Shown here piece after piece: positions 1 through 64,000 of a stretch of DNA of 64,000 bases (its first letter is position 1; every line of letters begins with the position of its first letter). Below the pieces are notes generated by a model. That model saw nothing but the letters and a program-made list of their open reading frames with translations. It was not told the DNA's origin and ran no database searches. The stretch is taken from the NCBI GenBank assembly GCA_013265495.1, contig MU057615.1, forward strand, positions 124,001-188,000, written 5' to 3'. The translations under genes and the position numbers were made by a program. The DNA comes from Vicugna vicugna. Lineage: Eukaryota.

Positions 1-104
1 GGCTTACTCACCTGCATGTGAGTGGGTTTGACGTCAACAGTGTTACAACACCCTTCCCTGCCCTCGCAGAGGATCACCACAAAGGGATTGACGGTGAGAA
101 TGCA

Positions 105-420
105 TTTTTTGACAGCTACATAGAGATGAAATTGACACAGAACATTGTGTAAGTTTAAGGTGTACAGTGTGTTAGTTTGATGTGCTTATATATTACAAAA
201 CGATCATCACCAAAGCGTTACCTAACACCTCCATCTCATCACGTAGTTACCGTCAAAAAAGATTGACTTTTTAGCAGCATTCAAGTATGGAATACGCTGT
301 TGTTAACTGTAGTCACCACGCTGTACGTTAGATCCCGAGAACTTGCTCATTTTGTAAGTCGAAGTTTGCGCCCTTTGATTCTCGGTCCATCTCCCCCAAC
401 AACCACTTTCCTCCCTGTTG
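105..420 (-). mobile_element. L1 3' UTR fragment (L1MA9-like, older)
   Basis: Matches the antisense L1 3' end pattern: aattgacacagaacattgtgtaagtttaaggtgtaca...gtagtcaccacgctgtacgttagatcccgagaact. Confidence 0.8.
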
Positions 421-1017
421 TGGTGAGAATGTATTCTGTCTCCAAGGTGTTTAAGATGGAAGGGAAAGGTCAAGAAGTACTGAGGAGATTACTTCTGGGT
501 CCCGACGAGTGTAACATTTGCTCACGCTGTGGGCTTAGGAGTGATTTTAGTGGATTCCATCTGTCATTTTAGCAGTGCTATTCGTGAGCTTAATGGAGCT
601 CCTCTTCCATTCACGAAGCAAAGCATTTCATAGCCATCTCTGCAGGAAGCAATATTCAATGTGACCATAAATTTCCTTTTCACAGAGGAAAGAAACATTC
701 TCCTTCAGTGACTGGGGGTGGCCACCCGGCCACAGCGTGAACACTTGGTGTAGGCACCAGGGCAGCCCTTCTCCCTCTCCCTGGGACCCCCCCCGCCATT
801 CCGTTCTTTCACAAAGACTGATAAGGATTTTTCTTTCATTCTCCAGGGTATGCTCACCCTCACATTTATCTAGTCACTCAGAATCAAATGTTTGATTTTT
901 CTTATTTCCACTGTCTTAATTCCATTGTCTTAAAATAATCACAACTTAGCTTACAGGCTTTTATCTTTTGAGTTAGAAATAAAAGATATATCTGAAAGTC
1001 CCCTCCTGTTGTCTTTC

Positions 1018-1155
1018 TTTTTTCTTTTTTTTAACATTTTTGGGGGGTGGGTAATTAGGTTTATTTATTTATTTTTGGAGGTGGTACTGAGGATTGAACC
1101 CAGGACCTCATGCGTGCTAAGAATGCAGCTCTACCACTGAGCTGCACCCTCCCCA
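1018..1155 (-). mobile_element. tRNA-Ala-derived SINE (Vic-1-type, camelid), long-tail form
   Basis: Reverse strand reads ggggagggtgcagctcagtggtagagc...gggttcaatcctcagtacc (A and B boxes), then an A-rich tail. TSD ctgtt(g/t)tctttc at 1006-1017 and 1156-1167. Confidence 0.9.
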
Positions 1156-1516
1156 CTGTTTTCTTTCCTACGACAGTGCCTGTTACAGCACCGGGGGGCT
1201 TTGGCTGCTGGGACACTGCCCTGCAGGTTGCAGAATGACAGCCCCCAACTAGGGGAGTGTGGAAAGGGGACTCCAAGCACTTCTCTGGGTTTGTGGGAGA
1301 ACAGCCTTACCACCGCCCAATTCTTCATTCTATCCCTTTGCTTCTAAAGTCTGAATGTGTTTACTTATAGATGAAGATTTATTGTAAAGTGAGTTTTTCA
1401 TTCCTGTCGGAGGAAAAATAGTCTCCATCAAAACACTGGGCTTGTGAGTTGTCAGGATTTTCTCTACCTTTGCAACTGTGTCCCCTCTGGAGGAATGAAG
1501 ATTAAAGGATGGTAAC

Positions 1517-2118
1517 TGTTGCAAAGTCCCAGCCTCTGTTCCCCAAATTGAAACCTGGAGGTAGAATTTTGGGTAAGACAGAGAAGAATAGCTTTACTTC
1601 CTTGCCAGACAAAGTCACAGCAGGCCGATGCCTTGACTGTGAGCCCTATTTGGGGATGGGTAGCAGGCAGTTTCACAGTGAGAGTCCAGGGGACAGAGCT
1701 TCTGATCAACATCCGTGGACGTGCAGGGGCTGCATTCTTCCCTCCCTGACACAGCTGCCGTGGCGTCAAGAAGACCTGGTGACTGGGGACAGGGCCTCCA
1801 GTTTGTGCGGCTGTCAGACCGTGTCCTCCTCCTTCTCCAGCAGGCCTTGGTCTGCTGTTTGTCTTCTGCACCAGGAGCTGACGACTCACAGCGCCAGATA
1901 TTTCCGTGCCTGGAGCAAAGGGTGCCTAAGGAGGAGGGTGAGTGCTATAAGGGAGAGAGAGAGAAACATGTGCCCTTGAGAATCAGACTAGGATGTGCTT
2001 TAGCATGAGGGAAGCCATTTGCTTCCTATTATCTGGGTACCTCAGAGAGGAGCTCCAGAAGAGGATACGGGGGAAGAGTCTGTTCCGGGAAGGCCCCACA
2101 GGGTCTTGCTGGCTCCCA
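1517..2118 (-). mobile_element. Solo ERV1-class LTR
   Basis: TG...CA termini and a perfect 4-bp TSD taac (1513-1516, 2119-2122). The ggaaggccccacagggtcttgct end motif is shared with the LTRs at 13214, 38636 and 41102. Confidence 0.85.
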
Positions 2119-2531
2119 TAACCTTCAGTCTTCCACCTAGCAGTGCCCCGGGGAGGACTGCCGTGTCCAACCCCAGTGCCCCAGGAACAGCCGGACGGAT
2201 TTTACAGCCTACCTGGTAAAACGGGTCTGGGATTGTATGTTGCACTCTGCCCACTGTGTTTTACCTACTCTGGGTCTCAGAGAAGTTCTCCACCAGAATG
2301 CGGCTCTGAGAGGGATCTGGGACTCATGGGTTACCTGTGGGGTGCTGTGAGTGGAGAGGGGGGGGTCTGGAAGCAAGAGAAACCAAGTGGCTGGAACTTC
2401 AAGGGGTCACAGAGGAGCCTGGAGGAAATGGGTGGAGGCCCAGAGCTTGTGCCTAAGGCTCTTGGCTGACTTGGTGCCCCATTTGGTGATTACCATCATT
2501 TTTGAGGATTTATTTTCTTTAGAAGTGGCCA

Positions 2532-3212
2532 TACAGTTTGGTATGTAGATTCCTCAAAAGACTAGGAATAGACTTACCATATGACCCAGTAGTCCCACTC
2601 CTGGACATATATCCAGAAGGAACCCTACTTCAGAAAGACACCTGCACCCCAATGTTCATAGCAGCAGTATTTACAGCAGCCAAGAAATGGAAACAGCCTA
2701 AATGTCCATCGACAGATGACCGGATAAAGAAGAGGTGGTATAGTTATACAATAGAATACTATTCAGCCACAAAAACCAACATAACGCCATTTGCAGCAAC
2801 ATGGATGCTCCTACAGAATGTCATTCTAAGTGAAGTAAGCCAGAAAGAGAAAGAAAAATGCCATATGAGATCGCACATATGTGGAATCTAAAAAAAAAAG
2901 AAAAGAAAAAGACAAATTAACATAATAAACAAAACAGAAACAGACTCACAGACAGAATGCTAGCTTGTGGTTGTCAGTGGGGAGGGGTGTGGGAAGGGAT
3001 AGACTGGGATTTCAAAATATAGAATAGATAAATAAGATTATACTGTATAGCGCAGTGAAATATATACAAGATCTTGTGGTAGCTCATGGTGAAAAAATAT
3101 GTGACAATGAATATATGTGTGTTCATGTATAACTGAAAAATTGTGTTCTCAACTAGAAATTGATGCAACATTGTAAACTGACTATAACTCAATAAAATAA
3201 AATTTAAATAAG
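2532..3212 (+). mobile_element. 5'-truncated young L1 (ORF2 C-terminus, 3' UTR, A-tail)
   Basis: ORF 2538-2891 (IDLPYDPVVPLLDIYP...CTPMFIAA...WKQPKCPS) is the L1 ORF2p C-terminus. aataaa and A-tail follow. TSD agaagtggcca at 2521-2531 and 3213-3223. Confidence 0.95.
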
Positions 3213-4736
3213 AGAAGTGGCCAGCGGGCAGACACAGGCACAGAGAGGGCGCCGTAGAGCAGTCAGCATGAGGAATGTGCTGTTGGGAGTGGATCCTGGA
3301 AAATCGGGCAGCAGGGTTGAAGGCCCCAGCAGAGAGGACCTCAAAGTAGCAGCTGCAGCAGCCTGAGCTGGTGGAGGGCGAGGGCAGAGCCTCAGGGAAG
3401 GGAACACGGTGCGCCAAGGTTTGGAGGCATGAGCCTTGGGGATGTTGCAAGAGATGCGTGTCAGGGCGCATGTGTGAGCTGCTCACTCCGACCCCTAGGG
3501 ATTTCAAGGATGGGGTCCAGGGTTGCCTTGGGCCCAGGTAAGATGTGCTCCCAGGGACTGAGCACACCTGGGGAGGCCGACCTGAGCCTTGCACTCCTGG
3601 TGAGCTTGGTCACAGCCACAGCAAGGCCCTGCCACTCCAGGCAGGAGGTGGGAGCGCACCAAGGACACCGCCAGCCAGGCTGGTGTTGCCACCCATGCTG
3701 ATGGAGGACAGGCGGGCTGATGAGGGGAAAGGCGCAGCTCTGGCCCCAGCGCGTGCCACGCCGCAGCGCCGTGCTAATGGGTGCCATCTGGACCCTCAGC
3801 GCTCCAGCTGGTGAATTCCCATGCCTCGGGGTGCGGCGCAGAGGACTGTGTGCTTCCATTTTTAGCTGATGTATTCTCCCAGGGAAAGCTTTCAAGTTCA
3901 TGGTGCTACAAGGCTGTTGCACCTCACCTGACTGGCAGTCGTGTGCCCTCGACCCTTGGAGAGAGGAGGACAGAAGACTGCTCACCCGATTCCTGCACCA
4001 GCATCTCCCTTATACTCTTGTTTTCTCTCGGGAAAATAGGGCCCAAGGGATGTGGCCCGGGGTGCACAGTCTCTCATGTCAGAAGAGAAAGGAAAACCCA
4101 GGCCTCTGCCTCCCCAAGGAACTTTTTATCCTTCTTTAATAAGACATCAATTCCAAAATAATAATAATAAAAAAACCAGGAAGGAAGGAAAGAAGGAAAA
4201 GACAGAAAACAAAATAAAACAGAACTGTTCCACGTAAGTTGCAAAAACATCCAAAGACCCATGAGGCAAAGATTCTAAGGGCCCCTAGGTGTTAACGTGA
4301 ATAAAAACTTGTTGACTTAACAATAAAGTATCACATTTATTAACAGAAATTAGAAAATATAGTAATCTCATAATTACTGAAGAGGTGAAAGAAATTCAAC
4401 CATGGCGATTCCTTTTACAGAAAAAACCAACTACTCGTTTCAATAATGAAATAAGGAATTTTATCAAGTATTTGTTAAAAAAAAACTTGTCCCATATCTT
4501 CTCTTGAAAAGTAAGATAAGTACTGAGAGAACTGCTGAATAATCGCAGCCTACCAAGCACGTTTTCCCTCCTGATCTTGAGATGCCGTATGTAACTCTTA
4601 TTTATAAAAAAATAATTAGGAATAAGTAATGCTCTTGTTACAAATTTTTATAATTTTAAATGCTCAAATGGATTAACTAACTTTTGCTGTTTTCACAATT
4701 AAATAGAACATTCTAGTACCAATTCAAAATCCATTG

Positions 4737-5016
4737 TATGAACTTAAATATAAAACAGAAACAGACTTATAGACATAGAATACTAACTTGTGGTTGCCCG
4801 AGGGGAGGTGGGAAGGGACAGACTGGGAGTTCGAGATTTGTAGATACTGACAGGTATATAAAGAATAGACAAACAAGATTATACAAGAGCTTGTGGTAGC
4901 TCATAGTGAAAAAGAATGTGACAATGAATATATGTATGTTCATGTATGACTGAAAAGTCATGCTCAACAGGAAATTGACACAACATTGTAAACTGACTAT
5001 ATAACACAATAAAGAA
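4737..5016 (+). mobile_element. Short young L1 3' UTR insertion
   Basis: Same 3' UTR type as 2900-3210. TSD aaaatccattg at 4726-4736 and 5017-5027. Confidence 0.92.
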
Positions 5017-6197
5017 AAAATCCATTGCAGTACAGAATTCTGAACTTGCTAAACATCAAATCTATAGAATGAATCTGAGATGCGTTATGATTAATTGCTG
5101 GGAAAGAACTACAAATCAGACTAACTAGTGTTTCTACCATTTGTTTAGTTTGTTTCCACATGCACTGACTGTCTTCTGCTGGTCAGAGTGTCATGCTGTC
5201 CCCGCGAGGAGTGTATGCGCCCAGAGTCTGGATTCAGTGGTCACCCACAGCCATTCTCCGTCCTTTGTTTTAGCTGCTACTCCTCTCACTGACTTTTTTT
5301 TTAATTGTAGAGTTTTTTTCCCCTAGAAGTACTTGTTCCACATGCAAAATGAAGCATAGGCTTTTATAACTTGTTTTACGTTTGTATAGTTTGCCTATGA
5401 TTTCTTCTAAACTATTTGCTGGGTTTTGTTTTTGCTTTTGTTTTTTGGTGAATAGGTTTCCTCTGCCTCATTTCACCCTTTAATAGTAAAGAAAATAATT
5501 CTCCTAGCCCCCTTGGAAGCTGCCATTTGAAAATGAGAAATATTTCTATTGTGATCTTATTTATTTTTACTTTTGCTAAGCCATTAAATAACTTAGCACT
5601 GTGTTTTTGTGTGTCCTAAAAGTACATTGTACAAATTACAGACCCGAACCTACCATGCTGCTGCAGCCTGTCATTAACAGCTGTAAAGTGCTGTGTAGGA
5701 GGCGAGAGAGCAGCTCACGTCTAGGCAGGTCATTGTTTTCGTCCTTTGCACAGTGAATGTAGTTTTAAAACTGTATTTTGAGTGATTGGACCAAATTTAA
5801 AACATTAAAACATCTGTGTGGGTGTGTGTGTACTTTCCTCTCAATATTAAAGGGAATTCGGAGTTAGAGAAACCTTTAATACACCTGAGCGCTCTACATG
5901 AAATATCAAATGTCCAAGGCTCACAGCCATGTTTCCATGTTACACACTAGTGTACATTTGTATGAATGTACTTAGAACTCTTAAAGTTACCCTTTTATTT
6001 TAAATGTTTTTCCGAATGTCTAATTTTTTAAAAAATCCTGCATGAAGAAAAAATTCTGTATGTTCAATAATTATATGCTCAAGAGAACAACATAATTATA
6101 GTTAAAGTAACAATAACTAGACTAAAAAGAAGACAAAATCATACAAAGCCGCAAGGCCAGGCCGCTTGGTGCCTTTGGAGGCCACCTGAGCCGCAGA

Positions 6198-7113
6198 CAG
6201 TCGTCCCTCAGGATCCCTGCGGGTTGTCCCAGGACCCCCTCTTCTGGCAGATACCGACATCTGGGGAAGCACAAATCCTTTGTATAAAATGGCATATTTT
6301 CACATAACCTATTTACATCCTCCCATTTTTTTTCATTTATTTGACATTTATTGAACACCTTTAGTATACAAATCTTTACTCCCATCTGAAAGGGTACCAC
6401 TGATGGGCCGTTATCTCTCAGAAAAAATGTATCAGTGCTCCACATTATAGAATGACCAGGAAGAAGCTCGTTCGGCTGGGCAGTTTTTATTAAGGGCCCA
6501 CTGTATGCACAGCCTCCCAGCAGGGTTAGCGGTGAAGGTGTGAGACAGAGCTCTTCTCGCTGTCTCTCCTGCCGTCCCCTTGTGCGTCGCCGGGCTGGAT
6601 GTGTATGAGGGCAGTCTGCAGGTGCTGGAAGTCACACTTTAACTGGTCAACATGAAGTCTGGCATGCTGTCTTTTGTTAGGGGGCTTCTTGCTGGACAGA
6701 ATCTCCAGACGCTCTAGATGCTGAGTATCTGGCCTATGCTTGCTTGGATTTGATTTTCTGCTAAGCGCAAAGACTGTTCTCTGCTGTCCCCAGGCATCCC
6801 GCGTGAGACTGGGTCTCGTGGACCTGCTTGTGCCCTGACTGGTACAGGGGCTCCATGTTGCTGGCCCCACCGGGTCCCGCTCTCCCATATACTTTAAACT
6901 TTAAATCATCTGTTGGTTACTTATAATGCCTAATACAATATAAATGCTAGGTAAATCGTAAATGCAGTGTCAATATTATATAAATAGGGGCCAGCATGGG
7001 ACAAATTCAAGTTTTGCTTTGGGGAACTTTCTGAATTTTTTCCCACAATATCTCCCACCTGTTGGATGGTTAAATCTGTGGGTGTGGTGCTCGTGGACAC
7101 AGACGGCTGGCTG
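6198..7113 (+). mobile_element. MER2-like TcMar-Tigger DNA transposon, split by the GOSR2 retrocopy
   Basis: Left arm cagtcgtccctc...acatcctcccat (6198-6326) and right arm atactttaaa...ggctggctg+TA (6889-7113) join to give the recalled MER2 consensus. Confidence 0.85.
6327..6881 (-). pseudogene. GOSR2: Processed pseudogene of Golgi SNARE GOSR2 (membrin): codons 1-112 plus a non-canonical 3' end
   Basis: ATG at 6856 gives [17 protein letters not shown]. Later frames give [37 protein letters not shown] and SHTFTAN, matching human GOSR2. It is intronless, has four 1-bp deletions, AATAAA signals, an A-tail at 6327-6333, and TSD ctcccat (6320-6326, 6882-6888). Confidence 0.95.
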
Positions 7114-9069
7114 TATTTTCCTTTGATTTCAGAACATTCCTTGAGGTTCACCTGCTGAAGGTGTTGTGAAATGGGAAGGAGGAAGAGGACTTTAGAGGCA
7201 GGAGAAGAGGAGGGCTTGGCCCTCTTGAAAGGAGATGTTGGACTTCAGTGAAATCAGCTGCCAGTTTGCAAATGCCATAGCTATACTTCAGGAATGTGGG
7301 GTTGAAAACCCAAATTTGGTGACTTTTTAAAAAGTATCTTTCGGCAAAGAAAGGCAGGGGCTGGTCAAGGTTGCCCTCCTAAAACGTTCCGTAATATCCA
7401 GCAGGTGGAAGTCAAAATAGGGTTTCAAGCTTATTGCCATCTTCTTTTTCAATCATTTATTTGCTTGATATGATTAGACTTTTATGTTCTGCTTGGTAGG
7501 CAGAGAATATCTAAATTGTGTTGATTCTTCCACAGTTATATAAAGAAAAGAATAATCCAATTATCTAAACTTTGTAAAACATATTACATTTTTTAAACTT
7601 AACAGAGATTCTTTCTATTTCATCAACTGATGTAAATAATAGATGGGAAAACTTTACCACTCCTCTTGTTTACCCGAGGTTTCAAGCATTTCCATACAAA
7701 AATTCAGTTTTTATGCCAATAAATAATAAAGATGACTACACGATAAATTATATTGGACCTCTTACAAGTTAGGTGAAAATAAGTTTTAATATGTGAAAAT
7801 GAGCTGTAGGAAGTAAAAGAATTTTAGATTAATTTTCTCAGGGAAAATGGAAACATCAGATTCTTTATGATAATAATTGTGGCTGGGTTAAATGAAGTAA
7901 AATCCAGTTTCATCGCAGGAGACTCTATGTCATAATTCAGTTTAACTTTGAGTTCGAAAATGGTGTTTAACCACCTGGAATATTAATCGAGTGCAGATTC
8001 TTCAAACTTAAAATAATTCATGAAGATAATAGAGAATGAATCCAATTTATGTTAAATTCAGTTGGTACTTAAATAATCCGTTTTCTTCATGTCTGTGGCC
8101 GGAAATGCAGTGGAGATGAGTGTGGTCCAAGCAGCTGGCATTTCATCTGGATCCACCTGGAGCCTCCTTCTTGCCTCACTCAGAAGCCAAGGTCTTCCCG
8201 TACATTTGCACAGGGCCACTTACCGGATGGGACTGTGGACATCGCTGGGCTGGGTCTGGGGACTAAAAGGACAGCTTGGCAGTGTGGTGGGTCAGACCCA
8301 AAAACCTGAGTACAGCACTGGTGACTCCATGCCTTGGGCATAAATTGTGGCTTCTCTTCTGCTAGACCACGTTCTAAGAGCTGAGACTAAAGGGAAGGCT
8401 CCTGAAAGTTCTGTGATCCTGACTTGACTTGGGGGCCGGAGGCAGCAGACAGAGATGAAAAGGGAAAGGCCATTACTCTCTCTTGTTTGATGACATATTT
8501 AACACAGAATACATTAGAAGTCCAAGTCATTGTCTACTAAGAGACATTTTCTTCAGGAAAATGACACAATGTATTAAATATTCCTTCATAAATAAGCTGG
8601 AGTTGTTAGGTCCGTGGAGGCTGAGCTCACTCTCTCCCCCTACATCCTGGAAGCAAGTGAGTTGACGAGAAACCTGCTTTGTCCCTTCTGATGCACTGGC
8701 CGTGGGCAAGGTGCTGCCCATCAAGAGGGACCCTGCTCTCCTGGGCAGAGCTGCAGAGAAATCACCACCGGAAGCAGCCCCTGCTCTGTGGGTATCAGTC
8801 CACTTCAGTGCCTCGACCCCTGCAGAGGGAGGGATGGGGCCTGGGCTGAGGGGGGCAGTCAGCTGTGCTGGCCTGCCTGGAAGTGCGGGGACCTGACATC
8901 GCTGACTGTACCGGTGAGATGGGGCTGCAGATGGAGCTGCTGGGTACGGGACTGTGTGTTTTTTGCTTTGCACCCACAACATGCATGTGCTAGGCTTTCC
9001 TTTTTAGAACATTCCTGGCTGTTTTATTTAGCTGAGCCTTGAGCGCAAGCATAGACAGTGGGATAGGGG

Positions 9070-9423
9070 TGTGTCTCAGCCAGCTCGTGCTGCCTGTGTG
9101 GGTACCGCAGGCTTTCACAGCTAACGTTGTGTCCCACGGTCTGGAGGCTGGACGTGCAAGATCAAGGGGCCGGCATGGTCATTGCTCTGGTGAGGACTCT
9201 TTGGTTCACAGGCAGCCACCGTCTCACTCTGTCCTCACGTAGCGGAGGGAGAGATCTCTCTTCCCCTTCATGTAGGGCACTAATCCCATCTTGGGGCAGC
9301 GCCCGCACGACCTCATGTAACCCTAATTACATCTCAAAGGCCTTAACTCCAAATACCATAATACAGGGGGTTAGAGTTTCAACAGATGACTTTTGGGAGA
9401 ACACAGTTTTTCAGCCCATAGCA
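9070..9423 (-). mobile_element. MaLR LTR (MLT1A/C-like)
   Basis: Motifs ctggaggctggacgtgcaagatcaagg, agggcactaatcccatc, ctccaaataccat and ttcagcccatagca. Confidence 0.85.
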
Positions 9424-10059
9424 GTATCCATGCATTAGTGAACCCACTTCATTAACATTTTAGTACGAAACTCACCAGACACTGGTACAATCACGAGGGA
9501 GCTTGACTCAGGATATGATAGAAAATAGGGTTAAATTTTGCCCTCATTCAAAGTTCTTATGTTTAATATAAATTTTGAAGCTATTAGACAAATGTGAAAA
9601 TACACATTCTGTGTACATTGTTATTTTGTAATTAAATGAACAAAGTTGTCTCAATTTTCAATATTGCTTTTTCCCTCTTTTTACATATTATGAACCAAGC
9701 ATGTGTAATTTGGAGAACACCTTCCAGCCCACACAGCTTTAAAGATGAATATCCCCATATCCATATTTCATTTTTCTTCCCAAATAGTCTGAGATGAAGA
9801 ATAAGGAACAAAATTTTATAATTATATCAAAAAGGAAAGAAAAGATTATTTCAAACTGGCTAACTCTATTCTGTCTAATTCCATTCTGTTTTATTGTGTC
9901 TAGTCCTGCAATATTTGGTTGATGGAATAAGGTACTGAGAAAGTATGTAACTATATAAATAGCAAAAACAAGCTTTCTGGATCCCAAGGAATGAGTGCGA
10001 TTCTCCCTGAGGAAGCATCCAACCTTGTGCCATAGCACAGCAAGAATGTGGCCTGGGGA

Positions 10060-10190
10060 CCATCTAACACCTGCCGTATCCTTACTGTATGACCTTTGGA
10101 CACATGTTAGCTTCTCTGGGGCTCAGTCTTAACATCTGTAAAATGAAAATACTTTTCCTTAGAGTTGCTAGGAGGCTTAGATATGTTAGT
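10060..10190 (+). mobile_element. MIR SINE fragment
   Basis: MIR core: ctgtatgacctttggacacatgttagcttctctggggctcagtcttaacatctgtaaaatg. Confidence 0.65.
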
Positions 10191-10197
10191 GCCTTAG

Positions 10198-10650
10198 TTT
10201 TTTTCTTTTAAATTGAAGTATGGTCAGTTTATAATGTTCTGTTAGTTTCAGGTGTACAGTGTAGTGACTCAGGGGTGTGTGTGTATATTCTTTTTCATTA
10301 TAGGCTATTACAAGATATTGAAAAAATATAGTTCCCTGTGCTGTACAGTAGGACATTGCTTTTTATCCTTTTATATATAGTAGTGTGTATCTGCAAATCC
10401 CAAACTCCCAGTTTATCCCTCCCTACCCTTTTTCCCCCGGTAACCAGAAATTTGGTTTCTATGTCTGTGAGTATGTTTCTGTTTTGCAAATAAGGTCATC
10501 TGTATCATTTTTTTAAGGTTCCACATATAAGTGATATATGGTACTTTTCTTCCTCTTTCTGGCTTACTTCAGTTACTATTGATAATCTCTGGATTCATCC
10601 ATGTTGTTGCAAATGGCATTACTTCATTTTTTTATGGCCAAGTAGTATTC

Positions 10651-10683
<33 letters not shown>

Positions 10684-12602
10684 TGTGTGTGTGTGTGTGT
10701 GTATGTGTGTGTGTATACATCACAGCTTCTTTATCCAGTCTTCTGTCCATGGACATTAAGATTGCTTCCATGTCTTGGCTATTGTGAATAGTGCTGCTAT
10801 GAACATTAGGGCACACGTATCTTTTTGAATTAAGCTTCCCTCTGGATATATGCCCAGGAGTGGGATTGGTTGGTTTATTTTTAGTTTTTTGAGGAATCTC
10901 CATACTGTTTTCCGTAACGACTGCACCAAACTGCGTTCCCTCCAGCAGTTTAGGAGGGTTCCCTTTTCTCCACAGCCTCTCCAGGATTTATCTTTGGTGG
11001 ACTTTTAAATGATGGCCATTCTGACTGGTGTGAGGTGACACCTCATCTTAGTTTTGATTTGCATTTCTCTGATAATTAGTGATATTGGGCAGTTTTTCTT
11101 GTGTCTCTTGGCCATCATATATGTCTTCATTGGAGGAAATTTTGTTTAAGTCTGCTGCCTATTTTTTGATTGGCTTTTGGTTTTTTTTTTTTATTGAGTT
11201 GTATGAGCTGTTTGTATACTCTAGAAATTAAGCCCTTATCAGTCACATTGTGTGCAAATATTTTCTCCCATTCTGTAGGTTGTCTTTTCTTTTCTTTTTT
11301 AATAGTTTCATTTGCTGTGCAAAAGCTTATACATTTAATTTGGTTCCATTTGTTTATTTTTGCTTTTATTTCTATTGCCTGGGTGGACTTCCCTAGGAGA
11401 GGACATTGCTACGATTTACATCATAGAATGTTTTGCCTGTATTTTCTTCTAGGAGGTGTATAGTGTCTTATTTTATGCTTAAGCCTTTATGCCATTTTGA
11501 GTTTAGTTTTGTGTATGGGATGAGGGAGTGCTCTTGCTTCACTGATTGACGTATGGCTGTTCAGCATTCCCAGCACCACTTGCTGGAGAGACTGCCTTCC
11601 CTCCGTTGTGTGTTCTTGCCTCCTTTGTCAAAGATTAATTGACCATAGGTGTGTGGGTTTACTTCTGGGCTCTCTATTCTGTTCCATTGGTCCATATATC
11701 TATTTTTGTGCCAATACCACACTGTTTTGATTCCTGTAGCTCTGTAGTATTGTCTGAAGTCTGGGAGGGCTATGCCTCTAGCTATTTTTTTTTTTAAGTT
11801 CAGTATTACTTTGGCAATTCTGTGTCTTTTGTGATTCCAAATAAATTTTAGGATTTCAGTTCTGTAAAAAATAATGCCCTGGGTAATTTGATAAGGATCT
11901 CATTAAATCTGTAGATTGCTTTGGGTAGTATTTTAACAATATTAATTCTTCCAGTTCAGGAGCATGGGGATATCTTTCCATTTCTTTAAATCATCTTTAA
12001 TTTCCTCAATCAATGTTTTATAACTCTTAGCGTTAAAAGTCTATCACCTCCTTGGTCAAGCTTATTCTTAAATATTTTACTTCATTATTATTCATTTTTG
12101 ATTTGATTTTCAAAGGGATTCGTTTTTCACTTTCCTTTTCTGATATTTCATCGTCAGTGCAAAGAAATGCAGCCGATTCCTGTATGTTAGTCTTGTGTCC
12201 TGCTGCCTGGCTGAATTTGTCGGCGCTAGTAGTTTTTATGAGGAGGGTTTTCTATATATAGTATCGTATCATCTGTACATAGTGATAATTCTACCTCCTA
12301 TCTTTCAGTTTAGATTCCTGATTTTCCATGGTTTTGCCTGATTGCTATGGCTAGAACTCCAATACTATGTTGAATAGAAATGGTGAGAGTGGGCATCCTT
12401 GTCTTGTTCCAGATTTTAGTGGAAAGGCTTTCAACTTGTCACTGTTGAGTATTGTGCAGGCTGTGGGTTTGTCATAAATAGCTTTTACTATGTTGAGATA
12501 TATTCTCTCTATACCCACTTTGCTAATAGTTTTTATCATGAGTGGGTGTTGAATTTGTCAAATGCTTTTTCTGCATCTATTGAGATACTCATATGATTTT
12601 TG
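10198..12602 (-). mobile_element. 5'-truncated L1 (~2.4 kb; part of RT domain to 3' UTR), degenerate
   Basis: ORF 12351-12539 (KAIYDKPTA...[26 protein letters not shown]) is L1 RT. Antisense ORF2 and 3' UTR continue to a T-tail at ~10198. Confidence 0.95.
10653..10714. repeat. (TG)n microsatellite inside L1
   Basis: About 30 TG units with few interruptions. Confidence 0.95.
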
Positions 12603-13213
12603 AGAAGTTGCAGCTCACTTGACAGTGTGTGGCCCCGGGGTTTCATCCTCCACTCTCCAACGTGGTGAAATGTCTGTCGCCCAGGTAGTGAGGTGACAAA
12701 ACCAAGACACAGTCATATGTAACCTTCAGGTGCAGCTAGTGGGGCATTTTTCTCAGTGATTAGTCTGTGAATACAAATCTTGGAAGTATTTGTAATTATA
12801 TTTTTCTTAGTTTTGTTTTTTTGTGAACCACAGTTGATGTTGGCATGGCACTGGTGACATCGTTTTAAAGTTTCACTCCTCTGCGAGGCTGGAGCTGCAG
12901 CTTCTAAGTCAAACTATGGTGAAAGGAAGGCCCTGCCACAGAAAGCCCCTTGACCCAGCTCACTCCGCGAGTCTCTGCTGACCTGTCATGAATCCAGAGC
13001 TTCTGTTCACCAGCGGAGATGCCTCTGATACCATTCCCACAGGGGCTGGCAGAACTCTGGTGTTAGTTTCTGATGGAAAACAGTTTAAAATATCCACGCT
13101 GTGTGCAGGGTGCTCATGTGAACTTGCTGTGGTTGTTACATCAGTGGTTCTTCAGAGTCCATGGTTGTGCAGCCCCTTCTGCACTGATGCTGGACTCAGC
13201 CGTGCTGTCACTT

Positions 13214-13844
13214 TGTTACCAAACCAAACTTGGGTTCACTCACCCAAGCATAGTAAAGCCAATCTTCTGACACCGGGTTGTCATAAAGGAAAGTAAACCA
13301 TTTATTGTAAGGTGCCAGACAAAGAGTCCAGGGCAGCTAATGCCAAAAATCCCCAAACTCTCCATTGGGTTTTGGGGAGCAGTTTTTATGGGCAAAGTTT
13401 GAGAGAGGTCTGCAGGGTGTGTGACCTTCCTCTGACTCGTTGGTGGGGAGGTAACAAGGTGATGTTCCAGGAATCTCCAACATCAGCCTTCTGGTTCCAA
13501 CCTGTCTATAGAGTCCACATGCTTGTGCTCAGCCTCAAGTTACCATTCGCCACTTGGATGGCTGCCTTAGTTCCTGTAGAAGAACTCAGGGACGTGTATC
13601 AGATTATTATGCACATCCCCTGAGGAGGAACCAGGACCCTGCCCCATCTCTACACTATTGTTTCTTGACTCCCTTTCCTTTATTTCTGCATTCCCTCATT
13701 CCCTGAATTAGTAACTGTTTAAATCTGCCCCCTGGACCTCAGGGAGGTCTAGAAGGCTGAAACCTTTTCCCTACAAATAAGAAATAGGGGACTTGGGAGG
13801 GGCTTTCATGTCCAGGGGGCCTCATAGGGTCCTGCTGGATTTCA
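13214..13844 (-). mobile_element. Solo ERV1-class LTR
   Basis: tgttacc...ttca termini, tttatt near the left end (AATAAA on minus), TSD actt/gctt. Confidence 0.8.
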
Positions 13845-13919
13845 GCTTTGCTCACTTGATGCTAAGGAAGCCTGACATGGGCAAAACCTTGATATCTGCT
13901 CTGCTTGGAACGCTGCCAC

Positions 13920-14383
13920 TGCGAGTGAAAAATAATGCAAGCTGTATCAATAAACAAAGAATGCTGAAGCCATCAAGTCATCAGCCACTGCTGTCACCCC
14001 CCACAGTGAAGACAAGCAGGCAGCCTGGCCTCTGCAGCCTGAGGGAACTCAGGATGTGGAAGAACAGGATACTGGCCCTAGATAGCTAAGTGCTTGTCAA
14101 AGCAGTGATTTCAATGCGCCTAGATATTTGCTCCTTCCCATACCTAGAAAAGCACTAAATTCTTTAACTTGAGATGCCTGGCTTTCTTTAACAGTAATCT
14201 TTAATGTTCTGACTATCTGGTCTTTGTTGCAAAACTCCTATATATCCTGGCTCCTCCCCTACCTCTTCAGAGCAGTCCCTCAGAGAGATCTGAGAGGCTG
14301 TCATCCCAGACTGAATCCTCAGAAAGGTCCACTGAATAGAACATAAATCTCAAGTTTTAGGCTGTGCATTTATTTCAGTCGAA
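13920..14383 (+). mobile_element. Solo ERV LTR
   Basis: Imperfect inverted ends (tgcgagtgaaaaataatgca / tgcatttatttcagtcga) and TATA-like ctatatat. The 3' end resembles the reverse of the LTR at 21081. Confidence 0.7.
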
Positions 14384-14619
14384 TGATTAGACCTTTGTAT
14401 ATGTGGTCCTAGAAACACATCAAAGGTGGAATTTCAGATTATGGAGAGTGGACGGACTTTTAATAAATTGGTATGTATATTACAACTTCATCCATCCACA
14501 TATATGTAAAGTTTACTGGATAACTGGATTATATTTATATCTATACCAATTATCCAGTGAAATTTATATGTACATATTTATGTATATATACATACATACC
14601 TATATATGCACATTGTACA

Positions 14620-14830
14620 CAAATACACTGAACAACATGGATTTTCCCTGCACAGGTCCACTTATATGCAGAATTTTTCAAATGAATATGTACTACGTAC
14701 TACACAATCTGAGGTTGGCTTAATCCATGGATGCAGAACCATGAATTTGGGGGAAGGCTGACCATGAAGTTATGTATGGATTGTGGCTACATGGAGGTCA
14801 GTGCCCCAAATGCCCAAATTGGTCAAGGCT
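14620..14830. mobile_element. Tigger2/MER8-like TcMar-Tigger fossil
   Basis: tgaacaacatgga...ggtccacttatatgcagaatttt...aagttatgtatggatt...ggtcagtgcccc...ggtcaagg resembles the Tigger2a/MER8 termini. Confidence 0.7.
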
Positions 14831-17800
14831 GAAAAAGTAGAATTAAATCCCTACCTTATGTCAAATAAAAAAGACCTTATGTCAAAATACTTAAACATGA
14901 AAGACAAAATGAAAAGTTTTCAGAGTCTGTGTGGTCAATTGATCAGACTACTTTTGGAAACATTCATCTCGATTTGGCTGTGTTTGGTGATTAGGGTAAT
15001 TTGAGAGAAAAAATATTATATTTCAAAAGATATTAAATTTCAGTTCTGGTAACTGAAGTCTGAATTTATAAAAGTTATTTTATTAGTCACAGTTTTACCC
15101 TAGTAATCAAGAGGAAAAAAATTTAGTGAGTTAACACAGAGTGTAACTACTCATGACATATCACTGCTCGCTTTAAGTCTGCTGCTAAAAGCACACGTAC
15201 AATGCTTGTGTAACGGTTTGGTATAAGTAATAAAATGTGTATCCTCTAAAATGTTTCCCCATCAACATTCCTCTGAGCCTGTTCATGGTATCTGCTCAGT
15301 TTTCCCCCAACTAGGCAAACATGAAAGAGGCTTAGCCCTGAGGGACATGACCTAGACCCACAGCAGACAGGTAATGGCCACCGTGACTTTGATGGACATG
15401 TTTTTGTCTGTTGAAGGATTTGCAACCAAAAGGGGGAAATGATGGGAAAATCTGCACATACTGAGATATGGGAAAGTTACTCTGGCTTATAGATGATTTA
15501 ACTTCAACTTTATAGACCAAAGCGGCCTGTTCTGTGGCCTTTCAGGCACGCATTGTACACCTTCCTTGGCTATTAAGGAGAGAAATGTATTTGAAAGTTA
15601 GAATGGAGGAGCTGTGACTCAGACATCCAGGGTAAAACTAGGTGGCCACTCTGGCCCCTACGCATAAGTCTCTTCTGTTAATAGCTGCTCTGCAGCAATT
15701 TCATTGTCTAAAAATTTAATAATTACAAGATGAGACCTTGAAACCATAAGGACAGTGCTTTGAAAATGGCTGGTGGGGTTTCAAGTCTGACGTAGCTCAG
15801 AAAATTCAAGTTCTCAGCAGTACAGAAATTTGTCTGGAATCATGTCCACAAAAATATACCACTTCACACCTACAATTATGGTTATAATAAAAAAAAATTT
15901 AAAGAAGATGGAGTAACCAAACATATTTGTTTAATGTGTTTGAATTAACAAGATCTAGGCAAGACAGTGCTGTCTAACATGCGGCTTCAGAACACACGCT
16001 GTCAGGAAGAGGGAAGCCTCTGCCTGTGTGCCCGCCCCCGGCCCCCGCCTTCCCAAGCAACACTCCCGAGGGAGCCCAGGGGCTCGTGTGTCATCATTTC
16101 ACAGTAGGGAACAGCATGGGAAGACATGGAACAACATTGTGAAGTTCCCACGATCTGAATGAAAATTTTATTAAATTACTTTGCCATTTCCTTCCTTCTC
16201 CAATCTGTAAAGTGAGGAGAATAGTATAAAGCCCCAGTCAACACATAATTGATGTTGAATCATTATTTTTTTTATGTTATATGTCCCCCATCTCTTTCTT
16301 GTTTGCAAAAGAGTTGGGGATTTTTGAATTCTTAACCACTTAAAGAGTAAGCTTCCCAGCACAAGGCCAAAATAGTTTCCCTAGAGTTAAGAGGTGTTCG
16401 ACAAATATTGGTTTAATTCATCTACATTTTCAAAGAACAGGCAGCACGCCTGTTGTACTGCACTAACCTAGACGGGCTAGAATTGCGCAAATGCTTTTAC
16501 CTCCGTCATGATCGTTCCTACTCCAATAGTCAAACTAACAAACAAAACTTAAAGTTGTGAATGTAGAAGATTTGTTAAATATCGATTCTTTCAAAAGCAA
16601 CAAAAGTTCTTAGAAATAAAATTACTTTATAAAGTTTGAGATCACCTCATTTTCTAGCCTTGTATATCTAAACGTTTATGTTTATTAATAAAAATAAGTG
16701 CTTGAGTATTAAAGGCTATTAATTTTACATATTTATTTTACTAACACTGGATTTACAGCATATGTATGAATAATAAATTAAAATTTCATAAGATTTTTCA
16801 ATAATCATATATCTTGTTAATAAAAATTTTGCCTAGGTTGAGCAATTTCCTCAACTGCTTAAAATTTTTGATTGGTTCTTACAGGTTGTCTAAAACACTG
16901 TCCCCAGATATCTTCAAAATTAATGGTAGTCTTTAGTCATTTGTGAATTGCTCTTGTGTAAGAATTTTCATTGTCCCAAGCATTCACAGTGGTTATGTAA
17001 GCTCTCTTAACACTGTAAGGCAGTACTAATTGATATGCTTGGACTTTCAACTGACTGTATTGTGATAAATTATCATATCCTTATTATAATACTAATTACA
17101 GTTAGTTATGCAGTTGATGTCAAATTCAGTCATTTATTAGATGCTTTGAAACTTAATGAAAACTAATGAATAGTGCTATCAATTACTCAGTGGTTTTTCT
17201 GAAATTTAAATGTCAGAGTAGCAGCGCTTAACAAACACACTGGGATCTCCCATTTGCTCTTTTATGTTCTCATCTTTGCTTTCTGTCTGGGCCTCTACAT
17301 TTTGTTAAAAAATGAGTTAGATGTGGCAATTATCTTGTTAGCAGGGTGGTGAAAGCAGCCGGCAGGGCCCTTAGAGCAAGAGCAGGGCTACTTTACTTGC
17401 AGATGTTGATAGAACCTCCATCCGGAAGCTGGGAAGACTCGTGATGGAAGGCAGGAGACTTGCTTTCTGAATAGGGAGGGCACTGAGTTCTGCTGGAGGA
17501 TGTGCATCCATGATGGTTTACATAATTGGAGAAAGTTACTTCATAATTAGCTCATACATTAAAAATCTTACACCACTTCACAAGATATGCACAAGATAGT
17601 TAAATATTTTTGCTTCCCTCTGGATTCTCTAAACAGATAATTTCTAATATTCCTGATAATATTCTTAATATTTTAAAATTACAGTAAATGGAAAGTATGA
17701 CTACATTGTATTGATGGAAGTACAAGCAGATGCCTGTCTCAAGGCATTAGGATGAGTCCAGGCTTGGGTAACAGACATTTTCAAATGGAGCCCTGATATT

Positions 17801-18206
17801 TTCAGTTTTTCTTTTGGGTGTGATACATGACTCTTATGAAGACTTCAGCATATTTGTATTTTCCATTATGATAAAAATAACATATAAGATGGTAAACATT
17901 GATTTAAATGCTACAACTGAACATATTAGATGACTTTTTTATATCATTGCAAATACCCAGGATAGTGGGGGTTTTGCTTGTTATTCATTTATTTTATTCG
18001 TAATTAAAATTGCTTTGAATGACAAATTTTGTTTAGGGAAGGCGTCAGAGGGGGGACAGTATTGTAGTAGGTGGATAACATGTTTGTCTCAGTGGTGGTG
18101 CTTGCTTCTTCTCTGGGCAGCTAGAGTCATCCAAATGTAAGAGCAATGGCAGAAATATAAAAATGAGAAATGTCAATTTTACTCATTTTAAGCTTCGAAT
18201 ACCCTC

Positions 18207-18725
18207 TTTTTAAATTAAGATGTAATTGACATGTAATATTGTGTTACTTTGAAATGTACAACATAATGATTTAATATTTGTATGCATTGCAAATTGACCA
18301 CAGTAAGTTTAGTCAACATCCATCACTTCACATAGTTACAAGTTATTTTCTCCTTTGATGGGAAATTTTACGGTCTAGTCTGTTGCAACTTTCAAGTATA
18401 CAATACAGTATTATTAACTTTAGTCACCATGCTGTACATTACATCCCAAGACTTATGTATCTTATATCTGGAACTTTGTATCTTTTGACCACCTTTACCC
18501 ATTTCACCAATCCCCCACAAATCCACCTCTGGCAGCTAGGAAAGGTTCTCTGTAATTATGAGTTAATTATTTTTTTGATTCTAGAATTTGTCTTTCCCTG
18601 ACCTATTTTATTTAGCATAATGCCCACAATGTCCACCCATGCTGTGACAAATGGCAGGATTTCCTTCTTTTTTATGGCTGAATAATATTCCATCTCATAT
18701 ACTGCCTTTTCTTTCTACATTTATT
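18207..18725 (-). mobile_element. L1 3' UTR (L1MA9-like)
   Basis: taattgacatgtaatattgtgt...gtcaccatgctgtacattacatccc...aatggcaggatttccttctttttatggctgaataatattcc. Confidence 0.85.
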
Positions 18726-19699
18726 TTACACTTTGAAACTCAAATAAAATTTTATGTGGAATACTTATAAAATCTGAGGTGCTCTTTCTGAATTTGGGGC
18801 AAGATTAAACCCTTTCATCCCCATTAACCTCTGCCTCCCTTCCCACCACCCCACGTGGCCCCTGAGGTAACTCTAGGTATCCTGCATCACAGAGAATGTT
18901 TTCACACATACACTGAGATAATTGGATTTGATTTTCCTGAAGAGGCAAATATGAATTGTGCTGCTTAATGTGTTTTCAAAATCAAAGGTTTCATGCATAT
19001 TAAAGGTTAGCTGGGATTGTATCTGGTCATTCCTTACAAGGCTTTTGAATGGGAAACCTTAAGATTATGTAGAATGAAAGTTAGTGGCAGCCTTACCTCC
19101 TTTTTTCCTCCTATATGCTAACCACCTTAATTTGCCAAGTTTAGACATTTGGCGACCCTTGCCAGAAATGGTATAGAAAGTAGTAAATGCTTTACAGCAA
19201 TAAAGACCTTATTTCCATCCTAATTTTGGGTACAAGAATGGGATGCCTTTATAAACTGTACTATTTCTGTGACTGTGACCGTCACCCCTCCTAGGGCAGC
19301 AGGTGGGACTTTCTGGTCCCCAGCACATCCTTCATGCAGACTGGGGGTTTGGTGATGAATAGGACTGTGTTGTAAGTGAGAATGTTTGGATGCTGCATCT
19401 AAAAAATCTCACTTAAAAAAATCTCCATTTAAATGATCTCATTCACACACTATATGATTCTAGAAACACATGGACTGCTATCTTGGTGCATAGTTAGCAG
19501 TCCATAAGCATTCTAAATTAAACTGAACCTGTCTTTTCCAAAGTGATTAATCAAGGCAAGCCAGATATCTTCTCTTGATATGCTCCTTCCTTTAAAGTGA
19601 ATGGCATAAAACATTTTGAAAGTGTGTGTGTGTGTTTAGTTTTTCTTCATAAAAGGCCTGCTTTTGACAAGAGCTATAAAACTAGATTCAGTATTACAC

Positions 19700-20180
19700 C
19701 AGCAATCCTATCAGTTAGAAATTGATTTGACTGATGGTAATGGAGAGCCAATGTCAGTATCTTAACCTTTCAAAGGATTATTCTCCCAGAGGGTGTCTGG
19801 AGGTGGTCCAAAACTGATGTGGTGGTTTCATAAAATCATAAACTCATAAATCGTAAAGCCCTTAAGGGTGTAGGCTCCTCCCTCTGGGCACCGCTCCATT
19901 CCAGGCAGCTCCCACCCTCCAGGCAAAGGATGGCTGGCTCACCTGGACCACCTGCTGCTCAGCATTTTAGGCAGCAGGAATGAGAAACGGTGTGAGAGTG
20001 ACTCATAGAAGTCCTACATGACACGGAATCTTTTTAGCTAAAACTTAGGTTTGTGACTCTGCCACATGTGTGGGAGCTGGGAAATGCTCTTGAAGCTTGA
20101 AGCTGGATGTGTTTCCTAGGGTTCTCTTGTAGGGAAAGGAGGGGACCCAGTGATCATGGGAGGCAACTCTGTATCTCTAG
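19700..20180 (-). mobile_element. Ancient MaLR LTR (MLT1J/K-like)
   Basis: Degenerate motifs gtctggaggtggtcca, aaggatggctg, ggcagcaggaatgag and ggagctgggaaatg. Confidence 0.45.
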
Positions 20181-20341
20181 GGTACTATGACGTTAGTCTG
20201 TTTGCTTACGGCTTAGAATAGTCAGTTTAAAAATCTTTTGAATATTTGTGATTAAAACAGGTTGACCCTCCCCAAATTCTTAATTAACTAGGGCCAATTC
20301 TGTTAGATCGTACCTGAATGTTCCCTAATTTATAAAGAAAT

Positions 20342-20857
20342 TGTTGTGGCACAGCATGGCAGGCCAGTGACACAGGATGGTAAAAGAATTTACCGGAGGC
20401 AAGAACACTTTTGGAAAGGAGTTTATTAGGTTGTGGTGCTGTGGCCAACAGCGGGCCACACAGGTGACAGGCGCCTGTGTGAGCCCGAGGGTGAGCGTGC
20501 AGGGTCTTCTACTGGAGGAAGGGGGCTGGCGCACACGGAATAGGGGCTGCGTGATCAATTCACGTACAAGTAACTGGTGGTAAGATCTGTCAGGGGCTTC
20601 TCTGAACGACAGGATTTATGACTCTGATACAGGCAGGATGTGAGACCTGTCCCCTAGGGTATTGTGAAATAGGCTTTCTCCCAGGGCGATTAACCCTGCA
20701 GGGTAAACACACAAGAGATGTTTTTATCCTGCAGAAATACAGGTATGCAGAGGGTCCTGCAGTGGGGAGTGGGGGTTAAAGTGTCAGTGGCTCCCTGCAC
20801 ACAGAGAGCCCAGGAGCGGGGGTTTTATGACTCCAGAGAGTGCCAGCCGGCTCCACA
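20342..20857 (-). mobile_element. Solo LTR (probably ERVL class)
   Basis: tgttgtggc...ccggctccaca termini, tttatt near the left end, 5-bp TSD gaaat/gaaaa. Confidence 0.7.
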
Positions 20858-20863
20858 GAAAAT

Positions 20864-20918
20864 TCACTCACATGACTTTTATATAAAAAATTTACTCACA
20901 TGACTTTGATATAAAAAA
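20864..20918. repeat. ~27-bp tandem duplication
   Basis: actcacatgacttttatataaaaaa followed by actcacatgactttgatataaaaaa. Confidence 0.85.
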
Positions 20919-21080
20919 ATAAGCTTTATGCCTCATTTTCTGGAAAAGTTTTGTTGCTAATAATTTCCAGTTAAGACAAAGACACTTCAAGAATTCAATG
21001 TATTTATCAAACCAATACTCAAGTTCTTTCTGTTGAGTTGAAACTGAGAGTTGCTGTATATTAGGTCTTGATTTGATAGG

Positions 21081-21586
21081 TGTCAACTAAAATAAAATCA
21101 TACAACCTGAGAGTTATGGGTTAAGTTTTATTTGGGACAAATGAGGACTAGAGCCTGGGAGACAGCATTCCAGAAAGCTCTGAGAAACTGTTTCAAAGAG
21201 GCAAGGGGAGAACTCAGTGTAATACATGATTTCAGTGCAGGGGGCGCATGCAGCCAAGCACACACGGAGGCAGAGGCTGCTGCTTGTCACGAGGAGCAGA
21301 GGTCACCATTAATGGCGTAAGTGCTTTTCTAGATATGAGAAGATGCAAGAATTGGGGTCATAAGATCTTTTCCTGAAAATATCTAACTATCTGAAGGCCT
21401 GTTCTACCAGTTTTCCCAGAGCACAGAGCACCTCATTCCTGACCTCCATCCTGAACTCCTTTCAGGATGTTGTTGGAGGTCAGCGGCTGCAGTGGCTCAT
21501 GATTTAATCCAAGCAGAGTAAGATGGCAAGTGCAACGTGATCCAGTCCTTGGAGAGGCAGATGGCAAGTGCTAATGTTAGTTAGCA
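21081..21586 (-). mobile_element. Solo ERV1-class LTR
   Basis: tgtcaact...ttagca termini, ttttatt near the left end, TSD tagg/cagg, and an internal agatggcaagtgc repeat. Confidence 0.75.
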
Positions 21587-22089
21587 CAGGACAAGACTAA
21601 CAGTAACTGTAGTTTGGGGCAACATTGCTGAAAACTACAGGAGACAACACAGAAAGATGCATGGACAGTGATGGTTTAATTTGGAGTGATTTGCTATTTG
21701 ATGACTATTAAATTATTCTCAGTAATTAAAAATGTGCAATCTTATTTCATGTCTCTCAGGCTGCTTGACATATAAATACGAGATTATTCACATTAGTGAG
21801 AAAATAAATGAAGTGAGGCACTTAAGTTTGATTTTTAATTTATTTACAACTATTTTCCTGTCTATTCTCAACATTTATTCTAAAATGGCAGACATTGCAG
21901 CTGCATGAATCCAAAGAGAAGGCGAGATGGTGAGACTCACCGTGTTATTGTGGTCGTAGCATTTTGAACACTGCTGGGGTTATGGACGTCAGTGACCAGT
22001 CATGTCATTCTCTCAGATGCTTTCTGGATCCCTACCAGATACTCATAATGTCATCCGTGACTATCTGGTATTTGTAACTGCTTAATTGT

Positions 22090-22410
22090 TCAAGGCTTTA
22101 GATAGCTTTTCTTATGCTTTTCACAGCAGGGTTAGGCTGGAGAGGAGGTGGGGCATTGCAGGTCTGCCCAGCCCCCTCATGGGGCTGCATGCAGGGATCA
22201 TGTGCGGTGCTCGGCTTTTGCTCCCAACACCTCAGAAATGGCAGTTGGGCTTCTGTTTTCTGTATCTTGTTGTTCCTAACTAGCCCCAACTGCACATGTC
22301 TGCAGTTAATTTTAGTTCCTTGTGGTTTCTTTGTGTTCTGTTCTTTGAGGTGCAGGTCCCACCCTGTATGAACACTGTAGCAAGAGTTCCCAGGTCTCAG
22401 CCTACCTAAG
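22090..22410 (-). mobile_element. ERV1 LTR fragment (MER67/LTR39-like)
   Basis: Minus strand begins aggtaggctgagacctgggaac and contains catgtgcagttggggctagttaggaac. The left boundary is uncertain. Confidence 0.5.
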
Positions 22411-22411
22411 A

Positions 22412-22840
22412 TGCTAGAAGCATATACCGACCTGACTTTAAACTGCACAGGTTTTCCTCTAGAGCACTTTTGTTCAGACCCCCTACCTAAGCACCCTTTG
22501 TTCTAGGCACAAGATACTAGGAGACTCTCAAAGCCAGAGGTGAACATCATTCTTAGCAGAAGGAAGGGGACCCTGCATCTGCAGAAACAATAACAGCTTC
22601 ACAACAATTTGTTACTTGTATGTGATCTCTATGGAAACTAGCTCTGCTCCTTGAACTCTTGAACTTTTACTATAAACCCCCTCTGTCTTCTCTCCCCAGT
22701 AGGCTCACAGTCTTAGAGGTATTACCCCACTGGGACCTCATTGCCTGGCAAAGTAATAAAGCTGCCTTTCTATTCATCCAAAACTCTATCCTCAAGTCTC
22801 AGTTGGGTAATTGGGGTATGGAGGCCAAGTTTTGGCAAGA
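22412..22840 (+). mobile_element. Solo ERV1-class LTR
   Basis: TATA-like ctataaacc, then gcctggcaaagtaataaagctgcc and a ttttggcaa end. The 3' half is similar to the LTR at 53412. Confidence 0.75.
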
Positions 22841-22957
22841 ATGAAAAGGAATATTAATAATACAATTCTCCTCTTATAATCACTAGTTGAATAAACACTT
22901 GATGGGAAGCAGAGTATACGTTTTCCATTTAAGTATAAGGAAGACACTGCAGTATAG

Positions 22958-23408
22958 TATAGAAATAAACAAGACCACCCAAACGAGGACAAGCAAAGGC
23001 TATGATTTATTCCGAGCTAGTCATAGTACAGGAGTCATCCACCATCACCTGCATTTGGCAGATGCTCAAAGGCAGGCAGGGGAATGAGAGACCATTATAG
23101 TGGAAAAGGGAAGGCTTCAGGGGTGGCCCAATTGGAGGCTGTTGGCCTGGGGAGGCTGGAGGTGGACTCACCAAGAGTGGGACATCCTTTGCCATTGGTT
23201 AGAGGTTCGTTTTTTCTGATTGTTCTTAAGTTGGAGACAGTGGCAAAAATTAGGGAAACCGGTAGTTACTGACCAAGTTGAGAACATCTTGGGCTGCCTG
23301 CGGCAGCGTTGCAGTTTGTCTTCCAGGGCTGGTTGCTGCCAAGGCTGTGGTCAGAGCTCGGTTTTCATGTGTGCCCTGGCCGTTGTCCATTCGCATATTC
23401 AGTCTATT
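22958..23408 (-). mobile_element. Solo ERV LTR (same family as 60737-61155)
   Basis: Collinear similarity to 60737-61155: tttattc, ccaccatcacct, tttggcaga..ctcaaa.gcaggcag, ttatagtggaa, ttgtcc...attcagt. Confidence 0.75.
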
Positions 23409-25894
23409 AATGCCAATTAATACTTTTAAGGCTTAATGGCCATCCTCTTAAATATCATGACAGAACATTTTAAGGAAAAAAAGACCCCAAATATTGGTTT
23501 TACCAGTTAATGACAGTTTTCAGAAACCTTTGTGTGTGTCCTTAGGGAAGTATTCCAGAAGTTGGCAGGTGGATTTTAGTAAACACACCCACTGGAGCTT
23601 ACTATTTTAAGTGCATTCATGTTTGGGGCCCAAGAACCCCATAAATAAAGATAAGCCAAGCAAGCAGTGGGATTTTCCAGGAAAACAAGGTTGCAGCATT
23701 TGGTGTTTTCTTGTTGTCTCTAGTTTATTTATTTTGGCTTTGTTGTATCTGACATTGACAGATAGGGGCTAAGGAAATTGTCAAGAAAAGCACTTAAAGT
23801 GTTGATTGAGTATGGAATGCGTGAAGGCTGGTTTCTCATCGTTGTGGAGAAATTCAGGGGAAGCAAAAGACATCATCTCTTAAACCGCTTGAAACCGCCC
23901 AACCATTTGGAAATGGCATATTTTTCAAGGGGTTTGTCCCCTCACTTGTGAGAGACCTCATGGGACACTGTGGATTAAATAAAATAACACTGGTAATATT
24001 GTAACCCAATTGTCTACCACTTAATTAACTCTTAAGGAATGATATTGCTGATACGTGAGCTAATGTATTAATGAGTTCTTGAAATGATTAAGACTCATTT
24101 AGCTAAATATGAGATTTTTTCTAAAAGTAATCTTCAAAATAAGGCTGGCAAATAGACCTTGGGTACCCAAGAACCTGCTGCAACATGGATGTAGTTTCTC
24201 TTTAAAATAAATGTAGTATTTCTTTAAAATAGACATATCCATGTCAATATGTTTAGGAAATGTTAATTCCAAGATGATGTGGCATAATCTTTTTGCGGAG
24301 AAAATGAGTTACAAAAGATGCCTATAGCTGAACCATGTGGTTAGTTTACGAGTACTTCTTCCATTTACAGATGGAGATGGATGGCCAAAAATGAACAGGC
24401 ACATCTAAGATAGGGTAGCTATCATTCTCTAAAGGTTGGGTATCACTTGGGTTACACGTATAGAAGCCATTAACATTACAAAATATTATCTATAAAACTT
24501 TTCTTTTGAGGAAACTACCTAGCAAGGATTTCTTAGCTTTTTTATTTCTAAATTGGCTCTAAGTAATGTTATATTGGGCAGATACTCTAATTAAGGCATA
24601 AGTCTGGCTCAGAGCACTAGGATGCCAAATCTCGCATCATTAGTTGCCTTGAATTGAAATAATGACAGACTTAATTAGATAAGTTTTGTGGTTATCATGA
24701 TCTAATTATTAAGCACAATTTGCGAAGACCTGCTGTGAAAGAGCGTTTCTTCTAGTTTTATAAATATTGAAAAGCAGCTCTGTATCAAAAACAGTGTGAC
24801 TTGAATGTAGGACGGTGTTACACAGCATTGTCATTTACACGTTTCTTTTGCTTGGTGATTGCATTAGGTGAGTGTACTTATGTGCAAATAAATGTGAATA
24901 AAAGACTCCTGTCTTTTAAATTATCACATGTACCAATCTTCTCATGAACGCTCGCTTCATCTAATTCTTGGTCCTACGGCTCGTGCCACTTCCTTCAGCT
25001 GCCCGCCCCTCCGCAGCTTTGCCGCCTCGAGCGCACCTCGGGCTGCCACCACGGACTGCGTTTTCTCACTCAGAACCTCCAGCAACACGATCTTGACCTG
25101 TCATGGACTCGGCCTTATTACCCTCCCTAGCATTTCCGATCCCTACTGATGTTGAAAACCCTAACTTTGATTCTTACTCTGAAAGGTCTTCTTGAAATAT
25201 GATGCCAACCCTGACATGAAAGAAAAAGTTGTGTGTTCTAAGAGAATCCACCCCCAGCCCAAGCGTACGTGGCCACATGTAAGCAGGTGGTTTCTTAACA
25301 GAGTCTGAAACACGGACAGAACACAGACCAGCGACCCCGCTGGCCTTTGTATGCATTTCTGTTTGGTTTTTCACAGTTAACTTCATGAATTTGGAAAAGC
25401 GGTTTCTGCCTCCTTGTTTTCTAACTCTGCGTCATCGTCCCTGAAGTCCTCCCAGCAGCTGTCCCACCGCCTGAAATTGCCCTCAGCAGGCGAAGCTGCT
25501 GCCCCAGATTCTCTTTTAATCTCACTGCTTTAAAAACATCCAGGCCACCCAGGAACAGGTCTCTTGGCCCCATGTGGTGGATCCCCCTGTCCTACTCTAT
25601 CGGATCACTGGGAATCTGGTGTGATCTCTAGGGAGGCGGGCCAGCTGACCGTTCCCATCCAGTACTGTCTGTCACAGGGTCAGAGCGAAGAGCACGCTGT
25701 GCAGTGAACAGGTTATTACTCACCCTACTATAAAAAGGGAAGGCAAAGAACTGAAGTTGAATTACAGAAAACAGCACACAATTCCAAGAAAGAGGACAGA
25801 AGTGTTTCCCAACATCCAGTATTGGTACAAAGTTAAATCCTGTATCAATTCTGGACCTGAGCTGCATTGCCCATAAATGTCTGGCCTGTGGTTC

Positions 25895-26002
25895 AATTAC
25901 TAGTTTGTTTTTTGTTTTTTTTTTAATGGAGGTACTGGGGATTGAACCCAAGACCTTGTACATGCTAAGCACCCACTCTAGCACTTGAGCTCTACCCTCC
26001 CC
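25895..26002 (-). mobile_element. tRNA-Ala-derived SINE (Vic-1-type), short-tail form
   Basis: tRNA-Ala-like head with A and B boxes and an A-tail. Perfect 14-bp TSD ctggcctgtggttc (25881-25894, 26003-26016). Confidence 0.92.
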
Positions 26003-28615
26003 CTGGCCTGTGGTTCTACAGACATTGCTGACACTAAGAACAGTTTCAAGTCCATATTGAGAGCAGCAATCAGTAAACTGTTTCTGATGATTCCACTAAT
26101 GGTACTTAAAAAATGAAGAGTTTTATGTGTGAAGGAAGATACACAGGAGAGTGGCTTCTGTAGACCTGGCAGGAAGGAAGGGCCGTTGGAACCTCAGGGG
26201 TCCCCTGTCTTTACCATCAAGGATCACTTCATTGAAACAGTGAACCATAGCAGCGTTGAAGATGGACCGTCAAGCCCGTGATCTGGGTGGAATACCGAGC
26301 AAAGGACATGTGCTGTTCACCTGTAAGGAGCGACTAAGTGGAGTGTAATTAAAGAGTTGGATTAATGAGAGGCAACACATACGGAAGAATATTTGGGATG
26401 CGTGACAGATGTGAGGGGGATTATAATGGTGACAGTGACCGCCAAAGCGTTCAGGTAGACACATCCGGGGAGGAGATCAGGAGGGATGCTTGAACCCCAG
26501 TGTCCTGGCCTGTGGGCTACAGGGGCCAAAGAAGACAGCTGTCCTACAGAAGCAGGGCTGCGGTCACTCTTGTGTTACTCGTTCATCAGGACACAAGCTC
26601 CCCAGTTTCCACGTCAAACCTGGCCGTGTCCAGCTGCTCGGGACTGCGCCGAGCGAGCCTCTGAGAACTGCCTGTGGGTCCCGCCCTCCCTGCTGGGCCG
26701 CCGCCTTGCAGGGTGTCTGGCTGTCTGCACCCGCATCAGCGCCTCGAGACCACTCACCCTGGGGCTTCCTACCAGGAAGCAGAGTGCACCCTTTGAGAGC
26801 CTGCTTGTGTGAACTGGAGGTGAAGCCGGCTCCACATGCTGAAAGCGGGTTCTTGGCAGGTACAGACGAAGCCGTGATATCTGATTCGTGTTGGGCAACA
26901 GTCAGATAAGGGCAGCTCATACCAGCCAAGGTGTGTTTGTTTTTTCAGATAGTACAATAACCAGCTTTTCTCTCATTCCCCACAGTCAAATACCTGCTTG
27001 GTATTTGCAGAACCAGGGAATCTCAAATGAGTCCATCTCTCTTTCTTAGGTGGAAGATCACCTTCTTAGATCTTCAGAGAGTACCAGTGTCCAATTAGAT
27101 GGGCAGCTGCCTCCTCCTGGGGCATCTGTTCCATAAGGTTCTACATCCAGGTACTCAGGTCGGTGATGGCATGCCTATGTCATGCCCCTGGACCACCTTG
27201 GAATGAACAGGATACAGCAAGGAAGACAGGGTGTGGGAAATGCCGAGGGCTGGCACGTGGATGTGATGGTAAAGACCCTCATGGCTGGACTTTCTTGAAA
27301 TCTTTAAGTTAGTCAAGTTTCAGTACCAAACACGCAGGTAAAGCGAAGGTGGCACCTTTGCTCTGTCATCTAAGGTTGAACTGGGAAGTGCTCAGCCCCA
27401 TGTCTCAGGGCGTCAGGGGAGTAGGGTGCTCACCGGATGCTTGCAGGCCAGTGGGCTTGTTGCCAGACGTCTCTGCTGAAAGGTGCTCAACCTCCCCCGA
27501 ATCGCACTTTGTTAGTATTCTGTGTTACCACGGAGCATGCGGGTCACACGGCTGCCGGATCTACCTCACCTCGGCCCTGTGCCTCACATCCACCCCAGGG
27601 CCCTGTCCGTGCTGTTGACCCTACCTGGCACCACCCTCCCCAGGTCTTTCAGGGTCCCTCCTCCTGTCCTGAGGACGCTGCTGAAGTGTCCCAGCATCAG
27701 AGGGGCCTTCCTGGCCAGCCGCCCGAGGCGTCCTGCTGGGTGTTGCTGAGTCCCAGGCGCTCCTACACCACAGGCACGATACAGCCTTCCGTGCGGGCTG
27801 GGCCCCCGGGCATCAAGCAGGAACTGCTGTACCCCGAGCACCTCCGGTCGTGGCAGTGTGAGCTGAGACGCGCACTAGATGAGCGAGTACAGGCATTGAT
27901 TAAATAATGTGACTTTGAAGAATATTTCATGATTAATCATCCCAGCTCTTTCAACCCAAGCTGCAACCTTTTACCATACTCTGTAAGGTTGGGGTAGCAA
28001 AAAAAAAAAAAGCTTCATTTAGTAAGCCATCCAGAAAGAAATTTCTGCATAATTCTATTTGATGTGTTAAATGATGACATTTTCATAATTTGTGGAAGCT
28101 GAGCAAGTTGTGTGTCTGGGAGCCTCAGATCCGGCCCTCAGTTCAGGGCAGTGAAGATGCTGCAGGGGAGGGAGGGGCGACGGCTTGGCAGGCTGCCTTC
28201 GGGGATGGGGCGTCACCAGGGCATGCTTCCTTTCCTTGCCTTTCTGTCCTTCTCTGCCTCCTCACTCCCCTCCTTCCACACCTGTCCAACATCCCCCCAC
28301 CCCTGCCACATCTGCCTCACCTCCACCGGCCTGGCTGGCCACACTGAGCTTAGAACAGGGATGCCTGTGTCCCTGGCCGCAGGGCATCTCTCAGTGCACC
28401 CAGCCACCCTCCCCATCTCCACCCAATGGAGGAGCGTCTCTGCTTTTCCCCTGGAAGCGGGTCTGCCCCCTGCCTCACAGTGGAAGCTCTGACCACCTGC
28501 AGACCCCTGCTGCCCTGTCCCATTGCCACTGGTCACAGGAGGCTTTTGACATATAAATTAGTGAAAAACAAAATAAAGTTAAAATTCTCTTCCTCCACTG
28601 CACTAGCCACATTTT

Positions 28616-30315
28616 TTAATAGTCAGTTTACAATGCTGTGTCAGTTTCTGGTGGCCAGCACAACACTTCAGTCACATAGGAACATGCATGTATTCATTTT
28701 CATACTTTTTCACCATAAGTTATTACAAGATATTGAATATAGCTCCCTGTGCTGTACAGTATAAACTTGTCATTTATCTGTTTCATCTATAGTAGTTAGT
28801 ATCTGCAAATCTCGAACTCCTAATTTATCCCTTCCCACCCCCTGATAACCATAAGTTTGTTTTCTATGTCTGTAAGTCTGTTTCTGTTTTGTAAATAAGT
28901 TTGCTGTGTCTTGTGTAGGTCTGTTTGGGTTCTTTTTGTTTGGGACCCTCTGTGCTTCCTGTACTTGGATATCTGATTCCTTTTTTAGCTTTGGAAAATT
29001 TTCAGTCATGATTTCTTCAAATACCTTTTCAGTCCCCTTTTCTCTTCCCTCTCCTTCTGGGACCCCTATTACGCACAGGTTGGCACACTTTATATTGTCC
29101 CGTGGGCCCCTTATGCTGCTTCCATTGGTTTTTATCTGCTTTTCTATCTGCTGTTCTGATTGAGTGACTTCTGCTATCCTGTGTTCTAAGTCACTGATTC
29201 ACTCTTCTGCATCGTCTAGTCTGCTTTTGACTGCCTTTAGCTCGGCTCTTGTCTCAGCCATTGAGTTTTCTGTTTTTAATTGGCTCCTCTTTATAGTTTT
29301 CATTTCCTTTTGAAAGTTTCTCTGTCTCTATTCACAATCTCTTTTAGTCCCTTAGTACATTGCTCACCCCCTTTTTGAAGTCATGATCTAGTGGACTGTT
29401 GAGGTCTGTTTCATTGATCATTCTTTCAGGGGGTTTCTTCTTCTTTTAATTGGGAATGGTTCCTCTACTTCTTCATTTTACTTACGTCTCTCTGGCTCTG
29501 TGGATTTAGGAGTATCAGTTATCTACTGTGGTCTGGAAGGGCTGTTTTATTTTTTGTTTGTTTTTATTTAAACAATAAGTGGGAGCAATCCTGTATAGTG
29601 TGTGTGCATCTAGTAGTTTTGTAGCAGTGGCTGTTCTCAGTATGGATGGTTGTCACGTCCTTCTTCTACGAGTGTTTGCTGTCATCCCTTTGACTGGAGG
29701 TGTGGTTGGTGTGGTGAGCAGAGCCTGCCCTGACTGTTGTGGCTGAGCCGGGCCTCCTTGTTTGTTCTGTGGTTGTCACAGCCATCAGGGGGCCTGGCCT
29801 GCTTCCCTGTTGCTGGAATAGAGTCTTTTAGACCCGTTTGTGAGCTGTGCTGTGTGGTCGGCAGGGTTGGAGCACTTCAGCTGGGAAGAAGAGCGGGCAG
29901 GAGATGTGCACTGAGGCGTGCCCTCTGTGGTATCGTCTTGTCACTTGTCATGTTTGCTTACAGAGTACCCTTTGCTGACACTGCATTTGTCCCAGCCTTA
30001 GCTGTGGGAATATCGGCCACCTGCTCTGGGGTCCCCCAGGTTCTGAGCCTCAGAAGCTCCGCTCCTGCCGTGTTGACCTCCCGACTGGGGTGGGGGTGTC
30101 CCAGCATGAGGGCCTTTCTTCCTGTGCTGCTCCGTCCCTGCAGGGCTGGTCCTGCGTTGAGTTTTTTTTTTTCTTTTTCTTTCTTACTGGAGTTTGTGAG
30201 GATCCCCCTGTAGGTATTCTGTGTGATTCAGCACGTCTGTAGATGGAACTCCTGGTGTTGTGGGAGGGGGCGAGCTGTGAGTCTCTTTGCTCTGCCATCT
30301 TGGCTCCCAGCTCAT
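28616..30315 (-). mobile_element. Internally deleted L1: intact 5' UTR and most of ORF1 joined directly to the 3' UTR (half-L1-like)
   Basis: 5' end gggagccaagatggcagag near 30310 and ORF1 start at 29476. ORF 28770-29009 reads MTENFPKLKKESDIQVQEAQRVPNKKNPNRPT (ORF1p), then runs into 3' UTR sequence at ~28906. TSD ctagccac(a/g)tttt at 28603-28615 and 30316-30328. Confidence 0.9.
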
Positions 30316-30339
30316 CTAGCCACGTTTTAAGTACCACAA

Positions 30340-30485
30340 TTTTTTTTTTAATTTTTAAAATTCACTTTTAATTTGGGGGGGGTTGGAGGCATTTATCTAT
30401 CTATTTAAATGGCAGTACTGGGGATTGGACCCAGGACTTCATGCGTGCTGAGCACGCACTCTATCACCGAGCTATACCTTCCCCC
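30340..30485 (-). mobile_element. tRNA-Ala-derived SINE (Vic-1-type), long-tail form
   Basis: gtactggggattggacccaggacttcatgcgtgctgagcacgcactctatcaccgagctataccttcccc; homologous to 1018-1155. Confidence 0.88.
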
Positions 30486-32839
30486 ACTCCACACTTTCTA
30501 TAGGAACACTTCTAACATTGCAGAATCTGCTCTAGACAGTGTCCATGAGAAGTGCCACACATTTCAGCACATCTTTTTCATCCTCTAAACTCAGAGGGAG
30601 AAAGAGTACAAATCCAAGGCTGCTGAGAGTGAAGGAGAGCCACCAGTGATCGGTGGCTCCTGGCCTTCCCCAAGCATCATTCCTGGAGTCCCTGTGTCAC
30701 CTTCAGGAGGCCCAGAGAGAAACAGATCCTCAAGCACATTCTGCAAGCCAGAGTCCACCTCCCAGACCCAGCTTCACAAAATGCGGTTCACTCTTGCAGG
30801 GGAAGACTTCTGTAGTGGTTTGACAAGCCATGCCTGTCCCCTGACCTCCTCTGTCACCAGTAGGCTAGTTATTGAAAAGACAAACTCTCTCCGTGAGCTG
30901 TTCTCAAGGGCTAAAATGATAACGTTTTTTACAATACAGTAAATTTCGCTCTGAGCAATTTTATATTTCTGATCGCCAAGGTGACAGTGAGGGTTCCCCT
31001 GTTGGACACAGAAAATCAAGGAAGGCACTCCTTCAGAGACAGCCTCACCTTCCTCAAAGCTAAGAGAATAAAAGAAACTGGAAATGTAGAATATTTGAAA
31101 AGAAAATTCTTTCTGTGCATGGATTTCCTTTTTTGTTTTCTTTCGTCAGTTTCTTTATTTGAAAAATGCTATTCTTAATAAATATAAGTAGTAACTTTTT
31201 TTTTTAATGCCCAAAGCCGTATGTTCTGGTGGACAGTCTGAGCTACCAGGTTGAATTATTCAGTGTGAATGCACGAGTCGCTTCATCCTCCGTGGGGTCA
31301 GCAGGGCAGGTGTGACCCAGCTCTTCCTGTGGGGTTTAGCCACCTGCGGTTCCAGAATTCCAGCAGGGCCTTTAACTCTGGTCCCACCTCCTCTCTTTGA
31401 CCCCCTCTTCTCCATATGTTGGTGGGGGTGTTCCTTGACCCACCTAGACTTGACAGTTCAGTGGGGCTCCCCTGCTTCCCTCTCTCCATGCTGTACCCCT
31501 CATTTCTGGGGCCTCATCACTGTGGAGGATGGGGATGGTGAGGGTGTGAGTGGGTTTGGGGGCTTCGGGAAGGTTTTAGAATAGAACCAGGAGCATGGAT
31601 GTAAGTCCCCCAGGGGAGGGAGGACCAACCTTATCTGGTGGATAAGAAGTCATATTTATTTTTCACTGTACAGTATTAAAAAGAGAATCTAAAAATCCAA
31701 ATGGCCAAAAGAGTAGTAACACTTTGATTTGAAATGTACCCCTAAATTACAATGTTTTCCAAATAAATCCTAATAAAATATATGAAATATGAAGTATTTT
31801 AATATTTATAAGTTAAATATTATTTAAGATCATTTGAATGAGGTTTTTTTTTTTCATAACTTGAGCATTTGTATGAGGGTTTGATGTCTTCTCAGAGAGT
31901 AACAGTGTATTCCCTTTTCTGTAGTTCACAAATAGAGGTAATTCTCCAGGTGGGAGTCTAGATTGAAAGCAAAGCTGCTGGGGCAGATTGGCTGCAGGCT
32001 TTTCTTGCTGTGTTGCACCACCGCTGCCTCTGCCACTAACATCCTGCTGGCTGGGGGCCTGGGTCTTGTGGCCGATAGATGTGGCTTCCCACACAAGGCT
32101 GCTCAGCATGGGCCCCTGAGAGCCTGGGGCAGTGACCCCCACCAGGGCTCTGGGGGTTGAAATGATGCCTGCACACCCAGTACAGGGAGCCGTCTTGAAA
32201 AGATGCATCCTGAGGAGATGTACAGCTGCTGAAGTGAGACTTGCCGCCTCCCCCCCATCCCTAGTGCCCCTGTCATGGGCATTTGCCCGTCACTAGCTAT
32301 GCAGCGTAGTGGGTGAGAGATGCCTGGTGAAAGGTCAGGGCGTGGCTGCTGGGACAGACCTTCTCTTCGCACACCTCTGCCTGTCCCTCCTTCACGCCCC
32401 TGGGTTTCTGTTGTTCTGGCCACGTGGCTCTGTAGAACTGGGTCCCCCAGGGCCAACTGGTCCTTGATCTGCACGGTTACTCTGTGTCAGTCCAACCCTA
32501 TTTTCCTAGCTCCACACAGGCCCCTCCTCTCCTGAGCATGGATCTTGGGCAATGAGCCCATATTTTCCAGGTATTGAAGGCTCAACACGGATGTGACTGC
32601 CCCTAGTCAGCCAGGACTTAACAGCCTGCATCCTTGCCTCTGCCAGGGGAGGCTGGTGTCATGTGCTCCGGAGGCAAGCCTTTTGGAATTGGCAGGACTT
32701 CTTTAAACCTGAGGACCCTGTGCACTGGTGGAAATTAAAGACGTTGGCAGGACAGAGTGAGGCAGTTTCTTTCAGATGGGAGAACTTGACTCCCTGAGAG
32801 GGGACCCTTCCCCCTGCCCTATCCCTGCACACCTGACAC

Positions 32840-33348
32840 TGTTACCGAGTCCAAACTCGTTCTGCTCGCTGCACGACAGGCCAGTAAATCGGGAGATGAG
32901 GTATTGGGGCAAGGAACACTGACTATTTGGAAAGCCAGCAGACCGAGAGGATGGCCGACTAATGTCTTGGAGAACCATCCTGCTCCAGTCAGAATACAGG
33001 CTCCTTTAATACAAAAGAAAAAAGGGGGGGGGGGAATGGGGCGTGGTAGCAAACTTCTTAGGAATGCTTTGTTCTTGAAGCCGTCCATGTGGGTCAGGCC
33101 GTGGTGTCCCTGTAAACCTCCAACAAAGGTTATTCTCTATTTTGCAATTTGCCATCTCTACCTAAGTGCAGGGGTGCTGACATCCTTAAAGTCAGAGCCC
33201 CAAGCATAGGCTCTCCTATTTCAGGCTAAAGGCAACACTCTTTCCCAAAAGGTGCAGAGCTGGCAAGACAGACTGGAAAACAGGGCACAGTGGTCAAAAC
33301 TAAAGGAGCAGATCCAATGTGCAGTCAGATCTGTTCTCCTCTGTTACA
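32840..33348 (-). mobile_element. Solo ERV1 LTR, young family A, copy 1
   Basis: tgttaccgagtccaaactc...ctgttaca, TSD acac/gcac. Closely similar to the copies at 39550, 55359 and 59083. Confidence 0.9.
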
Positions 33349-35369
33349 GCACTAGGCAGGGCAGTCAGAATATTAAATCTGGAATAGGTTTCTGAGATAA
33401 TCCAACTCCATCATCATGTGGATCAAGAAACTCAGGATCTGAAATGTCCAAATTCAGAGGATTTTGCTGTAATACCATAGCACACTGTCTAGAAGCTTAA
33501 AATTTGAATCTGTAATTGTGTGTTGTCTCCAGCACCTGCTTTGTGTTAACCTGGTCATGTGTTTTCACCAAGGGTTTCCCTTTACTGTTAGAAAAGTACA
33601 TTTTTAAAGGCAGGAATTGCCCTCTGGTGTTGGCTTCTTCTGGGCAAACCATGAAGGGCCCTGGCCCCTGGCATCGGTCGGTGCTCAGAGCCCCAAGGGA
33701 CACAGAGCAGGACGGTGGCCCCGTGAGGCTCGGCGAGCCCAGCAGCTTACCTCTGGCAGGCAAGGCAGAACCTCTCTTTCTGATCTTGCTCACAAGCCTT
33801 GCGTGCAGGACTTTGCCGCTGTGCTGTCAGGCTGCCTTTTGCAATGCAGTGGAACGGGGACGGTAACTCCTGCTTTTCCTTGAGCTGAGTTTTGTCTCTT
33901 TTATTTCCAGCTCCTCCAGACTGCCCAGCTTCTCTCTCGAGTCATTTGGATAAACAACTGGCTGGTGATATTTTAAATCGTCTGCTTTAAATAGAGTCGT
34001 TCTGAAAGACTGTTTCATTCTCCGATTGACTTTTCCCCTCCGCTAATGAGAGAAATGACTTAATCGAATGCTTGAAATTAATTTTCCAAATTACTAACTA
34101 ATCGCCTTGCTTTGAAGCATCTTTGGGTTTCCCTGGAGAGTTTGTTTTTCTGCAATTCTTCAACTCTTCTAATAACTGCAGAGACCCTGCCCCCAGAATG
34201 CACAAGTGACCGTGCAGCTCCCCAGCTTCCACACTAACACGGCTACCCAGGGAAGTGGTGCCAGGTGGGGATAAAGGATGGGGAGGGAGGGACCAGGGCA
34301 AGGGGTTTGAGAGTGAGGGAGGCAGGGTGGGGCCAGGAAAGGACTCTCCAAAAAGCTACATTCAAGCAGAGAACACATGAAGGGAGGGGTTGGCACACAG
34401 ACCTTGAGTGCAGATCAAGGGCCAGGGGTCCAGAGCAGAAAGGAGCTCGGGGCACGTGGAACCCCTGAAAAGGCAGAGCAGCAGCAGCGCAGCAGAGGCA
34501 CGCTGTAAACGGAGCACATCACGTGGGAGGGTCCTTGAGTGTTCTTCTGCGCTTCTGTGTCATTTTAATCAAGGAAATTGCACTGTCTGGTTTGGATTTA
34601 AGGATCTCTGTGACCACTTCACTACGTGAGGTCAGCAAGCAGGAGCAGAACCCAGGTGGCAGGGAGAAATAATGTAGTGATTTTGGAGACAGAGAGATGG
34701 AGAGGAAAGTGATGGGATGAGGGTGAGCCCCTTGCCTGCCCTCTGACACTGAGTTGGAGACATGCACAGAGCTGGCCTTGGTCCCACCTGGCCAGACACC
34801 ATCCGTGGCCACTCTAGGCCTTCAGTACCCCTGCTCTGGCCTTTGGCATCTTGTCCAGGACCAGCCTTAATGGGGACTAACTCTAGGCAGCTCCTGCAGC
34901 TCCCTGCAGTGACCCACAGCTCCTGTGTCCTGCCTGGTCTCGTGGGTGCTGCTGATGTCCGAACAGGTTGCATCTGCCCCCCTGGCTGGTCCTCTCCCCC
35001 CAGGAGCTGGGCTTTCTCCTTGGGAATGTTCTGTGAAATCCAGAGCCAGGAGCTCCAGACACCAACATGGGGCCGGCCATCTGTGTGGGACCTCTTTGTG
35101 TCTCCCCTCCCAGTGCCCTCAAGTTACTTTCTCCAATAGACTGATGGTAGCGTGTGGAACCGTTGCAGTGTGATGCTTTGGGGAGCCAGACCATGGGCAG
35201 TGATCAATTTCAGGCTTCTCTAACCTTGTTTGGCTTGTCAAAAATCCAGAAATAGCAAAATTAAAACCACCACATCAATAAAAATAGCAGGAGTTCATTG
35301 TGCACATAAAAATAGTCAGTGAACTGGGAGGTTTCAAATCCAAAACTGGTATGAAGCTCAGAAGTGTGA

Positions 35370-36227
35370 TGTTACAGGATGTCTTATTAAGTAAAAATGA
35401 GGAAGTTGTTTAATCTAACTGGTTATTACTGGTACCCAAAAAGGGGGAGGGAAATGACCCCAGTTCTTATCTTACCCAGAAGATAAGAATTCAGACGGGA
35501 GACGGAAGCATTGTGTAGCAAAAGATTTTAAAGGTTTTATTCAGCAAAGGGAAAGGACACCTCCAAGAACGGGAGGCGGGCTGACCCAAGGGAGGACAGT
35601 GGTGGTCTTTGCCTTCCTCTTACAGCCTCGCTTAGAGGTGGTCTCTTGATTGACTGATGGCTCTTGTCCCCTGAAGTGCTTAGTCATGCTTGTCCCCTTT
35701 CATGCATGTCCTTACCCATGGTGCACACAGAAAAATCCATGGAAGGGTTTTTCCTAAACCACAAAGCTAATTATATTACAATGAGCACTGGATCGTGTCG
35801 GGTTAGGTCCTTGTCACTACCCACAGTTGGGGCTGTTGGGTTTTAACTGGTTTCTTGCCGGCACTCACTTAGAGGAAGCAAAGCCCCTTTATGCTGGAGG
35901 CGGGCATAACGCCATTTCTAGACCACCCTCCCCCTTTTCCACCTTATCTGCTGGGTGCCCTCACTTACCTAACTACCTAACATTACCATAGGGGTTTCTG
36001 GGTAACAGAAGATTGGTTAAAAGTGACGGTCTCATACCATTTTTAGGAAAATGACTGAAGTTTCTTTTATAGTTATCAGAGACATTTACAAGAAATAACC
36101 TGCTACATTTCACGTATGTTCATGAAATAAACTAAGTTCAGTTTTGCTTATGTGGTTTAAATGGTTTTGTCTCCTCAGGGACTTTTTTTTTTCAAGTTTG
36201 GTCTCCATTTTATCTTTTACTATAACA
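35370..36227 (-). mobile_element. Older ERV1 LTR (MER34/LTR29-like), interrupted by another LTR
   Basis: Minus strand starts tgttatagtaaaagataaaatggagaccaaac. The left boundary is uncertain. Confidence 0.5.
35430..35982 (-). mobile_element. Solo ERV1 LTR nested in the older LTR
   Basis: tggtacc...acctaaca termini, perfect TSD ttac (35426-35429, 35983-35986), ttttatt near the left end. Confidence 0.85.
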
Positions 36228-36781
36228 GGCTCTTGGTTTACTTATGTATAAAACTGAAAATGGTGATTCTGTAGCTATAGATAATTGTTTCATATGTGCT
36301 CATGAAATTTTCTGGTATGCTAACAAGATTGTGTATGAAACTTACTACTTACTTTTCAACTTTTTATGTGAAAAAATTAATTAGATATTTTGGTTAAAAA
36401 AAAAAAACTGAACTGACTGGTCGCTGGCATGCTTCCTGCTCACACACGTTACCACTTCATTTCAGATCAGTTCTTTAGGTGATGGGAAGGACATAAAGTC
36501 CTTTCAGACTGATACTCATATTTCATTTTCATCTTTTTATTTTTGAAAGTGCATTAAGGATCTTTTATACTACCCCCCACCCTTTTGAAATCTGTAGTAG
36601 TATTGAGTACCATGAATTAGGCTCTTTGAAGCAGCTTGAATGTTTCTTGCATTAGTCCTCCAGGACCTGGAGAGGGGAATGATGATGGAGCCAACAGCTG
36701 CTGAGGGGCAGAGCTGGGCTGGGATCCAGGTTTGGGCCTTGGAAGTGAAGAGGTTCAGGGCTGCATAACATCCTTTTTTCT

Positions 36782-37450
36782 ATATTTTTTTAAATTGGGT
36801 TATAGTCCGTTTACAATGTTGTGTCAGTTTCTGGTGGACAGCATAATTCTTCAGTCATCCATGAATATACATAAATTCATTTTCATAGTCTTTTTCACCA
36901 TGAGCCACCACAAGATCTTGATTATATTTCCCTGTGCTATACAGTATAAACTTGTTTATCTATTCTATACATACCTGTCAGTATCTATAAATCTCGAACT
37001 CCCAGTCTGTCCCTTCCTACCTACCTCCCCCTTGGCAACCTTGTCTGTATTCTATGTCTACAAGTCTGTTTCTGTTTTATATTTAAGTTCATTTGTCTTT
37101 TTTTTTTTAATATTCCACATATGAGTGATATCATATGGTTTTTTTCTTTCTCTTCCTGGCTTACTTCACTTAGAATGACATTCTCCAGGTCCATCCATGC
37201 TGCTGTGAATGGCATTATGTTGTCATTTTTATGGCTGAATAGTATTCCATTGTATAAATATACCACAACTTCTTTATCCAGTCATCTGTTGATGGACATT
37301 TAGGCTGTTTCCATGTCTTGGCTATTGTAAATAGTGCTGCTATGAACATTGTGGTGCAGGTGTCTTTTTGAAGTAGGGTTCCTTCTGGATATATGCCCAG
37401 AAGTGGGATTGCTGGGTCACATGGTAAATCTATTTTTAGTCCTTTGAGAT
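36782..37450 (-). mobile_element. 5'-truncated young L1 (ORF2 end and 3' UTR)
   Basis: Reverse-complement homologue of 2532-3212. TSD atccttt(t/c)ttct at 36770-36781 and 37451-37462. Confidence 0.95.
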
Positions 37451-37536
37451 ATCCTTTCTTCTAAACTGGCTCTGAAGTTGCCAAAGTTCCCCAGACACTG
37501 AAGCATATTTGGTTACTTTTTATGGTTGTTAGTGAG

Positions 37537-37976
37537 TGTGGAAGACAGAGTAATTGGCCACCCAGCCCCTCAAACAGAGATGTCCATATCCTAATCTGTG
37601 GAACCTGTGAATATATGATGCTATGTGGCAAAAGGACTGTGCAGATCTGATCAGTCAAGGGCCTTGAGATGGGAAGATAATACTGGATTATCTTCCTGGT
37701 GGGCCCCAGGAAATCATAAGGGTTCTTATGAGATGGAGGCAGGAGAGTCAGAGGAGGAGATGTGAGGGGGGAAGCAGAGGCGGGAGTGGCGCAGGGCCAA
37801 GGAAGGCAGGTGCCTCTAGAAGCCGGAAAAGGCCAGAATCAGAATCTCTCCTGGAGCCTCCAGAAGAAAAACAGACCTGTAGACCCATTTTAAACTTCTG
37901 ACCTTCAGATAATAAATTTGTGTTATTTTAAGCCAAATTTGTGAATTTGTCAAAGCAGCAGTGAGAAATGAGTACA
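37537..37976 (+). mobile_element. MaLR LTR (MLT1C/D-like)
   Basis: agatgtccatatcctaatc, ccttgagatgggaagat, cctctagaagccggaaaaggc, aataaatttgtgttattttaagcc, ending gagtaca. Confidence 0.88.
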
Positions 37977-38635
37977 ACGAGGCAGTGTTTTTTCTAGATT
38001 GGCTCTTTTTACAAAATCATATTTTCAATTGGCCGGATTGTGTTGTTTTCAAGGATTTTTGTTTCCTGCAGAAGAATATTTAGAATAGCACATGAAATGC
38101 CAGGGGATCCATTGAGCTATCTATCTTTATATCCATATGCAGTTTGGCTGAAAATACTAACGGCTTTCTTAATTCAGTTAAATAAAGTCATACGATTTCA
38201 TAATTCAGAAGGAAAACTGCTAATTATATTTTAAAACAAGTTATTGTTAACCATTTAAATAACAGACTTGTACTGGGTGCCCCACATGGGAAGGTTTTCA
38301 AATGCCCTGGTATCCTTGGCTCAGTGGATGCGTGGACTGAGGGTGGCCAGTCCCTCAGGAGGTGATTGTCTGTGAAGGAGAACCTTCAGTTTCTGAGGGC
38401 TTCCTGTGTGCAAGAGACACATGTTGAGCGTCGGTGTAAACAGGATCAGACGTAAAAAGATATGCCTTATTTCAGTGTCATAGTAATTGTAATGCCCAAT
38501 GCAAATCTTAAAAATGAACACATGATTTTTTATTGAGATATAATTGACATATAAGTTTAGGGTGTCTAAGGTGTTGATTTGGTACCTTTTTGTACTGCAA
38601 TGCCATTGCCCCTGTAGCGTTAGCCTCCATCACCT

Positions 38636-39104
38636 TATAACTGAGCAGGACCCTGTGGGGGCCTTCCAGGGTCAGACCCCACCCCCATATCTTGTGCTGT
38701 AGTTCCTCTCTGACATAGCAGATCATAGTATCTCATGTGTATTTCCTGAGTTTTTTGGATGCTAAAAACCACCAGCAAAGGGAAGAAATTAACTACTTGA
38801 TTGACAGCATGTGGCCCCCAGGCCTTCTTATGCCTATGGGTTGATAGTGTTGACGCCCTGTTCCCTCATCACCAACCGAAGACTGTGCCTGAGCGATCAC
38901 ATTCCCTGCGACCCCCTCTCCCTCACCTGGCCTTTAAATATGCTTTGCTGAAACCGTTTGGGGAGTTCAGGGTTTTCCTAGGCATGTGCCACCCCATCCT
39001 CTTTGCTAGCTCTGCAATGAACATTTTTCTGCTCCAAACTCCGATGGTTTTTGATTTGTTTGGCTTCACGGTGCAGTGGGTACATGAACTTGCCCTTGGT
39101 AACA
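38636..39104 (+). mobile_element. Solo ERV1 LTR nested in L1
   Basis: tataactgagcaggaccctgtgggggccttcc...ggtaaca, TSD acct/aact. Reverse-complement relative of 41102-41561. Confidence 0.8.
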
Positions 39105-39549
39105 AACTCACCTAATTTTAATTTCTTTTTCATAGTGAAAACAATTTAAGATCCAGCTTCTTACCAACTTTGAACTTTGTTAACACAGTATTGTTGACTG
39201 TGATCACTATGCTATGCACTTGGTCTTCAGAACTCATTTATCTTCTAGTTGCAAGCTTTTTGCCTTTTGACCACCGTCTCCTCCATTCCCCTGCCCTGTA
39301 GCCAGGGGGAACCACCATTCCACTCTTTCTATGCAGAGATGTTTTTTCAGATTCCATGTATAAGTGAGATCTTTCAGTCTTTGTCTTCCTCTGTCTCACT
39401 TACTTAGCATAAGGCCCTCAAAGTTCATCCACGTTGTCACAGATAAGAAGATTTCCTTCTTTCTCATGACTGAATAATATATATATATATATTTATTTAT
39501 TTATACATTCATAAGTATATATGTGTGCCTGTACATGTCTATGTGTATA

Positions 39550-40070
39550 TGTTACCGAGTCCAAACTCTTTCTGGTTGCCGCACGACAGGCCAATAAATT
39601 GGGAGATGAGGTGTTAGGGCAAGGAGTAGTGACTTTACTCAGAAAGCCCACAGACTGAGAAGTTGGTAGCTTAATGTCTTGGAGAATCATTTTACTTAAG
39701 TCAGAATTCAGGCTCCTTTTATTCTAAAAAGGGGAGGGAGTGTGGTGGTTGTTGCAAATATCTTGGTGTAGGAATCCTTTGTTCTTGCAGCTGCCCATGT
39801 GGGTCAGACCATGGTGTCCCTGTAAAGTCTCCAACAAAACAAATGTTACTTTCTATTCTGCAACTTGTTGTCTTTATAGGAGTGCAAAAGTGTTAATATC
39901 CTTAAAGGTCAGAGCCTTGAGAACAGGCTCCCCTGTCTATTTTAGGCTAAAGGCAACATTGTTTTACAAAAGGTGCAGAACCAGCAAGACTGAGCCTAGA
40001 AAACAGGGCACAGGGTTAAAGCCAAAGGAGCAGGTCTAATATGGAGTCAGATTTGTTCTTTTCTGGTATA
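39550..40070 (-). mobile_element. Solo ERV1 LTR, family A, copy 2
   Basis: tgttaccgagtccaaactc start, TSD tata/tata. Inserted in a TA-rich microsatellite. Confidence 0.9.
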
Positions 40071-40129
40071 TATAGATATAGATATAGATATAGATATAGA
40101 TAGATATAGATATACACACACACACACAC
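40067..40129. repeat. (GATATA)n-(CA)n compound microsatellite
   Basis: Directly visible in the sequence. Confidence 0.9.
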
Positions 40130-40378
40130 TTTTTTTTTCTTTTTTCTTCATCTATTTATCCCTTGACCCAAAGGAAATGTAAACAGGTCACAGAAGAGGT
40201 ATCTGCACTCTCATGTTTATTACAGCATTCACAATAGCCAAGACACACACACACACACACACACACTTTTTTTTCTTTTTTCTTCATCTATTTATCCCTT
40301 GACCCAAAGGAAATGTAAACAGGTCACAGAAGAGGTATCTGCACTCTCATGTTTATTACAGCATTCACAATAGCCAAG
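40114..40378. repeat. ~130-bp tandem duplication (2 copies)
   Basis: (ac)n-Tn-cttcatctatttatcccttgacccaaagg...cacaatagccaag occurs at 40114-40242 and 40243-40378. Confidence 0.95.
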
Positions 40379-41101
40379 GTATGGACACCATCTAAACATC
40401 CAGCAAAGTATGACACCTTAAACTGTGATTGCACCATCCACCTCTCTCTCCATCTCCTGCGTCACTGTGTCCACAGCCTGAGAGCCAGTGCCTTTATAGC
40501 TGCAGGCTCTGAGCGAACCCCTGGCAGCACTGAAGACAATTTTCTGGAGGCTCAGCTGTCTTTGGAGGCCACATGCCCCCTGCTGGCCATCTCCCATGCG
40601 CCCAAGGAGGCTGGGGCTGTCCGGGGCTGGCGCCCAGCCAGGTGGATACCTATTTTCTTTCCCTTAGCATTCTTGAACATCTCATCCCTTAGAAGGTTTT
40701 AGCTTTCTGACACCTTCCGCTTCCCTCCCAACTGCCTGGTGCAGCCTTGGTGCATCTTCCTGCCCCCCCAAGGCTCCTTCCTTCTCCATCCCAAGATGTC
40801 CTTGAATATTGTGATTGCAGCAGACAGCTTTCTGCAAAGCCTTGTTTCTCTGATTTATTATAGTCTGTCATTAACTTTCCCATCTCCTGGTGTTCCAGAG
40901 CCGTGGGAATATGCCCACTGTCTTCAAGTCCTCAGCCCCTCAAGTCCTATGATAAGAGAGAAGTTCAGAGAAGCAAGTCTCTTCCCCTGGGACAGGTTGG
41001 GAGCCACGCATTCATTCCTCCCGCCAATTTCCATGACACTGAGGCATCAAATGGCACACAATAACCGCTGTGAAGATCTTCATTGTGAGCGAGGGAAGCA
41101 T

Positions 41102-41561
41102 TGCTACCCAAGGCAGGTTCCTGCACGGAACACATCATGAGGCCAAACAAACCAAAATGGCAATTTGGAGCAGAGAAAGGTTTATTGCAGGGCTGAGCAA
41201 GGAGGATGAGGTGGCTCATGCGCAATAAAACCCTGAACTCCCCCTCCCCAAAGGTTTCAGCAAAGCATATTTAAAGGCCGAGTGAGGTTGGGGGGGTCAC
41301 AGGGTGCATGATCAGCTCATGTAAATTCTCTGACTGGTTGATGTTGGGGTAACAGAGGAGTCAACCCTATCACCCCTAAGTGCCAGGTCTGGGGGCCACG
41401 TGCTCTTTATCATCAAGTAGTTAATTTCTTCCATTTGATGGTGGTTTTTAGCATCTGACAAACTCAAGAAATATACGTGGGTCCTTCAGAGAGGAGCTGC
41501 AACAGAGGACAGGGGGAGGGTTCTGATGCTGGAAGGTCCCCCAGGGTCCTGCTTAGTTACA
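41102..41561 (-). mobile_element. Solo ERV1 LTR
   Basis: tgctaccc...cagggtcctgcttagttaca, with ggtttattg near the left end. Same family as 38636. Confidence 0.8.
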
Positions 41562-42164
41562 AAAACACTCTCATAGGCAGCCCTGGAGAGAGATTTTAGG
41601 GATGGCAACTGTTAAAAACTACAGTACTTCATGATGTGGGGGAAAACTAGGGAATATGACAAGGTTTTTGTATCAAAGAAATATAAAACTTGGTAAAAAA
41701 AAACTAAGAGAGTGGAGGACATTTCTTTAAGAAATAGAACATGAAGGGATAGTAAATATAAGTAAGGAAATAGAATATTTATTTTTAAAAAGCCCAGATT
41801 CCAGGCTAATAGAAATTTTGGGAAGAGTTCATAGAGTGTACGGAGGTGAGGAAATTATAAAATAACTAACTTAAAAATTTCCCAGAGTTGTTAATTAGAG
41901 TCTTTATATGGGAAAGGATGATCAAAAGTCAAGTACAGTGACTAGAAGAATAGAGATTTTTCACTTTAACACCTGTCTGTAAAATTTTAGAACTCCAGGG
42001 ATAAAGGTCAGCTGTGAACAGAAAAAAATGAGGGTGGGTTCCGAGTCTCATCAGTGACACTGGCTGCCCTAACACAAGGGAGATCTGGGAGAATGTGTTC
42101 AAACTTTTAGGGGAAAGTAATTACGTGTCTTACTTTCCATACGGAGCACTCCTATATGTGATGT

Positions 42165-42990
42165 GTTGTACCACTGTGCTGGGGCTGCCAGAACAAAGTA
42201 GCACAGAGTGCATGGCTGACACAAGGCAGAAATTCGTTGTCTCCCAGTTCCAGAGCCAGGAAGTCTGAGATCAGGGTGCTGCCAGGGCTGAGTCCTCCTG
42301 AGACCCCGCTCCTTGACTTGCAGATGGCCGCGTTCTTGTTAACTGAAAATCGGCCTCTGTAGCCTGGAAGACGAATTCAAACACAGAGGCAGAGTTCTTG
42401 GGAGCAAAATCAAAAAGCAGCTTTATTGCTTTGTCAGGCAAGGAGCGTTACAGCAAGTGAGTACCTTAGACACTGAGCTCCCCTGGGAGAGGCAGTCAGG
42501 GAGTTTTATAGGAAAAGTCTGAAGACCAAGGCTTCTGATAAGTGCAGGAAGCTGCATTCCTTTACTTCAGATGTTCTCATAAATCACTGGACTGGCATTC
42601 TTGTAATTTCAGTGATGGAGTCTTCTGCTCCAAGAGTTTATGAGCTGGACCCGCCAATATCTTGGTGTCTGGAACAAAAGGTGCTCGACAAAGGTGATTG
42701 CTCTAAGGATGAAAAAAATACACAGTTTTAAATCAAGCTGTACTGTACTTTAGCCTGAGGGAAACCCTTCTGTCTGTTAGATTTTTTTCCATTCTCACTG
42801 CACAGTACAACCTTCTCTCCAAGCACACACTCATGACATCTCTCCCTCTTCTTATAAGGCCACAGCCTTACCGGATCAGGGCCCCACCCTATGACCTCAC
42901 TTACTTTAATTTTACCTCTTTAAAGGCCCTATCTCCCAACGCAGTAACCTTGGGGGTTAAATGAGTTTTGAAGGCATATTAGTCCCTAAC
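42165..42990 (-). mobile_element. MaLR LTR (MLT1A-like), split by an ERV1 LTR
   Basis: gggctgccagaacaaagtagcacag...gaagtctgagatcagggtg...gacttgcagatggcc, resuming at ctcttcttataaggccac...tagtccctaaca. Confidence 0.85.
42337..42810 (-). mobile_element. Solo ERV1 LTR nested in MLT1A
   Basis: tgttaactgaaaatc...cagctttattgctttgtcaggcaa; similar to the LTR at 1517. The right end is approximate. Confidence 0.75.
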
Positions 42991-45900
42991 ATGTGTGATG
43001 AATATAAAGCAAAGACATTTATATATGTAAAGAACTTAGACAGTTTGCATCCTTCAAGAAAAAAAAATGGTAAAATAAACCAAATGTCAAGAAAGATACT
43101 AGATCCAGGAAACAAGGAGCCCAACGTGGGTGATGAGGGTTCCAGGGCTGCACTGTGTGGGTTGCAGAGTCTGAACAGACTGAGGTGGTGGAGGGTCAGG
43201 AGCAAGGGCGCAGGGACAAAGGAAGTGTGCACTGAATGACATGCATGGGTCAACAGCACGTGGTTAAAAGAAAAAATAATCATGACAAAACCGCAAGATG
43301 CATAAATATGAAAGGCACAGTGATACTCTACCTATCTCTGTGGCTTAAAAAATGTACCTATTGCATTAATCATAATAATGATGATTTTAATTTTCAACAT
43401 CTAAAATCAACATGCAAACATTCATTGTGTTTATAGGTGAAATTAGGAGCTGAGCGATGGGAGGAAAGGGTGGGGAGGGCAGCTTACTGTGTGATGCTGT
43501 GAGTCAAGACTGATCTCTGGAGGAAGGAAACAGTTGGAAGCAGATGATTTAAAGTTGCAAAAGGAACCAATATGGGAGCCAGTCTTAGAGCCATATTTAG
43601 AGAGTTGATTTTCGTATACTGGAGTCTAAAATTGGAAAATCAATACTTGTTTCAGTGGCAAAGCATTATCTAGAGAGCTGAAATTAAATGTCAGAGTGAG
43701 AAAGAGTTGAAAGAACTAACCTCCCCCGCTGACACTTGCCTCTGCTCTGGGTAGAGGGATTTGGGTTGATGACATAGATGGGCAGATAGTGTTGCTTCCC
43801 ATCACGTACTTTTCTGATTTTATTCTATTTTTTCATATATATATATGCACATACACACATTCATATATATATATATGTACATATGTATGTATTAGTTAAA
43901 TAGGTCTTTCAAATGCATGTAATTAAATATACTTGATGTTTATCATATTGACATTTTAGTTGACAGAGAAGAGGAGAAACAACCTGTTCCTTTCCTTTCC
44001 TCTTTATATAAACCTTCCTTTGTGTATATTTCTATCTGTAGGGAGCAGCTTAATTTGTGAAATTAGTGAAATGTTTATTTCACTTCAACAAGGAATGTTA
44101 CTAAATTGCCGCATTTATATCTACATTAAAAAAAGCCCCCATTCTATGAGCTACTACTACCTTTTATGGTCCACTTTTTTCATTCTCTAACTTTATGTAT
44201 CTAGAGTTGACACCAATAATATCCTTTATTCCCTATCTTTTCCCTGTAAATCACTAGATCCCACCTCTACTGTGTCTTATCCTCAAATCCTTTGCTCTTG
44301 ATTGTTGCTTTTGCCTTCCTTTTCAACAGATCCCTGAGCAAAGAGTCCAACTTGCCTTTCGAGTCCAAGTATGTAACACTTCAGAGCTCAGTTTTGAGAC
44401 CACATAGTCAGCTAGCCATTCTCCCTCAAATTCTTTTCTTTTCACATTCCTGCATTAGAGGGCAGTGATCAAAGTGCTTTAATTGTGCCTCTTCCCTAGG
44501 CTGTGACAAAAGAATTTGTGTCTTTCAAGAGAAGGAATATAGACTGGGTACCTGTGAGAGAGCTGAACGTCTCAGAGTTTAAAGGGACCCTCCCATTAGC
44601 TGTCATCTGTTTTCTCTTTTGTGATCAAAGCTGGAGGTAATTGGTGGAATCTTTTACCCAGTGATGCTGGTACCTTTAACCAGAGCCATCTCCATAATGT
44701 TTGCTTGTAAAAGCACTCTTATCAAAGCAAAGGATGCAGTGGGGTGTATTGATCCATAATGGGTCTCAGAGTTTCTTTCCCAGATCTCCACGTCTCTTAT
44801 TAAATGAATGATTTCTTTATAAGACCTAGTTCTGCCTTGTCAGGGAGGTGACAGCTTAACCCCTTCACCCCACTGCCCCATCATCTACACTTAATTCCCA
44901 CTGGAGTAGTGAGGAAGTTTACACATTTCACTCACATTTTTAATTATTTGAGGTTAGGGGAATGCCCTTACCTGATTTAAGCACTGCCTTCAACAATCTG
45001 AGAATTTTCTAAGGATGCATATGCAGAACCAAAAGACAATTAAATGCCTTACCAAGAAATCAATTTAATAAACTTTCTTTTAAAAATCAACAAACATTTT
45101 TGAGAAAATAGAGTCCACTAAACTCTGTCTTTTCTCCCTTCACTATGCCTAGTGGTACCTTCTACACAGAAGAAACAGATTTCCTCCATTGATTACTGTA
45201 TCGGTTTGGCACAAGTGAGAACCACTAATTTTGAATCAACTGGGCTCTCATGTCCATCATAGCTAAAGACACCCACCAAGTGAATTCATCTTTAGAAGTG
45301 GGATCATCAGAGCCGATTTTTGGCAAAGCCAGGGGCCACCAGACGTGGCACAGAAGGCCAGGGGTGCACCAGTGGTGTTGCCCAGATTGACAGAGACCAT
45401 AAACTTCCCTGAAGGAGCATCATTGTACAGCTGGGACTTACAGCAGAGAAATAGAGGTGACTTAAAATCAACACTGAAGTGCAGTGTCATAGCCAGAATT
45501 TTGTCTTCTGGAGTTTAGTGATATGTTGACCTCAACTCCAGTGGTCAAGCGTCTGTAAACTGTATTGGGTCCCAAGAAAATTAACCTCAAATGTGTGGTG
45601 CTGTTTTGCTTGAGTCAGCAGAACCTGATGCCTGTGACTGTTCAGTCAAGGACAGAAACGATGCTCTGACTGCTACGTGGCTATGTCCCTACATTTAGAG
45701 GTTTGAACTTGTCAGACAGTTTTTCAAACAAGCAAATGGAGCCTGTTATTAGCTGTTTCAGGGGCAGATGGGAACATCTGATGCGCAGATGGAAACCAAA
45801 ATATTTAAAGCATTCATTTTCTTTCCTTCTATCTGGGGGAATCATTTTTGTTTTAAATTTATAAGCCCAAAATTCTATGCCCAGAATTCATTTCTGCCAA

Positions 45901-46468
45901 GTCAGTGGTGTTCCGTCATGATTCCTCAAACAGATATTTGTAAATGTTTCTCTAGTTTGGGCCAGGCGACTTGCTGAGACAGCGGGCATGGACCCCGTGT
46001 TGAACAGATAAACACTGAACAGACCACTGCTCCATAAGTCACAGTGGTAACACGTGCTCAAAGAGAGCAGCATGGAATTCTGGAGAACCCATGCCCTGAT
46101 CTTCTGAATGGTCAGGCAGGGTCTCTTGTGGGGATCAGGTTTGCGCTGACAGCAGGGAGGTGACCATGACACTGTTGGACAAGGAAGAGGCACAGGGGCA
46201 GGGGAAGTATTTTATCTGGAGGCAACAGCAGAGGGAGGATATAAAGGTGTGCAGAAACATAGGCACAGGTACCTCTGGAGAAACCAAGGAAGGCCAACAA
46301 GCTAAAGATCTGAGGCCTGAGAAATAGCAGGAGAAACAGGTCAGGGATGATCAAGGTGCCCAGGGTTCAGGGACCACCCGGGAGTCTGGGCTTCATACTT
46401 GAGCAAAAGTGTTGGAGGCTTTGGGCAGGGGTGTTATGGGAATGAATATGCATTTTAAAGGGACCATT

Positions 46469-46647
46469 CTGGAGGCTGGAGGAAGGACTTCAAGATGGCA
46501 GAACAGCAGGACAAGGCACAAAGACAGCAAAAATACATCTACACGTGGGGGAGTTCTCACAGGACACCGACTGAGCTCTGGCAGAAGAGCTTTTACAAGT
46601 GGAGCTGCAAGAAAAATCTCTACATACCTGGGAAGGAGGAAAAAAAG
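46469..46647 (+). mobile_element. Insertion consisting only of the first ~180 nt of an L1 5' UTR
   Basis: ggacttcaagatggcag...aaaaatacatctacacgtgg...ctggcagaaga...tacctggg, ending in an A-rich tract. Perfect 12-bp TSD aaagggaccatt (46457-46468, 46648-46659) at a tttt/aa site. Confidence 0.8.
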
Positions 46648-49071
46648 AAAGGGACCATTTGGGCCCAGATTGGGAGACAAGATGTCAGAGAACAGGAGTG
46701 ACTACTTTTATTCTAGGTACATGCCCTTTGTCAAGTGTGTGCCTTGCAGATGTGTGCTCCTGCTCTGCGGCTGTCTTTCGAAGACAGATAGCTTCAATTT
46801 TGATGAAGTCCAATTTCTTTCTTTCTATTTTTCTTTCATGGATTATGCTTTTGATATCCAACTCATCACCAAATCTAAGGTAATGAAGGTTTTCTCCTAG
46901 AAGTTTTGAGGTTTAAGTTTTACACTTAGGCCAGCAACCCATTTTGAGGTAATAATTTTACGTAGTGTGAGGTATGGGTTAGAATTATTTTTTTTCCATA
47001 GAGGTATCTAATCTTTGTACATCATTTGTTGAAAAGATTACCCTCTGTGTTATCTTCCTGCCTTTGTCAAAAATCAATTATCCGTGTGTGTGTTGGTCTA
47101 TATCTGGACTCTGTCTTATTCCTTTGATCGGTTTGTCTTTATCACACTGTCTGGATTACTGTATCTTTAAACTGAACCTTGAAATCAGATCTTTAGTCTT
47201 GTACTTTTGTTCTTCTCTTTCAAAGTTAATGCTGGCGACTGTAGGTGCTTTGCATCCCCATATGAACTTTAGAAATAGTTGTCAACTTCTTAAAAAAAAA
47301 ATCCTCCTGCATTTTTATTAGAATGCATCAAGTCAGTTTGCATCAAAAGTATCAGTTGAGAGAATTAACAGCTTAGTGCTGAGTCTTCTGAGGTGTAAAC
47401 ACAGTATATTTTTTCATGTATGAAGTCTTCTTTCATTTCTCCCAACAATGCTTTGTAGATTTCAGTTTACATGTATTTAACATCCTTTGTCAAATTTACA
47501 CTCATTCAGTTTTTGACCGTGTTATAAATAGTATTGTTTTAAATTTGAATTTCCAGTGATTGTTGCCAGCATACAAAAACACAATTTATTTTTGTGCATT
47601 GATCTTGTTTCCTGCAACCTTGACAGTCTGTTTCATATCTTGCATAGATAATGATGCCATCTGCAAATAACTGTGCTCTTACTTCTTGCTCTATCCATGC
47701 CTTCCGTTTCTTTACTTCTTTGGGTTATTGCACTGACAAGAATCGCCAGTGAATAGTGTAAGAGTGATGCTGAGAGCAGAGAGCCTTGGATCGTTCATCA
47801 CCTTAGGGGGAAAGCATTCAGTCTTTCATAATTAAGTATGACGTTAGTTCAGGAATCTTTAGACACCATTTAACATATTAAGAAATTTCTCTTTGTTTCT
47901 AGTTTACTGAGAAGTTTTTTAAAATCAGGAATAAGTGGATTCTGACAAATTCAGATTTTCTGAATCTATTGATGTGATTTTCTTTTAGTTTGTTAACATG
48001 GTGAACTACATTAACTGACTTTGGTTGTTAAACCAGCTTTACATTCTGGATTAAACACTTGGTCATGCTGCATTTTGTATTGGATTCAATATGCCAAATA
48101 TGCTTCAAATTTTGTGTCTCTTTCCAAAAGGAATACTGCTGCATAATTTTCTTTTCTTATATTGTCTTTGTCTGGTTCTGGTATCAGGGTAATCCTTGCC
48201 TCGTATAATGAATTGGGAAGTACTCTTTCCTTTGCAGTTTTCTGGAAGGTGTGCATATAATTGGTGTAACGCCAATTCTAAAGATTTGGTTTTATTTTCC
48301 ACTTACATACTGAGTAAATTCAGCAGTGAAGACATCTGGGCTTGGAGGGTTTTTTTTTTTTAATGGGAGAGATTTTACCTGAAAAGTTGATTTTAAAATA
48401 GTTGTAGGAATATTCAGATGGTCTAGTTCTTCTTCATTGAAATTTGTCATTTTTTGTCTCTTAAGGAATTTAGCTGTTTCATCTCAGATGTTGGTATGTT
48501 GATAGAAAGTTGTAATCTTCCCTTATTTTCCTTTTAACATAAATGTAATCTGTGATGATGTCACCTCTCTCACTTTCTGTTTTCGAATTTCTAAGTCATT
48601 TTATTAATCCAGCCGTACAAAAGACTTTCCCCACAACCACACCTCTGCCACCCCTACTTTCTTCCACACAGCAGTGGAGTGAGATGGAGAAGGATTGAGG
48701 GCAAAAACAGCAACAGATAAGAGGGGCAAACAGAACCACAAACACAACACAAAGGCAAGCAGTGAGGGGTTGCCATCTTCGCTGTTCCGTGTTGTGGGGG
48801 ACACTGGAGGAGAGAAGCCCAGAGGCTGCTCCCTTCTTTCTCACAGCCCCAGGGGGGCAGGCAGAAGAGTTCTGCAGTATACTTGGCTTCTCTTCACACA
48901 CTAGTGTCCTGGGAAAAGTGGGGGCAAGGGTCCATCAGCTCCTCTCAGGGCCACACCCTGAGCCTGCCTTCCATACCCAAGTGAGGAATGTGTGCGTGAA
49001 CTCTGAGGAGGAGAGCAGCTGTGAGGGGCTGCTGATCAGGCCCATCTCTGGCAGGCAGCACTTTTAAAAAA

Positions 49072-49494
49072 AAGTAAGGAAAAACAGAGAAAGAAAAATA
49101 CTATATGAGATCACTGATATGTGGAACCTAAAAAAAAAAAAAAAGAAAGAAAAAGAAAAAGACAAGTAACCATAAATACAAAACAAAAAGACTCACAGAC
49201 ATAGAATACAAACTTGTGGTTGCCAAGGGGGTGGGGGGTGGGAAGGGACAGACTGGGAGTTCGAGATTTGTAGCTGCTGACAGGCATATGCAGAATAGAT
49301 AAACAAGGTTATACTGTATAGCACAGGGAAATGTATACAAGATCTTGTGGTGGCTCACAGCGGAAAAAAAAAGTGACAATGAATATATGTATGTTAGTGT
49401 ATAACTGAAAAATTGTGCTCTACGCTGGAATTTGACACAACATTGTAAACTGACTATAACTCAATAAAATAAAACAAACAAACAAACAAAACCC
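49072..49494 (+). mobile_element. Young L1 3' end inserted in the PYGO2 retrocopy 3' UTR
   Basis: Same 3' UTR as 2850-3210, with an (aaac)n tail. Inserted at a ttttaaaa site. Confidence 0.93.
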
Positions 49495-50720
49495 AAAAAG
49501 CAAAAAGACAAAAAGCAAAGCCCCGTACAGGGCCCTGGCTGAGAGGAGTGAGAGCTGCAGATCACCGGCCCGAGGAGGCAGAGGCAATAGCAGGGAAAGA
49601 GAAGCGAGCAGCAGCCTGCTCTGGACGGCACCTCAGCGCCCGGCAGTGGGGCCCGCCCCTCCCCCACCCAGCCTGTAACAGGGGTCCTTCATCAGGAGGG
49701 AAAGTGAGGTATGAGGGCTCTGCGCCGTTTCAAGCTTTCCTCCGATCATGCCAGGGAGGCAGGGGAATGAGGGTGCCCAAAGTTGAAGACCAGTGCTGGG
49801 AATAATGTGCAGCAGGTGGGCGAGGGGATGGGGAGGGGCTGGGAGGAGTCCAGGCTTCCAGGGCACTCCAAATGTCAGATATTCTGGTCAGACCATGTGC
49901 CCCAATTTCTGGCAAAATATATGGTCATTAGGAAAAAAGCACAAGAGAGGCTGAGAAAGGACCAGTGACTTTGGCACGAGGGAGACATGTCCTGACAGCA
50001 TCTCTTATGTACTGTCTTGAAGCCCCAAGTCACCCAGAAAGTGCCGTAGCCACGTACTCTCCTGCTCCTTCAAGCTGTTTGGTTCTCTGAGGCGGGGGAG
50101 TCGGGTAGGTCTCGGAGGGGGCAAGGGGAGGGAGAAAAGGGGAAAATCTCCATTTATTCCCTAAAGCTGTCTCCCAGCACCCACGAAAGGGCTGCTGCAG
50201 GGACGGGAAGAGAACCCAAATCCTCTGGCCAGAAACTTTTAACACTGGATCCAAAACCTGAGGCTGGAGCTGTGGGGCTAGACGGGAGTGTTAGGCACAG
50301 GTGCTGGGCATCCATCGTATGCAGAGGGGACACCCCTGCCCTTCAGATCTTCCTTCAGTCTCTTCTCTTCAGCCACACACCCTAGGCCTCCAGGAGAGCC
50401 AGCAAAAATGCTATGCTGGGCAGGGCTTTGGTTTTCCGGACCTCTGTAGATCTCACCACATTAAGTTTCCAGAAAAGTGAGCAATCTAGGCTCTTCTGCC
50501 TGCCCACCTCGGTTCCTTTTCTGCCGCCAGGAGCCATTGTGTTTCTGCCCATGGGGATGGGAAGCCAGTGGAAACAAGGACCAAGAGCCAGACAGGAAAA
50601 CAGTCACCCTGGAAGAGCAGGGAGGGACACATGCACTTCCCTGGGCGCCTTGCCGGCACCACCCGTCGTGAGCTGCCCCGTGCCCTTCCGAATGTAGACA
50701 GACTGGATCTACTTGGTCTT

Positions 50721-50995
50721 TTTTTTTTTTTGAAAAAATTTTTTTTAGTTTTTTTTTAACATTTTTTATTGATTTATAATCATTTTACAATGTTGTGTCA
50801 AATTCCAGTGTAGGCCACAATTTTTCAGTTATACATGAACATATATATACTCATTGTCACATTGTTTTGTTTAGCTACCATAAGATCTTGTATATATTTC
50901 CCTGTGCTACACAGTATAATTTTGTTTATCTATTCTACAATTTTGAAATCCCATCTATCCCTTCCCACCCTTCGCCCCCTTGGCAACCAGAAGTA
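50721..50995 (-). mobile_element. Young L1 3' end inserted near the end of the PYGO2 PHD-coding remnant
   Basis: T-tail then antisense 3' UTR. TSD ggatctacttggtctt (50705-50720) / ggatctgcttggctt (50996-51010). Confidence 0.93.
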
Positions 50996-52669
50996 GGATC
51001 TGCTTGGCTTGAGGCAGACAGTGCAGGCCTAGACAGCGGAGGCCTCAGGGGTCAGCAGCCCGTAGGCGCCCCCAGTCACACTGTGCACTTGTGGTGGGAC
51101 CGCTTCTGGCAGGAGACCTCACACAGAGTGGCATCTTGGTCATCATTCATCCCACTCTGACAGTCACCACACAGATACACCAGGCCCAGGGTGGCTGGGG
51201 CCCTGAGCTGCCACCTGCCTTGCCAGGGGGAGCCAGGCTATTGGCATCTGGGGTGCCCCCACCCTGCCCACTGCTGTTTGGGGGGAAATTGGGCTGATTC
51301 CCATTCACAGCAGCAGCCGGGCAGCCCGAGTGGGGCTCCTGGGGGGAAGCAGCGGGAGCAGGTGGATTTAAGGGCTCCTCCATCCTCACCTCCAGGGCCA
51401 GGAAAGCCAGGGTCCGGGCCAGGGAAGGGACTTGTGTTGGGGGGCAGGCTGGGGAGCCCTTGACCAGGTCTCTGGAGAGAAAGACCAAAAGGTGCCCCTG
51501 GCTGGGCAAAGTGTTGGGGAAGAGAAGGGGGCCCAGCTCCCCTCTGGGAAGTTGTCACGTGGTGGGTGAGATCATGAGGCCAAATCCCCCAACCCGGCCT
51601 GGCATCATTTGCCCATCAGGTGGGCTAAAGTTTTGACCCAGAGTCTGGTTGAAAGGTTGGCTGGGAAACTTCATGCTGCCTGCGGGTGGGTAGCCAGGGC
51701 CCTGGGGTGGGGGGGCATGTTGAAAGCAGGGCGCAAAGGGTTGGGAGGGAAAGGAGGGGGCTGTCGTGAAGAGGCTGGGGTCCCCTTCCACCCCTAGTGC
51801 CATAGTCTGGGGGTACCTGGCCTGCCATGCCCCCCTGAACATGGAAGCCCCCAAAGGGGACAGGACTGCCAAGGAATGGAGGGGCTGCACCCTCCCACTT
51901 TTGGGGATCCAGAGTCATCCTCAAAAAGTTGGATGCAACCAGGTGATCTACCCATGGGAGTTGGGAGTGGCACAAAATTGGTCAGATGTGAGTATGCAGG
52001 GCCCTGAGTGTTTGACTTCCTTCACTTCTTTTCTGAGCTCTTCATTGGCAGGCTGGCTTCCTCCCAGCTCTGAGGCAGCCATGGAGTAGGGGATGGGGGT
52101 CAGCGGTGGCTGGGGACGGACACGCCCTCAGGTTGCATCATCGGTGGAAGGTGAGGCAGGCACGGCACAGCGCCCCCCAGCAAAGCCCGGTGGCCGCTGA
52201 GCCGGGGCGCCAACTGAGTGCTCACCCAGCCTCACTGCCCCCAGCCCTTTCATTTTTCATACAGCTAATTTGTATCATCTCTCTTTCCTAATCAGTCTGA
52301 CTACAGGTTCATCAATTCTATTAATCTTCTCCAAGAACCAGCTTTTGATGTAATTGATTTTCTCTGTATTTTATTTCATTTATTTCCACCCTGAACTTTA
52401 TATTTCTTTTTTTTTTTCCCTATATTTTTTGAGGAGGTGAGGGTGTTAAGTTGCTATACTGTTACCAGTTTCCACTTAGGTGGAATCTAAGATGGTCAAC
52501 TTGAGGTCTCTCTTCTGATACTGCCTTTAGTACAGTAAATTCAGTGCAATAAAATAAATTTAGTGTGACAAATAATAAAAGCTCTTCTGCTTTAGATCCA
52601 TCCCGTATGTTTTGCTATATCATGCTTTCATTTTTAATCATTTCAAATATTTCCCCGCGCATAGTTCTC

Positions 52670-53040
52670 TGTCCTAGTACCCCGTCCTGCAGACGCTCGC
52701 CAGCCAGGTCTCCTGAGGCTCACCCTCATCTCCTCAACTCAGGTTCAAGGTTTTCCCCTGTTGCCTGAGGGCCTGGAAACTCTTCTTAGGTTATAAGCCA
52801 CGACAACCATAGAGTCCCCCCTTCTGATGCCCTGTTCTCGGGGAATCATTCACTCGTGCCCAGTATCTTGCAAACACTGAAACTGAAGAAGGATCTCCCC
52901 ATCTGTCACCTTCCACCACTCGTGGTCTCTCAGCTGGGCTACTACAGTGCTTACTCTGCGTCTCCCCCAAAATTAACCAGTCTTTCCTTCTCTGCTGTTC
53001 TGGGCGCTGCTTCTCAACGGGGCAGACCTGGGCTCGGACA
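52670..53040 (+). mobile_element. Probable solo LTR
   Basis: tgtcc...ggaca inverted ends, ttataa TATA-like box and a U5-like tail. No clear TSD. Confidence 0.4.
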
Positions 53041-53411
53041 GGAAGCCATGGGAGACCTGGGAGGACCAGTCCTGGGCACATTCCCTTTCCTTTGGGTGCT
53101 GGGAGGGACCAACCCACTGGCCTCAGGGCGTCCCTGGTAAATTTAGGAGCCGTCAGCAGCCCTTCGCCGGAGACCTCTAACGCCTGTGAGCTGTCATTGT
53201 AGAGACCAGTGCTAAGCCAGCGTGTTTCCCCCTCCGGCCTTGCGGTCCTGAGAGGCGTCCGTGCATGAGAGTGATGCTTATAAATCCTTTTGCATAAAAG
53301 TTTGAATAAACTTTCAGCGGTTTAAAAATAATTTTTTTTGATCCACCCAGAATTCCTCCATAGTCTCCTCAATGACCACAATGGAAAATCTAGACATCTT
53401 TACCTTGGAGT

Positions 53412-54024
53412 TGAAAGAGAAATAACCAAATGGCCACGCTTGGGCTAATTCCTGGCCTTATACTTGAAGTTTGCTTTTAAAACGGTCAGCAAACCTGACT
53501 GACCGGACCCTACCCCCAACCCCAGGCTCACTGTCACAATTAGAGTTGGAATTGTTAATTTTCCTGTTGGTTTACCTCACTCTGGCCATTGAAATTCACA
53601 ATCCTGTTTGTATTCTGCGTCGTTCCCCTGGGAAGGGAGTCACCGGGCGACAACCCCAGGAGAATGACCAGACCCTCTGAAGTCCCTCCTGGGGCCTAAT
53701 GAGTGTGATCAGATAAAGAAGGTCATGGACTGATGACCCTCCAGACCACAGGACGGTCCCACGATGCCGGACAGGCTCGCCAAGATTCAGGAGGAAGCAT
53801 CATCAGAGGCTCTTGTAGATTGCTATCCCCTTTCACTCTCCAGTTTGTTCACTATGTAATCACCAAGCCCCGTCCCCAAGGTGGTTCACAGTTGTGAAGG
53901 CACCAGCCTGCTGTGACTCCCCTCTGCCTGGCACAGTAATAAAGCTGCCTCTTTTCTTCCAAGCTCCAGGACCCAGTCTCTGGGTTATTCGGCTTGTCAG
54001 GGATGGGGACTGATCTTTTGGCAA
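53412..54024 (+). mobile_element. Solo ERV1 LTR
   Basis: tgaaagag start, gcctggcacagtaataaagctgcc, TSD gagt (53408-53411, 54025-54028). Confidence 0.8.
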
Positions 54025-55358
54025 GAGTGGAGGCCTTCTTTGATGTTCCTGCTGGCCTGCATCATCCCGCTCCTCCCTCAGACTCTCTCATCCTGCGCTC
54101 CACAGACAGAGCCAACAATGCTAAACCCCGTGGAGTTCTTACAACCCTGTTCTCCTGTGTGTGCTGTTGCTTTCCTGGGGTACCTTCTGTTCTAGGTCTC
54201 TCCAGAAAATGTCTACTCTTATTTCAAGTATCCGCTTAAAAGTTCTATCTTCTAATAACTAGCCCCTCACCGCTGCCACCTTGGCCTTCTCCCTCCTACC
54301 CTTCCACTGCAGTTTTACAGATTCACTCCCGCAAGCATTCTATTTTAAATGATTTTTTTTCATATCTTCCTTATTACAAATCTCTGAAGCTCTTGAAGAC
54401 AGGGCTCTGCCATTCATAGCTCACCTTTTGTGTCCAGGCCTTGCCTAGTCCTGACACTAATAGGATGATTCAGCATGAAGTTCACCTGAGGACACTGTAT
54501 CATAAGGCATCACTGAAGATCTGGGGGGCTGGGGCAGCGCAACTGAGTGATCTTTTATTGTTTGTCTTCTGATTAACATATATCTGTTATACAAATATAT
54601 GACCATTTTAAGTGTCTTGGAAAATGCATTACTAAATGTATTACCTATAATATTAACTATAACCCTAAAAGCAACAGGAACTTGTTTTGAAGCATCTAAA
54701 TTTGAATATGTGAACTATCACCTCTTTTATAGTGGGAGATTCTTACTATCAAAGATTCATAGAAAATCAAAAGTCCATCACGTTAAAGGAGGCTATAGCC
54801 AGGAAAAGCTATTGAATATTCCAAGTAGAGTCCAAAAGCCAGATGTGGTGTAGAGCAGTGTAAAAATGAAAACTAAAAGACCACTCTTAGAAAAATGAAT
54901 CCGTTTTCTCTCTGCCAGTCTTGTGTGTTCTGTGCTTGGGCTTAAGGTCTGGAAGTGTCTCTGTTACAAGAGGGAAGGGCCATGAAGAGGAGGTATGCGT
55001 GTGCCTAGTAACTGAGTTTGTTTCCTGCCTTTAATGCACAGACACGTGTGCAGGCGTGGAGTTTGGCTGGTTTTGTATCGCAGTCTGTTGGCACCTGGGC
55101 CAACAGCCCTGTTTGCTCAACATAGAAATCATAACCAGGTGGATTGAGAGGGAAAATGTCATTGAATTAGATGATGTATCGTGAACTCACTATCCAGTGC
55201 CAGCATGTGTGAGGGGAATGGTTTAACTCAGCTAATCTTTTGGGGAGATTTGGGTGGCCAGGAGTCACCCTAGGAAGAATCAGTACAGAAAATTCAAGGT
55301 GTGAATTCAAGGTCCTGGGTGGTGAGGATGGGTATTTGTTACTATGTTATTAGCATTT

Positions 55359-55801
55359 TGTTACCGAGTCCAAACTCGATCTGCTTGCTGCATGACAGGC
55401 CAGTAAACTGGGAGACGCGGTGTTGGGGCAAGGAATAGCGACTTTATTCCGAAAGCCAGCAGACGGAGAAGATGGCAGACTAATGTCTTGGAGAACCATC
55501 CTGCTCAAGTCAGAATACAGGCTCCTTTCATCCAAAAAAAAAAGGGGGAGGGGGTACTGTGTGTGGTTGGTGTTGCAGACTTCTTGCTGTAGGAATTCTT
55601 TGTTTTTGCAGGTGTCCACGTGGGTCAGGTCATGGTGCCCCTGCAAAACCTCTAACAAAACAAATGTGATTCTCTATTCTGCAACTTGTTATCTTTATGT
55701 AAGTGTAGAGCTAGCAAGACTAAGCCTAAGAAACAGGGCACAGAGGTCAAAGCCAAAGGAACAGATGTAATGTGGGGTCAGATTTGTTCTCCTCTGTTAT
55801 A
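55359..55801 (-). mobile_element. Solo ERV1 LTR, family A, copy 3 (internal deletion)
   Basis: tgttaccgagtccaaactc...ctgttata, TSD attt/attt. Confidence 0.9.
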
Positions 55802-56902
55802 ATTTTACAGGCTGTGAGTCCTGAGATGGAGCCTGCACAGAGAGGGGAGGCACTGAACCTGCAGGAGTTTAGCCCTCTGCCCTTCCTTCCACGCTGCGGC
55901 TCTTCCCGACACCGGAGGGTGATGGGAGGGCAGGGAGTTAGTGCCCTGCAGTTAGTGCCGGCCGGGCTTTGGAGATGTACTTGGCTCTTACAGCAAAAAA
56001 CACCTCCCTGTGCACGCTTTTCACGGCCATCACTCAGGCTCACAGGTGCTCGTTGTTTGCCTGGCTTATGCTGTGTGCCAGGCACCAGAGGTGGAGGTGA
56101 AGGAGGCCCAGGCCTTGCCCTCGGGGAGGCCACCAATACGATGGTTGGTTGGGAGGCGGGGAGGAAGGTAGCTATTGGGTTATGCACCAGTCACAAACAT
56201 GATAAGAAAATAAGACACCCTCTGGAATCACCTGCTAGAAACCGCCTATCAGAGTGCGCGTGTGTGCATGGCTGGGAAACCCACCTGTGTGACACCAGCT
56301 GCCACATCTTAGGGGATCGAGAGCAAAGAAAGAGGGCAGAGGACATATTTGCGGGCTCCAGGGATGTCTTGAGGAATAGTGTGTGTGAAAGCTTTGCCAA
56401 TAAAGCCTGCCTTTTTCATCATATTAACTAGGTTTGAAATTTCTATTGACCTTAGCAAGTAAGTTTCAATTTACATAAGGATCCCCTGTGCATGTTTTCC
56501 AAGACCTCTGTAAAGAGAGACATCCTTGATTGTGTCTACTCTGAGCTCTTCAAAAGATTCTTGTTTGAAAGTCAGGTGGCTGAATCAGGGCTGAGTCACT
56601 CATCCAAGGCAGGAGGAGACCCAGCAGAGCAGCTGCGGCCCCTGGTGCAGCGTCCAGCCGCCTCCGGGTGGGCAGCTGAGCCCGGAATGGGGCACGATTC
56701 AGGCTCACTCAGGAGATAGGTGCACCCAAAAGAGACCGTGCATTTTCTTTTTCTCCCTCAAAAAAATAACAGAAGAAACTGGCTGCTTGGAGAGCCAAAA
56801 TAGAGTCAGGGCAGGTGAAATTTTAGACAGTGTGGCTTTTTAATAATGAGACAATAGTAAAGTATGTTTGCCCAAGTATTTAACTGAAGCATGTACTGTG
56901 CA

Positions 56903-57143
56903 ACAAGGGCTGGGAGACTTTTTATGTAAATCACCAGGCAGTAAATACCTTGGGCCGGTGGGTCGGACGGCCTGTCGCAACCACTCACTTCAGTGATTGT
57001 AATGCAGTGGTAGCCACAGACTGCATGTAACTAAATGGGTGTGGCAGGGCTCTGGTAATACTTAGTTTATACTTACAGTAATACTTACAGAAACAGGTGG
57101 TGGGCTAGATTTAGCACATAGGCCGTTGTTTGCTGACCCTTGA
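56903..57143 (+). mobile_element. MER58A-like hAT-Charlie MITE
   Basis: ccaggcagtaaata, ctgtcgcaaccactcac, aaatgggtgtggc, acaggtggtgggctagattt, gtttgctgacccttg. Confidence 0.8.
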
Positions 57144-57349
57144 CCCTTGGTCTACAAAGATAAAAAAACAGAAAAAGAACAAGCAAGGGAGAGTCACAGA
57201 AAGAGACGTGTGTCCCCTAAACCCAAAATAGCATTCTCTTGGGATGCTGTTTGAAACTTAGAAGATTTTTTTTTGGAGTAACTATTTATATTGAGCTCAG
57301 TTATGTGTTTAATATTCTATGCTTTATTATTGTAAATTGCATGAATAAA

Positions 57350-57790
57350 TAAGATCTAGTCTATACTGCTGGAACAAAGAAAACCAATAGTCGAGAGTTT
57401 TAAAAATCAGAAGTTTATTTTTATTCCTCTTTCATGTAATGGCTTGTCTTGAGCCATCAGGTCAGCGGGGTGACTCTGCTCCATGCAAGCGCTCAGGGAC
57501 CCAGGTTCTGCCCATGTTTTGATTCATCATATCCAAGGGTGTTATGTTCTGCATGATTAAAGCTAGGACACTGTCTGTCTGGGTCTCAGCTGGTAGCAAG
57601 AAAAAGGAAGCATAGAAGGGGGAGCTGATGGCCCGAGACACAGGAGCTGCAGGAGCTACTTCCGGTCCCCTGGTGAGAAATCAGTCTACACTGCATTGCA
57701 CAGGATACTGGGAAGTGGGGTCAGCCTGGAACCAACTACAAGTAAAGTCACTGTAGACATGAGAGATTCTAAAGGACAAATAATGAGCAC
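57350..57790 (-). mobile_element. Ancient MaLR LTR (MLT1J-like)
   Basis: tgctggaacaaa, agaagtttattt, ctgctccatgca..ctcagggacccagg, ctgggaagtgg. Confidence 0.6.
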
Positions 57791-57941
57791 TTTAACATAA
57801 GATAGAGGAAGAGACTGTTTGCTTAAATCACCGCTGTATCTCAGTGCCTGGCTCATAATACCAGCATAACTCATATGAGTGAGGGCGTCCCTCTGGTACA
57901 GTTCTAAAGGTCACATTCCCCAGGCTTTCTGAGTTATCTAA

Positions 57942-58412
57942 TATATTAGTTACCTATTGCTGCATAACAAATTGCCCCTAAATTTATCAACTTAGAAAAC
58001 CCCAAACATTTAGTATCTCACGATTTCTGAGGGTCAGGACCCATAGGGAGCTTAGCTGGGTTATTCTGGTTCAAGGTCTCTCAAGAGGTTGCAGCTAAGC
58101 AGTCTTCTGAAGGTTCAGCTGAGGATCACCTTCCAAGTTCACTCACGTGGCTGTTGGTGGGAGGCTTCAGCTCCTCAATGGTGGACCCCTTCGTGGGCCA
58201 CCTGAGCTTCCTCCAAAGATGGCAGCTAGCTTGCCCCAGAGCAGGAGCCCCAAGAAAGAGCAAGTACATGCTGGGAGCCACTGATGTTTCCAATACAGCG
58301 CTTCTGTCGATCACACAGACCAGCTCTGGTAGAACGCAGGAAGGGACTACACAAGGCTGTGAATGATAAAAGACAGGGTTCATTGGGGGCCATTTTTGTG
58401 TCTGCCTACTGC
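57942..58412 (-). mobile_element. MaLR LTR (MLT1E/F-like)
   Basis: tatattagttacctattgctgcataacaaatt, gcttagctgggt, ggttcattgggggccattttt...tgcctac. Confidence 0.85.
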
Positions 58413-59082
58413 TTCTAGTCCCATGTTGAGAAGCTCTCCACATCATGTATATTGACATCAAGTCTAGAACACCTTATGTGAAGTGCTAGTGCCAGGCATT
58501 GAGGTAAACACGTGGATGATGAGAATCAGGTTTGCATGTGGAAATACTTGTCAAACAGTGAATTAAACAAAGTAAAATTTTCTGTTTGCTTTGTAATCTC
58601 AGGACTTACCTGAGCCTTTGATGTTCTATAGTTCCTTGTGGATCTCAGCAGGATTGAAGCTAATGGTGCGCATTGAATCCTAAAGTTACTAGCACACCGT
58701 CTTCATGGAAAGTCTGTTAATGTGTCACAAGTTATTTCATGGTGAAAGATTCAGAGGAAAAGTACTTGGAGGAAGAGATGTAAACACTCTGGGAGGACAC
58801 AGCCCCCCAGTGTATAGTCCAGGATGGAGTCTGCAGTGACCATTTATGTGCATTATGTGGTACATCTACTTGCCATTCTGGTTAGCTACCCAAAGAACGT
58901 GGCACCAGTCCTCAAAGGCTCCAGTGGACCATTTCCATCCTCACCTTATTTACTATCCTTCCTTCTGCCTTCATCTTCCTTCTTCCTTCTTAACATCCTA
59001 ACACGATTCTTATATATGCACACTGCTCTGTTTCCATATCTTCCTACCTAAAACAAATGCTGCCGCTAATTGTAAGTAATAC

Positions 59083-59618
59083 TATAACAGAAAAGAACAA
59101 ATCTGACTCCATATTAGATCTGTTCCTTTGGCTTTAACCCTGTGCCCTGTTTTCTGGGCTTAGTCTTGCTGATCCTGCACCTTTTGTAAAAGAATGTTGC
59201 CTTTAGCCTGAAATATACAGGAGAGCCTGTTCTCAAGGCTCTGACCTTTAAGGATATTAATACTTTTGTGCTTCTAGAAAGATAACAAGTTGCAGAAAAC
59301 AAGTTGCAGAATAAAAAGTAACATTTGTTGTGTTAGAGGTTTTACAGGGGCACCATGACCTGACCCGCGAGGACAGCTGCAAGAACAAAGGATTCCTATA
59401 CCAAGAAGTTTACAACAACCAACCACACCCACTCCCCTTTTTAGTATGAAAGGAGCCTGAATTCTGACTTGAGTAAGATGATTCTCCCGGCTATTAATCT
59501 GCCACCTTGTCGGTCTGCTAGCTTTCCAAATAAAGTCGCTATTCCTTGCCCCAACAGCTCGTCTCCCGATTGACTGGCCTGTCATGAGGCGAGCAGGACG
59601 AGTTTGGACTCAGTAACA
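59083..59618 (+). mobile_element. Solo ERV1 LTR, family A, copy 4
   Basis: Reverse complement of copies 1-3. ccaaataaagtc polyA signal, ends gagtttggactcagtaaca, TSD atac/atat. Confidence 0.9.
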
Positions 59619-60736
59619 ATATCATCTTCCTTAAAGAATAAATTAGTCTTAAGGGCCCTATCCTTTTATCAAAATATTGTACTTTCCCACCAGTCCTTGA
59701 ATTACTTGAAATATTCATGGTAGATGTGAAGTCTAAAACTGTAGAAACGCCAAGTGTTATGAAGTCTAACAAGGGCAAGAGGACAGAGTAAGAGCTGCAA
59801 TGAGCTCAGTGTCCCTGAACTTGGGCCGCAGCGTGCTGCATCAGCACCGCGAATCTCCTTATCTCTGACCTCTGGGATGAGGCAGCTGAAGAATGTAAGA
59901 ATTGCACCCTCAATGAGTGCATTGGAGAACTTAACCGTGCATGTTACAGCGAACAAGGTTAGACAGATTTGTAGTTGCTGCATTTTAAGAATCCCCAGAT
60001 TGTTTGCAAGTAACCTTGAGCTTTTGGCTTAACTTGAGTGTTACTGCTCAAAATCTCACGATTTTCTCTACACGGACCAGTTTTGGATATAATAAATATT
60101 TTAAATATTCTAAAATAACAACAATTTTAGTATCTTAAACATTATGTTGAGATGGAGCTTTTGTAACCAGCCCTGCTGAGTCAGAGAACCTTTGTGAACT
60201 GCATGGAGAAAATGGTGTTCTACCAGCTGCGTGGAGAACCCACCCCCTCGCTGGGATCCCTGCCTCACACGACACCAACTAGGCCAGCCGAGTCTGTTCC
60301 CACAGTGACAGTGTTGAATTTCTGATGATTCTCAATGCTCATCAATCTTACCCTGCCTGATGAAACATTAAAAAAAAGTATCTTACTAGTTTCCCCAAGC
60401 AAAACATCAGTTGTCCTCAGTGTATATCCAGGCTTTGGCATCACTTTCTCATGACAGGTAGAGAAACTGAACATTTGCCTTGGGTCATCAGCAGAAGTGC
60501 AGTCATTAGCCACTAATTTCTGTGATTGCAGGGCTGAGAAGGAGGCTCACGGTCCCTTTAATAGTAAGGGCAGACGACTGTAAGCACAGAGATGACAAAG
60601 AAAGTAAGAGGTGTGAGACTGGAGTGGTGGAGACATTAAACTGGGCGATAATGAGCTTCAGCAAACTTCTGTGCACTCCAGGTCACGGTCTCTGCACCTG
60701 CAAACAGTGCAGATGATCGTGCTGGATTGCAGGGCG

Positions 60737-61155
60737 TGTGGAAATAAGTAAGCCCACCCAGAGGCTGTTTATTCGGAGCTTACTGCATACGAAGGGAGTC
60801 AGCCACCATCACCTAGCCTTTGGCAGAGACTCAAAAGCAGGCAGAGGAATAAGAAAGCTTTATAGTGGAAGAAAGGAATGCTTCCAGGTGTACCCTGGTC
60901 GGAGGTGGTTTGCATAGGGGAGCTGGAGCCGGGCATCTTCTGTGCGTATTTGGCTTTTTCTGGTTGGGCCTGAGTTGGAAGTGGGAGGAAATTACAGAAA
61001 GCTGGCAGTCATCCATCAAGTCCTGACCCCTCTCAGCTGATGGCTGCGAAGGTAATGGTTTAGCTCCCTGGGCTTTTGGCTTCAGAGGCTGTGATGCAGA
61101 GTTCTGCTGTTAACGTGTGGTCTGGCCATTGTCCGTCTGTACATTCAGTTTTTCA
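60737..61155 (-). mobile_element. Solo ERV LTR inserted into a probable MIR
   Basis: tgtggaaata...ttca termini; homologous to 22958-23408. MIR-like flanks at ~60640-60736 and ~61160-61250. Confidence 0.75.
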
Positions 61156-61796
61156 GACTGGGTGGTTTGATGGATGAGATGAGATGTTGCCAAGTACCCA
61201 GCACAGCATCTCATGCATGGTAAAGTTTCAATGGACCACGTAATAATTTTAAAATACTAAGTAAACAAGGCTGGGCTCAATTATCGGGAGAGAATTATGG
61301 GAATGATGAAAGCTTTGTTTTAGGAATTTTGTTCTGCAGAGGAACCAATTAGAGGGAGTGAGGGTGACATGAGGCCATGTTGCCACCTTGGTTGTGGCAC
61401 CTCAGGACTGGAAATGCCTGTTCCACAGAGTGGGTAAAAGTGTAAGAAAAATCTTTTGACAAAGCAAAGATGAAGCAGACTGAATTCAGATCGGAAGGCA
61501 TGTGTCTAACTGCGGTTATACCAAGGTTTCTATTCCATACCATTTTTTCCCCCCAGCTAAAGCATAAACAGAAAATGGGCTATCTGGGAGATGTTTGTAG
61601 TCTGTTTAGATGAAAAGGAAGGGAGAAGTCAGTTTGTGGCAGCTAGTATGATGTTCACAAAAGGAAAGTCAGGGTGAGGCTAGTCTCTGAGGCCAAGGCT
61701 GAGGTCATCCGCTGTAGCAGGAAAGGAGGAGCTTTCCCTTGTAGGGGAGGATGGCAGGCCCAGGTGCAGACTAGCATAAATCACAGATGACGTGAT

Positions 61797-61868
61797 TTCT
61801 TTCTTTCTTTCTTCCTCCCTCCTTCCCTCCCCCCTCTCTCCGTCTCTTTCTTTCTTTGTTTTCTTTCT
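61797..61868. repeat. CT-rich low-complexity tract ((CTTT)n/(CCT)n)
   Basis: Directly visible polypyrimidine run. Confidence 0.85.
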
Positions 61869-62444
61869 TGTCCAGAAAGGCAGTTTTTTGAGGAAGCAGA
61901 GTAAATGAAATATTTACAGAAGAGGATGTCTATGAGTCGTTATGTAAAAATGGCCACCTGTTGTTTTGAAGCCCTTATCCACATTTTTGTCATTTTTCCT
62001 AATCACTGTGTAACATTGCAGAGTATGGACATTTGAGTACAAACTAATTCCTATTATATAATTATTAAGACAGAGATTATAATTGGTCACCATAAATTCA
62101 TTGATGACTTCTGAGAATCAGTCCTGGTGCCTAACTGGAGGAGACTGATAGCATAATTAATGGTATAAGTATAAAAAATATTCTTAGACTTTCATTGTTT
62201 TAGGACATATAAACTCATAATTACCTAATGATCTATTGATGACTTGACATTGGCTTCTATAATGCATTTAAGCCTTTTTCTCTGCTTTTTCTCCTTATTT
62301 CTGCTTTACAACACTAGTAATAAAGATTATAAAGCAAGCTTCCATCTTAACTCAAACTACTATAATTTTGTGTAACTGCAATCTAAATTTACTACTATTA
62401 AACAATAAAAAGAGGAATTTAGAATTACTGAGCCATCATTTAAA

Positions 62445-64000
62445 TTTTTTAAACTTTTTATTTTGAGATTATTATAAAGAAGAAATCACAAAAATTGCAC
62501 AGGAAGGCCTAGATTCCCTCTCCCCCATTTCCCCAAAGTTTGGCATCTTACATAACTGTACGACAACAGTGAAACATTGTGAAAACATTGATACTGATAC
62601 AATCCACAGAACTTGCTCAGATTGCACCTCTTCTGCATGCCCACACATGCACTCTTGTGTATCTTTTTATGTGTTCTCTGAAGTTTTGTTACCTGTGTGG
62701 GTGCCTGTAATCACCACCACAGGGAAGATACATGACTGTTCCATCATGGCAGAGATCTCAGGAGATCTCCTCTTCCTCCAGAGCCACACCCATCCCCTCC
62801 CCATCTATAACTTCTGGAAACCACTAATCTATTCTCCAAGAATGTCTTACACATTCATTGAATCATACAAAATGCAGCCTCCGCCGGTTACCTCCTTTTC
62901 ACGCGGCATAATATTCTTGAGACTCATCCAACTTGTTAGCATCAGTAGTTTCTTTTTATTCCTGACTAGTATTTCATGGTATGAATGTATCACAGTTTGT
63001 TAAACCATTCACTCATTGAAGGATATTTGGGTTGTTTCCAGTGTTTTTACTATAAGAAAGAAAATTGCTATGAACATTTTTGTATTGGTTTTAATGTCAG
63101 CCTAAATTTTCATTCCTCTCAGATAAAAGCCTGAGAATTCTATTTCTGCATAAAATAGTAAGGATATATTTAGTTTAAAAAATGTTACAGGAAATCACCA
63201 AACTACTTCCCAGAGTAGTTGTACCATTTTACATCCCCACCATCAGTGTATAAGAGATCTGGTTTCTCTGTGTCTTCTGCAGCATTTGGTGTTTGTTTGG
63301 TTGTTTTTCTTTTTAATTTTAGCTATTTTAATAGGTGCATTGACATCTCATCATGGCCTTAATTTGTTTTTCCTTGGTGGTTAATGATGTTGACCATCTT
63401 TTCACCTTACGTTTATCTGCCATGTATATCTCCTCTTCAGTGAAATGTCCGTTAGTATCTTTCGCCCATTTTCTAATTGAATTGTTTTGTACTCTTGAGA
63501 GTTCTTCACATATTCTAGACAGGAGTCCTTTGTCAGATACGTGGTTTGCAAATATTTTCTCTTTCTCTAAGTCTGTAGATTGTCTTTCCAATATCTTAAT
63601 AGGATTTTGTAGAAAAAAAGAGTTTTAAGTTTTGGTAAAGTACAATTTATTGATTTCTTTTTTATGGGTTGTGCTTTTGGTATCATCTATAAGAACTCTC
63701 CATCTTCCTACAGGTCAGGATGATTCTTTCTTATGTTTTCTTCTTATGTTTTGCAGCTTTACATTTTGCTCTTAAATCTATCATCAATTTCTAATTAATT
63801 TTTCTATAAAGTGTGAGATTTTGCTTTAAGCTCATTATTTTCCCCCTATGGATATCCATTGCTCCAGCACCAAAAATTGAAGAGATTATTCTTTAACAAG
63901 TGAATTGCCTTTGCGTTTTTGTACAAAATCCGTGGGTCGCACTTTCTGGGGTTGATTTGTGGGCTCTCTGTTCTGTTCCCCGGATCTGTGTTTCTGTTAT
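62445..64000 (-). mobile_element. Older L1 (L1MB/MC-like) 3' UTR and ORF2 end, running off the window
   Basis: ORF 63328-63591 (EKIFANHVSDKGLLSRICEEL...IRKWAKD..HFTEEEIYMA) is L1 ORF2p. Antisense 3' UTR lies to its left. Confidence 0.92.

Follow-up and report, generated by a model that had tools for sequence, protein, structure and literature searches.

Within the window (the whole 64,000-nucleotide stretch of Vicugna vicugna DNA that was analysed), the minus strand from 6881 to 6327 carries GOSR2 sequence from which the introns are missing. Comparison with the genome confirmed this segment as a processed, evidently dead, reverse-transcribed copy of a GOSR2 mRNA that would have consisted of exons 1-4 and an alternative last exon (Table 1). 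A genome search with the copy returned five matches; one was the copy itself, the other four were segments of contig C8008 arranged as in the gene, and exon 1 of the parent was located in the surrounding C8008 sequence. The coding parts of parent exons 1-4 measure 29, 65, 109 and 133 nt (336 nt in total) and are all bounded by AG/GT; exon 5 starts at C8008:1103411 and exon 6 at 1100156. At the protein level the search found one GOSR2 parent and this copy, with no further copies. The parent protein of 212 aa is identical to the Camelidae entry P0225 (n=4), which supports the label "camelid" used in an earlier sequence-only reading of this DNA. The parent introns were precisely removed in the copy, and four junctions coincide with parent splice sites.

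Table 1. Features of the GOSR2 retrocopy and its insertion site (window coordinates), with matches to the parent gene on contig C8008
Feature	Position	Strand	Remark
Host dispersed repeat, part upstream of insertion	6882..7060	-	40 of 40 scored candidates (of 501) match
5' copy of target-site duplication (TSD), ATGGGAG	6882..6888	-	stretchable to 14 nt if mismatches are allowed
GOSR2 5' UTR remnant, 25 nt (exon 1)	6857..6881	-	matches C8008:1115797-1115835, 90% over 39 nt, first codons included
Exon 1 coding, 29 nt, ATG at 6856	6828..6856	-	
Exon 2, one 1-bp deletion	6764..6827	-	C8008:1108646-1108710, 85%
Exon 3, one 1-bp deletion	6656..6763	-	C8008:1107062-1107170, 87%
Exon 4 to c.336, two 1-bp deletions	6525..6655	-	C8008:1105830-1105962, 85%, then GT donor
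Alternative last exon from parent intron 4, 191 nt, begins CCTG	6334..6524	-	C8008:1104549-1104743, 81%
AATAAA, first repeat tail	6486..6491	-	common to parent; read through by template
4 extra nt in copy	6477..6480	-	no counterpart in parent; position approximate
TGA closing 30 open codons after CCTG	6434-6432	-	
Probable poly(A) signal AATAAA, second repeat tail	6347..6352	-	CATAAA in present parent
Further AATAAA near 3' end	6336..6341	-	
7-nt A tract	6327..6333	-	poly(A) remnant or primed A-rich stretch
3' copy of TSD, ATGGGAG	6320..6326	-	
Host dispersed repeat, part downstream of insertion	6197..6326	-	same element continues in 4 of 5 other copies

The stretch from 6856 to 6525 is 332 nt long, against 336 nt (c.1-336) in parent exons 1-4. 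The sequence-only reading had placed the ATG and the end of homology at these two positions and had explained the length by four 1-bp deletions. Both positions were found again on the minus strand, and alignment to the parent agrees with the arithmetic: the copy carries exactly four 1-bp deletions, near c.81, 137, 266 and 311 (about 6776, 6721, 6593 and 6549 on the window). The 30 open codons after CCTG and the AATAAA and A-tail enclosed by one TSD are likewise present in the window. An exon boundary at codon 112 had been given for the human gene, and parent exon 4 does end at c.336, where a GT donor follows; in human, too, the donor of exon 4 lies at c.336+1 (PMC12631098).

The same reading had called the 3' segment unrelated. 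This is correct with respect to the canonical mRNA but not with respect to the gene, since the 191 nt are parent intron 4 sequence. Their sole genome match besides the segment itself has an E value of 4e-42 and sits in the 2,418-nt intron 4, 1,086 nt past the exon 4 donor. Directly before it the parent has a pyrimidine tract followed by CAG, so that the match falls where it had been suggested to look for it, downstream of exon 4 and behind a polypyrimidine-AG acceptor. The pyrimidine fraction before this cryptic acceptor (0.76) is the same as that of the exon 5 acceptor, and only 6 of the 218 AG dinucleotides in intron 4, one of them the true exon 5 acceptor, pass a simple acceptor test. The join between exon 4 and the last exon falls exactly on the donor and the acceptor, and neither side shows any microhomology. 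It is very unlikely that chance would hit the donor and an acceptor of this kind together, which argues that the template was joined by the spliceosome, and the joining of an upstream GT donor to an AG acceptor that lies within an intron behind a pyrimidine tract is the arrangement of a skipped-type alternative last exon. The evidence supports the view that exon 4 of the copied RNA was joined by splicing to an alternative last exon in intron 4, as had been proposed; neither an unrelated origin of the segment nor the lack of a boundary at codon 112, the two results named beforehand as contrary to it, appeared.

Parent intron 4 also contains a candidate cassette exon of about 74-76 nt (C8008:1105238 downward on the gene strand), with AG before and GT after it. 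Its acceptor is weak, and by eye its peptide resembles the insert of pangolin isoform X4 (P0003), after which exon 5 is read out of frame; the candidate is possibly a conserved poison exon that shifts the frame.

The alternative last exon holds two sense-strand copies of a short dispersed repeat tail, which we take to be an L2-like 3' end. A tail profile built from 30 of 169 genome hits scored 22.7 and 9.7 bits at two sites of intron 4, both inside the exon, against -9.7 at the next sense site and a maximum of 2.5 bits in 40 shuffles; the pattern drew in part on the parent and the copy, so that the second tail scores too high, an effect that is smaller for the first tail and the A-versus-C count. 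In the second tail, CATAAA in the parent stands against AATAAA in the copy. When the other positions of an 18-nt pattern are kept constant, the genome contains AATAAA 169 times and CATAAA 19 times (controls 1 and 0), so AATAAA is the common state of the repeat family and the parent's C is probably derived. This suggests that the signal in the parent probably changed from AATAAA to CATAAA after copying and that the copy keeps the older state. The 169 hits against 1 control hit, together with the profile scan, show that the signal belongs to a sense-strand tail of a dispersed repeat. It lies 13 nt from the A tract in the copy (17 in parent spacing), inside the range of 10-30 nt expected of a poly(A) signal; 13-17 nt is a normal distance from such a signal to the 3' end. 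The further AATAAA is only 2 nt from the A tract, too close to be the signal. Although the A tract is merely 7 nt and overlies an A-rich stretch at the same place in the parent, true polyadenylation at the end of the copy is likely. The only AATAAA in the present parent intron 4 is that of the first tail, 33 nt past the acceptor, and with it the parent could still produce a shortened exon.

In the parent the last exon stops after 14 codons, which gives 112 + 14 = 126 aa, whereas the 30-codon frame in the copy requires the 4 extra nt, placed before the parent's stop. The corresponding spacing is 7 nt in the parent and 11 in the copy; among 30 copies of the repeat family it is 7 nt in 12, 11 nt in 4 and other values in 3, and it was not found in 11. 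The family is nearer the parent's 7, so the 4 nt were probably inserted in the copy. The protein of ~142 aa predicted by the sequence-only reading depends on that probable insertion and was not upheld; on weak evidence, about 126 aa seems a better estimate for the product of the template. The SNARE domain of GOSR2 (Pfam V-SNARE_C) comprises residues 124-185, downstream of the end of exon 4 at residue 112, as had been stated, and the membrane anchor is C-terminal. At either length (126 or 142 aa) the predicted product is without the SNARE domain and the C-terminal anchor.

The copy is inserted in a dispersed repeat that is presumably a Tigger/MER2-like DNA transposon. Both window flanks match four of five other copies of this repeat and meet at, or a few bases from, the insertion point. 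As the flanks are contiguous in those four, the ATGGGAG duplication, a 7-nt direct repeat, is attributed to the insertion. The host repeat is 78-83% identical here to the five other copies, which are 83-91% identical among themselves; the local substitution rate therefore looks raised, and no absolute age in years is given for the retrocopy. Close to the insertion, on its upstream side, the host repeat has a 7-nt tandem duplication (6892-6905) that is absent from the five other copies shown; a search for tandem repeats in window 4000-10000 found none.

Copy and parent differ at 29 of 205 0-fold, 12 of 88 2-fold and 6 of 39 4-fold sites, that is by 14% at 0-fold and 15% at 4-fold sites, in addition to the four frameshifts. 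Equal divergence over site classes is expected for a copy without constraint, and the copy has decayed neutrally, with its frame disabled. The copy has Ile41 and Ser46, as do all five outgroup proteins compared, whereas the parent and P0225 have Leu41 and Ile46. Because it retains these two pre-camelid residues, the copy probably predates the radiation of living camelids. That at least one such RNA was expressed in the germline or early embryo, as supposed from the start, would follow from the inheritance of the insertion. In the coding part (window positions 6525-6856), differences from parent A/T to copy G/C exceed the reverse (27 vs 13), with A>G (13) and T>C (11) evenly split; the last exon is unskewed (11 vs 9).

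Short GOSR2 forms were surveyed in 265 GOSR2 proteins, including 120 of 411 exon-4 matches, candidates from a search of proteins shorter than 148 aa (97 of 98) and cluster members. None of the 265 carries the motifs of the fossil exon's tail, and none of 9 candidates from a tail-peptide search does. After exon 4, 66 proteins continue into exon 5, 62 skip it and 65 read through the donor, the last class containing many raw genomic gene calls; 1 ends there, 30 were classed as "other" (5 of these being exon 5 variants) and 41 are without a recognisable exon 4 end. Named read-through entries of 134-144 aa come from human (I3L1K7), sheep, cattle, pig, panda and sperm whale, and the tails of the human, sheep and whale entries match the beginning of parent intron 4. 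Truncation of GOSR2 after exon 4 is thus already annotated, by another route (donor read-through). The models that skip exon 5 (165 aa; 62 of 265) are widespread in birds, reptiles and mammals; they retain the anchor and lose most of the SNARE motif. A metagenome scan gave 41 loci, of which none matches the last exon and none looks mammalian, the best exon 4 DNA match being 73% over 132 nt. Part of the last exon is contained in 18 of 24 sequencing runs listed, with a share of last-exon words of 0.92 in 4 and 0.08-0.12 in 14; this was not counted as evidence of use.

Several other tails were considered. That of cat isoform X5 (P0018), which begins with Pro, was compared with the 40-kb parent region and is not supported as an orthologue: its score of 45 is below the shuffle maximum of 63 and the match lies elsewhere, though frameshifts could hide a relationship. 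Hominoid "GOSR2-like" proteins (P0125, P0128, P0197, P0198, P0203-P0207) switch after residue 112 to a common unrelated tail. The longer gibbon tail has no Pfam match and, as we take it, resembles LRRC37; this suggests that in the hominoid forms a block of exons 1-4 was duplicated and became joined to other exons. In decayed Myotis copies of GOSR2 (P0129, P0130, P0133, P0134, P0144, P0191) homology stops at the exon 4 boundary, and four of them have one common tail, which has no match in the camelid locus. Neither the hominoid nor the Myotis tails match the parent region beyond shuffles, except one at 40 vs 38, far downstream. Exon 4 may be a recurrent truncation point in GOSR2.

We have high confidence in an origin by way of an ancestral GOSR2 alternative last exon with a repeat-derived poly(A) end, followed by LINE-1 retrocopying and neutral decay. 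A GOSR2 pre-mRNA, present in the germline or early embryo of an ancestor in the camelid lineage, had exons 1-2-3-4 spliced together and its normal exon 4 donor joined to a cryptic acceptor lying 1,086 nt inside intron 4, a step that the sequence itself records. Cleavage and polyadenylation would have followed ~195 nt later, behind the AATAAA of an old sense-strand repeat tail. The LINE-1 machinery, to which the TSD and A tract point, would then have reverse-transcribed this RNA and placed the copy in the DNA-transposon remnant, with duplication of the target site. The reading frame of the template most likely specified ~126 aa with the N-terminal helical region, the SNARE motif and anchor being absent, and the short form was most probably a minor intronic-polyadenylation product that merely diverted some transcript from the full-length form. 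In the parent the signal would later have become CATAAA, with the acceptor and the upstream AATAAA kept.

A template switch during reverse transcription could also join an mRNA to unrelated or unspliced sequence, and chimeric retrocopies exist in general. However, the second part comes from the same gene, on the same strand and downstream, and it is joined exactly from GT donor to YAG acceptor with zero microhomology, which refutes a template switch for practical purposes. The splice could instead be real and the RNA longer, if reverse transcription was primed internally on the A-rich stretch of a partly processed or stop-carrying cassette transcript. Such priming would fit the short A tract over an A-rich stretch of a parent that has no AATAAA at the site today, and the early stop in the exon, as in a poison cassette. 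That the template read through the earlier AATAAA of the first tail counts against the preferred account. However, the AATAAA in the copy is spaced normally from the 3' end and is the common state of its repeat family, and a cassette is opposed by a simple motif scan, in which the 195-nt exon showed no donor-like site and the first one came 319 nt past the acceptor. Internal priming is accordingly judged unlikely.

The short form might also be a regulated product conserved across mammals, either a soluble N-terminal fragment or a tissue-specific switch reducing the amount of full-length GOSR2. Outside CpG the last exon is no more diverged than 0-fold coding sites (12.1% vs 13.2%, Fisher p 0.76), although 4-fold sites are no more diverged either (6 of 39), which makes this test non-discriminating. 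The parent acceptor is intact, but the exon shows 5 indel events in 186 aligned nt between copy and parent, and the parent signal has decayed. The entries of 134-144 aa ending in intron 4 in six mammals (I3L1K7 in human) would be in line with a conserved short form, but they continue past the donor instead of being spliced to this exon. According to a review (PMC12631098), mutations in exons 5/6 leave a muscle-predominant human isoform intact, the structure of which is not given in the available text. A conserved regulated product is on balance improbable. A broader proposal, that intron-4 truncation of GOSR2 is an old regulated mammalian switch acting through repeat-derived poly(A) sites and giving an N-terminal-only, muscle-predominant form, with splicing as the route in the camelid ancestor and donor read-through in the human and ruminant models, is quite doubtful. 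If it is true, the product would be the form invoked to explain why muscular dystrophy results from exon 1-4 mutations and not from exon 5-6 mutations, and the retrocopy would put a date on the switch and record the decay of its signal in camelids.

The retrocopy provides DNA-level evidence of an ancestral germline or embryo GOSR2 transcript without SNARE motif and membrane anchor, and preserves a repeat-derived poly(A) signal from before its probable loss in the parent. It has a modest bearing on the clinical question, raised in the part of PMC12631098 available, of short GOSR2 isoforms and the split between muscle disease and epilepsy; a single retrocopy cannot tell a functional isoform from splicing noise. 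A link of the last exon to the TDP-43 "GOSR2" event was considered and rejected, because that TDP-43-dependent change lies in the 3' UTR, as given in the available parts of PMC9509890, PMC13343711 and 10.1101/2023.02.03.527079. Among the matches listed in a GOSR2 literature search, which did not target camelid pseudogenes, none concerns this exon or retrocopy by title or start of abstract.

Both the mechanism and the use of retrocopies as splice fossils are known, and this locus is a clean new example for GOSR2. Processed pseudogenes have reportedly been treated as fossils of splice variants by Shemesh et al. (2006, PNAS) and Huang et al. (2008, Genome Res), and Podlaha and Zhang (2009) are said to have treated retrocopies as records of such variants. 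These splice-variant studies are cited in the available portions of PMC5470649 and PMC4772013. As in those pseudogenes, an intronless copy keeps an exon junction foreign to the canonical mRNA; unlike them, the camelid-lineage GOSR2 case also preserves an older state of the poly(A) signal. Comparable intronic ends are described, in the parts of the sources available, for IL18R1-Short, where an L2-derived intronic poly(A) site truncates the protein (PMC13232192), and for an ACAD9 exon with an L2-derived poly(A) site that is repressed by MATR3/PTBP1 (PMC6108849). In both, as proposed for GOSR2, an old repeat 3' end within an intron ends the transcript early and C-terminal domains are lost, and ACAD9 shares with the GOSR2 fossil a new acceptor near the repeat. 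In contrast to both, the GOSR2 case is known from a DNA fossil alone, and the L2 identity of its repeat is presumed. According to the available part of the preprint (PMC13232192), less than 1% of TE-derived signals show expression; of three places in its supplement that name GOSR2, at least two are count rows. The predicted product resembles I3L1K7 (143 aa) and other annotated short forms in having the same first 112 residues and no SNARE motif or anchor. However, forms of the I3L1K7 type extend exon 4 through its donor into the start of the intron, whereas the RNA preserved in the fossil would have been spliced to a site 1,086 nt further on.
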